Source of the DNA: Escherichia phage ECA2
Length of the DNA stretch: 38,890 nt
Direction: 5' to 3' (one strand)
Sequence record: NC_047766.1
In this document: one piece after another, positions 1 through 38,890 of the stretch
How the letters are laid out: each line of letters begins with the position of its first letter
How positions within the stretch are numbered: position 1 is the stretch's first letter
The notes under the pieces: model-generated
What the model saw: only the letters and a program-made list of their open reading frames with translations
Database searches by the model: none
What the model was told of the DNA's origin: nothing
Program-made: the position numbers and the translations under genes

Positions 1-81
1 ATCGCTAAATATGCGATGGGTCACGGCGGTCTGCGTCCAGAAGCTGCTGGCGCTATCGTTCTCCCAAAGGTGTCGGAGTAA
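1..81 (+). CDS. 10A: Major capsid protein 10A, 3' end (continues from 37928..38890 across the window junction)
   Basis: Frame 1 reads [26 protein letters not shown]-stop and joins in frame to ...RRANYQADQI at the window end; matches recalled T7 gp10A C-terminus. Confidence 0.9.
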   Translation: MAKYAMGHGGLRPEAAGAIVLPKVSE

Positions 82-353
82 TTCCCGACCCCACTGGAGT
101 TACTCTTAGTCAGAAGACTATGAGCTTAGACGTTGGGGCTTCTAAAGCCCTGACTTCTACGGTAACTCCTGCTGATGCAGTACAGACAGTGACCTTTACG
201 TCTTCCAATGCGAAGATTGCCACGGTCGATGCCTCTGGTACTGTAACTGCTGTGGGCGCTGGCTCCGCTGACATCACTGCGACTACTGTGAACGGCCTGA
301 CGGCTGTCTGCAAGGTCACTGTGAAAGCAGTAGAGCCTCCCGTAGAAGGCTAA
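63..353 (+). CDS. 10B: Putative capsid 10B extension reached by -1 frameshift; carries a Big_2 Ig-like domain
   Basis: Slippery heptamer C_CCA_AAG at 63-69 in the 10A frame; the -1 frame is open from 9 to 353; ORF 120..353 translates to a Big_2-like sequence ([43 protein letters not shown]). Confidence 0.5.
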
Positions 354-392
354 GGTCTTTACCGGGGATTTACTTTCCTTCATTACTTTATG

Positions 393-436
393 AACCCCTT
401 GGGTGCCCTCTGAGGGTATCTGAGGGGTTTTTTTGC
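393..436 (+). terminator. Tphi-like phage RNAP terminator after gene 10
   Basis: GC-rich hairpin CCCCTTGGGTGCCCTCTGAGGGTATCTGAGGGG followed by T7; same position and similar sequence as T7 Tphi. Confidence 0.8.
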
Positions 437-437
437 T

Positions 438-460
438 TTAAACCCTCACTAACAGGAGGT
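438..460 (+). promoter_or_regulatory. Phage RNAP promoter-like variant upstream of gene 11
   Basis: TTAAACCCTCACTAACAGGAGG; differs from the consensus by one extra A and AACAGGAG at the start site. Confidence 0.5.
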
Positions 461-466
461 AACATC

Positions 467-1057
467 ATGCGCTCTTATGAGATGAACATTGAGACCGCAG
501 AAGAGCTATCAGCCGTCAACGACATTCTGGCTTCCATCGGTGAGCCACCAGTATCAACCCTTGAGGGTGATGCGAATGCTGACGTTGCGAATGCTCGACG
601 CGTACTCAATAAGATTAACCGACAGATTCAATCACGAGGATGGACATTCAATATTGAGGAAGGTGTGACTCTTCTACCGGATGCGTTCTCTGGTATGATT
701 CCATTTAGCTCTGACTATCTGTCCGTAATGGCAACCAGCGGTCAGACCCAATATATCAACCGTGGTGGCTATCTCTATGACCGCTCTGCGAAGACTGACC
801 GATTTACTTCTGGTGTTCAGGTCAACCTGATTCGTCTGAGAGAGTTCGATGAGATGCCTGAGTGCTTCCGAAACTATATCGTTACCAAGGCTTCCCGCCA
901 GTTTAACAACCGCTTCTTCGGTGCGCCGGAGGTAGACGGAGTGTTGCAGGAAGAAGAACAGGAAGCGTGGCGTGCGTGCTTCGAGTACGAACTGGACTAC
1001 GGCAACTACAACATGCTGGACGGTGACGCATTCACCTCTGGTCTACTTAACCGCTAA
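467..1057 (+). CDS. 11: Tail tubular protein A (gp11)
   Basis: 196 aa; N-terminus [28 protein letters not shown] matches recalled T7 gp11; RBS AGGAGG upstream. Confidence 0.95.
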
Positions 1058-1072
1058 TAACAAGGAGGCTCT

Positions 1073-3478
1073 ATGGCTCTCATTAGCCAATCAATCAAAA
1101 ACCTCAAGGGTGGTATCAGCCAACAGCCAGATATTCTCCGGTTCGCTGAACAAGGTAGCGTACAGATTAACGGTTGGTCTTCTGAGTCCGAGGGCCTCCA
1201 GAAGCGCCCACCGATGATTCACCTTAAGACCCTTGGCTCTGCTGGGTATGTGGGTGCGCAACCTTACGTGCATCTCATCAACCGTGATGAGTTCGAGCAG
1301 TATTTCGTTGTGTTCACTGGTGAAGACATTAAGGTGTTCGATCTCGATGGTAAGGAGTATCAAGTCCGTGGAGACCGCTCATATGTTCGTACAGCTAACC
1401 CACGGGAAGACCTTCGGATGGTAACTGTGGCTGATTATACCTTTGTGACTAACCGCAAGGTGGTTGTACAGAGTAACGACCAATCGGTCAACCTTCCGGG
1501 CTTTAAAGACCAAGGCGATGCGCTGATTAATGTTCGTGGTGGACAATATGGGCGTAGACTATCAATCGAGTTCAACGGGGCTGAGCGTGCTGCTGTGCAA
1601 CTACCAGACGGTTCACAACCAGCACACGTCAATGAGGTTGACGGTCAGGCTATCGCTGAGAAGCTGGCGGCTCAGTTGCGGAATAACCTAGGGAACCCAA
1701 ACAATGACCAAGACCCAAATAAGTGGCGGTTCAATGTTGGCCCCGGATTCATCCATATCCTTGCGCCAAATAACGATAACGTTTGGGGACTACAGACTAA
1801 GGATGGTTACGCAGACCAGCTAATCAACCCTGTAACCCATTACACTCAGTCGTTCCAGAAGCTGCCTATCAACGCTCCAGATGGGTACATTGTGAAAATT
1901 GTAGGTGACACCTCCAAGACTGCCGACCAGTATTACGTTAGGTTCGACCTCAACCGTAAGGTATGGGTAGAAACAATCGGCTGGAACACAAGGACTCACC
2001 TACATTACCACACGATGCCTTGGGCGCTGGTACGCGCTTCTGACGGGAACTTTGACTTCAAGTACCTTGAGTGGGGTGCTCGTACTGTTGGCGATGATAC
2101 AACTAACCCATACCCTTCCTTTACCGGACAGACAATCAACGATATTTTCTTCTTCCGAAACCGTTTGGGATTCCTTAGCGGGGAGAACATCATCTTGTCT
2201 CGCACCTCGAAATACTTCAACTTCTTCCCGGCCTCCGTGTCAAACTACTCCGACGATGACCCAATAGACGTTGCCGTTAGTCACAACCGGGTGTCAACCT
2301 TGAAGTATGCCGTTCCGTTCTCCGAAGAGTTACTCCTATGGTCTGACCAAGCGCAGTTCGTTCTGACAGCTTCTGGTATCCTTTCGAGTCGCTCCGTAGA
2401 GTTGAACCTTACTACTCAGTTTGATGTGCAAGACAGGGCACGCCCACATGGTGTAGGACGTAATGTATACTTTGCGTCACCTCGCGCTTCCTTCACATCC
2501 ATTAACCGATACTATGCGGTACAGGATGTAAGCTCTGTGAAGAACGCAGAGGACATGACGGCTCACGTTCCGAACTACATACCTAATGGGGTATTTAGTA
2601 TCTCGGGCACAACTGCTGAGAACTTCGTGGCTATCCTTACGAGTGGTGCGCCTAACCGAGTGTATATCTATAAGTTCCTCTACATTGACGAGGAAATCAG
2701 GCAGCAGTCGTGGTCTCATTGGGACTTTGGGGACAACGTTACGGTGTTCGCAGCACAGGTCATAAACTCAACAATGACAGTATTGATGAGCAACGAACAT
2801 GCTGTGTGGATGGGGCGCTTACACTTCACGAAGGACTCCATAGACCTTCCGGGAGAACCTTACAGGTTGTATATCGACGCTAAGAGGAAGTACACCATCC
2901 CTGCTGGGACATACAATGATGATACCTACCAGACGTCCATAAGCCTCTCAACGATTTACGGGATGAACTTCACGAAGGGTAGGGTTTCGGTGGTCTTTCC
3001 TGATGGGAAGATTGTAGAGGTAGACCAGCCAATCAACGGTTGGAGCAGTGACCCGGTGTTACGACTTGATGGGAACCAAGAGGGACAAGTAGTCTACATT
3101 GGGTTCAACATCCCGTTCACTTATACGTTCTCGAAGTTCCTCATCAAGAAGACTGCTGAGGACGGCTCGACGGCTACCGAGGATATTGGTCGCTTACAGC
3201 TTCGGCGTGCATGGGTAAACTATGAGGATTCTGGCGCGTTCACCATCCGTGTGAACAACCTGTCCCGTGAGTTCATCTACACAATGGCTGGTGCTCGCTT
3301 GGGTTCTGACAATCTGCGTGTTGGCAGGTCGAACATTGGCACAGGGCAGTACCGCTTCCCGGTTGTTGGAAACGCTCAGACGAACATAGTAACTATCGAG
3401 TCAGACGCATCAACCCCACTGAACATCATTGGGTGCGGCTGGGAGGGGAACTACCTTCGTCGTTCTTCTGGCATTTAA
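1073..3478 (+). CDS. 12: Tail tubular protein B (gp12)
   Basis: 801 aa ORF directly after gene 11 with RBS AAGGAGG; size and position as in T7/T3. Confidence 0.93.
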   Translation: MALISQSIKNLKGGISQQPDILRFAEQGSVQINGWSSESEGLQKRPPMIHLKTLGSAGYVGAQPYVHLINRDEFEQYFVVFTGEDIKVFDLDGKEYQVRGDRSYVRTANPREDLRMVTVADYTFVTNRKVVVQSNDQSVNLPGFKDQGDALINVRGGQYGRRLSIEFNGAERAAVQLPDGSQPAHVNEVDGQAIAEKLAAQLRNNLGNPNNDQDPNKWRFNVGPGFIHILAPNNDNVWGLQTKDGYADQLINPVTHYTQSFQKLPINAPDGYIVKIVGDTSKTADQYYVRFDLNRKVWVETIGWNTRTHLHYHTMPWALVRASDGNFDFKYLEWGARTVGDDTTNPYPSFTGQTINDIFFFRNRLGFLSGENIILSRTSKYFNFFPASVSNYSDDDPIDVAVSHNRVSTLKYAVPFSEELLLWSDQAQFVLTASGILSSRSVELNLTTQFDVQDRARPHGVGRNVYFASPRASFTSINRYYAVQDVSSVKNAEDMTAHVPNYIPNGVFSISGTTAENFVAILTSGAPNRVYIYKFLYIDEEIRQQSWSHWDFGDNVTVFAAQVINSTMTVLMSNEHAVWMGRLHFTKDSIDLPGEPYRLYIDAKRKYTIPAGTYNDDTYQTSISLSTIYGMNFTKGRVSVVFPDGKIVEVDQPINGWSSDPVLRLDGNQEGQVVYIGFNIPFTYTFSKFLIKKTAEDGSTATEDIGRLQLRRAWVNYEDSGAFTIRVNNLSREFIYTMAGARLGSDNLRVGRSNIGTGQYRFPVVGNAQTNIVTIESDASTPLNIIGCGWEGNYLRRSSGI

Positions 3479-3498
3479 CTTACAGTCTCCCTGCGGCG

Positions 3499-3524
3499 AA
3501 TTAACCCTCACTAAAGGGAGACAC
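3499..3524 (+). promoter_or_regulatory. Phage RNAP promoter phi13
   Basis: AATTAACCCTCACTAAAGGGAGACA; flanked by inverted repeat GTCTCCC / GGGAGAC. Confidence 0.9.
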
Positions 3525-3550
3525 TAATAGATACGAGGGGTTAAAGCATT

Positions 3551-3961
3551 ATGTACATTACAAAGTGTTTACAAATCCATGCCGACAACTTTCAGCCGTC
3601 CATAGAGGACATTCTGGAAGCTGAGGCACTTGGTGTTGAACCAAAGGTAATTCCTGATGAGAACACTGTGGCAATGCTTAGCGATAACGCTGTGTTGGCA
3701 ATTGGTGGCAATCAGGGAGACCGAGTGTGGTTCCTTACCTCTAAGTACGTCCCACTGTTTACCTTGAAGGAGCGCTTAGAGTTTCGTAGACTTATCATTG
3801 AATATCGTGATATGATGCTGAGCCAGTACGAGTCCATTTGGAATTTCGTTTGGGTAGGCAATAAGTCACACATTCGTTTCCTAAAGACCATAGGCGCGGT
3901 ATTCCATAATGAGTTTACCGCTGATGGTCAATTCCAATTATTCACTATCAGTAGGAGGTAA
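3551..3961 (+). CDS. 13: Internal virion protein A (gp13)
   Basis: 136 aa ORF between genes 12 and 14; call by synteny and size. Confidence 0.8.
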   Translation: MYITKCLQIHADNFQPSIEDILEAEALGVEPKVIPDENTVAMLSDNAVLAIGGNQGDRVWFLTSKYVPLFTLKERLEFRRLIIEYRDMMLSQYESIWNFVWVGNKSHIRFLKTIGAVFHNEFTADGQFQLFTISRR

Positions 3962-3963
3962 CT

Positions 3964-4557
3964 ATGTGCTGGATGGCAGCGATTCCTATTGCCATGATGG
4001 GCGCCCAAGCTCTAAGTAGCCAGAACAGTGCTGACAAGGCGCGAGTGGCACAGACCGAAGCTGGACGCAGACAGGTAATAGAGATGGTCAAAGAGACGAA
4101 TATCCAAAATGCCAACGCCTCGCTGGAACAACGGGACGCCCTTGAGGCTGCATCCTCTGAGTTGACTTCACGTAACATGCAGAAGGTACAGGCTATGGGA
4201 ACCATCCGTGCAGCTATCGGCGAGAGTATGCTAGAAGGTGAATCCATGAAGCGCATAAAGCGTATCGAAGAGGGCAACTACATTCGGGAGGCAAATAGTG
4301 TCACCGAGAATTACCGCCGAGACTACGCGAGTATCTTTGCGCAACAGTTGGGACGCACTCAGTCCACAGCAAGTCAAGTCGATGCAATGTACAAGAGCGA
4401 GGCCAAGGGTAAGTCTGGTCTGATGCGTGTGCTAGACCCTCTGTCTATTATGGGTCAGGAAGCTGCAAGTCAATATGCGGCTGGTGGATTTGACAAGAAA
4501 GGTGGAAACCAAGCAGCACCTATCAGTGCCGCCAAAGGAACCAAGACCGGGAGGTAA
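3964..4557 (+). CDS. 14: Internal virion (core) protein B (gp14)
   Basis: 197 aa; RBS AGGAGG; synteny and size (T7 gp14 is 196 aa). Confidence 0.88.
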   Translation: MCWMAAIPIAMMGAQALSSQNSADKARVAQTEAGRRQVIEMVKETNIQNANASLEQRDALEAASSELTSRNMQKVQAMGTIRAAIGESMLEGESMKRIKRIEEGNYIREANSVTENYRRDYASIFAQQLGRTQSTASQVDAMYKSEAKGKSGLMRVLDPLSIMGQEAASQYAAGGFDKKGGNQAAPISAAKGTKTGR

Positions 4558-4559
4558 TA

Positions 4560-6803
4560 ATGGCTAGTAAACTAAATAGTGTTTTAGGTAACATGGCGAC
4601 TCCCGGTATGGAACGACTCCGGGGCGTCAAAGGTATGGACTACCGGGCAGCAACCATTCAGGCTGAACAACCAAGAGCGAGTCTTCTGGACTCCCTAGGT
4701 CGATTCGCTAAGGCTGGTGCCGATATGTACATGGCGAAAGATGAACGCGATAAGCAACGAGCCGATGAGCGCTCCAACGAGATTATCCGTAAGCTGACCC
4801 CTGAGCAGCGCCGACAGGCTATCCAGAATGGTACACTACTGTATCAGGATGACCCATACGCAATGCAAGCCTTGAAGTTCAAGACCGGGCGTAACGCTGC
4901 GTTCCTCGTTGACGATGAGGTTCAACAGGGAATCAAAGAGGGGCGCTTCCGTACCCGTGAAGAGTTGGAGCAGTATCGACACTCACGCCTACAGGAACAG
5001 TCGAAGTCGTTCACTGAGCAGTTCGGCATCAATGAGATGGACGAGGAGTACCAGAAGGGTTTCAATGCGAACATCACCGAGCGCAACATCGCTCTGTATG
5101 GGGCACATGATGCCTTCCTGAGTGACCAAGCGCAGAAGGGTGCTATCCTTAATTCGAAGGTTGAACTCAACGGTGTCCTGTCTGACCCTGACCTACTGTC
5201 TAGTCCTGAGTCCGGTGAGTTCTTCCAGAACTACATTGACAACTCCTTGGTGACAGGGATGACCGACAATCAGGCTCAACAGGTTATCTCTTCTTCCCTG
5301 AATGACGTGCTACAGCGTCCGGGTGGTGCCGCCTTCTTGCAGAACATTGAGAACCGCAAGGTGACTCTTAATGGCGCTACGACTACCTATCGTGAACTGA
5401 TGGGTGATGAGCAGTGGCAGGCAATGATGATTAAGGCACAGCACACTCAATTCCAGAACAACGCGAAGTTAACCGAGAAGTTCCGACTGGATATCAACTC
5501 AGCACTTAACCAAGCGGACACTGGTAAAGGTTGGGAGACTCTTCAAGGCATCAAGGCCGAACTCGATAAGATTCAGCCGGGTGAAGAGATGACTCCTGAG
5601 CGTGAGTGGCTGATTTCCGCACAGGAACATATGCGCACCCGCTTCAAGCAGGAACAAGCTGAGACAGCCAAGCTGATGGACAAGCAACAGAAGACCCTGA
5701 ATAAATCTTTGGTCATCGACAAGCAGTTCCAGAAGCGCCTCAACGGTGAATACGTCTCGACCAACTATAAGGACATGCCGACCAACGAGAACACTGGTGA
5801 GTTTACACATAGCGATATGGTCAACTACGCGAACCAGAAGTTAGCGGAAATCGAAGCGATGGACTTAACGCCAGAACAGAAAGGCAAACTGAAATTGGAC
5901 TACCTACGGGCAGACTCCAAGGAGGGTGCTTTCCGTGCAGCGTTTGGTGAGATGATTACTGACGCGGGTAACGAATGGCAGGCTGCGGTGATTAACGGTA
6001 AGATGCCTGAGAGCACATCAGCGATGGACAACCTTCGTCGCATCCGCAACACTGACCCTGACCTGATTGCCTCTCTGTATCCTGACAAGGCCGAGTTGTT
6101 CCTGACGATGGACATGTTGGATAACCAAGGCATCGACACGCAGGTTCTTATCGACGCTGATAAGGCCCGCTCACAGAAGACCAAGGAGATGCAGTTTGAG
6201 GATGACCGAGCGTGGGCTGCTATGATGAACGATTCAACGAATCCTCAAATCAAGTACATGCCTTCGAGTGTCCAAGGGTATGCCCGGAAGATTTATGATT
6301 CCGTGAAGTACAGGACAGGGAACCCTGATATGGCAACCGAACAGGTCGCAAAGTTCCTCTCTGATTCAACGACTACGTTCTCCAGTAGTGATGTTGAGGG
6401 TGATACCTATGGTGTCCTGCCGAAGAACATCCTTACTGTTTCGGATGACCCTAAGTCGTGGGAGCAGGGTAAGAACATTCTGGACGAAGCCATTAAGGGA
6501 ATCACAGCGGCGAACCCTTGGATTACCAACAAGCAACTGTCGGTGTACCAGCAAGGTGATTCAATCTACCTGATGGACACAACTGGACAGGTTCGCATTC
6601 GGTATGACCAAGAGTTGCTCAAGCGTGAGTATCAGCGCACCGCACAGATGCAAGCTGAGGCAGCACGAGAGAAAGCCCTCAAAGAGGCCAACAAGCGTGC
6701 CCCAATCAGCCGTGTAACACAGGCGCGTGAAGAAGCGCGTAAACGTGTCCAAGAGAAACGGAAGAAGACTCCGAAGTACATCTATGGACGTAAAGAAGAC
6801 TAA
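4560..6803 (+). CDS. 15: Internal virion (core) protein C (gp15)
   Basis: 747 aa, same length as T7 gp15; synteny. Confidence 0.9.
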   Translation: MASKLNSVLGNMATPGMERLRGVKGMDYRAATIQAEQPRASLLDSLGRFAKAGADMYMAKDERDKQRADERSNEIIRKLTPEQRRQAIQNGTLLYQDDPYAMQALKFKTGRNAAFLVDDEVQQGIKEGRFRTREELEQYRHSRLQEQSKSFTEQFGINEMDEEYQKGFNANITERNIALYGAHDAFLSDQAQKGAILNSKVELNGVLSDPDLLSSPESGEFFQNYIDNSLVTGMTDNQAQQVISSSLNDVLQRPGGAAFLQNIENRKVTLNGATTTYRELMGDEQWQAMMIKAQHTQFQNNAKLTEKFRLDINSALNQADTGKGWETLQGIKAELDKIQPGEEMTPEREWLISAQEHMRTRFKQEQAETAKLMDKQQKTLNKSLVIDKQFQKRLNGEYVSTNYKDMPTNENTGEFTHSDMVNYANQKLAEIEAMDLTPEQKGKLKLDYLRADSKEGAFRAAFGEMITDAGNEWQAAVINGKMPESTSAMDNLRRIRNTDPDLIASLYPDKAELFLTMDMLDNQGIDTQVLIDADKARSQKTKEMQFEDDRAWAAMMNDSTNPQIKYMPSSVQGYARKIYDSVKYRTGNPDMATEQVAKFLSDSTTTFSSSDVEGDTYGVLPKNILTVSDDPKSWEQGKNILDEAIKGITAANPWITNKQLSVYQQGDSIYLMDTTGQVRIRYDQELLKREYQRTAQMQAEAAREKALKEANKRAPISRVTQAREEARKRVQEKRKKTPKYIYGRKED

Positions 6804-6821
6804 CAGTGATAAGGAGGCTCC

Positions 6822-9800
6822 ATGAGCTACGATAAGAACAAACCTAGCGAGTTCGATGGGTTATTTCAAAAAGCGGCAGACAAACATGGGGTCTCCTATG
6901 ACCTGCTTCGTAAATTGGCATTCAACGAATCCAGCTTCAATCCAAAGGCCAAATCTCCAACTGGCCCGAAGGGTCTCATGCAGTTCACCAAGGGTACAGC
7001 CACTGCGCTGGGACTCAAGGTCACTGATGCAGACGATGATGACCGTTACAACCCGGAGTTGGCTGTGGATGCAGCCGCTCGTCACCTGAGTGACCTCATT
7101 CGTAAATACGATGGGGATGAGCTTAAGGCAGCCCTAGCGTACAACCAAGGCGAGGGCAGAAATGGTGCCCCTCAGATGCAGGCCTACGACAAAGGTGATT
7201 GGGCCTCAATCTCTGAGGAAGGTCGTAACTATATGCGCAACCTGATGGACGTAGCTAACAGTCCTCGCAAGGGGGACTTGGAGGCGTTCGGCGGTATCAC
7301 CCCAAAGGCTAAGGGCATTCCATCTGGGGATGCATTTGCTGGAATCGGGAAGAAGCAGACGGTAGGTACTGACCTGCCGGAGTCAACTGGATTCAAAGTG
7401 GAGGGTACGGAGCAGAAAGCACCTAACGTGCCTTATGCTAAGGACTTTTGGGAAAAGACTGGAACAACGCTGGACGAGTTTAACGCACGTTCGACCTTCT
7501 TCGGAATTGGTGATGCAATAAGTGCGGAGCTTCACAACTCTGTACTTGGAGTTGCTTTCCGTGCAGCCCGTAGCGACGATGGTTTTGATTTGTTCAAGGA
7601 CACCATCACGCCTACACGTTGGAATAGTCACACTTGGACGCCAGAAGAGCTAGAGCGAATCCGTAAGGAAGTGAAGAACCCAGCGTATATCAACGTAGTC
7701 ACTGGAGGCTCTCCTGAAAATCTGGACGCCCTCATTAAGATGGCGAATGACAACTATGAGATGGATGCGCGGTCTGCCGATGCTGGTGTTGGGGCCAAAC
7801 TTACTGCTGGTATCGTCGGCGCTGGTGTAGACCCGCTGAGTTACGTTCCGCTAGTGGGCGTAGCCGGGAAGGGTCTCAAGGTGGTTAACAAGGCGTTCGT
7901 CGTTGGTACTCAAAGCGCTGGATTAGCGATTGCATCTGAGGGTATCCGTACATCAATAGCTGGTGGTGAAGCACACTACGCTGATGCTGCTTTAGGTGGT
8001 CTCATGTTCGGTGCTGGTATGAGTGCAATCAGTGACGCCATCGCTGCTGGTATTCGCCGTTCCCGTGGGACTGAGGTTGTTAATGACTTCGCTCCTATGG
8101 CACACCGCTTGGAAGCCCGTGAGACCGCTCTGAACTCTGGTGGGGAAGACCTGACCCGTATGCCTAGCGAGAACCGTGTGTTCGACCGTGAGCACGCTGG
8201 CGTTGAGTATTCACCTCTAGAGACCGAGCCGGGTGCCGTTGTGTTGCCTCAAGGTCAAATCCTGAGCGACACCAACCCACTGAACCCTCAGACTCTTAGC
8301 GAGTTCGAGGCGGTCAACCCTGAGCGTGCCGCTAGTGGTATCTCTTTGGGTGGTTTCACTGAGATTGGCTTGAAGACTCTCCGCTCTGAGAACCCGACTG
8401 TTCGCTCCATTGCGAGTGACCTTGTGCGTTCTCCAACAGGGATGGAATCAGGCTCTAATGGTAAGTTCGGTGCGACTGCTTCTGACATTAAGGAGCGGCT
8501 CCACGCGAACAATCAGCGCACCTACAATCAGCTTTATGATGCTGTGCGTACTGCAATGAAAGACCCTGAGTTCTCCACAGGTGGGGCCACAATGAGCCGT
8601 AAGGAAATCCGACAGGAAATCTACAAGCGTGCAGCCTTGGCGATTGAGCGCCCTGAGCTTCAAGCAAACCTGACAAAGGGTGAGCGGAACGTGATGAACA
8701 TCCTCAAGCAGCACTTTGACCTCAAACGTGAAATCATGGAGAACCCGTCAATCTTCGGCAACACCAAGGCGGTCAGTATCTTCCCCGGCTCACGCCACAA
8801 GGGAACCTACGTGCCAAACGTGTACGACCGCGCTATCAAGATTGAGATGGTTAAACGCTACGGTAATGATGGCTTGCAGCGAGCAATCGCGGAGTCATGG
8901 TTGACGTCTTATCGTGCTCGTCCAGAAGTCAAGGCGAGGGTCGATGAGTACCTGATGGAACTTAACGGTCTCAAATCCGTGCAGGAAGTTACGCCTGAGA
9001 TGGTGCAGAAGCACGCGATGGATAAGGCGTATGGTATTTCACACACCGACCAGTTCTCTGCCTCCTCTGTCATTGAGGATAACATTGAGGGTCTGGTGGG
9101 TATCGAGAACAACAACTTCTTGGAAGCCCGTAACATGTTCGACAGTGACATGGCGGTGACTCTCCCTGATGGTAACACGTTCTCTGTGAATGACCTGCGT
9201 ACCTATGACATGGCTGAAATTCTGCCTGCATACGACCGACGAGTAGATGGTGATGTTGCAATCATGGGTGGTTCCGGTAAGACTACCAAAGACCTGAAAG
9301 ATGAAATCATGGCGCTGGATAAGCAGTCAGAGGGCAACGGCACATTGAAAGGTGAAGTGGAAGCCCTCAAGGACACCGTGAAGATTCTAACTGGTCGTGC
9401 TCGTAGGAACCCGGAAGGCGCTTGGGGTACAGCCCTGCGCTCCGTCAATGACCTCACGTTCTTTGCTAAGAACGCCTATATGGGCGCACAGAACGTTACT
9501 GAAATCGCTGGTATGCTGGCGAAAGGTAACGTCTCTGCGATAACTCATGGCATCCCTATGATTAACGATTGGGTCAACCGTGGTAAACCGCTTCGTGCCT
9601 CTGAGATTAAGGAGATACACGGGATGGTGTTCGGTAAGGAACTAGACCAACTAATCCGTCCGGGACGTGAAGACCACGTGCGCCGACTTAGGGAGTCTAC
9701 GGACACCAGCGCTGCGGTTGCCAATGTGGTCGGTACGATTCGTTTCGGTACTCAAGAGTTGGCTGCACGCTCTCCTTGGACAATGCTCCTAAACGGAACA

Positions 9801-10784
9801 TCAAACTACATTCTTGATGCTGCCCGTCAGGGTGTGCTTGGGGATGTGGCTGGAGCGGCCCTTGCTGGGAAAGCCTCTAAGTTCGGTAAGGCAAACTACC
9901 TTAAGTCTGCCTCTATCAGCCCTGAGCAGTGGAATGGAATCAAGCAGTTGTTCAGAGACTATGCGACTCGTGGAGAAGACGGTAAGTTCACCATTCGTGA
10001 CAAACAGGCTTTCGCTAACGACCCACGTTCAATGGACTTGTGGAGACTGGCCGACAAGGTGGCGGATGAGACTATACTGCGCCCTCACAAGGTTTCCTCA
10101 CAGGACTCCAAAGCGTTCGGTGCAGGGGTGAAGATGGTGATGCAGTTTAAGAACTTCGTCATCAAGTCCCTTAACTCCCGGTTCGTCCGTAGCTTCTATG
10201 AGGCAACGAAGAACAACCGTGCGTTAGACCAAGCGTTGACTCATATCATCTCCTTGGGTCTAGCTGGTGGTTACTACGTTGCGCAGGCACACCTTAAGGC
10301 CGCAAGCCTACAGGAGCACAAACGTAAGGAGTACCTCAAGAACGCCCTTGACCCTAAGATGATTGCTCATGCATCAATCTCCCGTAGTTCACACTTAGGC
10401 TCACCATTGAGTATCTACGACATGTTCGCTGGGATGGTTGGTAGCGATACCTATAAGTACACCCGCTCTACTGTACTCCCTAAAGAGTCCGAGAAGCGTG
10501 ACCCTACCAAGGCAGTGACAGGTAGACAGGTGGCTTCAACTATCGCAGGTGCAGTTGGTGAGCAGGTTCCGGGTTTAGGTTTTGTGGGTTCTGTGGGCGC
10601 AACAGCCATTAACGCCGCTTCCCTGCTGTCTTCTCCAAACAAGGCTACCGCTCTGGAGTTCCGTACAGGACTCTTCAACACCTCTCGTGAGTTGATTCCT
10701 AATGACCCGCTATCGCAGCAACTCATTATGAAAATCTACGAGGCCAACGGTATCCGCATAAAGGAGACGCCGAAGAAACAATAA
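6822..10784 (+). CDS. 16: Internal virion protein D (gp16) with N-terminal lytic transglycosylase domain
   Basis: 1320 aa; N-terminal SLT-like motif (AFNESSFNP...GPKGLMQFTKGTA); synteny. Confidence 0.93.
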   Translation: MSYDKNKPSEFDGLFQKAADKHGVSYDLLRKLAFNESSFNPKAKSPTGPKGLMQFTKGTATALGLKVTDADDDDRYNPELAVDAAARHLSDLIRKYDGDELKAALAYNQGEGRNGAPQMQAYDKGDWASISEEGRNYMRNLMDVANSPRKGDLEAFGGITPKAKGIPSGDAFAGIGKKQTVGTDLPESTGFKVEGTEQKAPNVPYAKDFWEKTGTTLDEFNARSTFFGIGDAISAELHNSVLGVAFRAARSDDGFDLFKDTITPTRWNSHTWTPEELERIRKEVKNPAYINVVTGGSPENLDALIKMANDNYEMDARSADAGVGAKLTAGIVGAGVDPLSYVPLVGVAGKGLKVVNKAFVVGTQSAGLAIASEGIRTSIAGGEAHYADAALGGLMFGAGMSAISDAIAAGIRRSRGTEVVNDFAPMAHRLEARETALNSGGEDLTRMPSENRVFDREHAGVEYSPLETEPGAVVLPQGQILSDTNPLNPQTLSEFEAVNPERAASGISLGGFTEIGLKTLRSENPTVRSIASDLVRSPTGMESGSNGKFGATASDIKERLHANNQRTYNQLYDAVRTAMKDPEFSTGGATMSRKEIRQEIYKRAALAIERPELQANLTKGERNVMNILKQHFDLKREIMENPSIFGNTKAVSIFPGSRHKGTYVPNVYDRAIKIEMVKRYGNDGLQRAIAESWLTSYRARPEVKARVDEYLMELNGLKSVQEVTPEMVQKHAMDKAYGISHTDQFSASSVIEDNIEGLVGIENNNFLEARNMFDSDMAVTLPDGNTFSVNDLRTYDMAEILPAYDRRVDGDVAIMGGSGKTTKDLKDEIMALDKQSEGNGTLKGEVEALKDTVKILTGRARRNPEGAWGTALRSVNDLTFFAKNAYMGAQNVTEIAGMLAKGNVSAITHGIPMINDWVNRGKPLRASEIKEIHGMVFGKELDQLIRPGREDHVRRLRESTDTSAAVANVVGTIRFGTQELAARSPWTMLLNGTSNYILDAARQGVLGDVAGAALAGKASKFGKANYLKSASISPEQWNGIKQLFRDYATRGEDGKFTIRDKQAFANDPRSMDLWRLADKVADETILRPHKVSSQDSKAFGAGVKMVMQFKNFVIKSLNSRFVRSFYEATKNNRALDQALTHIISLGLAGGYYVAQAHLKAASLQEHKRKEYLKNALDPKMIAHASISRSSHLGSPLSIYDMFAGMVGSDTYKYTRSTVLPKESEKRDPTKAVTGRQVASTIAGAVGEQVPGLGFVGSVGATAINAASLLSSPNKATALEFRTGLFNTSRELIPNDPLSQQLIMKIYEANGIRIKETPKKQ

Positions 10785-10806
10785 ACCCTCACTAAAGGGA
10801 GAGAGG
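10780..10806 (+). promoter_or_regulatory. Phage RNAP promoter phi17
   Basis: AATAAACCCTCACTAAAGGGAGAGAGG. Confidence 0.88.
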
Positions 10807-10855
10807 TCACATTCTGGCCTCTTCTCTCCTAATGCTAATTTACAAAGGAGGTCAC

Positions 10856-12544
10856 ATGGCTACAAATATTAAGACCGTGATGACTTACCCGCTGGATGGC
10901 TCCACTACGGACTTTAATATTCCGTTTGAGTATCTGGCTCGTAAGTTCGTCCGAGTGACCCTTATCGGTGTTGACCGAAAGGAACTCATCTTGAATCAAG
11001 ACTATCGTTTTGCAACTAAGACCACAATCTCAACAACGAGAGCGTTGGGGCCAGCGGACGGTTATAACATGGTTGAAATCCGTCGATTTACCTCCGCTAC
11101 CGATAGGCTGGTTGACTTCACCGATGGTTCAATCCTTCGGGCATACGACCTGAACATCTCTCAGGTTCAAACCCTTCACGTTGCAGAAGAGGCTCGTGAC
11201 TTAACGGCTGATACCATTGGTGTGAACAACGATGGCAACCTTGATGCTCGTGGTCGTCGTATCATAAACGTAGCTGATGGTGTTGACCTCGGTGATGTTA
11301 TCACTTTAGGTCAAGTCACTCGGTGGAATGAGTCTGCCCTGAACTCTAAGAACGCCGCTGCTACCTCTCAGGCCGCTGCCAAGACCTCAGAGACCAACGC
11401 TAAGACCTCAGAGACCAACGCTAAGACCTCAGAGACCAACGCTAAGACCTCAGAGACCAACGCTAAGACCTCAGAGACCAACGCGTACCAATGGGCGCAG
11501 CGTGCAGAGGACTCTCCGGTGCAGGGTAGCGAGTTCTCCTCATATCACTACTCACGCAAATCCGCTAAGAGTGCTGCCGCCGCGAGTGTTTCTGAAGATA
11601 ATGCTAAGGTGTCCGAGAATAACTCGAAGACCTCTGAGACCAACGCTAAGACCTCTGAGACCAACGCTGCGGCCTCTGCTCAGACAGCTAAGGATGAGGC
11701 GGCTAAGCTGACCAACATGAATGACTTTGCTGCCGCTATTGATTCAGTCAACGGTAACAATGTTGTCATGAAGGGTGACTTCACCATTAAAGGAAACGGT
11801 AAAGTATCAATACTGAACCACAGTGGGCTATACCAAGATAAGACCGTGAATGGCGTGAACTATGCCAACAGGATTTATATGGATGATGCAGGGGCCATGC
11901 ACTTCGAGAACTACCGTGTGTCTGGTACTTCATCCACCTTACGTGCTGGTTTTGTTATTACAGATACCAACAGGTTTGACTTTACAGGGCCAACGCAAGT
12001 TAATGGTGATATCATCGCATATGTGAATGCGCCCCCTAATCCAGCTATTGGTCAATACCTCAATTCTGTGGCAGTTCGCTCACAGCTTCGGGGCCGTGGT
12101 GCTGAGAATGATCCACTTGGTGCGTACTGTGGTATGTATATTCAGGAGCACGTTGGTACAGACCACGCGATAATCCTTAACCTCAATGGTTTTAGCAAGG
12201 ATACTAACTGGCAGCTATTCTCCAATGGTAAAATATCTACACCACTTGGTGATGTGATGACTTCAGGTTCTGATGTTAGAATCAAGGATGATATCACTAA
12301 ACCTCTTGATGGTGCTGGTGAGCGTATTGACGCAATTGGCATAGTGGAATACACAGAGATTGCCACCGGGGAACGTAAACGTGGGTGGCTGGCCCAACAG
12401 CTTGACACGATTGACCCGCTGTACACATACCTCACGACCACCGCAGAAGGTAGTCTTTTGAATACCAACGACAGGGCGTTGCTTGCTGACGTAATAACTG
12501 AGCTTCAGGCACTACGTCAACGCGTTAAAGAACTCGAAGGATAA
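10856..12544 (+). CDS. 17: Tail fibre protein (gp17), mosaic: T7-like N-terminus, repeat-rich shaft, distinct distal region, C-terminal S74-type chaperone domain
   Basis: Start ATG 10856 with RBS AAAGGAGGT; N-terminus MATNIKTVMTYPLDGSTTDFNIPFEYLARKF matches recalled T7 gp17; C-terminus has SDVRIKDDI...RKRGWLAQQLD...VKELE. Confidence 0.9.
   Translation: MATNIKTVMTYPLDGSTTDFNIPFEYLARKFVRVTLIGVDRKELILNQDYRFATKTTISTTRALGPADGYNMVEIRRFTSATDRLVDFTDGSILRAYDLNISQVQTLHVAEEARDLTADTIGVNNDGNLDARGRRIINVADGVDLGDVITLGQVTRWNESALNSKNAAATSQAAAKTSETNAKTSETNAKTSETNAKTSETNAKTSETNAYQWAQRAEDSPVQGSEFSSYHYSRKSAKSAAAASVSEDNAKVSENNSKTSETNAKTSETNAAASAQTAKDEAAKLTNMNDFAAAIDSVNGNNVVMKGDFTIKGNGKVSILNHSGLYQDKTVNGVNYANRIYMDDAGAMHFENYRVSGTSSTLRAGFVITDTNRFDFTGPTQVNGDIIAYVNAPPNPAIGQYLNSVAVRSQLRGRGAENDPLGAYCGMYIQEHVGTDHAIILNLNGFSKDTNWQLFSNGKISTPLGDVMTSGSDVRIKDDITKPLDGAGERIDAIGIVEYTEIATGERKRGWLAQQLDTIDPLYTYLTTTAEGSLLNTNDRALLADVITELQALRQRVKELEG
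11378..11482 (+). repeat. Five tandem copies of a 21-bp unit (GCTAAGACCTCAGAGACCAAC) encoding AKTSETN heptads in gene 17
   Basis: Four perfect copies plus one with a single mismatch; diverged copies at about 11600-11665. Confidence 0.95.
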
Positions 12545-12584
12545 TCAACAAAGCCATCGGACGGCACAACATAAGGAGAACACA

Positions 12585-12788
12585 ATGCTTTCTTTTGACT
12601 TCAATAACGAGGTCGTTAAGGCTGCGCCGATTGTTGGCACAGGGGTCGCTGATGGTGCGGCCCGACTCTTTTGGGGACTATCGTTAAACGAATGGTTCTA
12701 CGTTGCAGCTATCGCCTACACAGTGGTTCAGATTGGTGCCAAGGTAGTCGATAAGATGATTGACTGGAAACGTGCAAATAAGGAGTAA
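12585..12788 (+). CDS. 17.5: Holin (gp17.5)
   Basis: 67 aa; MLSFDFNNEVVKAAPIVGTGVADGAARLFWGLSLNEWFYVAAIAYTVVQIGAKVVDKMIDWKRANKE closely matches recalled T7 gp17.5. Confidence 0.95.
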   Translation: MLSFDFNNEVVKAAPIVGTGVADGAARLFWGLSLNEWFYVAAIAYTVVQIGAKVVDKMIDWKRANKE

Positions 12789-12791
12789 CCT

Positions 12792-13058
12792 ATGAGCGAC
12801 AAGACTTTAATCAAGCTGCTAGAGATGCTGGACACGGAGATGGCACAGCGTATGCTTGCTGACCTCCAGAACGAGGAACGCCGAACTCCGCAGCTTTACA
12901 ACGCAATCGGCAAACTGTTAGACCGCCATAAGTTCCAAATCAGTAAGCTGACCCCGGATGAGAACATCCTTGGAGGTCTCGCGGCTGGTCTGGAAGACTA
13001 CAACAAAGTGGTCGGCCCTAATGGTCTGACTGACGATGAGACTATCACGCTACAGTAA
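12792..13058 (+). CDS. 18: Terminase small subunit (gp18)
   Basis: 88 aa; synteny and size (T7 gp18 is 89 aa). Confidence 0.88.
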   Translation: MSDKTLIKLLEMLDTEMAQRMLADLQNEERRTPQLYNAIGKLLDRHKFQISKLTPDENILGGLAAGLEDYNKVVGPNGLTDDETITLQ

Positions 13059-13062
13059 GTGA

Positions 13063-13100
13063 CATACTCAAGGTTCTCCACGTGGGGAGCCTTTATGGAT
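13063..13100 (+). ncRNA. RNase III-type processing hairpin (R18.5-like)
   Basis: ACTCAAGGTTCTCC...GGGGAGCCTTTATGGATG; shares the ACTCAAGG...GCCTTTATGAT motif with other sites in this genome. Confidence 0.55.
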
Positions 13101-13147
13101 GTTATTTGGTGCATCTACGTGAAATCTAAAAATTGATGGGAGGTGTT

Positions 13148-13621
13148 ATGCTAAAACTTTTACGCAGCGCACTCCCTTGGGTACTCGCCGGGACACTCTT
13201 TATGGGTGGCTGGCACTTAGGGTCAACCCATGAGAGAGCAAACTGGAAGGAGGTAATCCAAAATGAATACATTGCGAAAACAAAAGCTGATATCCAACAG
13301 CATAATGCAGTACAGACAGCACTCGATGCCATTGCTAAGCGGCACTCCGATGAGATGGCTGAACTTGAGGGGAGCACTGATGGGATTGTTAATGCTCTCA
13401 ATGCTGATAACAAGCGGCTGCGTGTCAAACTCAAAGCTATCAGTGGAACACCCGGCGATAAACAGCAGTGTATCAGCACAGTTGATGGAAAAGCCGAACT
13501 TGACGAAGGAGATGCTAAGCGTCTTATCGGAATAGCTCAGAAGGGTGATAAGTGGATTGAGAACCTACAGGACACTGTGCGAGTTCTCCAAGGTAAACTC
13601 AAAGAGAAGGAGACTAAGTAA
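13148..13621 (+). CDS. 18.5: Rz-like i-spanin (gp18.5)
   Basis: Start ATG 13148 with RBS GGGAGGTG; N-terminal TM segment; matches recalled T7 gp18.5 (LRSALPWVLAG...DNKRLRV). Confidence 0.88.
   Translation: MLKLLRSALPWVLAGTLFMGGWHLGSTHERANWKEVIQNEYIAKTKADIQQHNAVQTALDAIAKRHSDEMAELEGSTDGIVNALNADNKRLRVKLKAISGTPGDKQQCISTVDGKAELDEGDAKRLIGIAQKGDKWIENLQDTVRVLQGKLKEKETK
13263..13535 (+). CDS. 18.7: Rz1-like o-spanin lipoprotein (gp18.7), embedded in 18.5 in the +1 frame
   Basis: Lipobox-like LITSGC; embedded arrangement as in T7 18.5/18.7. Confidence 0.75.
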   Translation: MNTLRKQKLISNSIMQYRQHSMPLLSGTPMRWLNLRGALMGLLMLSMLITSGCVSNSKLSVEHPAINSSVSAQLMEKPNLTKEMLSVLSE

Positions 13622-14046
13622 TGGCTATGGGAAGACCAAGGGCGTCTCAGTTAGAGCGGGAATGTTCGACCTGCGGTCTGACTAAGCCCGTTTCTGAGTT
13701 TCATAAGAATGGCAACCTGCGGGGTGTCCCTCAGTATAAAACAACTTGTAAGCCATGCCGTAAGGCTGCAACCCAACCAGACACCTACAGGAAATATCAC
13801 CTCAAGGCTCGTTACGGTATTACCGTGGATGAGTATGACGCGTTGGAGAAGGCCCAAGGAGGAGTGTGTAAGATTTGTCAGAGGCCAGAGACTCAGCGTA
13901 AGAGACTCGCCGTTGACCACTGCCATACTACTGGTGCTGTTCGTGGCTTACTGTGTACAACCTGCAATGCGGCAATCGGTCATCTATTGGATGACCCAGA
14001 GATTATCCGTAGGGCTGCTGACTACGTAGGAGGAACCCTTGAGTAA
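13621..14046 (+). CDS. HNH endonuclease, endonuclease VII-type (putative homing endonuclease)
   Basis: 141 aa; motif [40 protein letters not shown] typical of the Endonuclease_7 / HNH family; start overlaps 18.5 stop (TAATG) and 3' end overlaps the gene 19 start. Confidence 0.8.
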
Positions 14047-15802
14047 CTCACAAGAGGCCCGCAATGCCTTAATAGTTGCGCAACTTAAAGGAGATTTTGT
14101 CGCTTTCTTATTTGTCCTATGGAAAGCCCTTTCGCTTCCACAACCCACTAAGTGTCAGATTGATATGGCACGGTGTCTGGCTAACGGAGACAACAAGAAG
14201 TTTATCCTACAGGCTTTCCGTGGTATCGGTAAGTCATTCATCACCTGTGCGTTCGTTGTGTGGACGCTGTGGCGTGACCCTCAGTTGAAGATACTGATTG
14301 TCTCTGCATCCAAAGAACGTGCGGACGCTAACTCCATCTTCATCAAGAACATCATTGACCTGCTGCCCTTCTTGGCTGAGCTAAAGCCTCGCCCCGGTCA
14401 GCGTGACTCTGTGATTAGTTTCGATGTTGGCCCTGCCAAGCCTGACCACTCTCCGTCTGTGAAGTCGGTGGGTATCACTGGTCAGTTGACTGGTAGTCGT
14501 GCTGATATCATCATAGCAGATGACGTTGAGATTCCGTCTAACTCCGCAACTCAAGGTGCCCGTGAGAAGCTGTGGACTCTGGTGCAGGAATTTGCTGCGC
14601 TTCTGAAACCGCTGCCGACTTCTCGCGTTATCTACCTTGGCACGCCTCAAACCGAAATGACCTTGTACAAGGAACTCGAAGATAACCGTGGGTACACCAC
14701 AATCATCTGGCCTGCGCTCTATCCGCGTAGCCGTGAGGAAGACTTGTACTATGGCGACCGTCTGGCCCCGATGCTCCGCGAAGAGTTCAACGATGGGTTC
14801 GAGATGCTCCAAGGTCAACCGACTGACCCCGTGCGCTTCGATATGGAAGACCTACGTGAGCGTGAGTTGGAATACGGTAAGGCTGGCTTCACTTTGCAGT
14901 TCATGCTCAACCCGAACCTTAGTGATGCCGAGAAGTACCCCTTACGCCTCCGTGACGCTATCGTGTGCGGTCTTGACTTCGAGAAAGCCCCAATGCATTA
15001 CCAGTGGCTACCGAACCGTCAGAATCGCAATGAAGAGCTTCCTAATGTGGGACTTAAGGGTGATGATATTCATAGCTATCATTCGTGCAGCCAGAACACT
15101 GGACAGTACCAGCAACGCATCCTCGTGATTGACCCAAGTGGTCGTGGTAAAGATGAGACAGGTTACGCAGTGTTGTTCACCCTGAATGGCTACATCTATC
15201 TGATGGAAGCTGGCGGGTTCCGCGATGGTTATTCCGATAAGACCCTTGAGTCCCTCGCTAAGAAAGCGAAGCAGTGGAAGGTTCAGACCGTGGTCTTCGA
15301 GAGCAACTTCGGGGATGGTATGTTTGGTAAGGTATTCAGTCCTGTGCTCCTGAAACACCATGCAGCCGCTATGGAAGAGATTCGCGCTCGTGGTATGAAG
15401 GAACTACGCATTTGTGATACGCTGGAACCTGTGCTCTCTACGCACCGCCTTGTGATTCGTGATGAGGTGATTCGTGAGGACTACCAGACTGCCCGTGACG
15501 CTGATGGCAAGCATGACGTTCGCTATTCGCTGTTCTACCAGTTGACCCGTATGGCCCGTGAGAAGGGCGCTGTGGCACATGACGACCGACTTGATGCGTT
15601 AGCATTGGGTGTGGAGTTCTTACGCTCTACGATGGAACTGGACGCCGTGAAGGTGGAGGCTGAGGTGCTTGAGGCGTTCTTAGAGGAACACATGGAGCAC
15701 CCAATCCATTCGGCTGGTCATGTAGTTACCTCGATGGTTGACGGTATGGAACTCTATTGGGAGGATGACGATGTGAATAGCAACAGGTTCATTGACTGGT
15801 AG
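14039..15802 (+). CDS. 19: Terminase large subunit (gp19), apparent TTG start
   Basis: 587 aa; conserved N-terminus [30 protein letters not shown] begins at TTG 14039; AGGAGG at 14028-14033; in-frame TAG at 14027-14029 closes the frame upstream. Confidence 0.9.
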
Positions 15803-15882
15803 TTATGCATATTGAGTGCATAAGGATTCAATTAGACCACGGATGGTCACTTTAAGAAATTCCTTAAGAATCAATGAGTTTG

Positions 15883-15909
15883 CATTAACCCTCACTAAAG
15901 GGAGAGAGG
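15883..15909 (+). promoter_or_regulatory. Phage RNAP promoter phiOR
   Basis: CATTAACCCTCACTAAAGGGAGAGAGG downstream of gene 19. Confidence 0.88.
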
Positions 15910-16046
15910 GGACTTAAAGCTACTATATAGGTTAGTCATTCAGGTTATGCAATGACCCTTTATGCACTTTGAGTCTACCTCTGTGATTGGTGATATTATC
16001 ATTGTATAATCACCCTACCTTAGAGCAACTGAAAGGAGGTGGCTCA

Positions 16047-16196
16047 ATGTTACGCTTGCTGATTGCCCTGCTGCGTCATAGAGTCACTTGGCGATTTCTT
16101 CTGGTACTTACTGCTGCCCTTGGGTACGCAGGTCTTACTGACCACCTCGGTCAACTGGAAGTGGCCTTTTGCTCTATACTCTCTTGTGGGGATTAA
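16047..16196 (+). CDS. 19.5: gp19.5-like small hydrophobic protein
   Basis: 49 aa from ATG 16047 with RBS AAAGGAGGTG; position between phiOR and the terminal repeat as in T7. Confidence 0.6.
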   Translation: MLRLLIALLRHRVTWRFLLVLTAALGYAGLTDHLGQLEVAFCSILSCGD

Positions 16197-16453
16197 ATTA
16201 TTGTTGATGAACGACAAGCGGCTCTGAGGGATTCGTAGGTATAGTTTCACTACACCAACTCATCCCTGTAGAGTCAACCCTAAAGGTTACACCTAAAGAT
16301 GCCCTGTAGTTCGTAATGGTCTTACAGGGTCTTTAAGTGTCTCCTAGCTGTCCCTTCGGGATGCGCCTGTGGTCTCACCTATGGTGCGGCCTCACCTAAA
16401 GTGGTTGCCTAAAGAGACCCTTTAAGAATTTACCACAAAAATCTGAATGGGTA

Positions 16454-16690
16454 TCTCACAGTTCAAGAACCCAAAGTACCCCCCCATAGCCCTCCTAAAG
16501 CCACCTAAAGCCAGCCCTACCCCTCTGGTTTAACCTTCGGTTAACCTTGGTATCTCCTAAAGTGGCCTATAGGATAGCCTAAAGTGTTGCCTAAAGTCAA
16601 TCCCTAAAGTGATGGCTGCCTATTGGAGACTTAAAGAGTGTCCTAGTGTACCAGTTCGATAGTACATCTCTATGTGTCCCTATCTGTTAG
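16454..16690 (+). repeat. Direct terminal repeat region; probable physical left end at about 16454 (single collapsed copy)
   Basis: Begins TCTCACAGTTCAAGAACCCAAAGTACCCCCCC and ends near GTGTCCCTATCTGTTAG, resembling T7/T3 terminal repeat boundaries; boundaries approximate. Confidence 0.55.
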
Positions 16691-16699
16691 CCTCTTAAA

Positions 16700-16790
16700 G
16701 TAAACCCTAAAGCCGCCACCTAAAGACCAGACCTAAAGCCACCACCTAAAGACCAGACCTAAAGCCACCACCTAAAGAGCGCCGCTATCT
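16700..16790 (+). repeat. Short-repeat array (CCTAAAG units, including a duplicated 26-bp block) right of the terminal repeat
   Basis: Repeated CCTAAAG / ACCTAAAGACCAGACCTAAAGCCACC units. Confidence 0.85.
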
Positions 16791-16855
16791 TAAAGACAAC
16801 CAGACCGATAGACCCACTGTTAGCCTGTAGTGATGCCTTGTAGTTATCTGTAGTC

Positions 16856-16884
16856 AATTCAATTACCCTCACTAAAGGGAATAG
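16856..16884 (+). promoter_or_regulatory. Phage RNAP promoter phiOL
   Basis: CAATTCAATTACCCTCACTAAAGGGAATAG. Confidence 0.75.
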
Positions 16885-16935
16885 AGGATACTTAAAGAGG
16901 GAATAAGGGATTTAATACAAGATTTAAATTAATGG

Positions 16936-16965
16936 TTGACTTTAAGTTACCTTTAAGGCTATTAT
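16936..16965 (+). promoter_or_regulatory. Host sigma70 early promoter, A1-like
   Basis: -35 TTGACT (16936-16941), -10 TATTAT (16960-16965), 18-bp spacer. Confidence 0.65.
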
Positions 16966-17064
16966 TCATCTCGTCAACGGGACAACGGCCTTAAAGCCAC
17001 TCCCTGAGATACCGGAGTCAACCGGATAAGTAGACAGCCTGATAAGTCATACGAAAAACAGGCA

Positions 17065-17094
17065 TTGACAACATGAAGTAACATGCAGTAAGAT
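17065..17094 (+). promoter_or_regulatory. Host sigma70 early promoter, A2-like
   Basis: -35 TTGACA, 18-bp spacer, -10 TAAGAT; TTGACAACATGAAGTAACATGCAGTAAGAT matches recalled T7 A2. Confidence 0.8.
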
Positions 17095-17175
17095 GTACCA
17101 CATAACATTAACCACCGCTCCGGTGTCTTCTAGGTGACTTAAGCGCACCACGGCACATAAAGCGAAACAAAATGG

Positions 17176-17204
17176 TTGACAACATGAAGTAAGCACGGTA
17201 CGAT
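17176..17204 (+). promoter_or_regulatory. Host sigma70 early promoter, A3-like
   Basis: -35 TTGACA, 17-bp spacer, -10 TACGAT; matches recalled T7 A3. Confidence 0.8.
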
Positions 17205-17390
17205 GTACCACATGAAAGACACCGAGTGTCGTAGGTGTAAAAACGCGACATAGTGGATAGATGGCGAAAGCACAAGCGACCACGATAATAAAGAGCTTGT
17301 CGCACTTATAACGCAAGTGACGGCTAACACTGAAATAGCCTCGGCTCAACGAAACTGTAGCCTAAAGTTCTTTAACAATCTGGATAATAG

Positions 17391-17450
17391 CTCTTGAGTG
17401 CACGAATAGCGGATAACTCAAGGGTATCGCAAGGTGCCCTTTATGATATC
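17391..17450 (+). ncRNA. RNase III processing site (R0.3-like) upstream of gene 0.3
   Basis: CTCTTGAGTGCACGAATAGCGGATAACTCAAGGGTATCGCAAGGTGCCCTTTATGATATC, near-identical to recalled T7 R0.3. Confidence 0.75.
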
Positions 17451-17481
17451 CACTAACACTACACACAATGAGGTAACACAA

Positions 17482-17847
17482 ATGGCTATGTCTAACATGA
17501 CTTACAGCAACGTTTTCGCCCACGCTTACGAAATGCTGAACGAAAACATTCGTTATGATGATACCCGTGACACTGATGGTCTTAGTGACGCAATTCATGA
17601 GGCAGCAGATAGCGCCGTTCCGCACTATTACAGTGACATTTTCAGTGTAATGGCAAGCGATGGCATTGACCTTGAGTTCGAAGATTCCGGTCTTATGCCG
17701 GACACCAAGGACGTGACCTGTATTCTACAAGCACGCATCTATGAGCAACTCACGATTGACCTTTGGGAAAAAGCTGAGGACTTACTCAACGAATACCTTG
17801 AGGAAATCGAAGAGGAGGAAGAGGAAGTCGAAGAGGACGAAGAGTAA
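17482..17847 (+). CDS. ocr: Ocr (gp0.3) DNA-mimic anti-restriction protein
   Basis: Start ATG 17482 with RBS GAGGT; [27 protein letters not shown]...acidic C-terminus matches recalled T7 Ocr. Confidence 0.92.
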
Positions 17848-17999
17848 TGGCTACCACCACGCAATATGGTCTGACCGCTCAAACTATACTGTTCTACAGC
17901 GATATGGTGCGCTGTGGCTTCGATTGGCCGCTCGCAATGGCACAACTTAAGGAACTGTACGAACACAACAAGGCAATCGCTTTAGGGGATGCTGAGTGA
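17847..17999 (+). CDS. 0.4: gp0.4 (T7 FtsZ inhibitor homologue)
   Basis: 50 aa, [50 protein letters not shown], matches recalled T7 gp0.4; ATG overlaps the ocr stop. Confidence 0.85.
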   Translation: MATTTQYGLTAQTILFYSDMVRCGFDWPLAMAQLKELYEHNKAIALGDAE

Positions 18000-18000
18000 T

Positions 18001-18045
18001 AGACTCAAGGTCGCACTGTATGTGTGGCCTTTATGATTATCACTT
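18001..18045 (+). ncRNA. RNase III-type processing hairpin
   Basis: AGACTCAAGGTCGCACTGTATGTGTGGCCTTTATGATTATCAC. Confidence 0.65.
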
Positions 18046-18067
18046 TTGACTATGAAGGAATCACACC

Positions 18068-18352
18068 ATGCGCTTAAATAAAGACACAGCGGTAGCTATG
18101 TGGTCAGCAATCGAATCCAGAGCCGCACACAACGTGGGAGGGATTGCTGATGTTGCACGGGCTTATGAGGAGAAAGGCCTAACATTCCGTAGATTTATGT
18201 GGGACTGTTACCATGCAGTAGGCTTTAAAGAGACGACCAGAATAATCACTGAGCACAACACAGTTACGTTAATAGGTGGGCATCTAACTGACGTGGCTGA
18301 TGCACATATCGAAACAATACTCAAGGTTGCACTTAAAGATTTGAAATACTAG
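18068..18352 (+). CDS. Hypothetical early protein (94 aa)
   Basis: ORF with ATG and weak RBS, bracketed by two RNase III-type hairpins; no recognisable motif. Confidence 0.6.
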   Translation: MRLNKDTAVAMWSAIESRAAHNVGGIADVARAYEEKGLTFRRFMWDCYHAVGFKETTRIITEHNTVTLIGGHLTDVADAHIETILKVALKDLKY

Positions 18353-18354
18353 TG

Positions 18355-18398
18355 TTAAACTAAAGGTCGCACTATGAGTGAGGCCTTTATGATTAACA
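18355..18398 (+). ncRNA. RNase III-type processing hairpin (second copy)
   Basis: AAACTAAAGGTCGCACTATGAGTGAGGCCTTTATGATTAACA, closely similar to the site at 18001. Confidence 0.6.
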
Positions 18399-18415
18399 TT
18401 ACAGGAGAGCATGAT

Positions 18416-18496
18416 ATGTTCGAGAAGGTTGTGAACTGGTCTATCGGGCCGATTATCATCTTAATCATTATGAACAACTTAGGGTATTTCTCATGA
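18416..18496 (+). CDS. Small hydrophobic peptide (26 aa), hypothetical
   Basis: MFEKVVNWSIGPIIILIIMNNLGYFS; RBS GGAGAG; stop overlaps the next ATG. Confidence 0.35.
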   Translation: MFEKVVNWSIGPIIILIIMNNLGYFS

Positions 18497-18690
18497 TGGC
18501 AGCACTAATCGCACTGGTCTATCTGTGCATCGCAATGTACTTTATGCGAGACTTTAAGCGCGGTCTGGCAATACACAAGGCAACGCTGAGTTACTTTAAG
18601 TGGGGATTCATCCCACGGTTTACGGTTCGTGAACGTAACGGACGTTTTAAAGCCAATAAAGTTGGCATCTTCCACATCGCAACGCACTAA
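18493..18690 (+). CDS. Hypothetical early membrane protein (65 aa)
   Basis: N-terminal hydrophobic segment (MMAALIALVYLCIAMYF); position between 0.4 and 0.7. Confidence 0.5.
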   Translation: MMAALIALVYLCIAMYFMRDFKRGLAIHKATLSYFKWGFIPRFTVRERNGRFKANKVGIFHIATH

Positions 18691-18711
18691 TTAACATAAG
18701 GACACATTGAA

Positions 18712-19821
18712 ATGACTTTCACCGAAGCACAAGCAGCACTCGAAGCTATCCGCAACCTACCGATTGAGCGCCTGAACGAACGCCAGACTACGCTGGTGAC
18801 TCTTGCGGCTGCTATCGTGAACGCTGAGACTCAAGACGGCGAACTGACGCAGGCAGCAGGAAACACGTCGCTAGAAGATATGGACTACTGGCAGACACTG
18901 GCGGAGCGCATGAGGGATGTTGGTTTCATCAAGCTAGGAAATGGTCACTTTAGCGCAGCGTATGAGCACGCATTGTTGCCGGGCAAGGTTATCAAGGTAG
19001 GCTTTAAGAAAGAGGACTCAGGCGCAGCCTATGCAGCCTTCTGCCGCATGAACCAAGGCCGGGAAGGTATCCCTACGGTGTACGACATTCAGCGTCATGC
19101 TGGTTGTTACACGGTGGTTCTTGATTATCTGAATCCGCTTAACTACTGGTGCGATGGTGAGAGTGACAAGGTTCGTCACCACGTCAAGGCCGCACGGGAA
19201 ATCATTGAGGAGGATTGCTTTGATGCTGCCGAAGAGTACCCGATAAGCGAGGGCTTTATTGAGACCTGCAAGGACATTCGCAAGTTCTTCTTAGGCATCG
19301 CATCGTTCGAGTGTCACAGCGGGAACATGATGAAAGACCAGATGGGACGCCTGATTATCACAGACCCGGTATCATTCAGCGCAGACGACAAGTTAAAGCC
19401 GGGTGAGTTCCACTGCGACCCTGATGAACTCATCGCTGAGATTGAGGCGCTGAGAGCGCAGGAAGCGATTGACCGCTGTAAGGCACGTAAGGCACGCCGT
19501 GACCCTAAAGGAGACTTTCAAGTAGCGCGTAAAGCACGCATCAAGTGGCGCAGAAAGGCCTCTAAGCGTGCGAAGCGCAACGCTAAGTTACTCGCTAGGA
19601 TGCGCATGGACGACAATCAGAATCGCAGGGATGAGCATAGGGCGCGTATGGTGTTGGGCGATAAGCACTGGCGCAACGCTTGGATGCACCACAATAACCT
19701 AAACTTTGCAGAACTGGAGCGCCGCGCTGCTGCGGCAATGATGATGCACGACGAGGTGCGCATTCAGTGGGGCAAACCGTTACACATAGACGCATACCTT
19801 GACAAGCGTCTACAAGGCTGA
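18712..19821 (+). CDS. 0.7: Protein kinase / host shutoff protein (gp0.7)
   Basis: 369 aa; motifs GNGHFSAAYEH, VIKVGFKKEDSGAAYAAFCRM, RHAGCYTVVLD, basic C-terminal half; matches recalled T7 gp0.7. Confidence 0.93.
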   Translation: MTFTEAQAALEAIRNLPIERLNERQTTLVTLAAAIVNAETQDGELTQAAGNTSLEDMDYWQTLAERMRDVGFIKLGNGHFSAAYEHALLPGKVIKVGFKKEDSGAAYAAFCRMNQGREGIPTVYDIQRHAGCYTVVLDYLNPLNYWCDGESDKVRHHVKAAREIIEEDCFDAAEEYPISEGFIETCKDIRKFFLGIASFECHSGNMMKDQMGRLIITDPVSFSADDKLKPGEFHCDPDELIAEIEALRAQEAIDRCKARKARRDPKGDFQVARKARIKWRRKASKRAKRNAKLLARMRMDDNQNRRDEHRARMVLGDKHWRNAWMHHNNLNFAELERRAAAAMMMHDEVRIQWGKPLHIDAYLDKRLQG

Positions 19822-19880
19822 TAGAGTCTTATCTCACAGGTCATCAATCGGTGGCCTGAATAGGTACGATTTATTCACAA
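19822..19880 (+). ncRNA. Possible RNase III site (R1-like) upstream of gene 1
   Basis: CAGGTCATCAATCGGTGGCCTGAATAGG hairpin-capable sequence in the 0.7-1 intergenic region. Confidence 0.4.
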
Positions 19881-19891
19881 TGAGGTAAGCA

Positions 19892-22546
19892 ATGAACATC
19901 ATCGAAAACATCGAAAAGAATGACTTCTCCGAAATCGAACTGGCTGCTATCCCGTTCAACACACTGGCAGACCACTACGGCAGCGCATTGGCTCGTGAAC
20001 AACTGACTTTAGAGCATGAGTCTTATGAGCTAGGCGAGCGCCGCTTCCTCAAGATGCTTGAGCGTCAAGCAAAAGCTGGTGAGATTGCAGACAACGCAGC
20101 CGCTAAGCCATTACTCGCTACGCTTCTCCCTAAGTTAACCACACGTATCGTCGAGTGGCTCGAAGGGTACGCATCGAAGAAAGGCCGCAAGCCTAGCGCA
20201 TACGCACCGCTCCAGTTACTCAAGCCGGAAGCCTCCGCGTTTATCACCCTGAAAGTTATCCTTGCGTCACTGACCAGCACGAACATGACAACCATTCAGG
20301 CCGCTGCTGGTATGCTGGGGAAGGCCATTGAGGATGAGGCACGTTTCGGGCGCATCCGTGACCTCGAAGCGAAGCACTTCAAGAAGCACGTTGAGGAACA
20401 GCTTAACAAGCGCCACGGGCAAGTCTACAAGAAAGCCTTTATGCAGGTGGTAGAGGCCGATATGATTGGTCGAGGCCTGCTTGGAGGTGAGGCGTGGTCT
20501 AGCTGGGACAAGGAAACAACGATGCACGTAGGGATTCGCCTGATTGAAATGCTGATTGAATCCACGGGTCTGGTGGAATTACAGCGCCACAACGCAGGCA
20601 ACGCAGGCTCTGACCATGAGGCACTGCAACTGGCCCAAGAGTACGTCGATGTGCTAGCGAAGCGTGCAGGAGCACTGGCGGGTATCTCTCCGATGTTCCA
20701 GCCGTGTGTCGTACCGCCGAAACCTTGGGTAGCAATCACAGGTGGCGGCTATTGGGCTAACGGTCGCAGACCTTTGGCACTCGTTCGCACTCACTCTAAG
20801 AAGGGCTTGATGCGCTATGAGGATGTTTACATGCCAGAAGTTTACAAGGCGGTCAACATCGCACAGAACACCGCATGGAAAATCAACAAGAAAGTTCTTG
20901 CGGTTGTCAATGAGATTGTGAACTGGAAGAACTGCCCGGTCGCAGACATTCCATCTCTGGAGCGCCAAGAGTTACCGCCTAAGCCGGACGACATTGACAC
21001 CAACGAGGCAGCACTCAAGGAGTGGAAGAAAGCCGCCGCTGGTATCTACCGCTTGGACAAGGCACGAGTGTCTCGCCGTATCAGCTTAGAGTTCATGCTG
21101 GAGCAGGCAAACAAGTTTGCAAACAAGAAAGCAATCTGGTTCCCTTACAACATGGACTGGCGCGGTCGTGTGTACGCTGTGCCGATGTTCAACCCACAAG
21201 GCAACGACATGACGAAAGGTCTGCTGACCCTCGCTAAAGGCAAGCCAATCGGTGAGGAAGGTTTCTACTGGCTGAAAATCCACGGTGCGAACTGTGCGGG
21301 TGTCGATAAGGTTCCTTTCCCTGAGCGCATCGCGTTCATTGAGAAGCACGTAGACGACATTCTGGCTTGCGCTAAAGACCCAATCAATAACACTTGGTGG
21401 GCCGAGCAGGATTCACCTTTCTGTTTCCTCGCGTTCTGCTTCGAGTATGCAGGCGTTGCGCACCACGGTCTGAGCTACAATTGCTCACTGCCGCTGGCGT
21501 TCGACGGGTCTTGCTCTGGTATCCAGCACTTCTCCGCGATGCTGCGCGATGAGGTAGGCGGTCGTGCGGTTAACCTGCTGCCAAGCGAAACCGTGCAGGA
21601 CATTTACGGCATCGTTGCACAGAAGGTGAACGAGATTCTCAAACAGGATGCAATCAACGGCACACCTAACGAGATGATTACCGTGACTGATAAGGACACC
21701 GGGGAAATCTCAGAGAAGCTCAAGCTGGGAACCTCAACGCTGGCGCAACAGTGGCTGGCATATGGTGTAACCCGTAGCGTAACTAAACGTTCGGTCATGA
21801 CGCTGGCTTACGGTTCCAAGGAGTTCGGCTTTCGTCAACAGGTATTGGACGACACCATTCAGCCTGCGATTGACAGCGGTAAGGGCTTGATGTTCACCCA
21901 ACCGAACCAAGCGGCTGGCTATATGGCTAAGCTGATTTGGGACGCGGTGAGCGTGACCGTAGTCGCAGCGGTTGAGGCGATGAACTGGCTCAAGTCTGCC
22001 GCTAAGCTGCTGGCTGCTGAGGTCAAGGACAAGAAGACCAAGGAGATTCTGCGTCACCGTTGCGCGGTTCACTGGACTACGCCGGACGGCTTCCCGGTAT
22101 GGCAGGAATACCGCAAGCCACTCCAGAAGCGTCTCGATATGATTTTCTTAGGGCAATTCCGTCTGCAACCGACGATTAATACCCTCAAGGATTCAGGCAT
22201 TGACGCACACAAGCAGGAGTCTGGCATCGCTCCTAACTTTGTTCACTCACAGGACGGTAGCCACCTCCGCATGACAGTCGTTTATGCTCACGAGAAGTAT
22301 GGCATTGAGTCCTTTGCGCTGATTCACGATAGCTTCGGGACTATCCCGGCAGACGCTGGCAAGCTGTTCAAGGCTGTGCGTGAAACGATGGTCATTACCT
22401 ACGAGAACAACGATGTGCTGGCAGACTTCTATGACCAGTTTGCAGACCAGTTGCACGAGACCCAACTGGACAAGATGCCTCCACTTCCGAAGAAAGGAAA
22501 CCTGAACCTGCAAGACATTCTCAAGTCTGACTTTGCCTTTGCATAA
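19892..22546 (+). CDS. 1: Single-subunit DNA-dependent RNA polymerase, T3-type
   Basis: 884 aa; N-terminus MNIIENIEKNDFSEIELAAIPFNTLADHYG and overall sequence match recalled T3 RNAP; promoters in the genome are T3-type. Confidence 0.97.
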   Translation: MNIIENIEKNDFSEIELAAIPFNTLADHYGSALAREQLTLEHESYELGERRFLKMLERQAKAGEIADNAAAKPLLATLLPKLTTRIVEWLEGYASKKGRKPSAYAPLQLLKPEASAFITLKVILASLTSTNMTTIQAAAGMLGKAIEDEARFGRIRDLEAKHFKKHVEEQLNKRHGQVYKKAFMQVVEADMIGRGLLGGEAWSSWDKETTMHVGIRLIEMLIESTGLVELQRHNAGNAGSDHEALQLAQEYVDVLAKRAGALAGISPMFQPCVVPPKPWVAITGGGYWANGRRPLALVRTHSKKGLMRYEDVYMPEVYKAVNIAQNTAWKINKKVLAVVNEIVNWKNCPVADIPSLERQELPPKPDDIDTNEAALKEWKKAAAGIYRLDKARVSRRISLEFMLEQANKFANKKAIWFPYNMDWRGRVYAVPMFNPQGNDMTKGLLTLAKGKPIGEEGFYWLKIHGANCAGVDKVPFPERIAFIEKHVDDILACAKDPINNTWWAEQDSPFCFLAFCFEYAGVAHHGLSYNCSLPLAFDGSCSGIQHFSAMLRDEVGGRAVNLLPSETVQDIYGIVAQKVNEILKQDAINGTPNEMITVTDKDTGEISEKLKLGTSTLAQQWLAYGVTRSVTKRSVMTLAYGSKEFGFRQQVLDDTIQPAIDSGKGLMFTQPNQAAGYMAKLIWDAVSVTVVAAVEAMNWLKSAAKLLAAEVKDKKTKEILRHRCAVHWTTPDGFPVWQEYRKPLQKRLDMIFLGQFRLQPTINTLKDSGIDAHKQESGIAPNFVHSQDGSHLRMTVVYAHEKYGIESFALIHDSFGTIPADAGKLFKAVRETMVITYENNDVLADFYDQFADQLHETQLDKMPPLPKKGNLNLQDILKSDFAFA

Positions 22547-22557
22547 CAAGCACTTAG

Positions 22558-22581
22558 CATTAACCCTCACTAACGGGAGAC
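22558..22581 (+). promoter_or_regulatory. Phage RNAP promoter (phi1.05-like)
   Basis: CATTAACCCTCACTAACGGGAGAC. Confidence 0.85.
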
Positions 22582-22632
22582 TACTTAAGGTCTCCCACTT
22601 GAAGACACTTTAGGTACTAAGAGATTAAATTT

Positions 22633-22905
22633 ATGATTAACATTAAGACTTTCTTTAAGAGCATCTTTAAGTTAAACCGCTTGACTTCCGTTAAGTTCTA
22701 CGCTTGGATGCCCGGTAGTGATGACCTCCGCAAGACTGAATTTAAGCTAGGCTTAGGGCCATGTGGTAAGGTGGTCACGAAGTTGGAATGTTACTCAACG
22801 TCCTCCGGGATGGTCATCTTCCAGACCACTGAGGACAACGAAATGAAATCCTTCTACTACCCGAAAGGTTCAACGTGTGGTCGTATCGAACGGACATACA
22901 GTTAA
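22633..22905 (+). CDS. Hypothetical protein (90 aa) in the gene 1 / 1.1 intergenic (origin) region
   Basis: ORF downstream of a phage promoter; AT-rich 5' end; no recognisable motif; weak RBS. Confidence 0.45.
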   Translation: MINIKTFFKSIFKLNRLTSVKFYAWMPGSDDLRKTEFKLGLGPCGKVVTKLECYSTSSGMVIFQTTEDNEMKSFYYPKGSTCGRIERTYS

Positions 22906-22923
22906 CCATCACTAACGGGAGAG
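22900..22923 (+). promoter_or_regulatory. Phage RNAP promoter (phi1.1-like)
   Basis: AGTTAACCATCACTAACGGGAGAG. Confidence 0.75.
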
Positions 22924-22924
22924 T

Positions 22925-22968
22925 TAAACTTAAGGTCATCACCAACGGTGGCCTTTGTGATTAACTTT
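22925..22968 (+). ncRNA. RNase III site (R1.1-like)
   Basis: AAACTTAAGGTCATCACCAACGGTGGCCTTTGTGATTAAC. Confidence 0.65.
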
Positions 22969-22997
22969 CAATACACATCAACATGAGGTAAGATACT

Positions 22998-23138
22998 ATG
23001 CGTACCAACTTTGAGAAATTTACCAAGCGCGATTCAGTGGTCAACGAGCATGGCGAACAGTGGCAAGAGCGCCGTGACCGCATGAAGAAACGCCACAAGC
23101 AACAGCGCGGTAACTCACAGAAACGGGAGTGGAACTAA
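22998..23138 (+). CDS. 1.1: gp1.1 small basic protein
   Basis: 46 aa, MRTNFEKFTKRDS...; RBS GAGGTAAG; similar to recalled T7 gp1.1. Confidence 0.8.
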   Translation: MRTNFEKFTKRDSVVNEHGEQWQERRDRMKKRHKQQRGNSQKREWN

Positions 23139-23416
23139 TGATGATGGGACGTATCTATAGCGGCAACCTGAACGATTACAAAGACGCGGTAGCGCGTCTA
23201 CAGGAAGACCATGACGTGACCGTGAAGGTGGAGTCATTCAGCTATGAAAACCCAGCGAAGATGTGCAGGTCATCCGGTGAGGCTCTACGTGTGTTCACAC
23301 GCTCAGGGCATTTGGTGGCATCCAGAACCTTCGAGCACAGCGACAGCGATGTACAAATCAACGCGCAGACTGCATGGCTCCGTAAGGTTCACAGCGATTT
23401 GAAACACTGGAAGTAA
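23138..23416 (+). CDS. 1.2: gp1.2, inhibitor of host dGTP triphosphohydrolase
   Basis: MMMGRIYSGNLNDYK...DLKHWK matches recalled T7 gp1.2 termini; start among three tandem ATGs (23138/23141/23144) is uncertain. Confidence 0.85.
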   Translation: MMMGRIYSGNLNDYKDAVARLQEDHDVTVKVESFSYENPAKMCRSSGEALRVFTRSGHLVASRTFEHSDSDVQINAQTAWLRKVHSDLKHWK

Positions 23417-23437
23417 TAACCCTCACTAACAGGAGAA
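23414..23437 (+). promoter_or_regulatory. Phage RNAP promoter (phi1.3-like)
   Basis: TAATAACCCTCACTAACAGGAGAA. Confidence 0.8.
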
Positions 23438-23442
23438 ACGAC

Positions 23443-23859
23443 ATGAGAAACATCGAACGGTTCAACGCAAAGACTGAACCTTGCGGTGACTGTCTACGTT
23501 GGACTGGTCGAATCCAGCCTAACGGTTACGGACAGTTTCGCCTCGAAGGTAAAACACAATACGCACATCGAGCAGCTTACAAGCTGTTTATCGGTGAACT
23601 GGACAATAAAGATACAGTCCTTCACTCGTGCGACAACAGGTGGTGTGTGAACCCTGAGCATTTGACCAAGGGAACGCAGGCCGATAACCTGAAAGACATG
23701 GCGATAAAGGGTAGACACCACGCCATTAAGATTCCGAACGATGCCATTGAGGGCATCCGCAAAGACCCTCGCTCTTCCACTGTGATAGCGGCTGAGTGGG
23801 GCGTCCACCCAACAACCATCCATAAGATTAAGCGAAATATTAACAGGAGATTCGTATGA
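23443..23859 (+). CDS. HNH homing endonuclease (HNH_3-type) between promoter phi1.3 and the ligase gene
   Basis: 138 aa; motif AHRAAYKLFIGELDNKDTVLHSCDNRWCVNPEHLTKGTQADNLKDM; stop overlaps ligase start (ATGA). Confidence 0.8.
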   Translation: MRNIERFNAKTEPCGDCLRWTGRIQPNGYGQFRLEGKTQYAHRAAYKLFIGELDNKDTVLHSCDNRWCVNPEHLTKGTQADNLKDMAIKGRHHAIKIPNDAIEGIRKDPRSSTVIAAEWGVHPTTIHKIKRNINRRFV

Positions 23860-24872
23860 ACATTTTCAAGACCGCGCCATATAAAGCTGTATCCTTTGTT
23901 GAGTCTGCCGTGCGTAAAGCGCTGGAGACTTCCGGCTACCTGATAGCGGATTGTAAATATGACGGTGTTCGTGGAAACATTGTGGTTGACAACGTGGCTG
24001 AGGCCGCATGGTTGTCTCGCGTCTCCAAGTTCATCCCGGCGCTGGAACATCTGAACGGTTTCGATAAGCGCTGGCAACAACTGATGAATGATGACCGCTG
24101 CATTTTCCCTGATGGCTTCATGCTGGATGGTGAACTGATGGTCAAAGGCGTAGACTTCAACACGGGGTCTGGCCTGCTGCGTACCAAGTGGCTCAAGAAG
24201 AACAACTTCATGTTTGACCGTGGTGGTGTTGAGCCGCTGAAAGGTTCCAAAGTAGCCTTTGAGTTAGACCCTAAGCGCCTGAGTGTGCGCCTGTATGCGG
24301 TCATGCCGATTCACATTGCTGAGTCTGGCGAGGACTACGATGTGCAGAACCTCCTGATGCCATATCATGTGGAAGCCATGCGCTCTCTTCTGGTTGAATA
24401 CTTCCCGGAAATCGAGTGGCTTATCGCTGAGACCTACGAGGTCTACGATATGGATTCACTGACTGAACTGTACGAAGAGAAGCGTGCCGAAGGTCACGAG
24501 GGTCTCATTGTGAAAGACCCGCAAGGCATCTACAAGCGAGGCAAGAAGTCTGGCTGGTGGAAGCTAAAGCCTGAGTGTGAAGCTGATGGTATCATTCAGG
24601 GTGTCAATTGGGGAACCAAAGGGTTAGCCAACGAGGGTAAAGTGATAGGCTTTAGTGTGCTTCTTGAGACTGGTCGTTTAGTAGACGCCAACAACATCTC
24701 TCGCGCACTGATGGACGAGTTCACAGCCAACGTTAAAGCCCACGGTGAAGACTTCTACAACGGGTGGGCCTGTCAGGTCAACTATATGGAAGAGACCCCG
24801 GACGGCTCCCTGCGTCACCCTAGCTTCGAGAAGTTCCGAGGCACTGAGGACAACCCTCAAGAGAAAATGTAA
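23856..24872 (+). CDS. 1.3: ATP-dependent DNA ligase (gp1.3)
   Basis: 338 aa; adenylation motif KYDGVRG; strong match to recalled T7 ligase. Confidence 0.95.
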   Translation: MNIFKTAPYKAVSFVESAVRKALETSGYLIADCKYDGVRGNIVVDNVAEAAWLSRVSKFIPALEHLNGFDKRWQQLMNDDRCIFPDGFMLDGELMVKGVDFNTGSGLLRTKWLKKNNFMFDRGGVEPLKGSKVAFELDPKRLSVRLYAVMPIHIAESGEDYDVQNLLMPYHVEAMRSLLVEYFPEIEWLIAETYEVYDMDSLTELYEEKRAEGHEGLIVKDPQGIYKRGKKSGWWKLKPECEADGIIQGVNWGTKGLANEGKVIGFSVLLETGRLVDANNISRALMDEFTANVKAHGEDFYNGWACQVNYMEETPDGSLRHPSFEKFRGTEDNPQEKM

Positions 24873-24882
24873 CCAACTCAAT

Positions 24883-24915
24883 GGCTCACCTTCACGGGTG
24901 GGCCTTTCTTCGTTC
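24883..24915 (+). terminator. TE-like intrinsic terminator for host RNAP after the ligase gene
   Basis: GGCTCACCTTCACGGGTGGGCC hairpin followed by TTTCTTCGTT; same position as T7 TE. Confidence 0.8.
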
Positions 24916-24921
24916 AGCGGT

Positions 24922-24945
24922 ATTAACCCTCACTAACAGGAGACA
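24922..24945 (+). promoter_or_regulatory. Phage RNAP promoter (phi1.5-like)
   Basis: ATTAACCCTCACTAACAGGAGACA. Confidence 0.85.
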
Positions 24946-24951
24946 CACACC

Positions 24952-25029
24952 ATGTGGCTTATCCTATTCGCTATCGTCGCAACGCTGGGATTAATGGTTG
25001 CCGACGACAACATTTGGCCTGATTGTTAA
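24952..25029 (+). CDS. 1.5: gp1.5-like small hydrophobic peptide (25 aa)
   Basis: MWLILFAIVATLGLMVADDNIWPDC directly after the promoter. Confidence 0.5.
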   Translation: MWLILFAIVATLGLMVADDNIWPDC

Positions 25030-25041
25030 GGAGACAACATC

Positions 25042-25299
25042 ATGCGTTTACACTTCAACACATCAAATGGTATCTTTTCGGTTCGCCGTGAAGACCGCTC
25101 TACAGCAGTGGCCTCTGAGCGCAACGCTAAGCTGCCGCTGATTGGCTCGGTCGTCCCATTGTCGCCTCGTGTTCACCTACTGATCACTCGTGGAGAGTTC
25201 ATTAAGGCGATGAACAAAGAGCGCCCACATCTGGAAGCCGTGGTCACTTACTGGCCTCGCATCCGTCTGTTCGTTAAGTGGATTAAGGAGGTGCTGTAA
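25042..25299 (+). CDS. 1.6: gp1.6
   Basis: 85 aa; RBS AAGGAG; synteny. Confidence 0.8.
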   Translation: MRLHFNTSNGIFSVRREDRSTAVASERNAKLPLIGSVVPLSPRVHLLITRGEFIKAMNKERPHLEAVVTYWPRIRLFVKWIKEVL

Positions 25300-25778
25300 T
25301 GCTACAACATCATTGGAACAAACCAGACTTAGAGGCTCGCTTCCCGGTTAACTCTGCTGTTCGTTATTCGGGCGATAACCCAGTTCTCAAGGGTCTGACC
25401 GGAACAGTGCAGGGCTACTCTCACACTGGTCGAGTGAAGGTTCAGTTTGGTATTCGTGAGACTGAGGTGCATCCATCCGTACTAATCCCGCTACCTAAAA
25501 TAGGCCCGAACGTGGAAGCACCGAAATCAGCAGTCAAGTCTGACGTGACCCATCCGAACCACTACATGCTGTTCGACAATGTGGAAGCCATTGAGGTTAT
25601 CGCCCGGTCAATGACCGTCGAGGCGTTCCGTGGGTACTGCTTAGGGAACATCCTGAAATACCGTCTGCGTGCTGGTAAGAAATCCGAACTGGCAACAATG
25701 GAGAAAGACCTTAAGAAAGCGGCTTTCTATCAGGAACTGTTTGACAAACATAAGGGGCTGTGCTATGACGCTTCGTGA
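25299..25778 (+). CDS. 1.7: gp1.7 (nucleotide kinase family)
   Basis: 159 aa; C-terminal region (YMLFDNVEAIEVIARSMTVEAFRGYCLGNILKYRLRAGKK) matches recalled T7 gp1.7. Confidence 0.85.
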   Translation: MLQHHWNKPDLEARFPVNSAVRYSGDNPVLKGLTGTVQGYSHTGRVKVQFGIRETEVHPSVLIPLPKIGPNVEAPKSAVKSDVTHPNHYMLFDNVEAIEVIARSMTVEAFRGYCLGNILKYRLRAGKKSELATMEKDLKKAAFYQELFDKHKGLCYDAS

Positions 25779-25902
25779 ATGTTGCGATTGGTGTGCCGCT
25801 AAGTGGAACCAAGCTATTGAGGCTGGTGACGAGGCCGCAGCCAACGCCTACCAACAACTGTATGCGTTGTGGGAGCGGCGCTTTAAGGAGGCCAATAAAT
25901 GA
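25765..25902 (+). CDS. 1.8: gp1.8
   Basis: 45 aa from ATG 25765, overlapping the 1.7 end; synteny. Confidence 0.55.
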
Positions 25903-26135
25903 GCCAGTGTAACAACGGGTGCCAGTACGCGAAGGACGTAGGGATGGAGAACCACTCCTGTGCAAATCGCTGCATGTACTCAGAACAGAAATACCTTCTG
26001 ACGATAGAAGGCAACACCGAGTCCTTTGAGGTTCCGGTATTCGCCCGGTCTCTCGAAGAGGCAACGCTACAGGCTGAACATTACGAGGACGCTGGGTTCG
26101 TAGTGACTCGCATCCGTCCAGAAGTGAAAGCCTAA
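25899..26135 (+). CDS. 2: gp2, inhibitor of host RNA polymerase
   Basis: 78 aa; C-terminal region [19 protein letters not shown]...[11 protein letters not shown] resembles recalled T7 gp2. Confidence 0.85.
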
Positions 26136-26157
26136 TTACCCTCACTAAAGGGAACAA
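26133..26157 (+). promoter_or_regulatory. Phage RNAP promoter phi2.5
   Basis: TAATTACCCTCACTAAAGGGAACAA. Confidence 0.85.
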
Positions 26158-26187
26158 CCCAATCATTAACCACAAAGGAGAAACATT

Positions 26188-26886
26188 ATGGCTGGTTTCA
26201 AGAAGAAAATCTACACCTCTGGTCTTGGCACTGCTGAGCCGTATGCTTACCTGAGTAAGCCGGATTATGGCAACGAAGAGCGTGGCTTCGGCAACCCTCG
26301 TGGTGTCTATAAGGTAGACCTGACTCTTTCCAATAAAGACCCGCGCTGTCAGGCGATGGTCGATGAAATCGTGAAGACTCACGAAGAGGCTTATGCTGCT
26401 GCCGTGGAAGAGCTCGAGGCTAACCCGCCGCAGGTACAGCGTGGTAAGAAACCGCTGAAACCTTACGAGGGCGACATGCCGTTCTTCGATAACGGTGATG
26501 GTACGACTACCTTCAAGTTCAAATGCTATGCGTCTTTCCAAGACAAGAAGACCAAAGAGACCAAACACATCAATCTGGTCGTGGTCGATAGCAAGGGCAA
26601 GAAGATTCAGGACGTTCCGATTATCGGCGGCGGCTCTAAGCTGAAAGTGAAATACTCTCTGGTGCCTTACAAGTGGAACACCGCTGTGGGCGCAAGCGTC
26701 AAGCTGCAACTGGAATCCGTGATGCTGGTCGAACTGGCTACCTTCGGTGGTGGCGGTGAAGATGAGTGGGCCGATGAAGTCGAAGATGGCGGTTACACTG
26801 CGAGCGAATCCCGTCAGTCCCGCGATGAACAGGAGTGGCAGGAAGACGAGCACGAAGAAACCCCGGATGACGACGAGGACTTCTAA
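26188..26886 (+). CDS. 2.5: Single-stranded DNA-binding protein (gp2.5)
   Basis: 232 aa; acidic C-terminal tail ending DDDEDF; strong match to recalled T7 gp2.5. Confidence 0.96.
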   Translation: MAGFKKKIYTSGLGTAEPYAYLSKPDYGNEERGFGNPRGVYKVDLTLSNKDPRCQAMVDEIVKTHEEAYAAAVEELEANPPQVQRGKKPLKPYEGDMPFFDNGDGTTTFKFKCYASFQDKKTKETKHINLVVVDSKGKKIQDVPIIGGGSKLKVKYSLVPYKWNTAVGASVKLQLESVMLVELATFGGGGEDEWADEVEDGGYTASESRQSRDEQEWQEDEHEETPDDDEDF

Positions 26887-27347
26887 TGGCTGGCGCATAC
26901 GCTGCGCGAGGTGTACGCAAGGTCGGGGCTTTCCGCTCCGGCCTAGAAGATAAAGTCTCAAAGCAGCTTGAGAGTAAGGGTATTAAGTTCGACTATGAAC
27001 TTTGGCGTATCCCTTACGTCATCCCTGCGAGTGACCACTTATACACTCCAGACTTCCTGCTGCCTAATGGTATCTTCATTGAGACCAAAGGGCTGTGGGA
27101 TTCCGATGACCGCAAGAAACACCTTTTGATTCGTGAGCAACATCCTGAACTGGACATTCGCTTGGTCTTCTCAAGCAGCCGCTCAAAGCTCTATAAGGGC
27201 AGCCCAACAAGCTACGGTGAGTGGTGTGAGAAGCATGGCATTCTGTTTGCTGATAAGCTGATTCCTGTGGCGTGGCTCAAAGAACCCAAGAAGGAGGTTC
27301 CGTTCGATAAATTTAAGACTAAGAAAGGAGTAAAGAAAAATGGCTAA
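26886..27347 (+). CDS. 3: Endonuclease I (gp3), Holliday junction resolvase
   Basis: 153 aa; synteny and size. Confidence 0.9.
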   Translation: MAGAYAARGVRKVGAFRSGLEDKVSKQLESKGIKFDYELWRIPYVIPASDHLYTPDFLLPNGIFIETKGLWDSDDRKKHLLIREQHPELDIRLVFSSSRSKLYKGSPTSYGEWCEKHGILFADKLIPVAWLKEPKKEVPFDKFKTKKGVKKNG

Positions 27348-27795
27348 AGTTCAATTCAAACCACGAGCAACCACGGAGGCAATCTTTGTGCATTGCTCAG
27401 CAACAAAGCAAAGCCAGAACATTGGCGTTCGTGAGATTCGTCAGTGGCACAAAGAGCAGGGCTGGTTAGACGTAGGATATCACTTCATCATCAAGCGTGA
27501 TGGCACTGTGGAAGCAGGCCGCGATGAACTGGCTGTAGGTTCCCATGTGAAAGGTTACAACCACAACTCCGTAGGCGTATGCCTCGTGGGTGGGATTGAT
27601 GATAAAGGCAAGTTCGACGCCAACTTTACACCTGCGCAAATGCAAGCGCTGCGTAGTCTGCTGGTCACGCTGCTGGCGAAGTATGAGGGTTCAATCCTTC
27701 GTGCTCACCATGACGTTGCACCCAAAGCCTGCCCGTCCTTCGACTTGAAGCGCTGGTGGGAGAAGAACGAACTGGTTACATCTGACCGAGGGTAA
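27340..27795 (+). CDS. 3.5: Lysozyme / N-acetylmuramoyl-L-alanine amidase (gp3.5)
   Basis: 151 aa; amidase_2-like sequence with His and Cys ligands; synteny. Confidence 0.93.
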   Translation: MAKVQFKPRATTEAIFVHCSATKQSQNIGVREIRQWHKEQGWLDVGYHFIIKRDGTVEAGRDELAVGSHVKGYNHNSVGVCLVGGIDDKGKFDANFTPAQMQALRSLLVTLLAKYEGSILRAHHDVAPKACPSFDLKRWWEKNELVTSDRG

Positions 27796-27799
27796 TACC

Positions 27800-27907
27800 A
27801 TGAGGATGATTTGTATTCGCTGTGATAAGCCGTTGAAGAGTCGTGTACCGTCACGTCAGTGTCAGTGCAAAGACCCAATCAAGGCTGAGGAACACACCGA
27901 GGAATAA
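27800..27907 (+). CDS. gp3.7-like small Cys-containing protein (35 aa)
   Basis: MRMICIRCDKPLKSRVPSRQCQCKDPIKAEEHTEE; position only. Confidence 0.4.
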   Translation: MRMICIRCDKPLKSRVPSRQCQCKDPIKAEEHTEE

Positions 27908-27928
27908 TTAACACTCACTAAAGGGATG
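27905..27928 (+). promoter_or_regulatory. Phage RNAP promoter variant upstream of gene 4
   Basis: AATTAACACTCACTAAAGGGATGA (CACTC in place of CCCTC); start site lies within hairpin GGGATGAC...GTTGTCCC. Confidence 0.7.
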
Positions 27929-27960
27929 ACATAACGTTGTCCCTTTGTTCGCACTATTGA

Positions 27961-29676
<1,716 letters not shown>

Positions 29677-29726
29677 GTACCAGTGCCACTGCGGTCATCC
29701 AGACTGTGATGGCGGAATGTATAATT

Positions 29727-29752
29727 GATTAACCCCTCACTAACGGGAACAA
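29727..29752 (+). promoter_or_regulatory. Phage RNAP promoter (phi4.3-like)
   Basis: GATTAACCCCTCACTAACGGGAACA (one extra C). Confidence 0.7.
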
Positions 29753-29775
29753 CCTCAAACAATAGGAGACACATC

Positions 29776-29988
29776 ATGTTTAAATTCATTAACGCTTTAG
29801 GTAAGCTGGTAGTAAAACTGTACTTCATCGAAGCCAAGAAGCTGGACAAGAAGGCCAAAGCTGATTCACAGCGAGCCATTGAGTTGGCGAAACAGTCCCG
29901 CGAGAAATCCGATGCGGCTGTTAGTGGCATCCACAAGTCGGCAGCGATTGCAGCCAAAGCACAGTCCATGAGCAAATTCTTTGAGTAA
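29776..29988 (+). CDS. 4.3: gp4.3
   Basis: 70 aa from ATG 29776 after the promoter; MFKFINALGKLVV...SKFFE resembles recalled T7 gp4.3. Confidence 0.8.
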   Translation: MFKFINALGKLVVKLYFIEAKKLDKKAKADSQRAIELAKQSREKSDAAVSGIHKSAAIAAKAQSMSKFFE

Positions 29989-30000
29989 GGAGCGAACACT

Positions 30001-30285
30001 ATGAGCAAGTCAATCACTCACGCAAACACCATCCGTCTGCCAGACACCGCCGACCAGTTCTCCCGCCGAGTACACATCAATGTGCGTGGCGAGAAGGTCA
30101 CGATGGTCTACCGCTGGAAAGACCACAAGTCTCCGAAAGCACACACTCAACGAATGACCTTGGATGACAAGCAGGTCGGTCGCTTGATGGGTGCCCTGAC
30201 TATGGCTGCTGACAAGGTGGTAGGTGACAACCGTGAGCGTCTGGTAGAGTTCGGCGCTGGTATGCAAGAGATTATCGAGAAGTGA
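30001..30285 (+). CDS. 4.5: gp4.5
   Basis: 94 aa; RBS AAGGAG; synteny. Confidence 0.8.
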   Translation: MSKSITHANTIRLPDTADQFSRRVHINVRGEKVTMVYRWKDHKSPKAHTQRMTLDDKQVGRLMGALTMAADKVVGDNRERLVEFGAGMQEIIEK

Positions 30286-30326
30286 TAAACTCAAGGTCGC
30301 CCAAGGGTGGCCTTTATGATTATCAT
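30286..30326 (+). ncRNA. RNase III site (R4.7-like) upstream of gene 5
   Basis: AAACTCAAGGTCGCCCAAGGGTGGCCTTTATGATTATC. Confidence 0.7.
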
Positions 30327-30352
30327 TTAGCACGAAACCAAAGGAGGGCATT

Positions 30353-32467
30353 ATGCTCGTAAGTGACATTGAGTCCAACAACCTCTTAGAGAAAGTCACC
30401 AAGTTTCACTGTGGCGTTATCTATGACTACCGTGATGGTGAGTATCATAGTTATCGTCCGGGCGACTTCGGGGCGTATCTGGATGCGCTGGAAGCCGAGG
30501 TGAAGCGAGGTGGGCTTATTGTTTTCCATAACGGTCACAAGTATGACGTTCCGGCTTTAGAGAAACTCGCAAAGCTGCAACTTAATCGTGACTTCAAGTT
30601 ACCACGTGAGAATTGTATTGACACACTGGTACTCTCGCGTTTACTTCATGCGAACCTTAAAGACACAGACATGGGGCTTCTTCGTTCCGGGAAACTACCC
30701 GGTCGTCACTTCGGGTCTCACGCTCTTGAGGCATGGGGTTATCGCTTGGGCGAGATGAAGGGTGAATACAAGGACGACTTCAAGGCTATGCTGGAAGAGC
30801 AGGGCGAAGAGTATGTTGATGGTGCTGAGTGGGTTTCGTTCAACGAGCCGATGATGGCGTATAACGTTCAAGACGTTGTGGTCACTGTCAAGCTCTTAGA
30901 GAAATTCCTTACAGACCTCCACTACTTCCCTGCTGGTATTGACTTCACGAAGTACGATGCGGATTTATTCTGGCGAGAAGCTGGCGAATCTGTGGATATT
31001 GAACATCGTGCAGCGTGGCTTTTAGCGAAGCAGGAGCGTAACGGCTTCCCGTTCAACACCAAGGCAATTGAGGAACTTTATGTAGAACTGGCAGCGAAAC
31101 GCGCCGAACTTCTGCGAAAGTTAACCGAAACGTTTGGCTCGTGGTATCAACCGAAAGGTGGTAAGGAACTCTTCAAGCACCCACGGACAGGCAAGCCGCT
31201 GCCGAGTTACCCTCGCGTGGTCTATCCGAAACAGGGTGGCGTGTATAAGAAGCCTCGTAATAAGGCACAGCGCGAAGGTCTTGAACCTTGCGACTTGGAC
31301 ACGAGGGACTACATGGAGGGTGCTCCGTATACTCCGGTAGAGTTCGTTACGTTCAAGCCAAGTAGCCGTGACCACATTCAGAAGAAACTACAGGAGGCCG
31401 GATGGGTTCCTGAGAAGTTCACCGAGAAGGGTGCGCCTGTGGTGGACGATGAGGTCTTGGAGCATGTACGAGTGGATGACCCTGAGAAGCAGGCGTGCAT
31501 TGACTTGATTAAAGAGTACCTGATGATTCAGAAGCGAATCGGTCAGGCGGCAGAGGGAGACAAGGCGTGGTTACGTTATGTTCAAGATGATGGTAAGATT
31601 CACGGAGCCGTTAACCCTAACGGTGCAGTTACTGGTCGTGCTACTCATAGTTTCCCAAACCTTGCACAAGTACCCGGCGTTCGTTCTCCTTACGGGGAGC
31701 AGTGTCGTAGCGCTTTTGGTGCTGAACATCATTTGGATGGGATTACTGGCAAGCCGTGGGTGCAAGCGGGGATAGACGCCAGTGGCTTAGAGTTGCGCTG
31801 TCTGGCACACTTCATGGCTCGCTTCGACAACGGAGAGTATGCGAATGAGATTCTCAACGGTGACATTCACACCAAGAACCAGAACGCTGCGGAACTACCA
31901 ACGCGTGACAACACCAAGACCTTCATTTACGGGTTCCTTTACGGAGCCGGAGATGAGAAGCTTGGTCAGATTGTTGGGGCAGGGAAGGAGCGCGGGAAGG
32001 AACTCAAGAAGAAATTCTTAGAGAACACCCCGGCGATTGCAGCGCTACGAGAAGCCATCCAACAGTCACTCGTTAAGTCTTCCACTTGGATTGGTGGTGA
32101 GCAGAAAGTCCAGTGGAAACGCCGTTGGATTAAGGGTCTGGATGGTCGCAAGGTTCACGTCAGGTCTCCACACGCAGCTCTCAACACATTGTTGCAGTCT
32201 GCTGGTGCTCTAATTTGTAAGCTGTGGATTATCAAGACCGAAGAGATGCTCATTGAGAAAGGCTTGAAGCATGGCTGGGATGGTGACTTTGTGTACATGG
32301 CTTGGGTTCACGATGAGATTCAGGTGGCCTGCCGTACAGAGCACATCGCTCAGATTGTTATTGACACCGCGCAGGAAGCTATGCGTTGGGTCGGAGAGCA
32401 TTGGGCTTTCCGTTGTCGTTTAGATACCGAGGGTAAGATGGGGCCGAATTGGGCTGTCTGCCACTAA
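30353..32467 (+). CDS. 5: DNA polymerase (gp5), family A with 3'-5' exonuclease
   Basis: 704 aa, same length as T7 gp5; uninterrupted (no intron or intein). Confidence 0.97.
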   Translation: MLVSDIESNNLLEKVTKFHCGVIYDYRDGEYHSYRPGDFGAYLDALEAEVKRGGLIVFHNGHKYDVPALEKLAKLQLNRDFKLPRENCIDTLVLSRLLHANLKDTDMGLLRSGKLPGRHFGSHALEAWGYRLGEMKGEYKDDFKAMLEEQGEEYVDGAEWVSFNEPMMAYNVQDVVVTVKLLEKFLTDLHYFPAGIDFTKYDADLFWREAGESVDIEHRAAWLLAKQERNGFPFNTKAIEELYVELAAKRAELLRKLTETFGSWYQPKGGKELFKHPRTGKPLPSYPRVVYPKQGGVYKKPRNKAQREGLEPCDLDTRDYMEGAPYTPVEFVTFKPSSRDHIQKKLQEAGWVPEKFTEKGAPVVDDEVLEHVRVDDPEKQACIDLIKEYLMIQKRIGQAAEGDKAWLRYVQDDGKIHGAVNPNGAVTGRATHSFPNLAQVPGVRSPYGEQCRSAFGAEHHLDGITGKPWVQAGIDASGLELRCLAHFMARFDNGEYANEILNGDIHTKNQNAAELPTRDNTKTFIYGFLYGAGDEKLGQIVGAGKERGKELKKKFLENTPAIAALREAIQQSLVKSSTWIGGEQKVQWKRRWIKGLDGRKVHVRSPHAALNTLLQSAGALICKLWIIKTEEMLIEKGLKHGWDGDFVYMAWVHDEIQVACRTEHIAQIVIDTAQEAMRWVGEHWAFRCRLDTEGKMGPNWAVCH

Positions 32468-32486
32468 TTCTATAGGAGAAATTATT

Positions 32487-32786
32487 ATGGCTATGACCAA
32501 GAAATTTAAAGTGTCATTCGACGTTACCGCTAAGATGGCATCTGACGTTCAGGAAATCTTGGAGAAAGACATTCTGCACCTGTGTAAGCAGGTTGGCTCA
32601 GGCGCTATTGTCCCCTATGGTAAACAGAAAGAGATGATTGTCCAGTTCCTGACGTATGGCATGGAGGGGCTGATGGCCTTCCTTGTGCGAACGTCTTTCC
32701 GTGAGGCCATCAAAGATATGAACGAAGAGTATGCCGATAAGGACAGCTTCAAGCTGTCTCCCGCTACTGTACGGGAGGTGTTCTAA
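32487..32786 (+). CDS. 5.5: gp5.5 (H-NS-binding protein in T7)
   Basis: 99 aa; MAMTKKFKVSFDVTAKMASDVQEILEKD... nearly identical to recalled T7 gp5.5. Confidence 0.93.
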   Translation: MAMTKKFKVSFDVTAKMASDVQEILEKDILHLCKQVGSGAIVPYGKQKEMIVQFLTYGMEGLMAFLVRTSFREAIKDMNEEYADKDSFKLSPATVREVF

Positions 32787-32995
32787 TGAGTGAATACCTG
32801 AAAGTGCTGGCAGCTATCAAAGGCTGCCCTAAGTCCTTTCAGTCGAACTATGTGCGAAACAATGCGGCTCTCGTAGCTGAGGCCGCTTCTCGTGGACACA
32901 TTAGCTGTTTGACTGTGGGCGGTCGCAATGGTGGAGCATGGGAGGTCACAGCCTCTGGTGTGCGCTTCCTGAAACGAATGGGAGGTTGCGTATGA
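32786..32995 (+). CDS. 5.7: gp5.7
   Basis: 69 aa; synteny, overlapping start/stop. Confidence 0.8.
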   Translation: MSEYLKVLAAIKGCPKSFQSNYVRNNAALVAEAASRGHISCLTVGGRNGGAWEVTASGVRFLKRMGGCV

Positions 32996-33174
32996 TTATA
33001 CCTAAGAGTGACACCGTAACGATGACCCGTGATGCGTGGAACGATGTTAGCGCGTACATTGATAAGCTGGAGAAAGACCTAGAGTTCCTGAATGCGCTTA
33101 AGGCGTGTGGTGTGGATAATTGGGACGGATACTCTGATGCAGTCGAAATGGTTTACGGGGAGGATGACGAATGA
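32992..33174 (+). CDS. 5.9: gp5.9-like acidic protein (RecBCD inhibitor in T7)
   Basis: 60 aa from ATG 32992; acidic; synteny. Confidence 0.7.
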   Translation: MIIPKSDTVTMTRDAWNDVSAYIDKLEKDLEFLNALKACGVDNWDGYSDAVEMVYGEDDE

Positions 33175-34082
33175 GCCTAATCACATTGAAAGACTTCGCG
33201 GAGATGCGTGAAGGTAAGCCTATGGAGAAGGGAGTGCTGGTCATGGACGGTGACTGGTTGGTATATCAGTCAATGGCTGCTGCCGAAGTTGAGACGGATT
33301 GGGGAGACGACATTTGGACTCTTGAGTGTGACCACGCCAAGGCACGGAGCATTCTCGATTCTGCAATCGAATCGTACCGAACCCGTAAGAAGGCTTGGAG
33401 TGACGCTATGGTTGTTCTGGCGTATACCGACGATGTGAACTGGCGTAAGGTACTGGTTGATGAGACCTATAAGGAGAACCGTAAGGCGACCCGTAAGCCT
33501 GTAGGATACCGTGACTTCCTATCGAAGCTGTGGGAGCGCGATGAGTTCATTCACATCAAAGAGGACATGCTGGAGGGTGATGACGTTATGGGCATCATTG
33601 GGTCTGGTCACGAGGTCTTCGGCTTCAAGAAGGCTGTGTTGGTCTCCTGTGACAAGGACTTCAAGACTATCCCGGACGTTGACTTCCTGTGGTGTACCAC
33701 TGGTAACATCCTGACGCAGACCAAAGAGACCGCTGATTGGTGGCATCTCTTCCAGACTATCAAGGGTGATATGACTGATGGCTACTCCGGGATTCCCGGC
33801 TGGGGCGATACGGCAGAAGGTTTCCTGAATGACCCGTTCATTGTGGAGCCTGTAGAGTCCGTGTTGAAGTCTGGTAAGAACAAGGGGCAGACAGTAACCA
33901 AGTGGGTGAAGCGTGCTCCTGATGCGACTGAGACGCTGTGGGACTGCATTAAATCCATTGGTGCCAAAGCTGGGATGACCGAGCAGGAAATCATCAAGCA
34001 AGGCCAGATGGCTCGCATTCTTCGCTTCGAGGAATACAATTACATTGACAAGGAGATTTACTTATGGACGCCGCGAAGCTGA
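33171..34082 (+). CDS. 6: 5'-3' exonuclease (gp6)
   Basis: 303 aa; synteny and size. Confidence 0.93.
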
Positions 34083-34177
34083 TTACCAGCACAGCGCTGG
34101 TAGGTATGCTGGCGCGAGGTCTCTGGATGTTCGCTCTCATAGTCCGAGACGTGAAGCGAGACTCCGAGATTAAGTGA
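34064..34177 (+). CDS. gp6.3-like small hydrophobic protein (37 aa)
   Basis: [37 protein letters not shown] overlapping the gene 6 end. Confidence 0.45.
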
Positions 34178-34178
34178 T

Positions 34179-34240
34179 AAACTCAAGGCTCTCTGTATTA
34201 ACCCTCACTAAAGGGAAGAGGGAGCCTTTATGATTATTAC
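34179..34240 (+). ncRNA. RNase III site (R6.5-like) enclosing promoter phi6.5
   Basis: ACTCAAGGCTCTC...GAGGGAGCCTTTATGATTATTAC with the promoter in the loop. Confidence 0.65.
34197..34222 (+). promoter_or_regulatory. Phage RNAP promoter phi6.5
   Basis: TATTAACCCTCACTAAAGGGAAGAGG. Confidence 0.88.
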
Positions 34241-34269
34241 TTTAAGACTTAACCTTAAGAGGTGAAATT

Positions 34270-34515
34270 ATGTTACAACCAATTAATCATGTTTTAACTC
34301 ATCCCGATGATATTCCTAGTATGCCGCGTGCAGCTAAAGAGTATCTACAGGTGCGCTTCAATCAGGCCTATGTGATGGAGTCCGGGGAGTACCGTGCGCT
34401 CCGCGCTGCGGGTTACTCTGAGTCTTTCATTGCTGGTGTGATGCATGGTCTGTACCTTGCCTCTCGAACACTTGATGAGATTGAGGTGCGTAAAGAGCAA
34501 CTGAGACAGGAGTAA
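34270..34515 (+). CDS. 6.5: gp6.5
   Basis: 81 aa; synteny. Confidence 0.8.
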   Translation: MLQPINHVLTHPDDIPSMPRAAKEYLQVRFNQAYVMESGEYRALRAAGYSESFIAGVMHGLYLASRTLDEIEVRKEQLRQE

Positions 34516-34519
34516 TTAT

Positions 34520-34771
34520 ATGTGCTGGAAACCGAAGGTGAAAGTCCCTAAGATGGACACTAACCAGATTCGCGCTGCCGAACCAGCACCTTTGACTGAA
34601 CCACCGAAATCTGTGGTATGGGGAGGCGATGACGATGAGGACACCAGCGTGTCTTCCTCTGAGGTGCCAACCTCACCGAGCAGCGGTAAGAGCAGTCTTA
34701 AGGTAAAGCTGGATGACAGCGCAGCCAAGAACAAGAGTAAATCCTCCATTCGCTCAAAGGCGTTTGGGTAA
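34520..34771 (+). CDS. 6.7: gp6.7 virion protein
   Basis: 83 aa; MCWKPKVKVPKMDTNQIRAAEPAPLT resembles recalled T7 gp6.7. Confidence 0.88.
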   Translation: MCWKPKVKVPKMDTNQIRAAEPAPLTEPPKSVVWGGDDDEDTSVSSSEVPTSPSSGKSSLKVKLDDSAAKNKSKSSIRSKAFG

Positions 34772-34798
34772 CTGAGTCATAGCATAGGGAGAAACATC

Positions 34799-35119
34799 AT
34801 GGGATTCTTCAAGAAAATCAAGAAGGCTGTTAAGAAAGTTGTGAAGGAAGTTAGCAGACCAGTCGAGAAGGCAGGTAAGGAAGTTGGTAAGGTTGTTGGA
34901 GGCGCGCTGGGTGCAGGTAAGCAGGAGATTATCCAACAAGAGGCTCCAGCACCAGTAGTAGCTGCACCGCCACCAGCACAGATTGTAGACGTACCTGAAC
35001 AGGATAAGGCTGAGGGCGAGGATGAGGCGCAAACCGAGAGCGCACGTAAGAAGGCACGCGCTGGCGGTAAGAAAGCACTTAGCGTAGCTCGCAGTTCCGG
35101 CGGTGGAATCAATATCTGA
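34799..35119 (+). CDS. 7.3: gp7.3 tail / host-range protein
   Basis: 106 aa; C-terminus AQTESARKKARAGGKKALSVARSSGGGINI matches recalled T7 gp7.3. Confidence 0.9.
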   Translation: MGFFKKIKKAVKKVVKEVSRPVEKAGKEVGKVVGGALGAGKQEIIQQEAPAPVVAAPPPAQIVDVPEQDKAEGEDEAQTESARKKARAGGKKALSVARSSGGGINI

Positions 35120-35129
35120 GGAGGACTGA

Positions 35130-36737
35130 ATGGCTGATTCAAAACGTACAGGATTGGGCGAAGACGGTGCTAAAGCTACCTATGACCGCCTGACGAACGA
35201 CCGTAGAGCCTATGAGACTCGTGCGGAAAACTGTGCGCAATACACCATTCCGTCCTTGTTCCCGAAGGAGTCCGATAACGAATCTACCGACTACACGACT
35301 CCGTGGCAGGCTGTAGGTGCGCGGGGTCTTAACAATCTGGCCTCTAAATTAATGCTGGCACTATTCCCGATGCAGTCGTGGATGAAGCTGACCATTAGTG
35401 AATATGAGGCGAAGCAGCTTGTTGGAGACCCTGATGGACTCGCTAAGGTGGACGAAGGTCTGTCTATGGTTGAGCGTATTATCATGAATTATATCGAATC
35501 CAACAGTTACCGTGTAACACTCTTTGAGTGCCTCAAGCAGTTGATCGTGGCAGGTAATGCACTGCTTTACTTACCGGAACCCGAGGGTAGCTACAATCCG
35601 ATGAAGCTGTACCGATTGTCTTCTTATGTTGTCCAAAGAGACGCATACGGCAATGTGTTACAGATTGTCACTCGTGACCAGATAGCCTTTGGTGCTCTCC
35701 CGGAAGACGTTCGGTCTGCGGTAGAGAAAGCTGGTGGTGAGAAGAAGATGGACGAAATGGTCGATGTGTACACCCATGTGTATCTCGATGAAGAGTCCGG
35801 CGATTACCTCAAGTATGAGGAAGTAGAGGACGTTGAGATTGATGGCTCCGATGCCACCTATCCGACTGACGCTATGCCCTACATTCCGGTGCGCATGGTT
35901 CGAATTGATGGCGAGTCTTATGGTCGCTCCTACTGTGAAGAATACTTAGGTGACTTAAGGTCTCTTGAGAATCTCCAAGAGGCTATCGTTAAGATGAGCA
36001 TGATTAGTGCGAAGGTCATAGGTCTGGTGAATCCTGCTGGCATTACGCAGCCCCGTAGATTAACCAAAGCTCAGACTGGTGACTTCGTTCCCGGTCGCCG
36101 AGAAGACATTGACTTCCTGCAACTGGAGAAGCAAGCTGACTTTACCGTAGCGAAAGCTGTGAGTGACCAGATAGAAGCACGCTTATCGTATGCCTTTATG
36201 TTGAACTCTGCGGTGCAACGAACAGGTGAACGTGTGACCGCCGAAGAGATTCGATACGTTGCGTCAGAACTGGAAGATACGCTTGGTGGTGTCTATTCGA
36301 TTCTGTCTCAAGAACTGCAATTGCCTCTGGTTCGTGTGCTCTTGAAGCAACTCCAAGCAACCTCGCAGATTCCTGAGCTACCGAAAGAAGCCGTTGAGCC
36401 GACTATCAGTACAGGTCTGGAAGCAATCGGGCGTGGTCAAGACCTCGATAAGCTGGAGCGCTGTATCTCCGCTTGGGCTGCTCTGGCTCCTATGCAGGGA
36501 GACCCGGACATTAACCTTGCTGTCATTAAGCTGCGCATTGCTAACGCCATTGGTATTGATACTTCTGGTATCCTACTGACGGACGAGCAGAAGCAAGCAT
36601 TGATGATGCAGGATGCGGCCCAAACAGGTATCGAGAACGCTGCGGCTGCTGGTGGTGCTGGTGTTGGTGCTTTGGCTACCTCAAGTCCAGAAGCTATGAA
36701 GGGTGCAGCAGCACATGCTGGCCTAGACGCCACCTAA
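35130..36737 (+). CDS. 8: Head-to-tail connector / portal protein (gp8)
   Basis: 535 aa; RBS GAGGAGG; synteny and size (T7 gp8 is 536 aa). Confidence 0.95.
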   Translation: MADSKRTGLGEDGAKATYDRLTNDRRAYETRAENCAQYTIPSLFPKESDNESTDYTTPWQAVGARGLNNLASKLMLALFPMQSWMKLTISEYEAKQLVGDPDGLAKVDEGLSMVERIIMNYIESNSYRVTLFECLKQLIVAGNALLYLPEPEGSYNPMKLYRLSSYVVQRDAYGNVLQIVTRDQIAFGALPEDVRSAVEKAGGEKKMDEMVDVYTHVYLDEESGDYLKYEEVEDVEIDGSDATYPTDAMPYIPVRMVRIDGESYGRSYCEEYLGDLRSLENLQEAIVKMSMISAKVIGLVNPAGITQPRRLTKAQTGDFVPGRREDIDFLQLEKQADFTVAKAVSDQIEARLSYAFMLNSAVQRTGERVTAEEIRYVASELEDTLGGVYSILSQELQLPLVRVLLKQLQATSQIPELPKEAVEPTISTGLEAIGRGQDLDKLERCISAWAALAPMQGDPDINLAVIKLRIANAIGIDTSGILLTDEQKQALMMQDAAQTGIENAAAAGGAGVGALATSSPEAMKGAAAHAGLDAT

Positions 36738-36760
36738 TAACCCTCACTAAAGGGAGACCT
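36736..36760 (+). promoter_or_regulatory. Phage RNAP promoter phi9
   Basis: TAATAACCCTCACTAAAGGGAGACC. Confidence 0.88.
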
Positions 36761-36838
36761 CATCTTTGAAATGAGCGATGACTAAAGGTTGGAGTCCTTT
36801 GGTTTCCCTTTATCTTTAACAACTTAGGAGATTTAACA

Positions 36839-37771
36839 ATGGCTGAATCTAATGCAGACGTTTATGCGTCCTTCGGTGTGAACAACGCGGTAATGACCGG
36901 AAGCACACCTACTGAACACGAACAGAATATGCTGAGTCTCGATGTTGCTGCCCGTGATGGCGATGATGCAATCGTACTTAGCGAGGAACCGAGTTCTCAT
37001 AACGATGACCCTTATGCGGCTGGTGAAGACCCATTCGCTAATGAGGAAGACGATGAGGGCCGCATTCAGGTTCGTATCAGTGAAGATGGCAACGAAGCCG
37101 AGTTCGACACTGGTAGCGATAACGCTGAGGTTGAGACCGAAGGTGAAGCCGCTGAGTTTGAGCCGCTGGGTGACACTCCAGAAGAACTGAGCCAAGTGAC
37201 TGAACAATTAGGTCAGCACGAAGAAGGCTTTCAGGCGATGGTCGAGCAGGCCGTTGAGCGTGGACTGAGCGCAGAGTCTGTGACTCGCATCTACGAAGAG
37301 TATGAAGCCGATGGTATCTCTGAGAAATCCTACGCGGAACTCGAAGCTGCTGGCTATAGTCGTGCCTTTGTGGACTCCTACATCTCCGGTCAGGAAGCCC
37401 TTGTAGACCAGTACGTCAATCAGGTAGTTGCCTTTGCTGGTGGTAAGGAGCGCTTTAGCGCAATCCATACGCACCTTGAAGCAACCAACCCGGCTGCGGC
37501 TGAGTCCCTTGAGGCTGCCATGATGAACCGAGACTTGGCGACTATCAAAGCGATTATCAATCTTGCTGGTGAGAGTTACACGAAGAAATTCGGTAAGCCT
37601 GCCAACCGTAGTGTTACCAAGCGTGCTACTCCGGTTAAACCTGTAGCTCGTCAGAAAGAGGGCTTTACGAATCAGGCTGAGATGATTAAAGCTATGAGTG
37701 ACCCGCGTTACCGTAGTGATGCTGCCTACCGTCAAATGGTAGAACAGAAGGTTATCGACTCCAGTTTCTAA
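36839..37771 (+). CDS. 9: Capsid assembly / scaffolding protein (gp9)
   Basis: 310 aa, highly acidic; RBS TAGGAG; synteny. Confidence 0.93.
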   Translation: MAESNADVYASFGVNNAVMTGSTPTEHEQNMLSLDVAARDGDDAIVLSEEPSSHNDDPYAAGEDPFANEEDDEGRIQVRISEDGNEAEFDTGSDNAEVETEGEAAEFEPLGDTPEELSQVTEQLGQHEEGFQAMVEQAVERGLSAESVTRIYEEYEADGISEKSYAELEAAGYSRAFVDSYISGQEALVDQYVNQVVAFAGGKERFSAIHTHLEATNPAAAESLEAAMMNRDLATIKAIINLAGESYTKKFGKPANRSVTKRATPVKPVARQKEGFTNQAEMIKAMSDPRYRSDAAYRQMVEQKVIDSSF

Positions 37772-37796
37772 TTAACCCTCACTAAAGGGAGAGACC
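37769..37796 (+). promoter_or_regulatory. Phage RNAP promoter phi10 (late, consensus)
   Basis: TAATTAACCCTCACTAAAGGGAGAGACC. Confidence 0.92.
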
Positions 37797-37927
37797 ATAG
37801 ATGACTACAATGGTTGAATCACCTGAGCACAGAACTTTGTGGTCACTCCCGTAGGTGAAACATTGAGAACCAACTCGATTCAAGTAGTAACCAAACTTTT
37901 CTTTAAATTAACATAAGGAGATTCAAC

Positions 37928-38890
37928 ATGGCTAACATTCAAGGCGGACAGCAAATTGGTACTAATCAGGGTAAGGGTCAGTCCGCAGCGGACAAATTGG
38001 CGCTGTTCCTGAAAGTGTTCGGCGGTGAAGTCCTGACGGCTTTCGCTCGCACCTCCGTGACCATGCCTCGTCACATGCTGCGCTCTATTGCTTCTGGTAA
38101 GTCCGCACAGTTCCCTGTGATTGGTCGCACCAAAGCTGCTTACCTGAAACCGGGTGAGAACCTCGATGACAAACGTAAGGATATCAAACACACCGAGAAG
38201 GTAATCCACATTGATGGCCTACTTACTGCGGACGTTCTGATTTACGACATTGAGGACGCGATGAACCACTACGACGTTCGCGCCGAGTACACCGCACAGT
38301 TGGGTGAATCTCTGGCGATGGCGGCTGACGGTGCTGTACTGGCTGAACTGGCTGGTCTGGTTAACCTGCCGGACGCCTCCAATGAGAACATCGAGGGTCT
38401 CGGTAAGCCTACCGTACTGACTCTGGTTAAGCCGACCACTGGCGACCTGACTGACCCGGTTGAGCTGGGTAAAGCGATTATCGCTCAGTTGACCGTTGCT
38501 CGTGCTGCTTTGACCAAGAACTACGTTCCGGCTGCTGACCGTACTTTCTACACCACTCCTGATAACTACTCCGCGATTCTGGCTGCTCTGATGCCGAACG
38601 CTGCAAACTATCAGGCACTGATTGACCCTGAGCGCGGTACTATCCGTAACGTGATGGGCTTCGAAGTGGTTGAGGTTCCGCACCTGACTGCTGGTGGTGC
38701 TGGTGATGACCGTGAGGACACTCCGGCTGGCCAGAAGCACGCTTTCCCGGCGACTTCCAGCACTACCGTTAAGGTTGCTCTGGATAACGTTGTTGGCCTG
38801 TTCCAGCACCGCTCTGCGGTTGGTACGGTCAAGCTGAAAGACTTGGCTCTGGAGCGCGCTCGTCGTGCGAACTATCAGGCTGACCAGATT
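37928..38890 (+). CDS. 10A: Major capsid protein 10A, 5' part (runs off the window end; continues at 1..81)
   Basis: ATG 37928 with RBS TAAGGAG; MANIQGGQQIGTNQGKG...FLKVFGGEVLTAFARTSV matches recalled T7 gp10A. Confidence 0.97.
   Translation, partial: MANIQGGQQIGTNQGKGQSAADKLALFLKVFGGEVLTAFARTSVTMPRHMLRSIASGKSAQFPVIGRTKAAYLKPGENLDDKRKDIKHTEKVIHIDGLLTADVLIYDIEDAMNHYDVRAEYTAQLGESLAMAADGAVLAELAGLVNLPDASNENIEGLGKPTVLTLVKPTTGDLTDPVELGKAIIAQLTVARAALTKNYVPAADRTFYTTPDNYSAILAALMPNAANYQALIDPERGTIRNVMGFEVVEVPHLTAGGAGDDREDTPAGQKHAFPATSSTTVKVALDNVVGLFQHRSAVGTVKLKDLALERARRANYQADQI

Follow-up and report, generated by a model that had tools for sequence, protein, structure and literature searches.

A T3-type programmed -1 ribosomal frameshift that very likely adds an Ig-like extension to the capsid protein of Escherichia phage ECA2

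The capsid gene of Escherichia phage ECA2 very likely ends in a programmed -1 ribosomal frameshift of the type known from gene 10 of phage T3, in which one gene gives both the capsid protein 10A and a longer product, 10B, that carries an Ig-like extension. This interpretation was reached for the whole stretch of 38,890 nucleotides in sequence record NC_047766.1, which we refer to as the window, and it is supported by comparison with the corresponding regions of related phages. The biology itself is already known, as the T3 gene 10 frameshift and its Ig-like extension are described in the literature and the fusion has been annotated in the near-identical Klebsiella phage Patroon. From T3, T7 and the literature we infer the slippage in ECA2, its efficiency, the incorporation of the product into the virion and any adhesive role of the added domain; 10B is expected to be expressed in ECA2 because of the homology to T3.

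The window is a complete T3-like (Teetrevirus) genome in circularly permuted form, and its clade mates, at 95-98% identity, are the Enterobacter phages E-2, E-3 and E-4, Citrobacter phage SH2, Yersinia phage phiYe-F10 and many Klebsiella phages. The first base of the record falls inside gene 10, and the genomes of this phage group are linear with terminal repeats. Because of the circular permutation gene 10 is split between the two ends of the window, and the transcription unit to which it belongs has the following parts:

37774..37791, + strand: T3-type RNA polymerase promoter (phi10 equivalent) upstream of gene 10, an exact match to AACCCTCACTAAAGGGAG
37928..38890, + strand: capsid gene 10 (10A), first 321 codons, with the remainder at 1..81; the join translates to 347 aa
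1..81, + strand: 3' end of 10A in the zero frame, with its stop at 79-81 and a C-terminal peptide identical in T3 and phiYeO3-12
392..437, + strand: intrinsic terminator (Tphi equivalent), an 18-bp stem at 392-430 with 8 GC pairs, followed by a T run at 431-437
441..458, + strand: T3-type promoter for gene 11 (phi11 equivalent), an exact match to AACCCTCACTAACAGGAG and the downstream limit of the gene 10 unit

The two ends of the window can be joined with confidence, as all 60 of the 60 bases compared across the join are identical to T3 in a continuous alignment, and the 10A nucleotides as a whole, join included, have 93-100% identity to T3 gene 10A. The 10A product was assigned to PHROG 267, "major head protein" (E 4e-109), and the start of its gene is preceded by a strong Shine-Dalgarno sequence (-9.3 kcal/mol). 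A search with the pattern AACCCTCACTAA[A/C][A/G]GGAG, allowing up to two mismatches, identified 15 T3-type promoters in the window (seven of which are at 441, 3503, 10784, 15887, 22562, 36739 and 37774), all of them on the + strand, compared to 0.01 expected by chance. The records of T3 and phiYeO3-12 have a promoter annotated at the same place as the 37774 site, and they also have a stem-loop or Tphi at the position that matches 392..437. The terminator, which has a folding z-score of -3.3, ends the gene 10 transcript and is followed, after the phi11 equivalent, by gene 11 (467..1057) with its own strong Shine-Dalgarno sequence. The order of phage promoter, gene 10, Tphi, promoter and gene 11 is therefore the same in the window, T3 and phiYeO3-12. 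The original prediction had placed a terminator immediately after position 353; a strong terminator is indeed present, but it begins 38 nt past the 10B stop codon, compared to a gap of ~160 nt in T3.

The elements from which 10B would be made overlap the last codons of 10A and continue into the region between that gene and the terminator:

63..69, + strand: slippery heptamer C_CCA_AAG at Pro343-Lys344 of 10A, the proposed site of the -1 shift
69..353, + strand: 10B-specific extension in the -1 frame, 94 codons and a stop at 351-353, ending in VEPPVEG
93..314, + strand: Big_2 (bacterial Ig-like group 2) domain, extension residues 9-82

In the phase of 10A the sequence around the site reads CTC CCA AAG GTG TCG GAG TAA, with the stop four codons past AAG, so that both the phase and the coordinates claimed for the heptamer in the original prediction were verified. 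The same was true of the claim that the -1 frame is open from position 9 to 353: the last upstream stop in this frame is at 6-8, and the frame then runs for 115 codons until TAA at 351-353. An identical heptamer occupies the homologous position in T3, phiYeO3-12, SH2, Patroon, phiYe-F10 and IMG/VR contigs. C_CCA_AAG has been described as highly shift-prone in E. coli (PMC5009743), frameshifting in T3 and phiYeO3-12 takes place at lysyl codons (PMC2579914), and the coat protein of T3 gives two capsid products, the longer of which has an Ig-like extension that results from -1 frameshifting (PMC5009743).

The bare heptamer has no statistical weight, because CCCAAAG occurs seven times in the window compared to 4.7 copies expected by chance. 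What gives it significance is where it lies and in which phase, together with the Pfam-positive -1 frame that overlaps it and, most of all, the fact that relatives conserve it. A second in-phase C_CCA_AAG is situated at 7301-7307, within the 1324-codon ORF 6813..10784, which, judged by its size and position, probably encodes a gene 16-type internal virion protein. No -1 ORF lies behind the heptamer at 7301-7307 and we found no hint of a function for it; a slip there would merely truncate the protein, because the -1 frame closes within a few codons.

The expected course of events at the 63-69 site is as follows. Ribosomes translating 10A would arrive at C_CCA_AAG and, in a minority of passes, the tRNA-Pro in the P site and the tRNA-Lys in the A site would re-pair one base back, from CCA AAG to CCC AAA, after which decoding would resume in the -1 frame at GGT (69-71). 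The last three residues of 10A, VSE, would then be replaced by 94 residues that consist of a short linker and one Big_2 Ig-like domain. The predicted outcome is a minor capsid protein 10B of 438 aa and 45.6 kDa beside the 10A protein of 347 aa and 36.9 kDa, and co-assembly of the two would leave a fraction of the capsid subunits showing an Ig-like domain on the exterior of the head. An extension of about 95 residues had been forecast, which is near the exact number. The proposal that these products could be recognized in mass spectra by a peptide spanning the junction did not hold for tryptic digests, however: trypsin cuts at the junction lysine, and the diagnostic tryptic peptide therefore does not span it.

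Sequences that might stimulate such a slip were sought around the site, and one candidate was identified:

75..106, + strand: candidate stimulatory hairpin, 75-85 paired with 96-106 (11 bp, 10-nt loop), starting 5 nt past the heptamer

The hairpin has a stability of -13.4 kcal/mol and could be a stimulator of slippage. Across 11 distinct relatives 86% of its pair cells are kept, compared to 31-47% with slid partners, and one of its pairs varies between A-U, G-U and C-G among the sequences. The RNAalifold consensus of the hairpin was weak (-1.9 kcal/mol), with a single pair having changes on both sides. Synonymous recodings of the same peptide folded as stably in 34% of cases for the window and in 85% for T3, and the codons for the G-V…V-T residues of the hairpin peptide are intrinsically self-complementary. 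As the hairpin is no more stable than synonymous recodings, we do not claim it as a selected stimulator. A Shine-Dalgarno-like stimulator of the dnaX type is absent upstream of the heptamer (-1.5 kcal/mol), and an Rfam scan of positions 1-600 of the window gave no match at E ≤ 1.

The identification of the extension as a Big_2 domain, suggested earlier together with an HMM search as the means to check it, was borne out when that search was run. The extension matches Pfam Big_2 (PF02368) with 58.2 bits and an E-value of 7.8e-16, compared to the curated gathering threshold of 22.8 bits, and nearly the whole profile is covered (positions 3-78 of 79). In the PHROG collection the extension was assigned to PHROG 215, "structural protein with Ig domain" (E 1e-26), and its sequence relatives with solved structures are the Ig-like modules of phage tail fibers, surface proteins and intimin. 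A single-sequence AlphaFold2 model of the extension is all-beta, with a mean pLDDT of 51, which is low confidence. When the fused 438-aa protein was compared to the PHROG profile for "major head protein," the alignment ran unbroken through the junction to residue 408. Two minus-strand ORFs also lie over the Ig region, 110..319 (69 aa) and 126..383 (85 aa); these were dismissed since all 15 promoters and the long ORFs examined are on the + strand and the Pfam domain is in a + strand frame.

Residues of the -1 frame might instead be translated from a start codon of their own. ORF 120..353 could be a separate gene that encodes a free Ig-like protein of 77 aa, with ribosomes either starting afresh at its ATG or re-initiating there after terminating on 10A 38 nt upstream. 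An ATG does exist at 120, the ORF was found by a mechanical call, re-initiation without a Shine-Dalgarno sequence is possible on sequence grounds, and the records of SH2, UNO-SLW1 and phiYe-F10 annotate an independent CDS; however, the small-ORF entries in GenBank are automatic calls and not evidence. The first nucleotide of the Big_2 match is 93, which puts it 27 nt ahead of this first ATG, and the ORF from 120 enters the profile only at position 13. A free protein from ATG 120 would therefore lose profile positions 3-12, the first strand of the domain, and no ATG, GTG or TTG occurs in the -1 frame between position 9 and the ATG at 120. No Shine-Dalgarno sequence precedes ATG 120, either: its anti-Shine-Dalgarno duplex has an energy of +0.2 kcal/mol, compared to -9.3, -11.6, and -11.4 kcal/mol for genes 10, 11, and 12, and 83% of the ATG triplets in the window have stronger pairing.

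The stretch between the slip site and ATG 120 has the character of a coding sequence. It is 17 codons long, 16 of them comparable with Pseudomonas phage UNO-SLW1 of Pifdecavirus, and 10 of the 11 base differences from that phage fall on third positions of -1 frame codons, with 9 synonymous and only 1 non-synonymous codon change, along with one in-frame codon indel. On this comparison, the third-position pattern is the signature of translated sequence. For the extension as a whole, dN/dS relative to both close and distant relatives is 0.1-0.28, and the portion of the -1 frame lacking a start codon is, as judged from these substitutions, under purifying selection. The more distant PD1 and L069 lineages do not share the methionine of ATG 120. 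Seen as an independent small structural gene, then, ORF 120..353 has neither its own ribosome binding site nor a domain contained within its limits; it is not evident how a free Ig domain would become attached to the virion, and T3 is known to produce the fusion and to build it into its virions (PMC5009743). Independent expression of this ORF, which had been named as one outcome that would count against a frameshift, is thus disfavored by the missing Shine-Dalgarno sequence, by a domain and coding conservation that begin upstream of the ATG, and by an ATG that is not conserved, and we consider it improbable.

The frameshift, by contrast, has direct counterparts in annotated genomes. The T3 record (X17255) has 10B annotated as "frameshift at 19084" and that of phiYeO3-12 (AJ251805) as "ribosome slippage at 22682-22687; -1 frameshift," the latter positions being exactly bases of the heptamer. 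Both phages are, like ECA2, members of Teetrevirus, with the same heptamer at homologous Pro-Lys codons, the same 10A C-terminus and an extension whose first 18 residues are identical to those in ECA2, and a tblastn search with the ECA2 extension gave matches in T3 and phiYeO3-12 that are within their annotated 10B. A single Big_2 domain is present in all three phages, although the extension is 94 residues long in the window and 89 in T3 and phiYeO3-12, and their amino acid identity is 64-67%. By BLASTP the T3 extension is 64% identical to that of the window over 87 residues (E 3e-34), and it has its own match to Big_2 (E 4e-10). The annotation of these two phages, the same heptamer and the homologous Big_2 extension support the earlier claim that a -1 frameshift would give a 10B-like minor capsid protein.

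Within the clade of ECA2 the region is almost invariant. SH2, phiYe-F10, E-3, KNP3, GlastosBack and Patroon have 97-98% nucleotide identity to the window here and 97-100% identity in the extension; all 94 residues are matched in Klebsiella phage GlastosBack, and about 33 records reach an identity of 95% or more, out of roughly 95 GenBank records with a match at ≥60%. Klebsiella phage Patroon (MK608335), which is ~98% identical to the window in this region, has a two-piece CDS named "major capsid protein, Frame shift product," and among the annotations examined it is the only record in the clade that joins the extension to 10A. Elsewhere the stand-alone ORF has been given the names "major tail protein," "hypothetical protein," "cell adhesion domain-containing protein," "structural protein with Ig domain" and "minor capsid protein." Our results are of value for annotation in this respect, as most GenBank records of the clade call a separate ORF where the extension should be part of a joined 10B CDS.

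Compared to T3 and phiYeO3-12, the region has a sharp mosaic boundary. The nucleotides of 10A, slip site and linker match those of T3 at 93-100% as far as about nt 117, the match falls to only ~50% in the Ig body and 3' UTR, and it returns at Tphi and phi11; relative to T3 and phiYeO3-12 together, the Ig body is ~50-55% identical. The breakpoint is at about nt 105-120, and dS in the extension relative to T3 is saturated (1.56). Because the body has diverged to this extent while 10A is 93-100% identical, the Ig domain of ECA2 appears to be a different allele or module from that of T3, and the difference looks like a module exchange behind a conserved junction, a swap of cargo by recombination, rather than fast drift.

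This exchange also bears on the possibility that the -1 extension is an unexpressed relic, with an incidental slip site and an Ig-like sequence that has no present function. The heptamer by itself is not rarer than chance, and the copy at 7301 illustrates that it can occur in phase with no -1 ORF behind it. A relic would not be expected, however, to have a dN/dS as low as that of the extension, a frame that is intact in all the relatives examined or a Pfam score far over the threshold, nor to have had its Ig body exchanged between lineages yet kept in frame behind the same junction. We regard this explanation as very improbable.

The -1 arrangement of capsid and Ig frames can be followed beyond Teetrevirus. 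The Pseudomonas putida phages UNO-SLW1, Haage and Vasula (Pifdecavirus) have a homologous Big_2 domain, with 52-64% identity to that of the window; it is encoded in the -1 frame and follows a capsid C-terminus that is likewise homologous. These phages share with the window both the linker peptide and an A_AAG_G junction. Their P-site codon differs, being GAA, GCA or ACA, so that the X_XXY_YYZ pattern of a canonical heptamer is not kept, and a frameshift is annotated in none of them. Two scans of IMG/VR gave mostly Big_2 domains of unrelated tail proteins, with the capsid junction present in about 25 loci, many of which are duplicates. In all of the capsid-linked homologs found, the Ig frame is -1 to the capsid frame and A_AAG_G is kept, with a P-site codon of CCA in Teetrevirus and of GAA, GCA or ACA in the Pseudomonas phages and IMG/VR contigs. 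The junctions outside Teetrevirus (L018-L021, L029, L030 and L069) read AGAAAAG, CGAAAAG, CGCAAAG, CACAAAG and TACAAAG. Since A_AAG_G is invariant while the P-site codon varies, the common denominator would be slippage of tRNA-Lys on A_AAG; outside Teetrevirus the sequences point to single tRNA-Lys slippage, and by the same alignments the full tandem heptamer is present in the T3 clade.

These junctions are also relevant to the possibility that the phage RNA polymerase slips during transcription and the frame is changed in the mRNA rather than by the ribosome, which would give the same protein. The homopolymer runs at the site are only CCC and AAA, and productive transcriptional slippage requires much longer runs of A or T. 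The conservation in relatives of A_AAG_G beside variable P-site codons fits slippage of tRNA-Lys, and T3 has been treated as a case of ribosomal frameshifting in review (PMC5009743). We consider a transcriptional origin of the frame change to be scarcely credible and retain ribosomal frameshifting as the best explanation.

Several of the more distant homologs carry longer extensions, which are annotated in GenBank as separate ORFs. In Pseudomonas phage vB_PpuP-Haage (L019:1492-2910) the Big_2 domain is followed by a GDSL-like lipase/acylhydrolase domain (PF13472, E 2e-9) and ~200 additional aa, and the Ig domain with GDSL-like esterase cargo in Pifdecavirus amounts to about 470 residues. In Vasula (L020:1501-2151) the Big_2 domain is followed by 140 aa with no Pfam hit, and one IMG/VR contig (L009:1492-2025) has two Big_2 domains behind the same junction. 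If the long Pifdecavirus extensions are indeed frameshifted, some T7-like phages would display an enzyme, an esterase, on their capsids at low copy number.

Because the Ig body of ECA2 has been swapped relative to that of T3, and because the junction in Pifdecavirus precedes longer cargo, we tentatively raise the idea that the junction might be a conserved and portable "display cassette" across Studiervirinae, with its cargo exchanged by recombination. The parts of such a cassette, which we propose with equal reserve, would be the 10A C-terminus, A_AAG_G and a linker beginning GV(G/S)V(I). In T7-like phages the 10B position is the natural site for low-copy display, and as such it is relevant to phage engineering and therapy. 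A weak adhesive role has reportedly been proposed for Ig-like domains by Fraser et al. in 2006 and Barr et al. in 2013, and by analogy the capsid Ig domain of these Klebsiella, Enterobacter and Citrobacter phages could affect adherence to mucus or surfaces.

T7 has a homologous capsid gene and, like the window, a -1 shift a few codons before the 10A stop that gives a minor product, 10B; distal 3' sequences have been reported to stimulate the T7 shift. The T7 site differs, however, as it is GGTTTTCAAAG (GGTTTTC…) in NC_001604 and involves Phe codons (PMC2579914), and the T7 extension is not Ig-like (PMC5009743). Consistent with this, the 53-residue T7 extension gave no Pfam hit and had no similarity to the extension of the window (E 0.53), and the window has neither the Phe-codon slip nor the T7-like non-Ig extension of a T7-type (Teseptimavirus) 10B. 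Ig-like domains are also added by frameshifting in Lactobacillus phage A2 and the Listeria phages A118, A500 and PSA, although their carrier proteins and slip sites are unrelated to those of the window, while in T4 the Ig-like decoration protein Hoc is a separate protein and not a frameshift product. The principle these systems share is the display of a C-terminal Ig-like domain on a fraction of the structural subunits (PMC5009743).

Follow-up and report, generated by a model that had tools for sequence, protein, structure and literature searches.

A mosaic gp17 tail fiber with a C-terminal Peptidase_S74 chaperone domain in a T3-like podophage

The tail fiber protein (gp17) of Escherichia phage ECA2 is very probably a modular trimeric fiber, in which a T7/T3-type anchor and a coiled-coil shaft carry an exchanged, β-rich tip that is followed by a fused, self-cleaving chaperone of the Peptidase_S74 family. 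We identified the chaperone domain at the extreme C terminus of the protein, found its Ser-Lys dyad to be conserved and its modeled fold to be similar to that of solved chaperone domains, and located the junctions at which the fiber gene is mosaic.

Gene 17 and its flanking signals

The window, i.e., the whole stretch of DNA that was analyzed (38,890 bp), represents a T3-like podophage of the genus Teetrevirus (Autographiviridae), whose genome is given in circularly permuted form. Its closest relative by backbone is Enterobacter phage E-4, with 97% DNA identity over 20 kb; for Yersinia phage phiYe-F10 the value is 96.5%. Gene 17 is situated between gp16 (6822-10784) and a class II holin (12585-12788), and all 562 residues of its product are those of YP_009786115.1 / ANN86232.1 (tail fibers protein [Escherichia phage ECA2]), which was also the top match in BFVD (100% identity). 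On the basis of this position and of its anchor domain, gp17 was classified as a T7-type tail fiber of the Autographiviridae. A search of the literature found no statement on the ECA2 fiber itself. The 90%-identity cluster to which gp17 belongs is represented by a Brucella melitensis entry (WP_349043436.1; phage tail fiber protein, 555 aa). The contig that encodes it measures 39,039 bp and most likely is the genome of a T3-like phage, present as a contaminant of a Brucella assembly or mislabeled within it.

The features of the gene are given in Table 1. An additional in-frame ATG was observed at position 10832, eight codons upstream of the start listed there (MLIYKGGH-MATNIK), and a mechanically called ORF would begin at this codon and encode 570 aa. 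It has no ribosome binding site (RBS) and is probably not used; the start at 10856 is favored by the position of a strong RBS and by the MAT.IK starts annotated in relatives, namely in Poynor, a Klebsiella phage, and in Pantoea phage vB_PdeP_F1M1C (F1M1C below). Upstream of the gene, a late promoter was read from the sequence directly after the gp16 stop codon, and we take AATAAACCCTCACTAAAGGGAGA to agree with the consensus of T3 RNA polymerase promoters. Downstream of the promoter, GAGAGAGG...CCTCTTCTCTCC make up an inverted repeat (within 10781-10830), from which a 5′ hairpin of the gene 17 transcript could arise. A minus-strand ORF at 12142-12468 overlaps gp17, has no supporting evidence, and was treated as spurious. 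Outside the fiber region, a plus-strand ORF of 141 aa at 13621-14046 was assigned to the Endonuclease_7 family (PF02945, 99 bits); it is flanked by the genes for the Rz spanin and the large terminase. The segment that contains it (13535-14058, roughly 520 bp) takes the place of about 78 bp in E-4, Poynor, F1M1C, and NL_ZS_3 and has the look of a mobile (homing) endonuclease inserted in this phage specifically.

Table 1. Features of gene 17 and its surroundings (positions are those of the window).
Feature	Position	Strand	Basis or remark
T3-type late promoter AATAAACCCTCACTAAAGGGAGA	10781..10803	+	Read from the sequence, upstream of gene 17
Ribosome binding site AAGGAGGT	10847..10854	+	Strong; just 5′ of the ATG at 10856
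Gene 17, tail fiber protein	10856..12544	+	562 aa, 60.9-kDa precursor
Tail-attachment domain, aa 1-155 (Phage_T7_tail, PF03906)	10856..11320	+	Pfam, 197 bits
Shaft, aa 156 to ~308	11321..11779	+	Ala/Ser-rich, TSETNAK heptads; T7 alignment
Perfect 21-bp × 5 tandem repeat, five TSETNAK heptads	11381..11484	+	TRF, 100% matches
Cassette without DNA homology to E-4	11348..12583	+	blastn; shaft, tip, chaperone, and spacer to holin start
Distal β-rich tip, aa 309-471	11780..12268	+	AF2 model all-β; C-terminal part of mature fiber if cleaved
Intramolecular chaperone / Peptidase_S74 domain, aa 472-562 (91 residues, 10.1 kDa)	12269..12541	+	Pfam, alignment, model
Ser472 codon, TCT	12269..12271	+	Predicted nucleophile; scissile bond Gly471|Ser472
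Lys477 codon, AAG	12284..12286	+	Predicted general base of Ser-Lys dyad, Ser+5

Anchor, shaft and tip

The N-terminal domain of gp17 could be aligned with the T7 gp17 chains 7boz, 8e4g, and 8dsp. A preliminary description of this DNA had placed the T7-like part at about residues 1-150. That the N terminus is T7-like was borne out, but its extent was underestimated; homology to T7 gp17 continues across the coiled-coil shaft and the junction that ends it, to about residue 310-321. This junction, KLTNMNDFAAAIDSVNGNNVVMKG (KL.N.N...AID.V.G.NV..KG), is conserved and common to T7 gp17 and, as it can still be aligned, the T7-like part is roughly twice as long as first stated. Near-identical fibers were found to differ in the number of TSETNAK heptads within the shaft, with five copies in the window, four in F1M1C, and three in Poynor, pointing to slippage at the repeat as the source of changes in shaft length. 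Another array, shorter than the first, was observed at 11615-11668.

The AF2 model reached pLDDT values above 90 from about residue 330. The tip (aa 309-471) is presumed to be the receptor-binding region, and its sequence varied far more than that of the chaperone domain in an alignment of 61 homologs. Neither gp37_trimer nor gp37_C, which make up the T7/T3-type distal tip, was detected in gp17 by Pfam. With a gp17-like anchor and position, and with these two domains absent, the protein is a gp17 that lacks the T7-type receptor-binding tip.

A Peptidase_S74 domain follows the tip

Pfam analysis of the whole of gp17 showed a match to Peptidase_S74 (PF13884) at residues 472-521, with a score of 24.3 bits (E-value 4e-5) against a curated gathering cut-off of 22 bits; when a C-terminal fragment was used as the query, the score was 25.4 bits. 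The whole-protein score lies ~2 bits over the threshold, versus 36-47 bits for K1F, T5, and E-4. The match is detectable by a routine Pfam scan, and the deposited genome record names a tail fiber only. The domain comprises the last 91 of the 562 residues and directly follows the tip. It opens with S472-D-V-R-I-K477, so that Ser is its first residue and Lys is found at +5, and when gp17 was aligned directly with T5 pb1 and K1F gp17, Ser472 and Lys477 fell on S1264/K1269 of T5 and on S911/K916 of K1F. The preliminary description had proposed an S74-type chaperone at this end of gp17 from a motif resembling that of endosialidases and the T5 fiber, and both the domain and the resemblance are confirmed by these results. 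The region it had delimited, 12269-12544, translates exactly into the 91 residues that it quoted plus a stop codon, and TCT at its 5′ end is codon 472 when counted from the start at 10856.

Residues 301-562 were used as the query of an exhaustive HMMER search, which yielded 258 relatives; 61 of these were aligned. The exhaustive search was adopted for the analysis of architectures because a word-indexed protein search had returned four matches for the distal half and only short fragments for the N-terminal domain. Similarly, a whole-length profile of homologs mostly matched the unrelated N-terminal parts of long fibers, and a trimmed alignment was substituted for it. PF13884 was matched independently by 59 of the 61 aligned homologs of the distal module. 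Within this alignment, D473 and K477 are present in all sequences (61/61), S472 in 60/61, and R475 in 59/61; residues R490, R509, G510, Q514, Y523, and D545 are also invariant. A single homolog (1/61) carries Cys in the Ser472 column, with D, R, and K retained; its dyad may be a thiol variant. When the window's protein was aligned with those of NahiliMali, E-4, T5 (pb1), and K1F (gp17), the Ser, the Lys at +5, and an Arg, a Gly, a Gln, and a C-terminal Arg/Glu were kept in all five.

We also compared the domain with solved structures. A single-sequence phmmer search of the PDB with the last 112 aa gave no match, and solved chaperone domains were reached only with the subfamily profile. The profile of the chaperone region matched the solved S74/ICA chains 8jov (E-value 1.7e-10), the L-shaped fiber of DT57C (8hqz; 1e-5), and MyRF (7dc3; 1.8e-4), and its match to GA-1 (3gud) was weak and non-significant (0.13). 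The crystallized GA-1 chain, 3gud_A, starts at the aligned SDERHK, its first residue being the equivalent of Ser472.

Predicted fold and mechanism

In the AF2 monomer model, the chaperone is built from helices and strands, all short, together with a short hairpin at residues 524-537 and a 23-residue terminal helix (residues 539-561), and the characteristic S74/ICA fold of an α/β unit, a β-hairpin, and a long C-terminal helix is present. The model was found to match solved chaperone domains, with 4uw8 as the top Foldseek match (probability 0.96). The terminal helix is predicted to form a trimeric coiled coil. The domain is unusually short (91 aa; T5, 133 aa; K1F, 154 aa) and is missing the long "tentacle" hairpin region. 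In T5, a "folding sensor" located upstream of the cleavage site has been described, in which R1250 of a neighboring chain and D1239 build the oxyanion hole, as in K1F (PMC4690869). By sequence, a counterpart of R1250/D1239 was not obvious in gp17, and no Arg was seen at a similar distance from the cleavage site; position -13 is Lys459, which is not conserved among the 61 homologs, and the model considered was a monomer. Conserved residues R414, D419, and E431 are found further upstream of the cleavage site than the spacing of the T5 sensor.

Using K1F endosialidase, T5 pb1, and GA-1/phi29 gp12 as models for the mechanism, we infer that gp17 is cleaved between Gly471 and Ser472 and that its folding depends on the S74 domain. 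Three C-terminal helices would form a coiled coil that sets the chains in register and would act as a template on which the intertwined tip folds. After correct folding of the trimer, Lys477 would activate Ser472, the Gly471-Ser472 bond would be cut in each chain, and the 10.1-kDa chaperone (residues 472-562) would dissociate. The virion fiber would then consist of residues 1-471 (50.8 kDa) of a 60.9-kDa precursor. The practical value of this prediction is modest, namely, that the mature virion fiber is expected to end at residue 471 rather than 562, and that the C-terminal 91 residues should be kept for folding when the fiber is expressed or grafted onto another T3/T7 chassis.

The distal half of gp17 is a recombinant cassette

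Comparison with E-4 by blastn showed 96.6% identity through gp16 and into gp17 as far as position 11347, and again from 12584, the base immediately preceding the start codon of the holin gene. In Klebsiella phage NL_ZS_3, homology extended to 11730 and was regained from 12569, whereas Poynor and F1M1C were collinear with the window across the whole fiber (94-96%). The G+C content of the distal module was 0.44-0.47 versus about 0.50-0.53 nearby. Analysis of the homologs showed the same tip-plus-chaperone module behind T7-type N termini (6/61), Collar domains (9/61), and other anchors, in Ningirsuvirus podophages (NahiliMali, 60% identity), Klebsiella phages of about 48 kb, and Webervirus, T5-like, and T4-like phages. 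Homologs of the tip are found on fibers of podo-, sipho-, and myophages. The presence of one module on many different anchors indicates that tip and chaperone move together as a single cassette, in keeping with a chaperone whose specificity is for the domain that it folds. At least four types of distal module were distinguished within Teetrevirus, i.e., those of T3 (without a chaperone), phiYeO3-12 (S74), NL_ZS_3 (without S74), and the window (S74).

Taken together, these data show that the distal half of gp17 is a recombinant cassette and that the fiber is a mosaic with a different receptor-binding region, as the preliminary description had claimed. Its further claim of a host-range module swap holds for the cassette; however, relative to the nearest relatives the swap brought in no chaperone, because fibers of the E-4/phiYeO3-12 type have an S74 domain of their own. 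The presence of the domain on these fibers, in the same genus, makes it unsurprising for a Teetrevirus. The tip would be the determinant of host range, but fibers with 93-97% amino acid identity have been reported for phages of Escherichia, Klebsiella, and Pantoea, and their occurrence in three host genera suggests that the tip may recognize a widely shared receptor rather than confer a narrow host range. For fiber swapping, the junctions at about aa 164, at about aa 292-308, and in the gp17/holin spacer offer natural splice points.

The gp17 proteins of Poynor and F1M1C correspond to the window's fiber over its full length, chaperone domain included, with 95 and 94% identity in DNA and 97 and 93% in protein, respectively; they differ in their heptad numbers (see above) and in their reported hosts. 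The F1M1C record (OL744209.1) contains a 127-bp direct tandem duplication in the chaperone domain (locus about 3558-3811, corresponding to 12313-12439 of the window). This duplication shifts the reading frame so that gp17 ends at 523 aa (...LTTCW*), and the last 66 chaperone residues are annotated as a separate hypothetical protein that starts with VEYTEIATGER. Either an assembly error or a naturally split chaperone could account for the two ORFs. The NL_ZS_3 gp17 combines the shaft found in the window with a different tip that has no S74 domain, and a 128-aa ORF without a Pfam match (locus 4619-5005) lies after its fiber gene. This ORF may encode a separate fiber-assembly chaperone that performs in trans what the window's fused domain does. 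A downstream chaperone gene of this kind was sought in the window and none was found; the holin starts 41 nt past the gp17 stop codon.

Alternative explanations

Because the E-value of the Pfam match is only 4e-5 and the phmmer search of the PDB came back empty, we considered that an unrelated fiber terminus might resemble S74 by chance, through a short motif (SDxRxK ... AQQ ... ELE). This reading has next to no credibility in our judgment and is refuted by the agreement of the model with solved chaperone domains, by the PF13884 matches of 59 of the 61 homologs, and by the solved chains that the profile reached; the S74 match is beyond chance on three independent lines. A true S74 homolog could instead be retained on the mature fiber as a degenerate chaperone that is cleaved slowly or not at all and forms part of the tip or a cap. 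The marginal Pfam score, the minimal length of the domain with its missing tentacle region, and the lack of a conserved Arg that would correspond to Arg1250 of the T5 sensor would be in keeping with such a protein, yet 61 divergent homologs show next to no variation at the dyad Ser and Lys or at the adjoining D and R, as selection for catalysis predicts. In addition, conservation is far higher in the chaperone part than in the tip, and all characterized relatives that possess the dyad cleave (PMC4690869, PMC7582827), leaving a retained chaperone very improbable. It is also conceivable, if rather improbable, that a "minimal" S74 subfamily, without long tentacles or an obvious Arg sensor, moves with a particular β-rich tip as one self-folding cassette among podo-, sipho-, and myophages of Enterobacterales, and that the split in F1M1C is real, with the helix acting in trans. 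Were this true, the cassette would be a compact, portable host-range module for the engineering of T3/T7-type phages.

The history of the cassette can be read in another way as well; fiber alleles that are old and stably inherited within Teetrevirus may account for the difference from E-4, instead of a recent swap of host range into this lineage. In Poynor and F1M1C, the identity of the fiber about equals that of the flanking genes (94-96%), implying that the cassette was inherited within this sub-lineage, and the distal-module types that exist side by side in the genus point the same way. Against this, the flanks shared with E-4 are 96.6% identical while the cassette between them cannot be aligned, the breakpoints fall sharply at domain or gene boundaries, the G+C content drops in the distal module, and homologous modules occur in unrelated phage families. 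Together, these four observations require that recombination took place at some point in the history of the fiber. We regard long inheritance of old alleles as a possibility of some weight but as less probable than not having occurred, and prefer the exchange of the distal module by recombination.

Comparison with known systems

The gp17 proteins of T7 and T3 share with the window's fiber the N-terminal domain, the architecture of the shaft, and the motif at the shaft/tip junction. They differ in the distal part, where gp37_trimer and gp37_C were found in both and no S74 domain, in contrast to the S74 domain of the window's fiber; the absence of the domain from the T7 tip had been stated correctly in the preliminary description. 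The C-terminal domain of the K1F gp17 endosialidase (endoNF; PDB 3GW6) is a founding member of Peptidase_S74, and K1F gp17 scored 36.4 bits with the family model. K1F gp17 is an enzymatic sialidase tailspike with a 154-aa chaperone, whereas the window's protein ends in a fiber tip, and the identity between the two is about 8-21%. The chaperone of T5 pb1 shows a sequence identity of about 17% and has 133 aa with 50-Å hairpin tentacles where the window's domain has a short hairpin only. T5 is a siphophage whose fiber binds polymannose O-antigen; the window's fiber belongs to a podophage. In T5, the S1264A substitution blocks cleavage, and the mechanism and the role of the Lys have been described (PMC4690869).

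Among the closest systems are those of the clade of Yersinia phage phiYeO3-12 (E-2/E-3/E-4, phiYe-F10, vB_YenP_AP5/AP10, and MeretOppenheim Bas102), which share the genus-level backbone with 95-97% DNA identity. As in the window, their fibers have a T7-type N-terminal domain and a C-terminal Peptidase_S74 domain that begins at an SDxRLK motif. The S74 domain of E-4 gp17 scored 47.5 bits, and its subtype is common to phiYeO3-12, phiYe-F10, AP5, AP10, E-2/E-3, and MeretOppenheim. The shaft, tip, and chaperone of this clade nevertheless constitute a different cassette; its chaperones share little with the window's beyond the motif (5-9 bits with the profile of the window's subfamily), and its fibers measure 645-647 aa with a chaperone of 107-109 aa, versus 562 and 91 aa. 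An S74 domain has been noted in the fibers of AP5, AP10, and phiYe-F10 (PMC6950378), in Teseptimavirus MeretOppenheim (PMC11990801), and at residues 539-645 of phiYeO3-12 gp17 (PMC7582827). When recombinant phiYeO3-12 gp17 was resolved by SDS-PAGE, a shortened protein of ~58 kDa and an ~11-kDa fragment were observed against a theoretical mass of 69.4 kDa, and the authors ascribed these products to self-cleavage (PMC7582827). The ~11-kDa fragment has the size of the S74 domain of that protein. The arrangement is thus already well known in T7/T3-like phages, and the window's fiber is a further, ordinary example of it; given the S74 domain of K1F gp17 and the gel evidence of self-cleavage in phiYeO3-12, the understanding of these systems is unchanged.

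Follow-up and report, generated by a model that had tools for sequence, protein, structure and literature searches.

A variable-copy 21-bp tandem array encoding heptads in the tail-fibre shaft gene of Escherichia phage ECA2

Gene 17 and its tandem arrays

The stretch of DNA analysed, hereafter the window, is the whole 38,890-nucleotide record of Escherichia phage ECA2 (NC_047766.1), in which a tail-fibre gene (gene 17, product gp17) carries two arrays of 21-bp units, termed A and B. The principal features of the locus are:

10780–10802, plus strand: T3-type late promoter, phi17-like, AATAAACCCTCACTAAAGGGAGA, overlapping the last codons of gene 16 (sequence read).
10856–12544, plus strand: gene 17, tail-fibre protein of 562 aa plus stop (open reading frame, Shine–Dalgarno site, Pfam, PDB match, starts in relatives).
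10856–11320, plus strand: N-terminal tail-attachment domain, Phage_T7_tail, aa 1–155 (Pfam, Foldseek and PDB matches).
11378–11482, plus strand: array A, 5 × AKTSETN, aa 175–209 (sequence read, Tandem Repeats Finder, pattern search).
11603–11665, plus strand: array B, AKVSENN + SKTSETN + AKTSETN, aa 250–270, diverged, with TCT codons (sequence, Tandem Repeats Finder, pattern search).
12269–12418, plus strand: predicted Peptidase_S74 intramolecular chaperone domain, C-terminal (Pfam PF13884).

The open reading frame as listed spans 10832–12544 (570 aa); its true start, the ATG at 10856, is preceded by a Shine–Dalgarno ribosome-binding site, AAAGGAGGT, and agrees with the annotated gene 17 starts in relatives. 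Gene 17 sits between a gp16-like frame (1320 aa, ending at 10784) and a holin-like, gp17.5 frame (67 aa, 12585–12788), an order with which the annotation of relatives agrees. The T3-type promoter lies 54 bp upstream of the start, where phiYeO3-12 has phi17 annotated. The N-terminal domain is matched by Pfam Phage_T7_tail (PF03906, E=1.5e-58, 197 bits against a cut-off of 25.2) and by the T7 gp17 structures 8dsp (Foldseek, 72% identity), 7ey9 and 7boz, the last at E=2.5e-84 over residues 1–321. At the other end, PF13884 scores 24.2 bits against a cut-off of 22 over residues 480–529 of the 570-aa frame, and the C-terminus is accordingly a predicted Peptidase_S74 intramolecular chaperone. In relatives with other distal modules (NL_ZS_3, RCF, Patroon), a separate small open reading frame directly follows gene 17. 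The assignment to gene 17 and to a tail-fibre "shaft", made beforehand from the letters alone in an earlier note on this DNA, is borne out by Pfam, the T7 gp17 PDB match, synteny and the AlphaFold2 helices described below.

For the rest of the genome, identity to Teetrevirus phages (Enterobacter phage E-4 and Yersinia phage phiYe-F10, for example) is 96–97%, and the window is therefore a complete T3-like (Teetrevirus) genome in permuted orientation. The assembly is circularly permuted, as the ends of the physical T3-like genome fall within it (16455–16900). Part of these ends, near 16455, reads TCTCACAGTT...CCCCCCC; clusters of the heptamer CCTAAAG stand at 16494–16513, about 16555–16610 and 16706–16778 (a 26-bp unit, 2.8 copies), and a T3-type promoter, AATTACCCTCACTAAAGGGAA, is found nearby at 16860–16880.

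Array A consists of five head-to-tail 21-bp units, 105 bp in total. Unit 1 (GCCAAGACCTCAGAGACCAAC, 11378–11398) carries one synonymous mismatch, GCC for GCT, and units 2–5 (11399–11482) are four identical copies of GCTAAGACCTCAGAGACCAAC, so that the codons read GCC AAG ACC TCA GAG ACC AAC once and GCT AAG ACC TCA GAG ACC AAC four times. Each unit encodes AKTSETN, in frame within the 10856–12544 reading frame. Tandem Repeats Finder scored array A as the strongest tandem array in the window (period 21, 5.0 copies, 100% matches, score 208). The unit pattern with at most three mismatches occurs seven times in the window, five times in array A and twice downstream, against an expectation of 0.00 in 100 dinucleotide-preserving shuffles. 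We took a tandem repeat to be at least three head-to-tail near-identical units with a length that is a multiple of 3, and array A is one. The repeat is real and non-random, and sequence read, Tandem Repeats Finder and reading frame agree with the four perfect copies and one single-mismatch copy, in frame in gene 17, that the earlier note had described.

Diverged copies with TCT codons, which that note had placed about 120 bp downstream, are present as array B, and the gap between the end of array A (11482) and the start of array B (11603) is 120 bp. Its first unit (AKVSENN, 11603–11623) is more diverged than the two after it; the second (11624–11644) has three mismatches to the array A unit (TCG.. 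and TCT), and the third (11645–11665) one, TCT for TCA. A 69-aa open reading frame in another frame (11502–11711) is a Pro/Arg/Leu-rich reading of the repeat and was rejected as a gene. Elsewhere in the window, the early region holds a further tandem array of in-frame length at 17800–17844 (GAGGAAATCGAAGAGGACGAA, period 21, 2.1 copies, 91% matches).

Predicted helices and heptad register of the shaft

The fold of gp17 was predicted with AlphaFold2 as a monomer, using a 43-sequence alignment. In the model, the N-terminal domain (before residue 151) is beta-rich and is followed by a shaft with these parts:

11306–11500, plus strand: predicted shaft helix 1, aa 151–215, register a = Ala/Val, d = Ser/Trp (AlphaFold2, register table).
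11492–11551, plus strand: conserved interruption WAQRAEDSPVQGSEFSSYHY, aa 213–232 (AlphaFold2, register, conservation in 38 and 28 homologues).
11540–11737, plus strand: predicted shaft helix 2, aa 229–294, with strands from residue 295 (AlphaFold2).
11699–11743, plus strand: hinge segment, with K284, L285 and N289 invariant in the alignment (alignment, megablast, T7 hinge 250–280).

Array A falls entirely within helix 1 and array B within helix 2. Block pLDDT of helix 1 is 93–97 over aa 161–210, and values exceed 90 over both arrays. The non-helical stretch of the shaft covers aa 216–228, including EDSPVQGSEF, and the heptad phase jumps by 5 residues across this central interruption. In helix 1 the core comprises nine consecutive heptads, with position a occupied by V and then eight A, and position d by W, seven S and W; in helix 2, a is S/A/L and d is S/E/M. 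The model thus shows a shaft that is predicted to be helical and in heptad register. An Ala/Ser core of this kind is unusually small and polar, and atypical for a stable coiled coil. The interruption belongs to a 20-aa motif, W-A-x-x-A-E-D-x-P-V-x-G-x-E-[FY]-S-[AS]-Y-H-Y, that is conserved in many gp17-type fibres; it lies 28 to 124 residues from the N-terminal domain, mostly in 7-residue steps, and is present twice in some homologues (e.g., P0144 and P0152).

The AlphaFold2 model and the alignment with T7 gp17 show the layout of a T7-type fibre: a helical proximal rod, then a hinge, then a strand-containing distal part. In T7, the proximal section of gp17, which is without experimental resolution, has been described from AlphaFold, MD and AFM as a torsionally compliant triple-helical coiled coil, and the fibres alternate between capsid-bound and extended states by way of rod and hinge (bioRxiv 10.1101/2025.10.22.683886; PMC13485008), the hinge being residues 250–280 (bioRxiv 10.1101/2025.10.22.683886). 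PDB entries cover T7 gp17 residues 1–164 at most in this region, leaving the shaft without a solved structure. Because our model is a monomer and solved structures extend only to residue 164, we infer the trimeric coiled-coil state of the window shaft by homology with T7. A Foldseek search matched the N-terminal domain only and gave no match for the shaft, and Pfam at E<=1 gave no YadA_stalk (PF05662) or Phage_fiber_2 (PF03406) match on the window protein; matches to Utp14 and Saf4 were set aside as sub-threshold low-complexity noise.

Each 21-bp unit encodes a single heptad, A-K-T-S-E-T-N (Ala in position a, Ser in position d), of what homology with T7 makes a triple coiled coil. As the unit is exactly one heptad, its gain or loss disturbs neither frame nor heptad register, so that such a change would be tolerated.

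Copy number in close alleles

Megablast of gene 17 against 50,697 phage records returned two full-length relatives, Klebsiella phage Poynor (PQ299797) and Pantoea phage vB_PdeP_F1M1C (OL744209; F1M1C below), both about 98% identical in nucleotides to the window gene outside indels. Their fibres are of the same type as that of the window over the whole length and share the array A unit sequence; that of F1M1C differs in a divergent patch of array B and hinge and in a truncated C-terminus. Array A has five units in the window, three in Poynor (one with a Thr-to-Ser change) and four in F1M1C, with flanks that are about 98–100% identical and 0–6 mismatches between the window and either relative in the 100-bp blocks beside it. 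Each unit of the F1M1C array (one GCC.. unit, then three GCT.. units) has a base-identical counterpart in the window, whose array is the same plus one GCT unit. The earlier note had named an invariant copy number in related phages as the finding that would speak against it; the three related alleles hold 5, 3 and 4 units. Its proposal of a recent expansion by slippage or recombination also stands, in that a one-unit gain is the simplest reading of these counts amid near-identical flanks.

Three near-identical alleles with three copy numbers imply that copy number changes faster than point substitutions accumulate, a pattern that, judged from these alignments, looks like the signature of slippage or unequal recombination. 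We consider it probable, with good confidence, that array A is a coding tandem array in the alpha-helical rod of gp17, a triple coiled coil by homology with T7, and that it has recently gained one unit over the F1M1C state. Units would be gained and lost repeatedly, by slippage during replication or by unequal homologous recombination among them, and the window allele would be an F1M1C-type four-unit state plus one identical unit, with a rod 7 residues longer. Slippage or recombination is the presumed mutational mechanism, and any phenotypic effect is likewise presumed. The identity of the units could instead reflect gene conversion (homogenisation) and not one recent duplication.

Fresh duplications of independent origin occur in other lineages: Erwinia phage pEp_SNUABM_12 and Dickeya phage W2B each carry a 42-bp double unit two times over, NL_ZS_3 has three array-B units that are identical, and an AAASQQA heptad is doubled in NL_ZS_3 and RCF. 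In 231 homologues, x-K-x-S-E-x-x heptads form runs of 0 to 12 units, and strict [AS]KTSE[TN]N runs reach at most four, which makes the window's five the longest seen.

The allele itself was sought in larger collections. Exact-sequence look-up found neither possible gp17 product in large protein collections, and the exact two-unit DNA pattern had no match in IMG/VR. A degenerate pattern spanning the passage from array A into the central motif recovered only two already known Dickeya phage genomes and no metagenome contig. When the C-terminal half was run against a word-indexed protein collection (E<=1e-30), no match came back, though near-identical genes occur in the phage collection; the first search of this kind listed only proteins of <=525 aa, so that its index seems to pass over the nearest relatives. 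No publication on variable heptad numbers in gp17 turned up in literature searches. The five-unit allele is new to the collections searched; the kind of element is already known.

Parts of the shaft also vary beyond copy number. Across array B and the hinge (11556–11755), the window and F1M1C are 76–80% identical, as against 99–100% on both sides, and Poynor is 99–100% identical to the window across the same stretch. This mosaic patch points to a probable short recombinational replacement inside the shaft. The annotated gp17 of F1M1C (L002 325–1896) is 523 aa long, and its resemblance to the window breaks off some 100 bp ahead of the stop codon of the window gene; an additional open reading frame of 66 aa comes next, and the F1M1C gene may carry a frameshift or deletion in the S74 chaperone region. 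The Logan contig SRR24079949_33539 (L012 950–2413) holds a fibre gene 98–99% identical to that of F1M1C in which an in-frame deletion of 204 bp (68 codons) fuses array A to array B and removes the central interruption. The fusion may be a genuine variant with a short shaft, or else an artefact of k-mer assembly.

Both the mosaic patch and the 204-bp deletion joining arrays A and B would fit a role at the level of DNA, in which the repeats serve as short homology tracts for exchange of fibre modules between co-infecting phages and shaft structure is secondary. Homology to most relatives likewise stops just past array B and the hinge, their megablast matches ending at gene positions 836–911 (window about 11667–11742). 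These break points, however, fit the conserved hinge motif at least as well as the arrays, and any conserved stretch would be equally useful for recombination. The units are moreover strongly conserved as protein in heptad register, which indicates a structural role, and we regard the DNA-level explanation as improbable.

Shaft length across the family and comparison with known systems

Shaft length was divided into "pre", from the conserved Trp that closes the N-terminal domain to the central W..YSAYHY motif, and "post", from this motif to the hinge KLxNxN. The near-relative sample comprised 38 homologues drawn from a word-indexed search and phage records. All their pre and post values differ by multiples of 7, and 29 of the 38 share a shaft total of 120 aa, reached through four layouts of pre and post: (35,73), (42,66), (49,59) and (56,52). 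None of 100,000 permutations placed 29 homologues at a common total, and pre and post are negatively correlated (r = -0.75, kinship ignored). Six further named phages all have a shaft of 120 aa. The window shaft (56,59) measures 127 aa and that of Poynor 113 aa; among the 60 best records from tblastn of the phage collection, none has the window's span and most are 7 aa shorter.

When 1.84 billion representatives clustered at 50% identity were searched exhaustively with HMMER, 28 with the central motif were found, with shafts of 120 (seven), 127 (seven), 134 (five), 141 (three) and 148 aa (one), and five off the lattice. On the 120+7n lattice lie 23 of these 28, against 1/7 expected (kinship ignored). 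Their pre and post lengths give r = -0.87, and the standard deviation of the total is 10.6 compared with 27.1 if the parts were independent, again with kinship ignored. Representatives without the central motif peak at 108, then 101 and 115, and 37 of 51 lie on a 108+7n lattice (1/7 expected). The idea of a shaft fixed at 120 aa family-wide was dropped, as 127, 134 and 141 aa are common in distant relatives among these representatives. Rod length changes almost only by whole heptads, and the place of the interruption varies more freely than the total. A value of 120 aa is fixed only among near, enterobacterial relatives, and the window's 127 aa is a viable length in more distant ones.

The notion that copy number sets shaft length, also put forward in the earlier note, was upheld in part: copy number does vary among relatives, but near-relative totals are mostly held at 120 aa. 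With compensating changes elsewhere in the shaft, the copy number of one array is not freely turned into shaft length.

The count of five units in the window is itself unconfirmed, and the near-relative lengths bear on whether the assembler added a unit to a true array of four with the canonical 120-aa shaft. The window departs from the 120 aa of its near relatives by exactly one unit, four base-identical units form a cycle in de Bruijn graphs at k below about 85, collections hold no independent copy of the window gp17 protein, and the odd A-to-B fusion in the Logan k-mer contig affects a closely related fibre. Yet the 105-bp array is shorter than ordinary short reads, and read threading normally resolves such a length; given the array's size, the assembly hazard is real mainly for small-k assemblers. 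Natural three- and four-unit alleles in independently sequenced phages and the 127-aa shafts common in more distant relatives also argue against an artefact, to which we give little credence. A genuine one-unit gain remains the preferred reading.

What the extra unit would do can be estimated from canonical coiled-coil geometry, with its rise of 0.148 nm and phase drift of about 3.7 degrees per residue: one additional heptad would make the rod about 1 nm (roughly 5%) longer and turn the distal parts by about 26 degrees. The capsid-bound/extended switching of T7 fibres would be a plausible reason for a constraint on length. This raises the question of selected length tuning, with array A as a contingency-like locus whose copy number adjusts the reach or orientation of the fibre, and with it adsorption or host range. 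In keeping with it, copy number differs with the isolation host, Klebsiella for Poynor versus Pantoea for F1M1C; the total is far more constrained than its parts in both samples, suggesting that length matters to fitness; and T7 fibres must switch between their two states through the proximal rod. The distal receptor-binding part is nearly alike in the three phages, on the other hand, so that host differences may lie elsewhere, the conservation of the total argues for stabilising and not diversifying selection, and the close alleles number only three. Tuning of this kind therefore seems very doubtful.

Somewhat less doubtful, and still tentative, is the proposal that gp17 rods are under stabilising selection for a total on the heptad lattice, with an interruption that slides by compensating heptads, and that the window allele is an uncompensated, recent +1 intermediate. 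If so, one added heptad should measurably alter reach (about 1 nm), azimuth (about 26 degrees), the balance of stowed and extended fibres, or adsorption. An apparently conserved total rod length with a sliding interruption is the only mildly novel aspect of these data.

In practical terms, the copy number of the 105-bp repeat needs checking before gene 17 is used for typing, engineering or host-range inference. The window allele offers a snapshot of fibre rods that change length by whole heptads with frame and register kept, and the comparative data suggest that total rod length is constrained while internal layout drifts. Such a constraint would give a testable handle on the proposed mechanical role of the T7-type proximal coiled coil in fibre deployment.

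The nearest well-studied system is gp17 of T7, which resembles the window protein in its homologous N-terminal domain (about 70–80% identity), its gene position and function, and a helical heptad shaft of about 110–130 residues ending at the conserved KLxNxN hinge. The T7 heptads are of the [FWY]-[RK]-[ND]-E type (FRNEAET, FRNQAEG, WRDETKG), unlike AKTSETN, and T7 has no nucleotide-identical tandem units such as those of array A. By the pre/post measure, its shaft belongs to the class without the W..PV.G.EFSAYHY interruption, with a modal length of 108 residues. Distally, T7 gp17 ends in a gp37_C-like tip (PDB 4A0T), whereas the window protein has a different distal region with Peptidase_S74; no gp37_C-like tip was found in window gp17, whose PDB match to T7 gp17 stops at about residue 300. 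The Peptidase_S74 end is absent from T7 and T3 gp17.

Coiled coils with size-variable, in-frame tandem units are familiar from the stalks of trimeric autotransporter adhesins (YadA_stalk, PF05662) and from streptococcal M proteins, where units are gained or lost by recombination or slippage and rod length changes with register kept. PF05662 is found among precomputed matches on several gp17 homologues. YadA-type stalks and M proteins are bacterial and built of longer repeat blocks, whereas the window encodes a phage virion fibre with a single-heptad repeat. Array A is an ordinary coding repeat of heptad units within a fibrous coiled coil, seen soon after the gain of a unit, and not a new kind of element.

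Follow-up and report, generated by a model that had tools for sequence, protein, structure and literature searches.

Homing endonuclease genes (HEGs) cluster beside phage terminase genes, where they mark recombination boundaries (PMC10448857). The DHHRN family has catalytic residues equivalent to D40, H41, H43, R54 and N62 of T4 endonuclease VII, and a C-terminal position of this motif marks its 'endonuclease clade' (Fang et al. 2018, Mob DNA, PMC6083498). The nuclease of Escherichia phage ECA2 analyzed here resembles F-CphI and its DHHRN relatives in its D-H-H-R-N residues, its CX2C...CX2C zinc ligands and its C-terminal motif; like F-CphI it is free-standing, and like the family it is found in phages, which include podoviruses that already carry T7 endonuclease I (PMC6083498). 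It differs from F-CphI in lying at the 5' end of a terminase gene with no intron, and it is known from sequence alone, whereas the activity of F-CphI has been shown experimentally.

Several other described systems resemble the ECA2 gene in position or context. The same slot of a T7-group phage, between genes 18.5 and 19, holds an HNH_3-type HEG in Hafnia phage Ca and Citrobacter phage CR44b; in Hafnia phage Ca the start of this gene likewise overlaps the 18.5 stop, its last 8 nt overlap the start of the large terminase gene (TerL), and variants with and without it have been observed (PMC8861465). The Ca/CR44b gene belongs to an unrelated family (PF13392, HNH_3), however, and is followed by a TerL gene with an ATG start. 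The T3 HNH gene downstream of DNA polymerase, a case of 'collaborative homing' (Bonocora and Shub 2009), and the T4 seg and mob genes are, like the ECA2 gene, small nuclease genes occurring sporadically between essential genes; as summarized in PMC6083498 and PMC10448857, they spread by double-strand-break repair in which flanking markers are co-converted. They belong to other nuclease families with other targets, and in those summaries their cleavage and marker exclusion are experimentally established. HK97 gp74, too, is encoded by an HNH-superfamily gene beside the terminase genes, but proteins of this type are described as a different HNH family, conserved and required in cos-type phages, where they stimulate cutting by terminase; the ECA2 gene is dispensable across relatives and resides in a phage with a T7-type TerL.

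Two further enzymes are relevant for their structure. T4 endonuclease VII itself (gp49), a Holliday-junction resolvase, shares with the ECA2 nuclease a zinc-stabilized beta-beta-alpha-Me core, the catalytic residues and Pfam family PF02945; ECA2 uses endonuclease I instead. The sequence-specific type II restriction enzyme Hpy99I (PDB 3fc3) and the ECA2 nuclease each have two Cys4 zinc sites and a beta-beta-alpha-Me active site, although the nuclease has no adjoining methyltransferase and is found in a phage rather than a cellular context.

A nuclease gene at the spanin-terminase junction

The window, by which we mean the whole 38,890-nucleotide stretch of ECA2 DNA that was analyzed (NC_047766.1), contains the following features in and around the junction:

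10782..10802, + strand: T3-type late promoter (phi17-like), the nearest phage promoter upstream of the nuclease gene, from a consensus search
13148..13621, + strand: gene 18.5, i-spanin, the upstream neighbor (Pfam Phage_lysis; PHROG 1327, Rz-like spanin)
13263..13535, + strand: gene 18.7, o-spanin, within 18.5 in another frame (ORF with lipobox LITSGC)
13621..14046, + strand: probable free-standing HEG of the endonuclease VII-motif (DHHRN) family, 141 aa (ORF, Pfam and PHROG)
14039..15802, + strand: gene 19, TerL, the downstream neighbor (Pfam Terminase-T7_RNaseH-like, E=6e-40; PHROG 38)

A sequence-only reading of this DNA had described a 141-aa ORF at 13621-14046 between spanin gene 18.5 and terminase gene 19, overlapping both, and our analysis bears this out. 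The coordinates, strand and ATG start are exact; the 18.5 stop (TAA, 13619-13621) and the nuclease start (ATG, 13621-13623) share 1 nt in the sequence TAATG; the nuclease ORF, which stops at TAA 14044-14046, has 8 nt in common with the TerL ORF; and the Phage_lysis/Rz-like spanin and Terminase-T7_RNaseH-like matches support the names given to both neighbors. Its statement that gene 19 otherwise follows 18.5 directly also holds among relatives, with a 26-nt overlap in KLB4 and SH2 and a TAATG overlap in Ninurta and WW2. Gene 18.5 has an alternative TTG start at 13133, its i-spanin call agrees with the annotation of Kp31, and the 18.7 ORF is the counterpart of the annotated KLB4 o-spanin.

The consensus search found 11 T3-type late promoters in the window against 0 expected by chance. 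As the next such site downstream of 10802 is at 15885..15905, with none between 10802 and 15885, the nuclease gene lies within the late 17-to-19 transcription unit. Near the gene, no sigma-70-like promoter or terminator scored above shuffled-sequence level, and no paralogue of its family was found elsewhere in the window. Gene 19 is contiguous, with no intron at the nuclease locus, and the whole window has 0 Rfam matches, so the nuclease gene is not intron-borne.

A two-zinc nuclease that resembles Hpy99I more than T4 endonuclease VII

The encoded protein is 100% identical to the RefSeq entry 'endonuclease VII [Escherichia phage ECA2]'. Conservation and an AlphaFold2 (AF2) model (pLDDT 90.5) together describe a protein of two predicted zinc modules:

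13663..13758, + strand: N-terminal four-Cys zinc ribbon (C15, C18, C43, C46), a putative DNA-binding module (alignment, AF2)
13798..14028, + strand: C-terminal beta-beta-alpha-Me nuclease core (Pfam, alignment, AF2)

The Endonuclease_7 core and N-terminal Cys-rich segment proposed earlier both withstood closer inspection. The protein matched Pfam Endonuclease_7 at E=1.2e-28 (99 bits against a cutoff of 23.6; residues 60-136) and PHROG 2633 'endonuclease VII' at E=7e-44, far beyond chance, and Endonuclease_7 was its sole Pfam match at E<=0.01, with no PF01844-type HNH domain. In an alignment of 83 homologues, the four ribbon cysteines and the catalytic residues D99, H100, H102, R108 and N116 are invariant or nearly so; among the structural zinc ligands of the core, C83, C86 and C115 are invariant and C112 is kept in at least 90% of sequences. 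The AF2 model places four beta strands in the ribbon (residues 12-43, pLDDT ~90-95) and, in the core, strands at 97-100 and 107-111 and a helix at 113-121.

By sequence and by model, the nuclease is more like Hpy99I than like the resolvase of T4. Among PDB structures, Hpy99I ranks first in the sequence comparison (E=1e-6, query residues 13-136) as well as in the fold comparison (Foldseek probability 1.0, 141 aligned columns), and it covers nearly the full length of the nuclease, albeit at 22% identity and a low global TM-score of 0.37. The match spans Hpy99I residues ~76 to 195, with the N-terminal zinc ribbon aligning from residue ~76 on; the N-terminal domain of Hpy99I is missing from the nuclease. 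The match to T4 endonuclease VII, by contrast, is limited to a core of ~50-78 residues (nuclease residues 73-122 against gp49 residues 13-68 by sequence; 78 columns by fold). The gp49 motif is at the N-terminus, and the dimerization domain that follows it has no counterpart in the nuclease. ECA2 also encodes a resolvase of its own, an endonuclease I (Phage_endo_I) at 26886..27347 (E=8e-84).

Sporadic occurrence within a donor-type patch

The sequence-only reading had proposed comparing the junction among relatives, where a ubiquitous, syntenic ORF with no insertion signature would have told against homing. The ORF proved sporadic, with an evident insertion signature: only 7 records (6 phages) carry it out of ~100 close, T3-like records in which both flanks match at >=90% identity. 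We use these ~100 close relatives as the denominator for absence, as most of the 762 records retrieved match TerL only. KLB4, the closest genome overall (94.4%), cleanly lacks the gene.

The gene lies in a 791-bp recombinant patch (13287..14077). The surrounding backbone is of Teetrevirus type and shares 98-100% identity with phages without the nuclease gene. The patch contains spanin 3' sequence of Ningirsuvirus type, the nuclease gene and the first ~12 codons of gene 19, so that donor-type tracts flank the nuclease gene on both sides:

13287..13620, + strand: left donor-type tract, Ningirsuvirus type, by identity to W2B and Ninurta
14047..14077, + strand: right donor-type tract, gene 19 codons 4 to ~13, Ningirsuvirus type, by marker comparison

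The left tract takes in two-thirds of i-spanin 18.5 and part of o-spanin 18.7, in each case at the 3' end. Its identity to the Dickeya phages W2B and Ninurta is 90-100%, against only ~55-60% to KLB4 and SH2; 5' of 13286 the window is 98-100% KLB4-like. In the right tract, 35 of 37 positions agree with W2B and Ninurta. The right breakpoint falls between the last donor-specific marker (14077) and the first KLB4-specific marker (14083), and from ~14085 on the window is again 98-100% KLB4-like. Ninurta itself presents an intact empty site, in which gene 19 starts at the TAATG of 18.5. These comparisons indicate that the nuclease gene came along with a short DNA stretch from another phage genus and, since the breakpoints are the same in all Teetrevirus carriers, that these carriers represent one event rather than many. 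Ordinary homologous recombination among mosaic phages could also produce such a patch, with no break made by a nuclease.

The inferred donor, a HEG-bearing Ningirsuvirus, was not found in phage, IMG/VR or metagenome collections. A tblastn search of the phage collection returned 8 records at >=90% identity, 0 of them Ningirsuvirus; IMG/VR held no match above 59% identity; and in metagenome contigs, an exact 32-mer scan gave 0 matches and a protein-pattern scan none above 59%. An exact-sequence look-up for contigs encoding the 141-aa protein returned 0.

A second acquisition and purifying selection

Comparison with the T7-type Yersinia phage vB_Yep_9 reveals a second, independent gain of the same gene. 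Yep_9 is 94-100% identical across its flanks to WW2, a relative without the HEG, and its donor-type tracts (<50 bp on the left; ~80 bp on the right, agreeing with the right tract of the window) differ from those of the Teetrevirus carriers. Its HEG is 85-94% identical to that of the window, against 74% genome-wide. The dN/dS of 0.13 between these two copies indicates that the nuclease gene is under purifying selection. Between the window and Kp31 copies we counted 5 non-synonymous differences and 1 synonymous; the resulting dN/dS above 1 rests on these 6 differences, and the 5:1 excess is compatible with relaxed constraint but comprises too few changes to interpret. Every copy has an intact ORF, and copies at 66-100% identity have all retained the catalytic and zinc residues.

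More distant copies show fidelity to the same site. In L015, L099 and L016, lineage members at 66-74% identity, the gene adjoins the 5' end of TerL, in three further backgrounds, and IMG/VR relatives at 37-44% identity occupy this position in 5 of the 11 loci with T7-like context. The slot also receives other cargo: in JA10 and Sibilus it holds a 205-aa ORF that has no Pfam match and matches only a PHROG of unknown function.

Capture of the terminase translation signals

Insertion of the nuclease gene changed the translation signals of gene 19, as judged from two elements read from the sequence:

13607..13612, + strand: Shine-Dalgarno (SD) AAGGAG, 8 nt 5' of the nuclease ATG
14028..14041, + strand: replacement TerL start inside the 3' end of the nuclease gene (AGGAGG, 5-nt spacer, TTG at 14039)

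In empty-site genomes the same AAGGAG element and ATG serve gene 19; aligned, the empty sites of Ninurta and W2B read ...AAGGAGGCTAAGTAATG, followed by gene 19. TerL of ECA2 starts with TTG, not ATG. This TTG is the first possible start in the TerL frame, the next in-frame ATG being at codon 43, and it alone retains the conserved TerL N-terminus. Kp31, 2050H2, L098 and Yep_9 have the same TerL TTG, while relatives at 66-74% identity start TerL with ATG. Comparison with the empty sites thus indicates that the insertion did more than fill an intergenic gap: the nuclease gene evidently took over the original SD and ATG of gene 19 and supplied gene 19 with a new SD plus TTG. The lack of a TerL annotation in the RefSeq record of at least one carrier may be due to this TTG start.

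Homing as the probable explanation of the locus

Taken together, we consider the ORF to be a free-standing homing endonuclease gene of the endonuclease VII-motif (DHHRN) family, with a probability of about 0.8. This reading is based on the profile match, the conservation of the DHHRN and Cys residues, the Hpy99I-like structure, the sporadic presence, the donor-type tracts, the second event, the site fidelity, the purifying selection and the published HEGs beside terminase genes. The protein has the catalytic D, H, H, R and N of DHHRN homing endonucleases, with CX2-4C and CX2C zinc ligands around the catalytic motif; the motif is C-terminal (60-136 of 141 residues) in a phage with a separate resolvase; and the gene appears sporadically at a fixed site between donor-type tracts. 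The 5' end of gene 19 is the probable target region.

Under this model, during mixed infection with a relative lacking the gene, the enzyme would cut the relative's genome at or near the 18.5/19 junction. Phage recombination would then repair the break with the HEG-bearing genome as template, copying the HEG together with flanking donor sequence (co-conversion). HEG-bearing genomes would be immune, either through disruption of the site by the insertion or through flank polymorphisms. Clean deletion of the HEG would leave the essential terminase gene without translation signals, which would help the HEG persist.

Alternative explanations

We considered whether the gene is a former HEG that has lost homing, either an inert passenger kept for the TerL start signals or a nuclease put to another use, for example against competing phages or against host DNA, with no gene conversion; this we judge improbable. 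The TerL SD and TTG lie inside the ORF, so that selection would act against deletion irrespective of enzyme function; the Teetrevirus carriers all go back to one event; the closest copies differ mostly non-synonymously; and the fold resembles that of a restriction enzyme. Yet the TerL signals alone would require just the last ~20 nt, whereas the whole ORF is intact, with its catalytic and zinc residues preserved, and the longer comparison gives a dN/dS of 0.13. A second genus gained the gene independently with its own tract. As for restriction, the nuclease has the double-zinc beta-beta-alpha-Me fold of Hpy99I-like type II endonucleases but no adjacent cognate methyltransferase, its neighbors being the spanin genes and TerL.

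A role as a packaging cofactor, in which an HNH protein and terminase cut concatemers as HK97 gp74 does in cos-type phages, is very unlikely. It would fit a gene immediately 5' of TerL that overlaps it and is co-transcribed with it late; HNH genes beside terminase genes are packaging factors in HK97-like phages, as summarized in PMC10448857 and PMC8861465, and Hafnia phage Ca virions without the slot HEG are reported to dominate small plaques (PMC8861465). The Hafnia phenotype is, however, more simply explained as loss of TerL translation signals inside the HEG, and the same slot elsewhere holds unrelated cargo (the HNH_3 HEG and the 205-aa ORF). The ECA2 protein lacks the classical PF01844-type HNH domain of gp74-type cofactors and matches Endonuclease_7 only, and terminase synteny holds in 7 of ~100 records rather than in all relatives. 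Nearly all close relatives, KLB4 included, and T3- and T7-type phages package normally without the gene, and TerL has an RNaseH-like nuclease domain of its own. The sequence-only reading had argued that T7-group packaging needs no such cofactor and had favored a homing endonuclease; these observations agree with the former, and the sporadic presence, donor-type flanks and second gain in Yep_9 point to the latter.

Finally, a true endonuclease VII resolving Holliday junctions or branched DNA in replication and packaging, as the Pfam family name, the RefSeq annotation and the gp49-like catalytic core would suggest, is scarcely credible, since only the short core aligns, rather than the full length of gp49 with its N-terminal motif and C-terminal dimerization domain, the C-terminal motif marks the endonuclease clade and not the resolvase clade (PMC6083498), ECA2 already encodes a T7-type endonuclease I, and a resolvase would be conserved across relatives as their sole such enzyme, not missing from most of them.

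Implications

Part of this picture is already known: the exact protein is in RefSeq, and both the family and HEGs at the 18.5/19 junction have been published. The ECA2 case leaves the current understanding of homing endonucleases unchanged, and it provides a tidy natural example of HEG-associated co-conversion across genus boundaries in T7-group phages, in which the nuclease gene apparently traveled in a 791-bp patch together with the terminase N-terminus and part of the spanin genes. The case also exemplifies a HEG that seems to have captured and replaced the translation signals of an essential gene. As the evidence points to homing and the name 'endonuclease VII' suggests a resolvase, the annotation should read homing endonuclease.

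It is conceivable, if doubtful, that the HEG is no longer purely selfish, that TerL synthesis is translationally coupled to it, that its spread drives lysis-module exchange, and that the shared synonymous ATC-to-ATA change at gene 19 codon 12 is an immunity mutation. Coupling is possible because the HEG holds the only SD of TerL and a weak TTG, with an 8-nt overlap. If so, the HEG could not be cleanly lost and terminase dosage would be under its control. Lysis-module exchange would follow from its spread having brought the C-terminal two-thirds of both spanin subunits, of Ningirsuvirus type, into Teetrevirus. ECA2 is used in therapy studies, and in phage engineering and therapy a HEG of this kind can bias recombination in phage cocktails.

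A nuclease gene overlapping the terminase start

The sequence-only reading placed a 141-aa ORF with an Endonuclease_7 core between 18.5 and the large terminase gene and proposed that it is a homing endonuclease gene (HEG). ORF calling recovered it at exactly 13621-14046, on the + strand with an ATG start, and an HMM search bore out the core (Pfam Endonuclease_7, E=1.2e-28, residues 60-136). The overlaps described at both ends can likewise be read in the sequence: the ATG (13621-13623) shares 1 base with the 18.5 stop (TAA, 13619-13621), the junction reading AAGGAGACTAAGTAATGGCT, and the 3' end, GTAGGAGGAACCCTTGAGTAA with its stop at 14044-14046, overlaps by 8 nt the TerL (large terminase) ORF, which runs from 14039. 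A profile search matched the ORF to PHROG 2633 'endonuclease VII' (E=7e-44). RefSeq already contains this exact protein, named by homology: YP_009786119.1, 'endonuclease VII [Escherichia phage ECA2]', at 100% identity. Profiles identify 18.5 by Phage_lysis and an Rz-like spanin PHROG, 18 as the small terminase, and gene 19 by Terminase-T7_RNaseH-like.

Features around the nuclease gene
13621..14046, + strand: nuclease ORF (HEG), 141 aa, ATG start, Endonuclease_7
14039..14041, + strand: TTG start of gene 19 (TerL), 8 nt inside the nuclease ORF
10782 (phi17-like) and 15885: nearest promoters around the nuclease ORF, T3-type

The genome is circularly permuted and T3-like (Teetrevirus), with 11 T3-type promoters; since the nearest lie at 10782 and 15885, the nuclease ORF is part of the late 17-to-19 transcript and lacks its own promoter. 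Elsewhere, a second HEG-like gene (23443..23859, +; Pfam HNH_3 E=4.5e-9, PHROG 59), unrelated to the Endo VII-type nuclease, sits between a T3-type promoter (23416..23436) and DNA ligase (23856..24872), which it overlaps by 4 nt; an HNH gene is annotated at the equivalent pre-ligase position of Yersinia phage vB_Yep_9 (Yep_9), a T7-type phage. The early region is mosaic, with a T7-type DNA mimic ocr (17434..17847, +; Pfam E=1e-58) in place of the T3-type SAM hydrolase of its close relatives KLB4, Klebsiella phage 31 (Kp31) and 2050H2. Tail fibre gene 17 (10832..12544, +) has a shaft with five tandem copies of the 7-aa repeat TSETNAK, and blastn against five related genomes found nothing matching its last ~500 bp (especially 12000..12540), so its receptor-binding end has been swapped.

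A DHHRN nuclease with two zinc sites

In an alignment of 83 homologues, C15, C18, C43, C46, C83, C86, D99, H100, H102, R108, C112, C115 and N116 are invariant or nearly so. The Cys-rich N-terminal segment noticed at first sight is a Cys4 zinc ribbon (C15, C18, C43, C46) kept across the alignment, and the remaining residues make up a second Cys4 site and a D-H-H-R-N catalytic set, the defining feature of the 'DHHRN' family of Endo VII-motif homing endonucleases (Fang et al. 2018, PMC6083498). A confident AF2 model (mean pLDDT 90.5) shows a four-stranded ribbon (12-43), helices, and a beta-beta-alpha element (strands 97-100 and 107-111; helix 113-121).

The best solved relative by sequence is the restriction enzyme Hpy99I (query 13-136 against chain residues 76-195, E=1e-6), and the likeness extends over most of the nuclease in sequence and in fold (Foldseek, 141 columns, probability 1.0), whereas the junction resolvase T4 endonuclease VII aligns only in part (residues 73-122 by sequence; 78 Foldseek columns). 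The longer match to Hpy99I makes the nuclease look more like an enzyme that cuts duplex DNA at specific sequences than like the T4 junction resolvase.

Sporadic distribution among relatives

A megablast search with window positions 13000-14400 matched 762 phage records, most through TerL alone, and we compared the ~100 records with at least 90% identity on both sides of the junction. Only 7 of these, from six phages, carry the ORF: Kp31, Serratia phage 2050H2 (two records), Serratia phage Seera, and Klebsiella phages mtp1, mtp4 and mtp14. The others match in two pieces over ~937 bp rather than 1401 bp, as an empty site, in keeping with the expectation that the ORF is not ubiquitous. Across the whole phage collection, tblastn at 90% or higher protein identity returned the same carrier records plus Yep_9, and there was no further full-length match above 50% identity. 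At 35-50% identity, the family is represented in many Autographiviridae elsewhere in the genome, for example in the gp13.5 slot, upstream of gp12 or close to the DNA polymerase gene. Kp31 has a second, early-region Endo VII-type paralogue (record L008, 1092..1547; 40% identical; Pfam Endonuclease_7 E=9e-24) without a counterpart in the window.

A donor patch in a KLB4-like backbone

The closest genome among the fetched relatives is KLB4, which lacks the HEG (94.4% over aligned sequence, against 92.3-92.6% for carrier phages). A 50-bp-bin identity comparison combined with site-by-site markers divided the locus as follows.

Closest relatives by segment
12585-13285: KLB4 and SH2 (also HEG-lacking), 98-100%
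13285-13625: Ningirsuvirus phages W2B and Ninurta, 90-100%; KLB4 ~55-60%
13625-14046: without a match in KLB4/SH2 and W2B/Ninurta
14047 to ~14080: Ningirsuvirus type, 35 of 37 positions
14085 onward: KLB4, 98-100%

Site markers put the left crossover at ~13286 and the right between 14077 and 14083. The insertion signature is thus a 791-bp donor-flanked patch (13287..14077) comprising ~334 bp of donor spanin, the 426-bp HEG and ~31 bp of donor gene 19. Such a pattern is expected from co-conversion during the repair of a double-strand break; ordinary recombination could in principle produce the same one.

Capture of the TerL start signals

Ninurta preserves an intact empty site, AAGGAGGCTAAGTAATG TCT AAG CAA TCC CAA GAG GCC CGC, in which TAATG ends 18.5 and starts gene 19, the direct 18.5-to-19 order expected without the ORF. 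Relative to this site, the HEG holds the Shine-Dalgarno sequence (SD) and ATG, gene 19 codons 2-4 are replaced, and a new gene 19 start, AGGAGG-N5-TTG AGT AAC, lies at the HEG 3' end, with 5 nt between AGGAGG and the TTG. The TTG at 14039 is the earliest possible start in the TerL frame, and must be the one used because the conserved TerL N-terminus precedes the next in-frame ATG, at codon 43. In every carrier of this HEG allele (the window, Kp31, 2050H2, carrier record L098 and Yep_9) the TerL start codon is TTG; in relatives it is ATG. RefSeq NC_047844.1 (2050H2) has no TerL CDS annotated after its 'endonuclease VII' gene (downstream of 36843), possibly owing to the TTG start. Because the TerL start signals sit within the HEG, simple deletions of it are likely to be deleterious.

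The same 18.5/19 slot is known to hold a different HEG, also in CR44b (PMC8861465). Hafnia phage vB_HpaA_yong1 (Ca) carries there a 143-aa HNH_3-family HEG with a GTG start (L010, 4221..4652), whose 8-nt overlap onto TerL is identical to that of the window nuclease; its GenBank 'homing endonuclease' is only a 138-nt fragment (4515..4652). Loss of this unrelated HEG is reported to give a plaque phenotype (PMC8861465), for which, by analogy, TerL start signals inside the HEG may account.

Some Ningirsuviruses have in the slot, empty in Ninurta, a 205-aa ORF beginning at the same TAATG (Dickeya phage JA10, L013 1832..2449; Klebsiella phage Sibilus, L011 1475..2092), with phrog_5004 as its sole match and none in Pfam. 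In a T7-like Logan contig (SRR2063946_5121, 111..2580), three genes are inserted: unknown ORFs of 383 and 282 aa, neither with a Pfam match, then, abutting TerL on its 5' side, an Endo VII-type nuclease with 66% identity. The spanin-to-TerL junction has the look of a general accessory-gene hot spot.

A second acquisition at the same site

Yep_9 is 74% identical to the window genome-wide and 85-94% across the HEG. HEG-lacking relatives (WW2 and others) match the Yep_9 locus at 92-94% in two pieces, with ~410 bp missing. In 50-bp bins, Yep_9 is WW2-like (94-100%) up to the HEG and again from ~80-100 bp into gene 19, and window-like between; after the TTG, its gene 19 N-terminus is the window's Ningirsuvirus-type tract, where WW2 has M S K G T S A Q A N R N A L V. 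The Yep_9 HEG is a second acquisition, with tract lengths differing from those of the window.

Three more diverged members of this lineage, all Endonuclease_7 proteins, also sit immediately upstream of TerL and overlap it at an ATGA. P0002 (74% identity) has a spanin on one side and, on the other, a TerL ~78% identical to that of the window; P0003 (74%) precedes a TerL 96% identical to Teetrevirus TerL, which makes it another allele within that genus; P0004 (66%) follows spanin and two unknown ORFs. Of 11 IMG/VR loci whose neighbours are recognisably T7-like, 5 have a relative at 37-44% identity immediately before TerL. The nuclease dN/dS between window and Yep_9 is 0.13 (at longer distances dS is saturated, with dN 0.2-0.3); together with the recurring TerL-adjacent loci, this indicates a gene kept by selection and returning repeatedly to one site. 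Such return points to a probable target within the conserved gene 19 5' region or the gene 19 ribosome-binding site. Gene 19 codon 12 (14072..14074, Ile) is ATA in every carrier of the window's allele and ATC in KLB4, SH2, Ninurta, W2B and JA10, the last three being otherwise identical Ningirsuvirus-type empty alleles; as a candidate immunity substitution of the target site, this synonymous change is purely speculative.

A homing model and its alternatives

As read from the sequence, the HEG is co-transcribed late with genes 17 to 19, using the ancestral gene 19 SD and ATG and carrying within it a replacement SD and TTG for TerL; its product is a two-zinc beta-beta-alpha-Me protein. Family knowledge and the natural recombinants suggest that, in co-infection, the nuclease would cut HEG-lacking genomes near the junction, that repair would be templated by the HEG-bearing genome with co-conversion, and that the latter would be immune through site disruption or flank polymorphism.

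The nuclease may instead be inactive or repurposed, but all catalytic residues are kept, and both this and the second acquisition, in Yep_9, favour activity. A packaging cofactor like HK97 gp74, over which homing had been preferred from the outset, is disfavoured: nearly all relatives lack the gene, the nuclease belongs to a different HNH family, and TerL has its own nuclease domain, although the two roles need not exclude each other (Barth et al. 2023, PMC10448857). A true resolvase is disfavoured by domain architecture, sporadic distribution and the T7-group endonuclease I already present (26886..27347, E=8e-84); in the tree of Fang et al., C-terminal-motif proteins of endonuclease I-bearing podoviruses belong to the endonuclease (homing/restriction) clade (PMC6083498).

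Much of the setting for a homing endonuclease here is established: the DHHRN family is published, with F-CphI characterised, free-standing HEGs of T7-like phages are known, and HEGs have been documented both beside terminase genes and at the boundaries of recombination (PMC10448857). What may be modestly new is the recognition of a lineage specific for the gene 19 5' end, the precise mapping of a co-conversion patch that crosses genera, and the way in which the HEG has captured the TerL translation signals and put others, with a TTG start, in their place.

Follow-up and report, generated by a model that had tools for sequence, protein, structure and literature searches.

The large terminase gene of Escherichia phage ECA2 very probably starts at a UUG codon within the 3' end of an upstream endonuclease gene

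Introduction

The window analyzed here, the whole 38,890-nt stretch of record NC_047766.1 (Escherichia phage ECA2), is a T3-like podovirus genome (Teetrevirus), and its region downstream of the lysis genes raises a simple question: where does translation of the large terminase begin when an endonuclease ORF stands directly upstream and the conserved 5' end of the terminase frame offers no ATG? Gene 18 (small terminase) is followed here by gene 18.5, a 141-amino-acid Endonuclease_7/HNH-like ORF (here, the HNH gene), and gene 19, and the region is 98-99% identical to that of Klebsiella phage 31, Klebsiella mtp1/4/14, and Serratia phages 2050H2 and Seera. Both UUG and GUG belong to the canonical start codons of E. 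coli. In that host they initiate at 10-100% of the level of AUG (bioRxiv 10.1101/063800). In the literature on non-AUG terminase starts in T7-like phages, we found generic start-codon statistics only and no explicit discussion.

Results

Signals at the 5' end of gene 19

The gene and the elements surrounding its start are the following.

14039..15802, + strand: gene 19, large terminase subunit, 587 amino acids (Pfam Terminase-T7_RNaseH-like and Terminase_6N; end-to-end match to PDB 8DGC_E and 4BIJ)
14027..14029, + strand: TAG closing the terminase frame, four codons 5' of the TTG (from the sequence)
14028..14033, + strand: terminase Shine-Dalgarno (SD) element AGGAGG in HNH codons 136-138, 5 nt before the TTG (from the sequence; kept in the HNH-bearing relatives read)
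14039..14041, + strand: large terminase start codon TTG (sole ATG/GTG/TTG in the open stretch; annotated in relatives)
14039..14046, + strand: 8-nt start/stop overlap TTGAGTAA, from the terminase TTG to the HNH TAA at 14044-14046 (from the sequence)

The product is a T7-type large terminase (gp19), with an N-terminal ATPase domain, a T7-type RNaseH-like domain, and similarity over its full length. Pfam matches included PF22530 (E=6e-40) and PF03237, and residues 1-587 align with residues 1-586 of 8DGC_E, while 4BIJ was matched at E=2.5e-294. For SD-led initiation at a non-AUG codon we looked for an in-frame UUG 4-9 nt 3' of an SD, a frame closed upstream, and no alternative ATG, GTG, or TTG before conserved coding sequence. 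The window has AGGAGG-N5-TTG with AACCC as the spacer and the frame-closing TAG upstream; the next ATG of the frame is codon 43 (14165), and no in-frame ATG, GTG, or TTG lies between. A first-pass annotation of this DNA had placed the TAG, the AGGAGG inside the HNH 3' end, and the TTG at exactly these positions. It had set the next ATG about 41 codons on, and this codon does lie past conserved residues, at a distance of 42 codons.

AGGAGG occurs merely 22 times in 38.9 kb, 19 of them on the + strand, so its presence at optimal spacing is not what chance would give: the motif would fall at an ideal distance from a given codon in roughly 0.3% of cases. A GTCGGCGGC-type sequence is a synonymous alternative to the AGGAGG.

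Evidence that the TTG is used

Codons N9 to D42, 34 codons that all lie 5' of the first ATG, encode a near-invariant protein segment with heavily diverged synonymous sites. Synonymous and nonsynonymous differences over codons 9-42 stood at 23:3 against kpssk3, 17:3 against T7, and 18:3 against Ninurta. These ratios indicated clear purifying selection and thus that codons 9-42 are translated; since no other ATG, GTG, or TTG is able to serve them, the start would be TTG 14039. The same N-terminus is found in solved T7-like terminases (8DGC chain E and 4BIJ).

The SD and the TTG are identical in the six HNH-bearing phage records in which the junction was read (including L001, L002, and L005), and they are conserved in HNH-bearing records over two backbones. 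In one of these phages, Yersinia phage vB_Yep_9, both are kept though the HNH gene is just 91% identical in DNA. This recurrence excludes a sequencing error that turned ATG into TTG, the artifact against which the first-pass annotation had cautioned. TTG is annotated as the terminase start in Klebsiella phage 31 and in vB_Yep_9, and the exact start motif TTGAGTAAC was found in 51 IMG/VR contigs. The earlier proposal of a TTG start led by an SD within the last HNH codons is thus upheld by purifying selection, by the lack of any other candidate codon, and by the conserved SD, and use of UUG 14039 in vivo is probable. GenBank annotations of near-identical genomes already include the feature, which is typical for the T7 group.

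Gene 19 start codons across T7-like phages

Of 80 T7-like terminase loci taken from IMG/VR, 70 gave a good alignment and were scored. The sole usable gene 19 start was TTG in 33, ATG in 24, and GTG in 12, with no candidate in 1, in a census whose redundancy (many near-identical Klebsiella phages) means that counts do not equal independent events. A GGAGG-type SD precedes every TTG or GTG start among the 70. Klebsiella Przondoviruses make up the bulk of the TTG group, and the variants TTG AGT CAA, TTG AGT AAA, and TTG AAT occur in other clades. The junction region of these Przondoviruses is common to about 380 phage records at a coverage of at least 80%.

The native 18.5/19 junction of the Przondoviruses resembles that of the window: a TTG start follows an AGGAGG(T) SD embedded in the 3' end of the preceding ORF, and the first codons, TTG AGT AAC TC, are identical. 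In kpssk3, TUN1, vB_Kp1, and others it reads …GGTAAGGAGGTGAACA TTG AGT AAC TCT…, and these phages lack the HNH gene; the ORF before gene 19 is that of the spanin (gene 18.5), whereas in the window it is the endonuclease gene. Przondovirus gene 18.5 uses one of two stops, a TGA (TTGA) or the TAA within TTGAGTAA, and the latter arrangement is the very 8-nt overlap of the window, present natively between genes 18.5 and 19 of kpssk3, TUN1, L101, L105, L106, L110, and L114. The annotation of TUN1 likewise begins the terminase at the TTG with this overlap. The two junctions differ in the SD spacer, which has 6 nt (TGAACA) in the Przondoviruses and 5 (AACCC) in the window, and in terminase codons 5-13, which in the window are Ningirsuvirus-like.

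T7 itself (NC_001604) has gene 19 annotated from a GTG at 37370 (TAAGGAGGCAAT|GTG TCT ACT). Like the window, it has a non-AUG start after a consensus SD (TAAGGAGG), and both share the conserved N-terminus …RNAL(V/I)VAQLKGDF. It differs from the window in using GTG, not TTG, and in having a short intergenic gap after gene 18.5 in place of an overlap, with no inserted gene. Gene 19 of T7-like phages thus commonly and natively pairs a strong SD with a weak start codon and overlaps the stop of the ORF before it, and since weak starts are normal there, with T7 itself using GTG, the TTG of the window is ordinary.

A recombined segment at the 18.5/19 junction

Four further features describe what lies upstream of the terminase start.

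13133..13621, + strand: gene 18.5, Rz-like i-spanin (Pfam Phage_lysis, relatives' annotations, and the sequence)
13288..14077 (right end approximate), + strand: imported mosaic segment of ~790 nt replacing the T3-type 18.5/19 junction (blastn and codon alignment)
13607..13612, + strand: SD AAGGAG of the ATG-type gene 19 junction, now used by the HNH gene, whose ATG 13621 follows after 8 nt (same context in empty-site Ningirsuviruses)
13621..14046, + strand: free-standing Endo VII-motif (HNH-like, "DHHRN") endonuclease, 141 amino acids, putatively homing (PF02945, E=1e-28; phrog_2633; residues; sporadic distribution)

The exact start of gene 18.5 is uncertain, the equivalents in relatives being 13136 or 13148; its TAA (13619-13621) overlaps the ATG of the HNH gene by 1 nt (TAATG). 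By blastn, the window follows phage KLB4 at 98.5% identity as far as 13287 and returns to it, at 97%, near 14059; in the codon alignment the right crossover falls within GCGCAACT (about 14078-14085). The DNA in between is foreign: a 3' part of gene 18.5, which is Ningirsuvirus-like (90.8% to Ninurta, blastn), is followed by the HNH gene and by terminase codons 1-13. In the nearest backbones without the insert, KLB4 and phiYeO3-12, gene 19 starts at ATG (AAGGAGATGCAGA ATG AGC GAC…, MSDTQANRNAL), with AAGGAG-N7-ATG and a 26-nt overlap with gene 18.5. The T7-type phage vB_Yep_9 gives the complementary picture: it is 91% identical to the window in the HNH gene and 97% in the first 13 terminase codons, versus ~60% in gene 18.5 and 79-83% in the rest of gene 19.

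These comparisons bear on the earlier suggestion that the start codon was remodeled at the insertion. Compared with the T3-type backbone, the start region has indeed been replaced, but the insertion did not make the TTG: AGGAGG(T)-N5/6-TTGAGTAAC and the overlap TTGAGTAA are native to HNH-less Przondoviruses, and T7 has GTG, so that a reading of the codon as a by-product of the inserted gene finds no support. The 3' end of the HNH gene, GTAGGAGGAACCCTTGAGTAAC, is suggestive of homology to the native junctions GTAAGGAGGTGAACATTGAGTAAC and GGAGGTGAAACCTTGAGT, but over so short a stretch, and one so constrained by the SD, common descent 5' of the TTG cannot be proven. In IMG/VR, no HNH-less genome carried the window's exact gene 19 5' end (TTGAGTAACTCNCARGARGCC), and the exact junction motif AGGAGGAANCCTTGAGTAAC had zero matches. 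A lone metagenome match to TTGAGTAACTCNCARGARGCC was dismissed as chance, both terminase and HNH homology being absent from it.

The left side of the insert was equally informative. Empty-site Ningirsuviruses read AAGGAGGCTAAGTAATGTCTAAG, in which the ATG is the start of gene 19, and the counterpart in the window is AAGGAGACTAAGTAATGGCTATGGG, in which it starts the HNH gene. Their junction, AAGGAGGCTAAGTA ATG TCT AAG CAA TCC CAA GAG GCC, has a TAATG overlap, and the HNH ORF of the window begins at the equivalent ATG (AAGGAGACTAAGTA ATG GCT ATG GGA), which indicated that the endonuclease gene took over the ATG-type initiation site of gene 19. The terminase of the window resumes with TTG AGT AAC TCA CAA GAG GCC, and the last six HNH codons (VGGTLE), past the end of the Pfam domain at residue 136, span the native-type TTG junction. 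As read from these alignments, what the insertion changed is that the upstream signals now belong to the HNH ORF, the terminase retaining a native-type TTG start.

The endonuclease is a candidate mobile element

The PF02945 (Endonuclease_7) match covers residues 60-136 of the 141. The residues and the motif position that define the DHHRN group (PMC6083498), namely CX2-4C, D-H-x-H, R, CX2C, and N in the C-terminal half, are all present, as C83KIC, D99H100C101H102, R108, C112TTC, and N116, and the N-terminal part has two CxxC pairs as well. Like the F-CphI/"DHHRN" family (PMC6083498), the protein has a C-terminal motif with conserved CX2C, DHxH, R, CX2C, and N and is encoded by a podovirus with a T7-type resolvase of its own (endonuclease I, 26886-27347 in the window). 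It differs in being free-standing, the F-CphI family being intron associated.

This HNH allele (at least 92% amino acid identity) was found in 8 of 50,697 phage records, or 8 of 930 related ones, always at the 18.5/19 junction, and paralogues with 45-50% identity occupy other slots, e.g., "13.5". A search of IMG/VR with the HNH protein gave distant relatives only (at most 59% identity), in unrelated contexts that are uninformative on the junction. The sporadic distribution, the 91-97% identity against flanks of 60-83% in a backbone of another genus, and the mosaic boundaries at 13287 and about 14078 form the pattern that a mobile cassette would leave when its flank is co-converted, and the gene may thus be mobile by homing.

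Other cargo at the same junction

Hafnia phage Ca (= vB_HpaA_yong1, Kayfunavirus) carries a gene for a 143-amino-acid HNH homing endonuclease between its lysis and large terminase genes, and one lysate yielded both genomes that have the 397-bp element and genomes that lack it (PMC8861465). As in the window, the insert lies at the 18.5/19 junction; gene 18.5 ends in a stop that overlaps the start of the insert (GTGA), and the 3' end of the insert houses the terminase SD and start, with the TAA of the endonuclease gene in terminase codons 2-3 (ATGTCTAA versus TTGAGTAA in the window). The two endonucleases are, however, unrelated (BLAST between the proteins gave no match), and the terminase of Ca starts at ATG. 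The Ningirsuviruses JA10 and pEp_SNUABM_12 have a 205-amino-acid ORF in the same slot, starting at the same TAATGGCTA; behind it, as in the window, comes a portable module that gives gene 19 an SD and a start. There the module is CAATAGGAGGCCACAATG, with an ATG start, in a 15-nt intergenic gap, and the cargo is a different one; CAATAGGAGGCCACAATG recurs in other IMG/VR loci. These data indicated that the 18.5/19 junction is a recurrent insertion hot spot.

Discussion

We hold with high confidence that gene 19 has an ordinary start at UUG 14039 led by an SD, a native T7-like design of this gene, and that its junction rides on a recombined segment of ~790 nt with an endonuclease gene. Ribosomes would initiate at the UUG under the guidance of a full-consensus AGGAGG lying 5 nt upstream, in the last codons of the preceding gene. 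Along with the endonuclease gene, the segment brought in terminase codons 1-13 and a portion of gene 18.5; the endonuclease ORF has taken the TAATG stop/start and the SD that gene 19 uses in empty-site genomes, and its own 3' end supplies the terminase with a native-type TTG junction. Initiation at the UUG is possibly aided by ribosomes that terminate 3 nt downstream, at the HNH stop.

Were the terminase to start instead at its first in-frame ATG (codon 43, 14165), it would be 42 residues shorter and the TTG with its SD a coincidence. ATG is the commonest start codon, and RefSeq has cut the homologous terminase of kpssk3 to an internal GTG (codon 26, 25 residues lost), but that GTG has no SD either, ATG 14165 is preceded by AAGTGTCAGATTGATATG, again without an SD, and the conserved consensus AGGAGG stands 5 nt before the TTG. 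Codons 9-42, moreover, are strongly purified by selection and present in the solved homologues. On the selection upstream and the absent SD we rejected this start, which we regard as extremely improbable. A prfB-like programmed +1 frameshift, which would fuse the HNH protein to the terminase and leave the TTG without a role in initiation, has a negligible probability. The +1 shift of prfB needs CUU-U, an SD-like element at a distance of 3 nt on its 5' side, and an A-site codon that is a stop or is slowly decoded. The HNH frame does read AGGAGG-AACC-CUU-GAG-UAA, and the terminase frame is the +1 frame, open from 14030. The spacer, however, has 4 nt against the critical 3, the shift would be on CUU-G with poor re-pairing from CUU to UUG, and the A-site codon is GAG, neither stop nor rare, which sets the site apart from the prfB type. 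HNH-less relatives share TTGAGTAAC with a different upstream frame and gene, so that the conserved element is the SD with the TTG and not a shift site.

With initiation at UUG 14039 as the preferred reading, there remains the part played by the HNH gene. The first-pass annotation had terminase translation coupled to, or attenuated by, this gene. Coupling is plausible from the arrangement of the junction, where stop and start lie as close as coupling would ask (TTGAGTAA, 8-nt overlap), but any attenuation is due to the UUG codon itself, as in the HNH-less relatives. A strict form, in which terminase translation needs ribosomes terminating at the HNH stop (termination-reinitiation) and HNH expression sets the terminase level, appears doubtful to us. 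In its favor, the HNH stop is only 3 nt past the start codon, native junctions overlap gene 18.5 equally, and weak start codons in general profit from ribosomes delivered locally. Against it, the full-consensus SD, its optimal spacing, and the absence of predicted sequestering mean that de novo 30S binding should be possible. We found no mRNA structure masking the SD and TTG in 13980-14090: the fold had -24.5 kcal/mol versus a shuffle mean of -24.3 (z=-0.06), and with a structure not beyond chance, independent initiation of the terminase is equally possible. It is highly unlikely that the terminase has the HNH protein as a functional partner, with the overlap serving stoichiometric co-expression. 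The two genes are adjacent and overlapping, and HNH-terminase neighbors are discussed in PMC8861465 as a functional pairing in cos phages, HK97 gp74 stimulating terminase cutting. As quoted there, however, the dependence was described for Terminase_1, not for the Terminase_6N and T7 RNaseH-like domains present here; of 930 related records only 8 have the HNH allele, packaging proceeds without it in the closest relatives, its paralogues occupy unrelated positions such as gene "13.5", and the gene bears a mobility signature. Given the wrong terminase family and the sporadic distribution, we do not class it as a gp74-type cofactor.

Why gene 19 should have such a start is a further matter. A weak start and an overlap probably hold an enzyme that is needed in low amounts at a low level tied to upstream translation, a rationale weakened by the ATG starts in 24 of 70 related loci. 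A bolder proposal joins these observations with the other insertions: the junction would be a dedicated landing pad, where cargo captures the gene 19 signal and brings a replacement SD and start, and the TTG start would be part of the self-immunity of the endonuclease element. As a whole we consider this unlikely. Selfish endonucleases and other cargo may repeatedly seize the stop/start-coupled signal, leaving the essential terminase in need of a portable SD and start, and the TTG-type 5' end (TTGAGTAAC-TCA, not ATGTCTAAGCAATCC) may destroy the recognition site of the endonuclease and be co-converted with the element.

The practical value of the finding is annotation quality, and gene callers do mishandle the non-ATG start of gene 19. 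The RefSeq entry of Serratia phage 2050H2 has no large-terminase CDS though the ORF is intact and 587/587 amino acids are identical to the window's, and that of kpssk3 has the truncation described above. Terminase serves as a marker for phage taxonomy, packaging-type prediction, and defense studies, and Avs sensors recognize it; correct N-termini therefore matter.

In biological terms there is little surprise, since a gene 19 with a weak start and a strong SD is standard in the T7 group and homing endonucleases at this junction have been published. The junction is a compact natural case of a selfish gene set between two translationally overlapped essential genes with neither broken. Should the landing-pad proposal be true, the recurrent TTG and GTG starts of gene 19 would reflect both dosage control of the terminase and a history of homing.

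Different cargo genes at the 18.5/19 junction

The slot between gene 18.5 and the large terminase gene (gene 19) was found to hold a cargo unlike the HNH gene of the window in two relatives, and loci L131 to L134 and L136 belong to the same observation.

874-1491 of L006 (Erwinia phage pEp_SNUABM_12), 205-aa hypothetical ORF in the 18.5/19 slot
874-1491 of L010 (Dickeya phage JA10), 205-aa hypothetical ORF in the 18.5/19 slot

The 205-aa ORFs start at the same TAATGGCTA and are followed on the 3′ side by a common portable module, TAACAATAGGAGGCCACAATG, which restarts gene 19. This module also precedes gene 19 in several of the T7-like terminase loci from IMG/VR, with other sequence upstream of it. 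Both cargo types have ATGGCTA at the 5′ end (13621-13629 in the window; 874-882 in L006) and share a G-to-A change in the upstream Shine-Dalgarno (SD) sequence, GGAGACTAAG, where empty sites read GGAGGCTAAG. These shared features hint that one cargo was exchanged for the other at a site that was no longer empty.

In a T7-type IMG/VR locus (L117, IMGVR_UViG_2706795353_000001, about 1410-1500), the gene 18.5 stop lies 86 nt 5′ of the gene 19 GTG, and a short hydrophobic ORF (…LTMIIPKLTVLWYVNNRTPSSLAL*) can be read directly before that GTG. This ORF may represent another small insert at the junction.

Terminase annotation in relatives

Serratia phage 2050H2 (NC_047844.1, 36836-38599) has no large-terminase CDS 3′ of its endonuclease VII gene in either RefSeq or GenBank. 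Its TTG-initiated terminase ORF is unbroken and identical to the window terminase at 587/587 aa, and the call was probably missed owing to the TTG start. For Klebsiella phage kpssk3 (NC_048114.1, 37872 versus 37947), the terminase start given in RefSeq is an internal GTG at codon 26 that lacks an SD, and 25 conserved residues are thereby lost; the TTG passed over has an SD upstream and overlaps the gene 18.5 stop.

Other features of the window

10832-12544, + strand, tail fibre gene
13263-13535, + strand, embedded o-spanin (gene 18.7-like ORF, lipobox-like LITSGC) within gene 18.5
23443-23859, + strand, 138-aa ORF in the DNA-metabolism region, a second putative homing endonuclease (Pfam HNH_3, E=4.5e-9)

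The putative homing endonuclease is unrelated to the HNH gene at the 18.5/19 slot, and its zf-His_Me_endon match is sub-threshold (26.8 bits; cutoff, 27 bits). The tail-fibre protein carries about five perfect TSETNAK heptads in a run, with additional degenerate copies downstream. The run suggests a tandem 21-nt repeat whose copy number could vary.

The left recombination boundary (13287/13288) falls inside the embedded o-spanin ORF. Therefore, both spanin genes are chimeric: their 5′ parts are of T3 type and their 3′ parts of Ningirsuvirus type.

Follow-up and report, generated by a model that had tools for sequence, protein, structure and literature searches.

The early region of Escherichia phage ECA2 raises the question of what a 94-codon open reading frame (ORF) is doing between two hairpins of similar sequence. 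The ORF lies in the window analysed here, the whole 38,890-nt stretch of record NC_047766.1, and a sequence-only reading had regarded it as a cassette inserted together with its own RNase III processing site. The analysis favours, with a probability of roughly 0.6, a maintained accessory gene that forms an exchange cassette bounded by RNase III-type hairpins and whose product is most likely an early inhibitor of host defence. Part of this is already known: the gene product is in the databases as a hypothetical protein, and hairpins of this kind are known. What is new is an orphan protein family tied to hairpin-bounded exchange, with a predicted fold unmatched in the structure libraries searched (AFDB not among them).

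An accessory gene in the pre-early operon

ECA2 has a T3-like genome, circularly permuted as presented, and its closest records are those of Teetrevirus (T3-like) phages. Three sigma-70 promoter-like sites on the + strand (16936-16965, 17065-17094 and 17176-17204, with 10/12 matches each) are spaced by 129 and 111 nt. As this spacing equals that of the annotated A1, A2 and A3 promoters of T3, the sites are read as the early promoters A1, A2 and A3. They drive a class I (pre-early) operon, read by host RNA polymerase, to which the ORF belongs. In a consensus scan, the stretch from A3 to the last base of the ORF contained no further promoter-like site; a weak match (9/12) lies just 3' of the ORF, at 18393-18420.

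The operon begins with the RNase III-type hairpin R0.3 (17406..17454, + strand; 59 bits with a covariance model), which is near-identical to T7 R0.3 and lies 5' of ocr. This gene (gene 0.3; 17482..17847, + strand), identified from its translation with the start taken at MAMSNMTY, encodes the DNA-mimic anti-restriction protein, and its orthologues in phiYe-F10 and phiCFP-1 are annotated as 'ocr-like anti-restriction'. It is followed by a gp0.4-like gene of 50 aa (17847..17999, + strand; phrog_7202, E=2e-32), collinear with T7 gene 0.4, whose TGA stop codon (17997-17999) falls within the 5' arm of the first of the two hairpins, Ra. Beyond the ORF, a hydrophobic mini-ORF of 26 aa (phrog_17444; 18416..18496, + strand), with a Shine-Dalgarno sequence AGGAG at 18404-18408, opens the next cistron group, followed by a gene 0.6 homologue (18493-18690, + strand), the gp0.7 kinase gene (18712-19821, + strand) and the RNA polymerase gene (19892-22546).

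The ORF itself occupies 18068..18352 on the + strand, exactly where the sequence-only reading had placed it. Its ATG start codon is preceded by the Shine-Dalgarno element GAAGGA (18054..18059, read from the sequence), with the ATG 8 nt beyond the AAGGA core (18055-18059), and its TAG stop codon (18350-18352) lies within the lower stem of the second hairpin, Rb. The 10.6-kDa product is 100% identical to the 'hypothetical protein' entry of Escherichia phage ECA2; the phiYe-F10 record leaves the orthologue unannotated. The protein matches PHROG 9817, a family of unknown function, with E=1.4e-40, residues 1-94 aligning with profile positions 1-93 of 94, and this match over the full length of the profile makes it a member of the family (phrog_9817).

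Comparison with homologues provides several indications of coding. Six close orthologues (dS up to 0.88) give dN/dS values of 0.08-0.17 in 15 of 15 pairwise comparisons, and the orthologue of Teseptimavirus JB01 carries the same Shine-Dalgarno element. An alignment of 42 homologues, which reaches down to 41% identity with the same length kept, contains 17 invariant positions, mostly in the segments G-L-T-F-x-R-F-M-W-D and D-x-H-I-E-T-M-L-K (in short form, TFxRFxWD and DxHIETxLK in the phrog_9817 family). The AlphaFold2 (AF2) model obtained with this alignment has a mean pLDDT of 91.9 and a pTM of 0.80, and consists of five helices (residues 5-20, 25-35, 40-51, 53-63 and 78-88) and a short beta-hairpin around the invariant G70-G71. 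That the ORF might be a chance open frame in a spacer of which only the RNA elements are functional has the missing annotation in the phiYe-F10 record as its sole point, and it can safely be set aside, being already contradicted by the dN/dS values, the motifs kept to ~41% identity in the 42-member alignment (with remoter members reached by profile search), the confident AF2 model and the conserved Shine-Dalgarno sequence. By these comparative measures, the ORF is evidently a real accessory gene, kept by selection in T7/T3-group phages (Studiervirinae along with a few other Autographiviridae).

The hairpins Ra and Rb

Both hairpins lie on the + strand, and both are R0.5-type RNase III sites and hits of the covariance model: Ra at 17993..18044 (73 bits, E=2e-16), between the gp0.4-like gene and the ORF, and Rb at 18349..18400 (67 bits), between the ORF and the 0.5-like gene. 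They contain the strings quoted in the sequence-only reading, AAGGTCGCACTGTATGTGTGGCCTTTATGATTA in Ra at 18007-18039 and AAGGTCGCACTATGAGTGAGGCCTTTATGATTA in Rb at 18363-18395. Each is a two-stem hairpin with an internal loop, the T7-group RNase III fold comprising an 8-bp lower stem, the internal loop and a 10-bp upper stem (ViennaRNA). The folding energies are -23.6 kcal/mol (z=-3.7) for Ra and -21.1 kcal/mol (z=-4.4) for Rb, and 0 of 200 shuffles folded as well. Their lower stems are of different types, that of Ra resembling T7 R0.5 (GTGATAG/TATCAC) and that of Rb resembling T3 R0.5 (GTGTTAA/TTAACAT).

The covariance model was built specifically because Rfam is not known to have a family for the T7 RNase III sites; a scan of 16000-24000 at E<=1 matched no Rfam family. 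The alignment of hairpins comprised 19 sites from ECA2, T3, T7 and three relatives, including the annotated R0.3, R0.5, R1.1 and R4.7 of T3 and R0.3 and R0.5 of T7. Canonical pairing reaches 97%, and 9 of 18 pairs show compensatory double changes; none of 500 shuffles was as good, and sliding the partners by 1-3 columns lowered pairing to at most 52%. The ECA2 hairpins share this covariation and the asymmetric internal loop of the T7-group sites. Furthermore, G-U pairs are frequent, and the model scores ~70 bits on the + strand versus ~15 bits on the - strand. The wobble pairs and the strand-asymmetric scores place the constraint at the RNA level, and these patterns of substitution show that it apparently acts on the + strand RNA.

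The T3 GenBank record marks stem-loops as RNase III sites R0.3, R0.5, R1, R1.1, R1.3, R3.8, R4.7, R6.5, R13 and R18.5. The ECA2 hairpins are 83-86% identical to T3 R0.5 by blastn (78% in the alignment core). Individually, Ra is 89% identical to T7 R0.5 and 100% identical to the Ra of phiYe-F10; for Rb, the values are 83% with T3 R0.5 and 87% with the downstream site of Serratia phage 2050H2. They have the same stems as R0.5 of T7 and T3 and the rest of the T7-group family (R0.3, R1, R1.1, R1.3, R4.7, R6.5 and R18.5), with the conserved loop and stem base ACUCAAGG on the 5' side and CCUUUAUGAU on the 3' side, and they share with R0.5 the intercistronic position, the transcribed strand and the upstream stop codon in the 5' arm. 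Judged from these identities, both hairpins are homologous to the annotated RNase III site R0.5 of T3/T7, and this homology, together with covariation as RNA, bears out the sequence-only reading in calling them RNase III-type. The difference lies in number: the junction holds one copy in T3, T7 and Klebsiella phage 6998, and in ECA2 two copies that enclose a gene.

Ra and Rb belong to a larger set of sites in the window. Three copies of the gapped motif AAGGTCGC...GCCTTTATGATT are present in the 38,890 nt versus 0.00 expected, the third at 30293, 5' of the DNA polymerase gene, and the shorter core CCTTTATGATT, allowing <=1 mismatch, occurs 7 times versus 0.44 expected. The covariance model finds at least 8 RNase III-type sites, which besides R0.3, Ra and Rb include R18.5 (13056), a weak R1 (19837), R1.1 (22918), R4.7 (30279-30327, 12 kb from Ra) and R6.5 (34171). 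Ra is 84% identical to R4.7 and 82% identical to Rb over the aligned core, so that the pair is no closer than Ra is to R4.7, and the likeness of Ra and Rb reflects the family consensus rather than a private duplication. On this evidence, Ra and Rb are two members of a dispersed genome-wide hairpin family.

A recent local tandem duplication, produced when ECA2 gained the ORF, would make the likeness of the hairpins the mark of a fresh insertion. It could account for the 48-nt direct repeat that they form (17995-18042 and 18351-18398, 83% identity, 356 nt apart), and the CGCAC common to both upper stems suggests some local homogenisation. However, the equal closeness of Ra to R4.7, its complete identity with the Ra of phiYe-F10, the different lower stems and the presence of the same arrangement in at least 13 other phages of four genera already contradict a duplication, which is thus very improbable. 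The description of the hairpins as near-identical in the sequence-only reading therefore holds for the existence of the repeat, but overstates a core identity of only 82% that another site in the genome slightly exceeds.

With a cut on the 3' side of the internal loop, as in the T7 picture (Dunn and Studier 1983), the message upstream of the cut retains the hairpin at its 3' end. In the gp0.4-like gene and the ORF alike, the stop codon lies in the 5' arm of the next hairpin, which fits this textbook arrangement. By the same biology, host RNase III would cut both ECA2 hairpins at the corresponding position: from textbook T7 sites, the Ra cut is predicted in UAUGAU at ~18032-18037 and the Rb cut at ~18388-18393. 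Cuts at both sites would release a monocistronic mRNA of ~356 nt, with its 5' end ~33 nt before the ATG and Rb as its 3'-terminal hairpin, where it may be kept as a shield against exonucleases. A consensus scan found no terminator-like site on the + strand around the ORF and hairpins. By analogy with T7, the ORF is very probably a monocistronic unit excised from the early polycistronic RNA by RNase III, which would be ordinary T7-group biology. The T7 kinase is also reported to stimulate RNase III (Mayer and Schweiger 1983, cited in PMC13645617).

Probable exchange at the hairpins among related phages

Pairwise blastn of ECA2 17300-19900 against relatives places the edges of the homology blocks at the hairpins. 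Homology with Serratia phage 2050H2, which has a SAM hydrolase gene instead of ocr and 0.4, begins at 17995, the 5' edge of Ra, and homology with Klebsiella phage 6998, which has a SAM hydrolase gene and no ORF, begins at 18351, the 5' edge of Rb. T7 homology stops at 18059, just beyond Ra, that of EG1 at 18400, the last base of Rb, and that of phiYe-F10, phiCFP-1 and E-4 at 18369, inside the 5' arm of Rb. In T3, T7 and Klebsiella phage 6998 a single R0.5 hairpin occupies the junction without the ORF. Conversely, phiYe-F10, phiCFP-1, E-4, EG1 and F5M1C have a third hairpin followed by more small ORFs.

These coinciding edges could also be explained if the hairpins acted mainly as DNA palindromes, as recombination sites or as terminators, and not as RNase III substrates. 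It has been reported that the defence system Lamassu DdmABC is triggered by DNA palindromes of the T7 RNase III-site type, so that such sites can be sensed as DNA (PMC11707656). Against a mainly DNA-level role stand the G-U wobble pairs, the strand asymmetry of the scores and the homology to T3 sites that carry an RNase III annotation; against terminators, the stems lack a T-run after them and the + strand terminator scan is empty here. RNase III substrates that also provide homology remain the preferred reading, and a mainly DNA-level or terminator role is highly improbable. Since each added hairpin is a palindrome of the Lamassu-triggering type (PMC11707656), the gain of a cassette may carry a cost.

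The same organisation is found well beyond the close relatives of ECA2. In a survey with the covariance model, hairpins directly flank the homologue on both sides in 14 of 22 loci, including that of Kayfunavirus Vec13, whose sites were absent from the training set of the model. In all Teetrevirus, Teseptimavirus, Apdecimavirus and Vec13 loci checked, the 3' hairpin begins 3 nt before the ORF ends. The Przondovirus homologue has a weak 5' hairpin site only, and the model recognised no hairpin near the homologue in Ermolevavirus PGT2 and the 45-kb relatives.

The gene can also occupy another slot. In Teseptimavirus JB01, an ORF 80% identical to that of ECA2 is located at R0.3, between A3 and ocr, and both hairpins around it bear the R0.3-type upper stem GGGTATCGCAAGGTGCCC; the flanking sites thus adopt the character of the site resident in the slot. 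Taken with the hairpin-edge homology blocks and the single hairpin in phages without the ORF, this relocation agrees with the inserted cassette proposed from the sequence alone. The hairpin pair is no insertion signature by itself, as it represents two of at least 8 sites in the genome.

In six phages (phiYe-F10, phiCFP-1, E-4, AP10, Ayanbimpe and F5M1C), the hairpin that follows the ORF combines an upper stem GGTCGTTAG/TAGCGGCC with loops ACTACAGG and CCTGAATGAT, matching the Kayfunavirus-type hairpin. In three of them that were compared pairwise (phiYe-F10, F5M1C and Ayanbimpe), this hairpin is 85-89% identical to the one following the Kayfunavirus orthologue and 63-69% identical to R0.5-type sites, whereas the proteins of the two groups are only ~54% identical. 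Moreover, the C-terminus of the protein tracks the hairpin type, ending in ...DVAY (DIAY in phiYe-F10) with the Kayfunavirus type and in ...DLKY or ...DLQY with the R0.5 type. The higher conservation of the hairpin and its correspondence with the C-terminus indicate that the ORF and its 3' hairpin travel together. The suggestion that the cassette came with its processing site consequently holds for these six phages; in ECA2, by contrast, the hairpin type that co-travels elsewhere is apparently replaced by the resident R0.5-type site.

The junctions have a complex history. Upper and lower stems assort independently; in the Ra of 2050H2, for instance, a T7-type lower stem is combined with the upper stem of T3 R0.5. 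Repeated rounds of exchange or conversion within the hairpins, rather than a single simple crossover, therefore lie behind the junctions. An origin of ECA2 Rb by simple crossover between the Rc-type and Rb-type hairpins of phiYe-F10 was considered and rejected, since the 5' arm of Rb is of Rb type throughout; it has one base (ACTAAAGG) alone in common with the Rc type.

The block edges, slots and stem types make cassette behaviour at the hairpin boundaries probable. They show that the ~50-bp hairpins appear to double as portable homology through which phages swap, lose and move single-gene units, presumably by general homologous recombination. In the present sample of phages, the pattern is compatible with gain as well as loss for single events. 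The ECA2 unit resembles lambdoid morons and integron cassettes in being a single accessory gene, bounded by short structured repeats, that comes and goes. However, morons have their own promoter and terminator, neither of which is predicted for the ORF by the consensus scans, and integron cassettes need an integrase and attC, while the ECA2 locus has no recombinase and its repeat is a hairpin that gives both punctuation of expression and homology for exchange. The likeness is therefore one of behaviour, not of membership.

The comparison gives a concrete view of how T7/T3-like phages remodel the part of the genome that enters first, with single genes swapped at ~50-bp RNase III sites. It also provides a simple rule for recognising accessory pre-early genes, namely whatever an extra hairpin encloses. 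The neighbours found in such cassettes in the relatives (phrog_13225, 6500 and 10124) likewise belong to families of unknown function and give no functional lead.

Distribution of the family and possible role of the protein

Full-length homologues were found by tblastn in 60 of 50,697 phage records, with identities of 79-89% in Teetrevirus, Teseptimavirus and Apdecimavirus, ~54% in Kayfunavirus and 44-50% in Przondovirus, Ermolevavirus and unclassified Klebsiella phages. In IMG/VR, the family is present on 7 of 2.9 million contigs. An HMM search of 1.84 billion representative proteins returned only 35 clusters, all keeping the RFxWD and DxHI[ED]T motifs and, with the exception of one marginal match in short segments of a 1,286-aa protein (E=9e-4), all stand-alone proteins of 73-131 aa; no informative fusion protein was present among these matches. 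The 72,556 plasmids searched by tblastn gave no match, and the sole match in 185,579 bacterial genomes was a phage-like 2.7-kb MAG contig. The family is thus, as far as these collections extend, rare, sporadic and confined to phages. All phages with a stated Gram-negative host infect Enterobacterales. One homologue record is labelled as an Enterococcus phage and looks mislabelled.

The homologue adjoins ocr or a SAM hydrolase gene in Teetrevirus, Kayfunavirus, Przondovirus, Ermolevavirus and unclassified contigs. In Kayfunavirus it is the first gene of the genome, two genes 5' of ocr in Vec13 and directly 5' of ocr in Hafnia phage yong1; it is likewise directly 5' of ocr in Klebsiella phage phi1_146006 and in one distant metagenomic homologue. 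A position directly 5' of the SAM hydrolase gene is found in Przondovirus Oda and ZX8 and in Ermolevavirus PGT2. This adjacency partly reflects the closeness of every pre-early gene to ocr and the SAM hydrolase gene. A Tad2-like gene and a Kil gene accompany the homologue in the early region of a 45-kb Autographiviridae contig.

The protein has no recognisable motif, as the sequence-only reading had stated: scans of Pfam, NCBIfam and PADLOC and a PDB sequence search with the 42-sequence profile gave nothing significant. The best library matches, to GlnE (E=0.2) and an arenavirus nucleoprotein (E=0.11), are not significant, and Annexin_2 (E=0.002 in 7 of 42 members) falls below its cut-off and is inconsistent among members. 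A 'CNP C-terminal domain' note in the yong1 record could not be reproduced. The structure-based homology search that had been proposed as a check was run with the confident five-helix model, which matched nothing in the structure libraries searched, nor did it resemble the solved folds of anti-defence proteins in the PDB. No paper mentioning phrog_9817 was found, and the literature searched on Autographiviridae pre-early and anti-defence genes yielded nothing on the family; JSS1_004, followed as a lead, corresponds to the gp0.7 kinase and not to this ORF.

With T7 Ocr, T3 SAM hydrolase and T7 gp0.4 the ORF product shares the operon, the timing, the small single-domain size and, in several genera, the neighbourhood, but no similarity of sequence or fold. 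It is neutral (pI 7.0, 12 acidic and 12 basic residues) and does not match the Pfam ocr family (PF08684); because of its pI, it is not an Ocr-like acidic DNA mimic. Its position, sporadic distribution and restriction to phages point tentatively to an inhibitor of a host defence component, at slightly less than even odds. Position and neighbours are also what the host-takeover or anti-defence role suggested in the sequence-only reading draws on. The protein would act early on a host component conserved in Enterobacterales, as its context suggests. The invariant polar and aromatic residues R42, W45, D46, N64, D78, H80 and E82 suggest a putative binding or catalytic site, and the protein may bind a protein or a small signalling molecule through R42/W45/D46 and D78/H80/E82. 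At position 12, the ECA2 protein has W where R is typical of the family.

Alternatively, the protein could be a more general host-takeover factor that inhibits a housekeeping target (division, transcription, nucleases or metabolism) and not the immune system. T7 gp0.4, gp2 and gp5.9 are inhibitors of housekeeping targets. The ORF has the operon position and size class of gp0.4, whose homologue is directly 5' of it, and the Kil-type gene in the early region of the distant relative encodes a division inhibitor. The sporadic distribution and the absence from T3 and T7 are, however, more typical of strain-specific counter-defence genes, and a takeover role is considered unlikely. Under either role, phrog_9817 is a good candidate for anti-defence or host-takeover screens, since it is rare, phage-only, under purifying selection, confidently folded and structurally unmatched.

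A more specific form of the defence-inhibitor reading combines a new-fold anti-defence factor, which would neutralise an Enterobacterales immune system by sequestering a protein or signal, with a general, recombinase-free exchange of pre-early counter-defence genes between genera at the hairpins of T7-group phages, each unit carrying along a 3' hairpin for processing and stability; this combination is doubtful. The ORF product resembles small phage anti-defence proteins of solved structure, such as the sponges Tad1, Tad2 and Acb2, in size (~90-120 aa), early expression, sporadic distribution and the possession of a few invariant aromatic and charged residues.

Hairpin types and probable exchange between genera

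In several phages of Teetrevirus and Apdecimavirus (records L001, 1859-1910; L003, 1722-1773; L013, 1749-1800; L031, 982-1033; and L032, 982-1033), the hairpin that follows the ORF shares 85-89% identity with the Kayfunavirus hairpins used for comparison (L004, 1205-1257, and L034, Hafnia phage yong1, 976-1028), while the R0.5-type sites of the same Teetrevirus and Apdecimavirus genomes are far less similar to it. Since these post-ORF hairpins resemble Kayfunavirus sites rather than the local R0.5-type sites, the sequence comparison points to a joint transfer of the gene and its hairpin between genera.

The hairpins themselves may also have been remodelled. In Serratia phage 2050H2 (L002), Ra (1478-1529) and Rb (1833-1884) were compared with the T3 hairpin (L008, 1357-1408), and both were found to be chimeric. 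Ra joins the upper stem of T3 R0.5 to a T7-type lower stem, and Rb combines the lower stem of T3 R0.5 with an upper stem resembling that of T7 R0.5. These mixtures of T3- and T7-type stems suggest that conversion or exchange has taken place inside the hairpins.

Orthologues and divergent residues in ECA2

The ORF is also found in a different slot. Escherichia phage JB01 carries an 80% identical copy upstream of ocr (L033, 628-1030), enclosed by two hairpins that both have an R0.3-type upper stem. The ocr gene of this record is wrongly annotated as 'receptor binding protein kinase'. The orthologue of phage yong1 (L034, 701-979) bears the label 'CNP C-terminal domain', which was not reproduced when the 42 members of the family were all scanned against Pfam.

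In the 42-member alignment, codon 12 of the ORF (18101-18103) encodes Trp in ECA2 and Arg in at least 90% of the family, and position 77 of the product is Ala in ECA2 versus Asn in most members. The Trp12/Ala77 difference could mark a functional variant, reflect adaptation or stem from a sequencing error.

Accessory genes of the early region

Other small genes enclosed by hairpins occupy the same slot in relatives (L013, 1825-2174; L012, 2013-2213; L031, 1022-1419; L001, 1935-2087; L004, 1268-1522). They belong to phrog_13225, phrog_6500 and phrog_10124, none with an assigned function, and this slot seems to be a hot spot of uncharacterised accessory genes. On a 45-kb Autographiviridae contig (L014, 2177-2407), one early region contains a Tad2-like gene (PF11195) and a Lambda_Kil gene together with a homologue that is 48% identical to the ORF.

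The Lamassu DdmABC system has been reported to be triggered at the DNA level by the palindromes of T7 RNase III sites (PMC11707656). This concerns every RNase III hairpin in the window, for example those at 17993-18044 and 18349-18400, and each hairpin-bounded cassette brings one more such palindrome.

Downstream of Rb, a hydrophobic mini-ORF of 26 aa (MFEKVVNWSIGPIIILIIMNNLGYFS; phrog_17444; 18416-18496) is preceded by the Shine-Dalgarno sequence AGGAG (18404-18408). In database records the gene begins with the ATG at 18374, within Rb, which is probably a mis-annotation. Further downstream, ECA2 and Klebsiella phage 6998 lack the gene 0.65 segment of T3 (L008, 1628-1782, compared with 18690-18712 in ECA2), and the kinase gene comes almost directly after gene 0.6.

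Follow-up and report, generated by a model that had tools for sequence, protein, structure and literature searches.

A probable freestanding HNH homing endonuclease gene in place of the R1.3 leader between promoter phi1.3 and the DNA ligase gene of Escherichia phage ECA2

The Seg and Mob proteins of T-even phages (SegF, SegG, MobE) are encoded by intergenic ORFs that lie beside conserved genes and occur sporadically among relatives. They cut a nearby endonuclease-free allele and spread with co-conversion of flanking markers, resulting in marker exclusion. I-HmuI is encoded in an intron within the DNA polymerase gene of Bacillus phage SPO1 and nicks one strand. Relatives of T3 and T7 carry dispersed, variable homing HNH genes (PMC11680406, PMC4925675), described as "parasitic" in the relatives of T3 (PMC11680406). 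The putative HNH homing endonuclease genes 2.8 of T7 and 5.3 and 7.7 of T7/T3 are small freestanding ORFs, variable among relatives, that lie between essential class II genes (PMC4925675, PMC11680406). Their slots are the 2.5/3 junction and the positions after gene 5 and after gene 7. For the slot between gene 1.2 and the ligase gene, a literature search found no paper dealing with it.

The window analyzed here is the whole 38,890-nucleotide stretch of Escherichia phage ECA2 DNA (NC_047766.1), a circularly permuted T3-like phage genome of the genus Teetrevirus, for which the closest public record was Enterobacter phage E-4 (96.4% identity over 90% of the first 25 kb). The features of the locus were as follows.

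19892..22546: T3-type RNA polymerase gene; genes 1.05, 1.1 and 1.2 come next, then the HNH locus
23138..23416, + strand: gene 1.2 (dGTPase inhibitor), left neighbor; Pfam T7-like_gp12, E 1.2e-13; annotated as gene 1.2 in relatives
23414..23436, + strand: phi1.3, T3-type class II promoter of 23 nt, TAATAACCCTCACTAACAGGAGA; read from sequence and aligned with the annotated phi1.3 of T3 and phiSG-JL2
23437..23852, + strand: cassette of the carriers, 416 nt, in place of the 71-nt R1.3 leader; from alignments with phiSG-JL2 and SM9-3Y
23443..23859, + strand: HNH/His-Me-finger endonuclease ORF, 138 aa, ATG start; from profile matches, a 39-homologue alignment, a predicted structure and dN/dS
23560..23688, + strand: predicted HNH_3 catalytic core, aa 40-82, including HSCDNRWCVNPEHL...ADN
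23737..23832, + strand: predicted C-terminal three-helix helix-turn-helix (HTH) DNA-binding domain, aa ~99-130
23845..23850, + strand: putative ligase Shine-Dalgarno sequence AGGAGA within the 3′ end of the HNH ORF; read from sequence, conserved in orthologous loci
23856..24872, + strand: gene 1.3, ATP-dependent DNA ligase, 338 aa, right neighbor; annotated as DNA ligase in all relatives
23860..23960, + strand: linked divergent tract, first ~100 nt of the ligase gene; from carrier versus non-carrier identity and haplotype tables

The stop codon of gene 1.2 (TAA, 23414..23416) forms the opening three bases of the phi1.3 promoter, which matched the annotated phi1.3 promoters of T3 and phiSG-JL2 base for base; alignment with these would place the transcription start (+1) at 23431. 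The ATG of the HNH ORF follows 7 nt past the promoter at 23443, and its stop codon (TGA, 23857..23859) overlaps the ligase ATG (23856..23858), giving the sequence ATGA at 23856..23859. The first-pass annotation had described a 138-aa ORF in the interval 23414-23859, preceded by a phage promoter, overlapping the ligase start and containing a motif that corresponds to HSCDNRWCVNPEHL; each of these elements was recovered, with the motif at aa 61-74.

The encoded protein matched Pfam HNH_3 (PF13392) at aa 40-82 (E 4.5e-9, 36.2 bits, against a curated cut-off of 24.8) and zf-His_Me_endon slightly below the cut-off of that family (E 6.5e-6, 26.8 bits against 27). Nine HNH or endonuclease PHROG families also matched, the top one being phrog_59 "HNH endonuclease" (1.1e-31), and the sole PADLOC match was a "homing endonuclease" model, while an NCBIfam profile search of the protein returned no family. 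Homologues numbered 72 in a large protein collection. In an alignment of 39 homologues, C17, Y29, G30, H42, H61, C63, C68, H73 and N82 were invariant, and D64, N65 and N70 were at least 90% conserved; the conserved His, Asn and Cys/His positions are those expected of a zinc-stabilized His-Me finger, in which they would be the catalytic and zinc residues. The reading frame is intact and purifying selection acts on it, with dN/dS of about 0.1: values were 0.03–0.15 within Teetrevirus and 0.115 against a T7-type orthologue, a comparison in which dS is saturated. The Pfam and PHROG matches, the 72 homologues and this dN/dS show that the ORF is far more than a chance reading frame.

An AlphaFold model of the protein was confident (pLDDT 90.9) and contained beta hairpins, a beta-beta-alpha core, a linker helix and three C-terminal helices; the beta-beta-alpha-metal fold of the His-Me-finger class was found in this predicted structure, which appeared closest to the homing endonucleases I-HmuI and I-PpoI. 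Foldseek returned only I-PpoI, weakly (E 0.026), and a PDB sequence search with the protein gave chance immunoglobulin hits only, so that no solved structure was detectable in this way. A weak match to HTH_23 at aa 113-134 and the three-helix fold indicate that the basic C-terminal region is an HTH, as in I-HmuI, rather than an AP2 domain; AP2 (PF00847) gave no match to the C terminus at E ≤ 1. Of the HNH_3 and AP2-like domains proposed in the first-pass annotation, the former was thus borne out by a profile score above the Pfam gathering threshold and the latter gave way to the HTH. The protein would then pair a nuclease core resembling that of I-HmuI with an HTH at the C terminus.

Sequence identity to I-HmuI (PDB 1u3e) was 19%, a relationship undetectable by the PDB sequence search, and the ECA2 gene differs from the intron-encoded enzyme in being freestanding and intergenic. 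The nearest gene in a model phage was the homologous T7 gene 2.8 (tblastn, 37.9% identity over aa 17-129, E 2e-13). Genes 2.8, 5.3 and 7.7 are of like size and share HNH_3 and zf-His_Me_endon with the ECA2 gene; they occupy other slots and presumably have other targets, whereas the ECA2 lineage is tied to the ligase start. No homologue of gene 5.3 is present in ECA2, where the DNA polymerase gene (30353..32467) directly precedes gene 5.5 (32487..32786); phiYeO3-12 and SH2 have this homing endonuclease gene. Seg proteins are GIY-YIG enzymes and Mob proteins are HNH enzymes unrelated in detail, and their activity has been demonstrated, whereas the ECA2 protein is a predicted HNH enzyme. At the same gene 1.2-ligase position, the "endonuclease" of Enterobacter phage E-2 (NC_029102) and the "HNH endonuclease" of Klebsiella phages Patroon and Poynor are 96–100% identical to the ECA2 protein, without a difference of substance, and are database annotations only. 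An identical protein is already annotated in E-2, and the gene is of an ordinary, known kind of selfish phage gene.

To find carriers, a 1.5-kb query across the locus was used, which matched 207 phage records; of these, 104 reached ≥90% nucleotide identity. The complete query was covered in only 13 records, and nearly all others covered 72%, that is, all but the HNH ORF. The 13 records (Enterobacter phages E-2, in two records, and E-4; Klebsiella phages 6998, 69101, Patroon, Bumbleweed, Poynor, mtp1, mtp14 and mtp15; Shigella phages CT02 and ESh12) were confirmed by tblastn at 95.7–100% protein identity, and in several of them the gene already bears the annotation "HNH endonuclease" or "endonuclease". 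Carriers therefore made up 13 of ~104 close relatives (about one in eight), and the ~90 non-carriers have the R1.3 leader.

At the exact position of the cassette, non-carriers have a 71-nt leader with an annotated R1.3 RNase III hairpin. The first-pass annotation had the promoter followed directly by the ligase gene in T7; as a correction, in T3 and phiSG-JL2 this leader lies between the two. In the alignments with phiSG-JL2 and SM9-3Y from which the cassette boundaries were set, homology ended on the left at ...CAGGAGA (promoter +6) and resumed on the right at CGTATGAAC (CGTATG of the ligase). Because the leader is present in non-carriers and 416 nt stand there in carriers, the cassette stands in place of the leader, with loss of the R1.3 site, and is not an insertion into an empty gap. 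The R1.3 hairpin of T3/phiSG-JL2 (1033..1072 of locus L001, 2920..2959 of locus L050) is missing from ECA2 (23437..23855) and from all carriers, and no replacement hairpin was predicted around the HNH/ligase junction. The R1.3 leader is common to T3-type and T7-type phages, which makes it the older of the two states and the cassette a derived one. The 1.2-1.3 region thus shows a clean presence/absence polymorphism, and the ORF is not ancestral in all relatives, which agrees with the mobile character that the first-pass annotation had given it.

A 10-nt direct repeat, TAACAGGAGA, is present on both sides of the cassette: the copy at 23427..23436 is the promoter end, and that at 23841..23850 includes the ligase Shine-Dalgarno sequence. 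In T7-type carriers the sequence found at both cassette ends is limited to (A/G)GGAGA. The repeat could reflect ribosome-binding sites that converged in sequence or a microhomology exploited during insertion. Three T7-like IMG/VR contigs (L012, L046, L047) and Serratia phage SM9-3Y (L038) have the R1.3 leader and no cassette, yet their ligase genes have the cassette-type 5′ haplotype; these empty sites could be pre-insertion backgrounds or genomes after gene loss. Scans of IMG/VR with ligase motif patterns yielded few extra loci (7 and 22).

The same slot is occupied in other genera. Orthologues of 64–74% identity were found directly upstream of the ligase gene in nine more records (Teseptimavirus PDP351P2, 64795_ec1 in two records, Cedecea phage Yanou, Bas104, Yersinia phage WW2, Shigella phages ESh1 and ESh3, Minipunavirus phiA020), and a metagenomic contig had a 57% identical orthologue, likewise directly upstream of ligase. 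In T7-type carriers the ORF starts 6–7 nt past the promoter TAATACGACTCAGTATAGGGAGA and its variants, its stop codon again forms ATGA with the ligase start, and cassette-free relatives of these carriers have the R1.3 leader. Homologues of ≤49% identity were found at other loci (before a P22-type coat gene, in the gap between the endonuclease I and primase-helicase genes, beside DNA polymerase, and others), which suggests that the family diversifies by site, like homing endonuclease families. In Klebsiella phage ChM-G5 an unrelated HNH_3 gene (1046..1501 of locus L002) occupies the same phi1.3-ligase slot, overlaps the ligase start by 29 nt and has a weak AP2 match (E 0.005). In Klebsiella phage VAC1 another HNH_3 gene (4058..4531 of locus L035) overlaps the 3′ end of the ligase gene. 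In view of these two phages, the ligase gene has the look of an endonuclease-gene hot spot.

For ~6.5 kb around the locus, 9–10 carriers and 9–10 non-carriers were aligned; the identity comparison, with 9 carriers and 10 non-carriers, drew on a small sample that is not phylogenetically independent. Mean identity at the 3′ end of the RNA polymerase gene was 97.3% for carrier-carrier pairs, 97.6% for non-carrier-non-carrier pairs and 97.3% for mixed pairs, and the three pair types were also equally similar in genes 1.1-1.2, mid-ligase, gene 1.6 and gene 2.5 (flanks ~95–97%). The equal pair identities in these five flanking segments argue that the carriers are not a clade. Differentiation between the two groups was confined to the opening ~100 nt of the ligase gene: for 23860..23960, mean identity was 86.6% between carriers, 95.0% between non-carriers and 79.4% in mixed pairs. 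Gene 1.7, 1.5 kb away, has quite different alleles among carriers. A count of 37 fixed differences between carriers and non-carriers was rejected as nearly all alignment artefact, the leader having been aligned onto the HNH ORF. Only the synonymous position 23891 was real, and in the sample of 19 it was the only allele perfectly associated with the cassette.

The length of the linked tract varies. A carrier-specific haplotype at 23867..23925 is shared by ECA2, E-2, 6998, Bumbleweed, CT02 and Patroon; ESh12 and mtp14 have a shorter tract followed by a T7-like haplotype (...ALDNAGYLI.DC...); and two IMG/VR carriers have nearly no tract, their ligase being SM9-3Y-like from the eleventh base on. 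On the left side lies the conserved promoter, with no variation to score. In ESh12 (L032) and mtp14 (L034), ligase codons ~21-33 read KKALDNAGYLICDC, which is typical of T7-like phages, and this stretch in T3-like phages points to an inter-genus mosaic right beside the cassette. Co-conversion during homing is predicted to leave linked tracts of variable length beside a conserved gene. The divergent ligase tract probably arose in this way, and the endonuclease target may lie within it; the localized divergence fits the T-even Seg/Mob model.

The most differentiated stretch between carriers and non-carriers was ligase codons ~4-23, which is one candidate target, the replaced leader being the other obvious candidate. 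In a first set of genomes, ligase motif I read D-C-KYDG, with Cys before the catalytic Lys, in 12 of 12 carriers and 3 of 31 non-carriers; most non-carriers had D-I/V-KYDG. With more loci and after removal of duplicates, the share with Cys was 10 of 14 among carriers and 4 of 29 among non-carriers. The idea that the Cys marks the target or confers immunity was rejected on the evidence of WW2, ESh1, Bas104 and phiA020, carriers of 64–66% HNH orthologues with Ile or Val at this position, and of T3, T7M, SM9-3Y and three IMG/VR contigs, which have the Cys without the HNH gene. The motif I Cys is at best a linked marker, not a general immunity determinant.

Taken together, 23443..23859 is most probably a freestanding HNH homing endonuclease gene, a selfish mobile gene of the HNH_3/His-Me-finger class. 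This reading draws on the family and fold matches, the invariant catalytic and zinc residues and the relationship to T7 gene 2.8; on carriage by a minority of close relatives that do not form a clade; on the sharp cassette boundaries and the recurrence of slot and ATGA in several genera; on the differentiated ligase tract, whose ends differ between carriers; on the low dN/dS, as a sign of retained function; and on reuse of the slot by the unrelated HNH_3(+AP2) gene of ChM-G5. The first-pass annotation had seen in the ORF a mobile freestanding endonuclease, a view strengthened by the HNH_3 match and by presence or absence at one slot. In a cell infected by a carrier and a cassette-free phage, the protein would nick or cut the empty allele near the leader or ligase start, recombinational repair from the carrier genome would copy the cassette together with a variable stretch of ligase, and carrier genomes would be immune as their site is disrupted or altered. 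Cleavage, target, biased inheritance, marker exclusion and super-Mendelian spread are ascribed to the gene by analogy with the described systems.

A more specific proposal is that the HNH lineage is locked to the ligase start across several T7-group genera and has become partly domesticated, with ligase expression dependent on the cassette and the target within ligase codons ~4-23. Slot and ATGA are kept at 57–100% HNH identity and behind both T3- and T7-type promoters, with promoter +1 to +6 as the HNH ribosome-binding site, R1.3 deleted and the ligase ribosome-binding site supplied by the cassette; as a whole, we consider the proposal unlikely.

The main rival to homing is that the HNH gene entered the slot in a T3/T7-like ancestor and is now inherited vertically, shuffled and lost by ordinary homologous recombination, and maybe decaying or idle. 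HNH divergence between T3-type and T7-type carriers (74% at the amino-acid level) is about that of the adjacent ligase (73%), and the position stays the same in orthologues as distant as 57% identity; the same picture would result from long vertical residence, with recombinational loss from time to time. Recombination in the flanks is pervasive, and in phages that recombine this freely a patchy distribution alone is no proof of endonuclease-driven spread. The failure of the motif I Cys immunity idea as a general rule, the want of any allele perfectly associated with the cassette other than the synonymous 23891, the PDB sequence search that detected no solved structure and the weak I-PpoI Foldseek match also speak against homing. 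However, no carrier has a broken ORF, all catalytic residues are kept and dN/dS is ~0.1, whereas an idle selfish gene should decay; the cassette is derived, since the leader that it replaced is common to T3-type and T7-type phages; and a differentiated tract of only ~100 nt fits repeated co-conversion, not neutral drift with free recombination. Long residence without homing was accordingly judged quite improbable.

The expression signals of the locus bear on a further alternative, in which the nuclease is domesticated. Predicted phi1.3 transcripts begin AGGAGAAACGACAUG, and promoter positions +1 to +6, AGGAGA (23431..23436), double as the putative Shine-Dalgarno sequence of the HNH gene, which would be transcribed with the early and class II genes. 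A second AGGAGA (23845..23850) lies in the last HNH codons, 5 nt before the ligase ATG, and the ligase is probably translated from these cassette-supplied signals; non-carrier ligase genes have GAGGAA in the leader as ribosome-binding site. Some T4 endonuclease genes are under translational control by RNA structure. No evidence for such control was found at this locus: folding gave no RNA structure sequestering either ribosome-binding site, and the phi1.3-initiated leader, the read-through leader and the HNH/ligase junction were no stabler than shuffled controls (z = −0.8, −0.9 and +0.9, respectively).

A domesticated protein would serve the phage as an exclusion weapon against competing phage or host DNA, or as a DNA-binding regulator coupling ligase expression to its own translation, with homing secondary or absent. 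Purifying selection is compatible with such a role, as is the tight integration of signals (promoter +1 to +6 as Shine-Dalgarno sequence, ligase Shine-Dalgarno sequence in the 3′ end, ATGA), and loss of R1.3 would keep endonuclease and ligase on one processed mRNA. Against this, ~88% of close relatives do well without the gene, which is unlinked to any particular host or genomic background and showed no defence or anti-defence similarity beyond the PADLOC "homing endonuclease" model; overlap with the downstream gene is moreover common in parasitic endonuclease genes, for example the Ca element of a Hafnia phage (PMC8861465). Domestication with little or no homing is thus very improbable. That the protein is an inactive relic with a dead HNH core, which only binds DNA and whose ORF is kept for the ligase ribosome-binding site, might be read from the missing NCBIfam match but is barely credible, given that the 39 homologues show little or no variation at H61, N70, H73, N82 and the Cys/His zinc ligands and that purifying selection extends across the whole ORF.

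For annotation, the homing reading would have the gene named HNH homing endonuclease with C-terminal HTH. In phage engineering and therapy, such cassettes can bias marker inheritance in mixed infections and alter ligase mRNA processing. Among selfish endonuclease genes of T7-group phages the ECA2 gene is a routine case, and no open question hinges on it; natural carrier/non-carrier pairs (an IMG/VR contig and SM9-3Y; 64795_ec1 and an empty-site relative) would be convenient material for locating the target of a new HNH enzyme.

A metagenomic homologue (P0013) was a chimera, with diverged N-terminal two thirds and the last ~45 residues (IKIPNDAIEGIRKDP...RRFV) nearly identical to the ECA2 protein, which suggests that nuclease and HTH modules may recombine among endonuclease genes. 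Elsewhere in the ECA2 genome, a 141-aa ORF at 13621..14046 (+ strand) matched Endonuclease_7 (PF02945, E 1.2e-28). It lies between an Rz-like lysis gene (13133..13621) and the large terminase gene (14039..15802) and overlaps both. Only 7–8 of 762 matching phage records covered it, including Klebsiella phages 31, mtp1, mtp4 and mtp14, Serratia phage 2050H2 and Seera, with E-2 and E-4 not among them; this ORF is probably a second freestanding endonuclease gene of ECA2.
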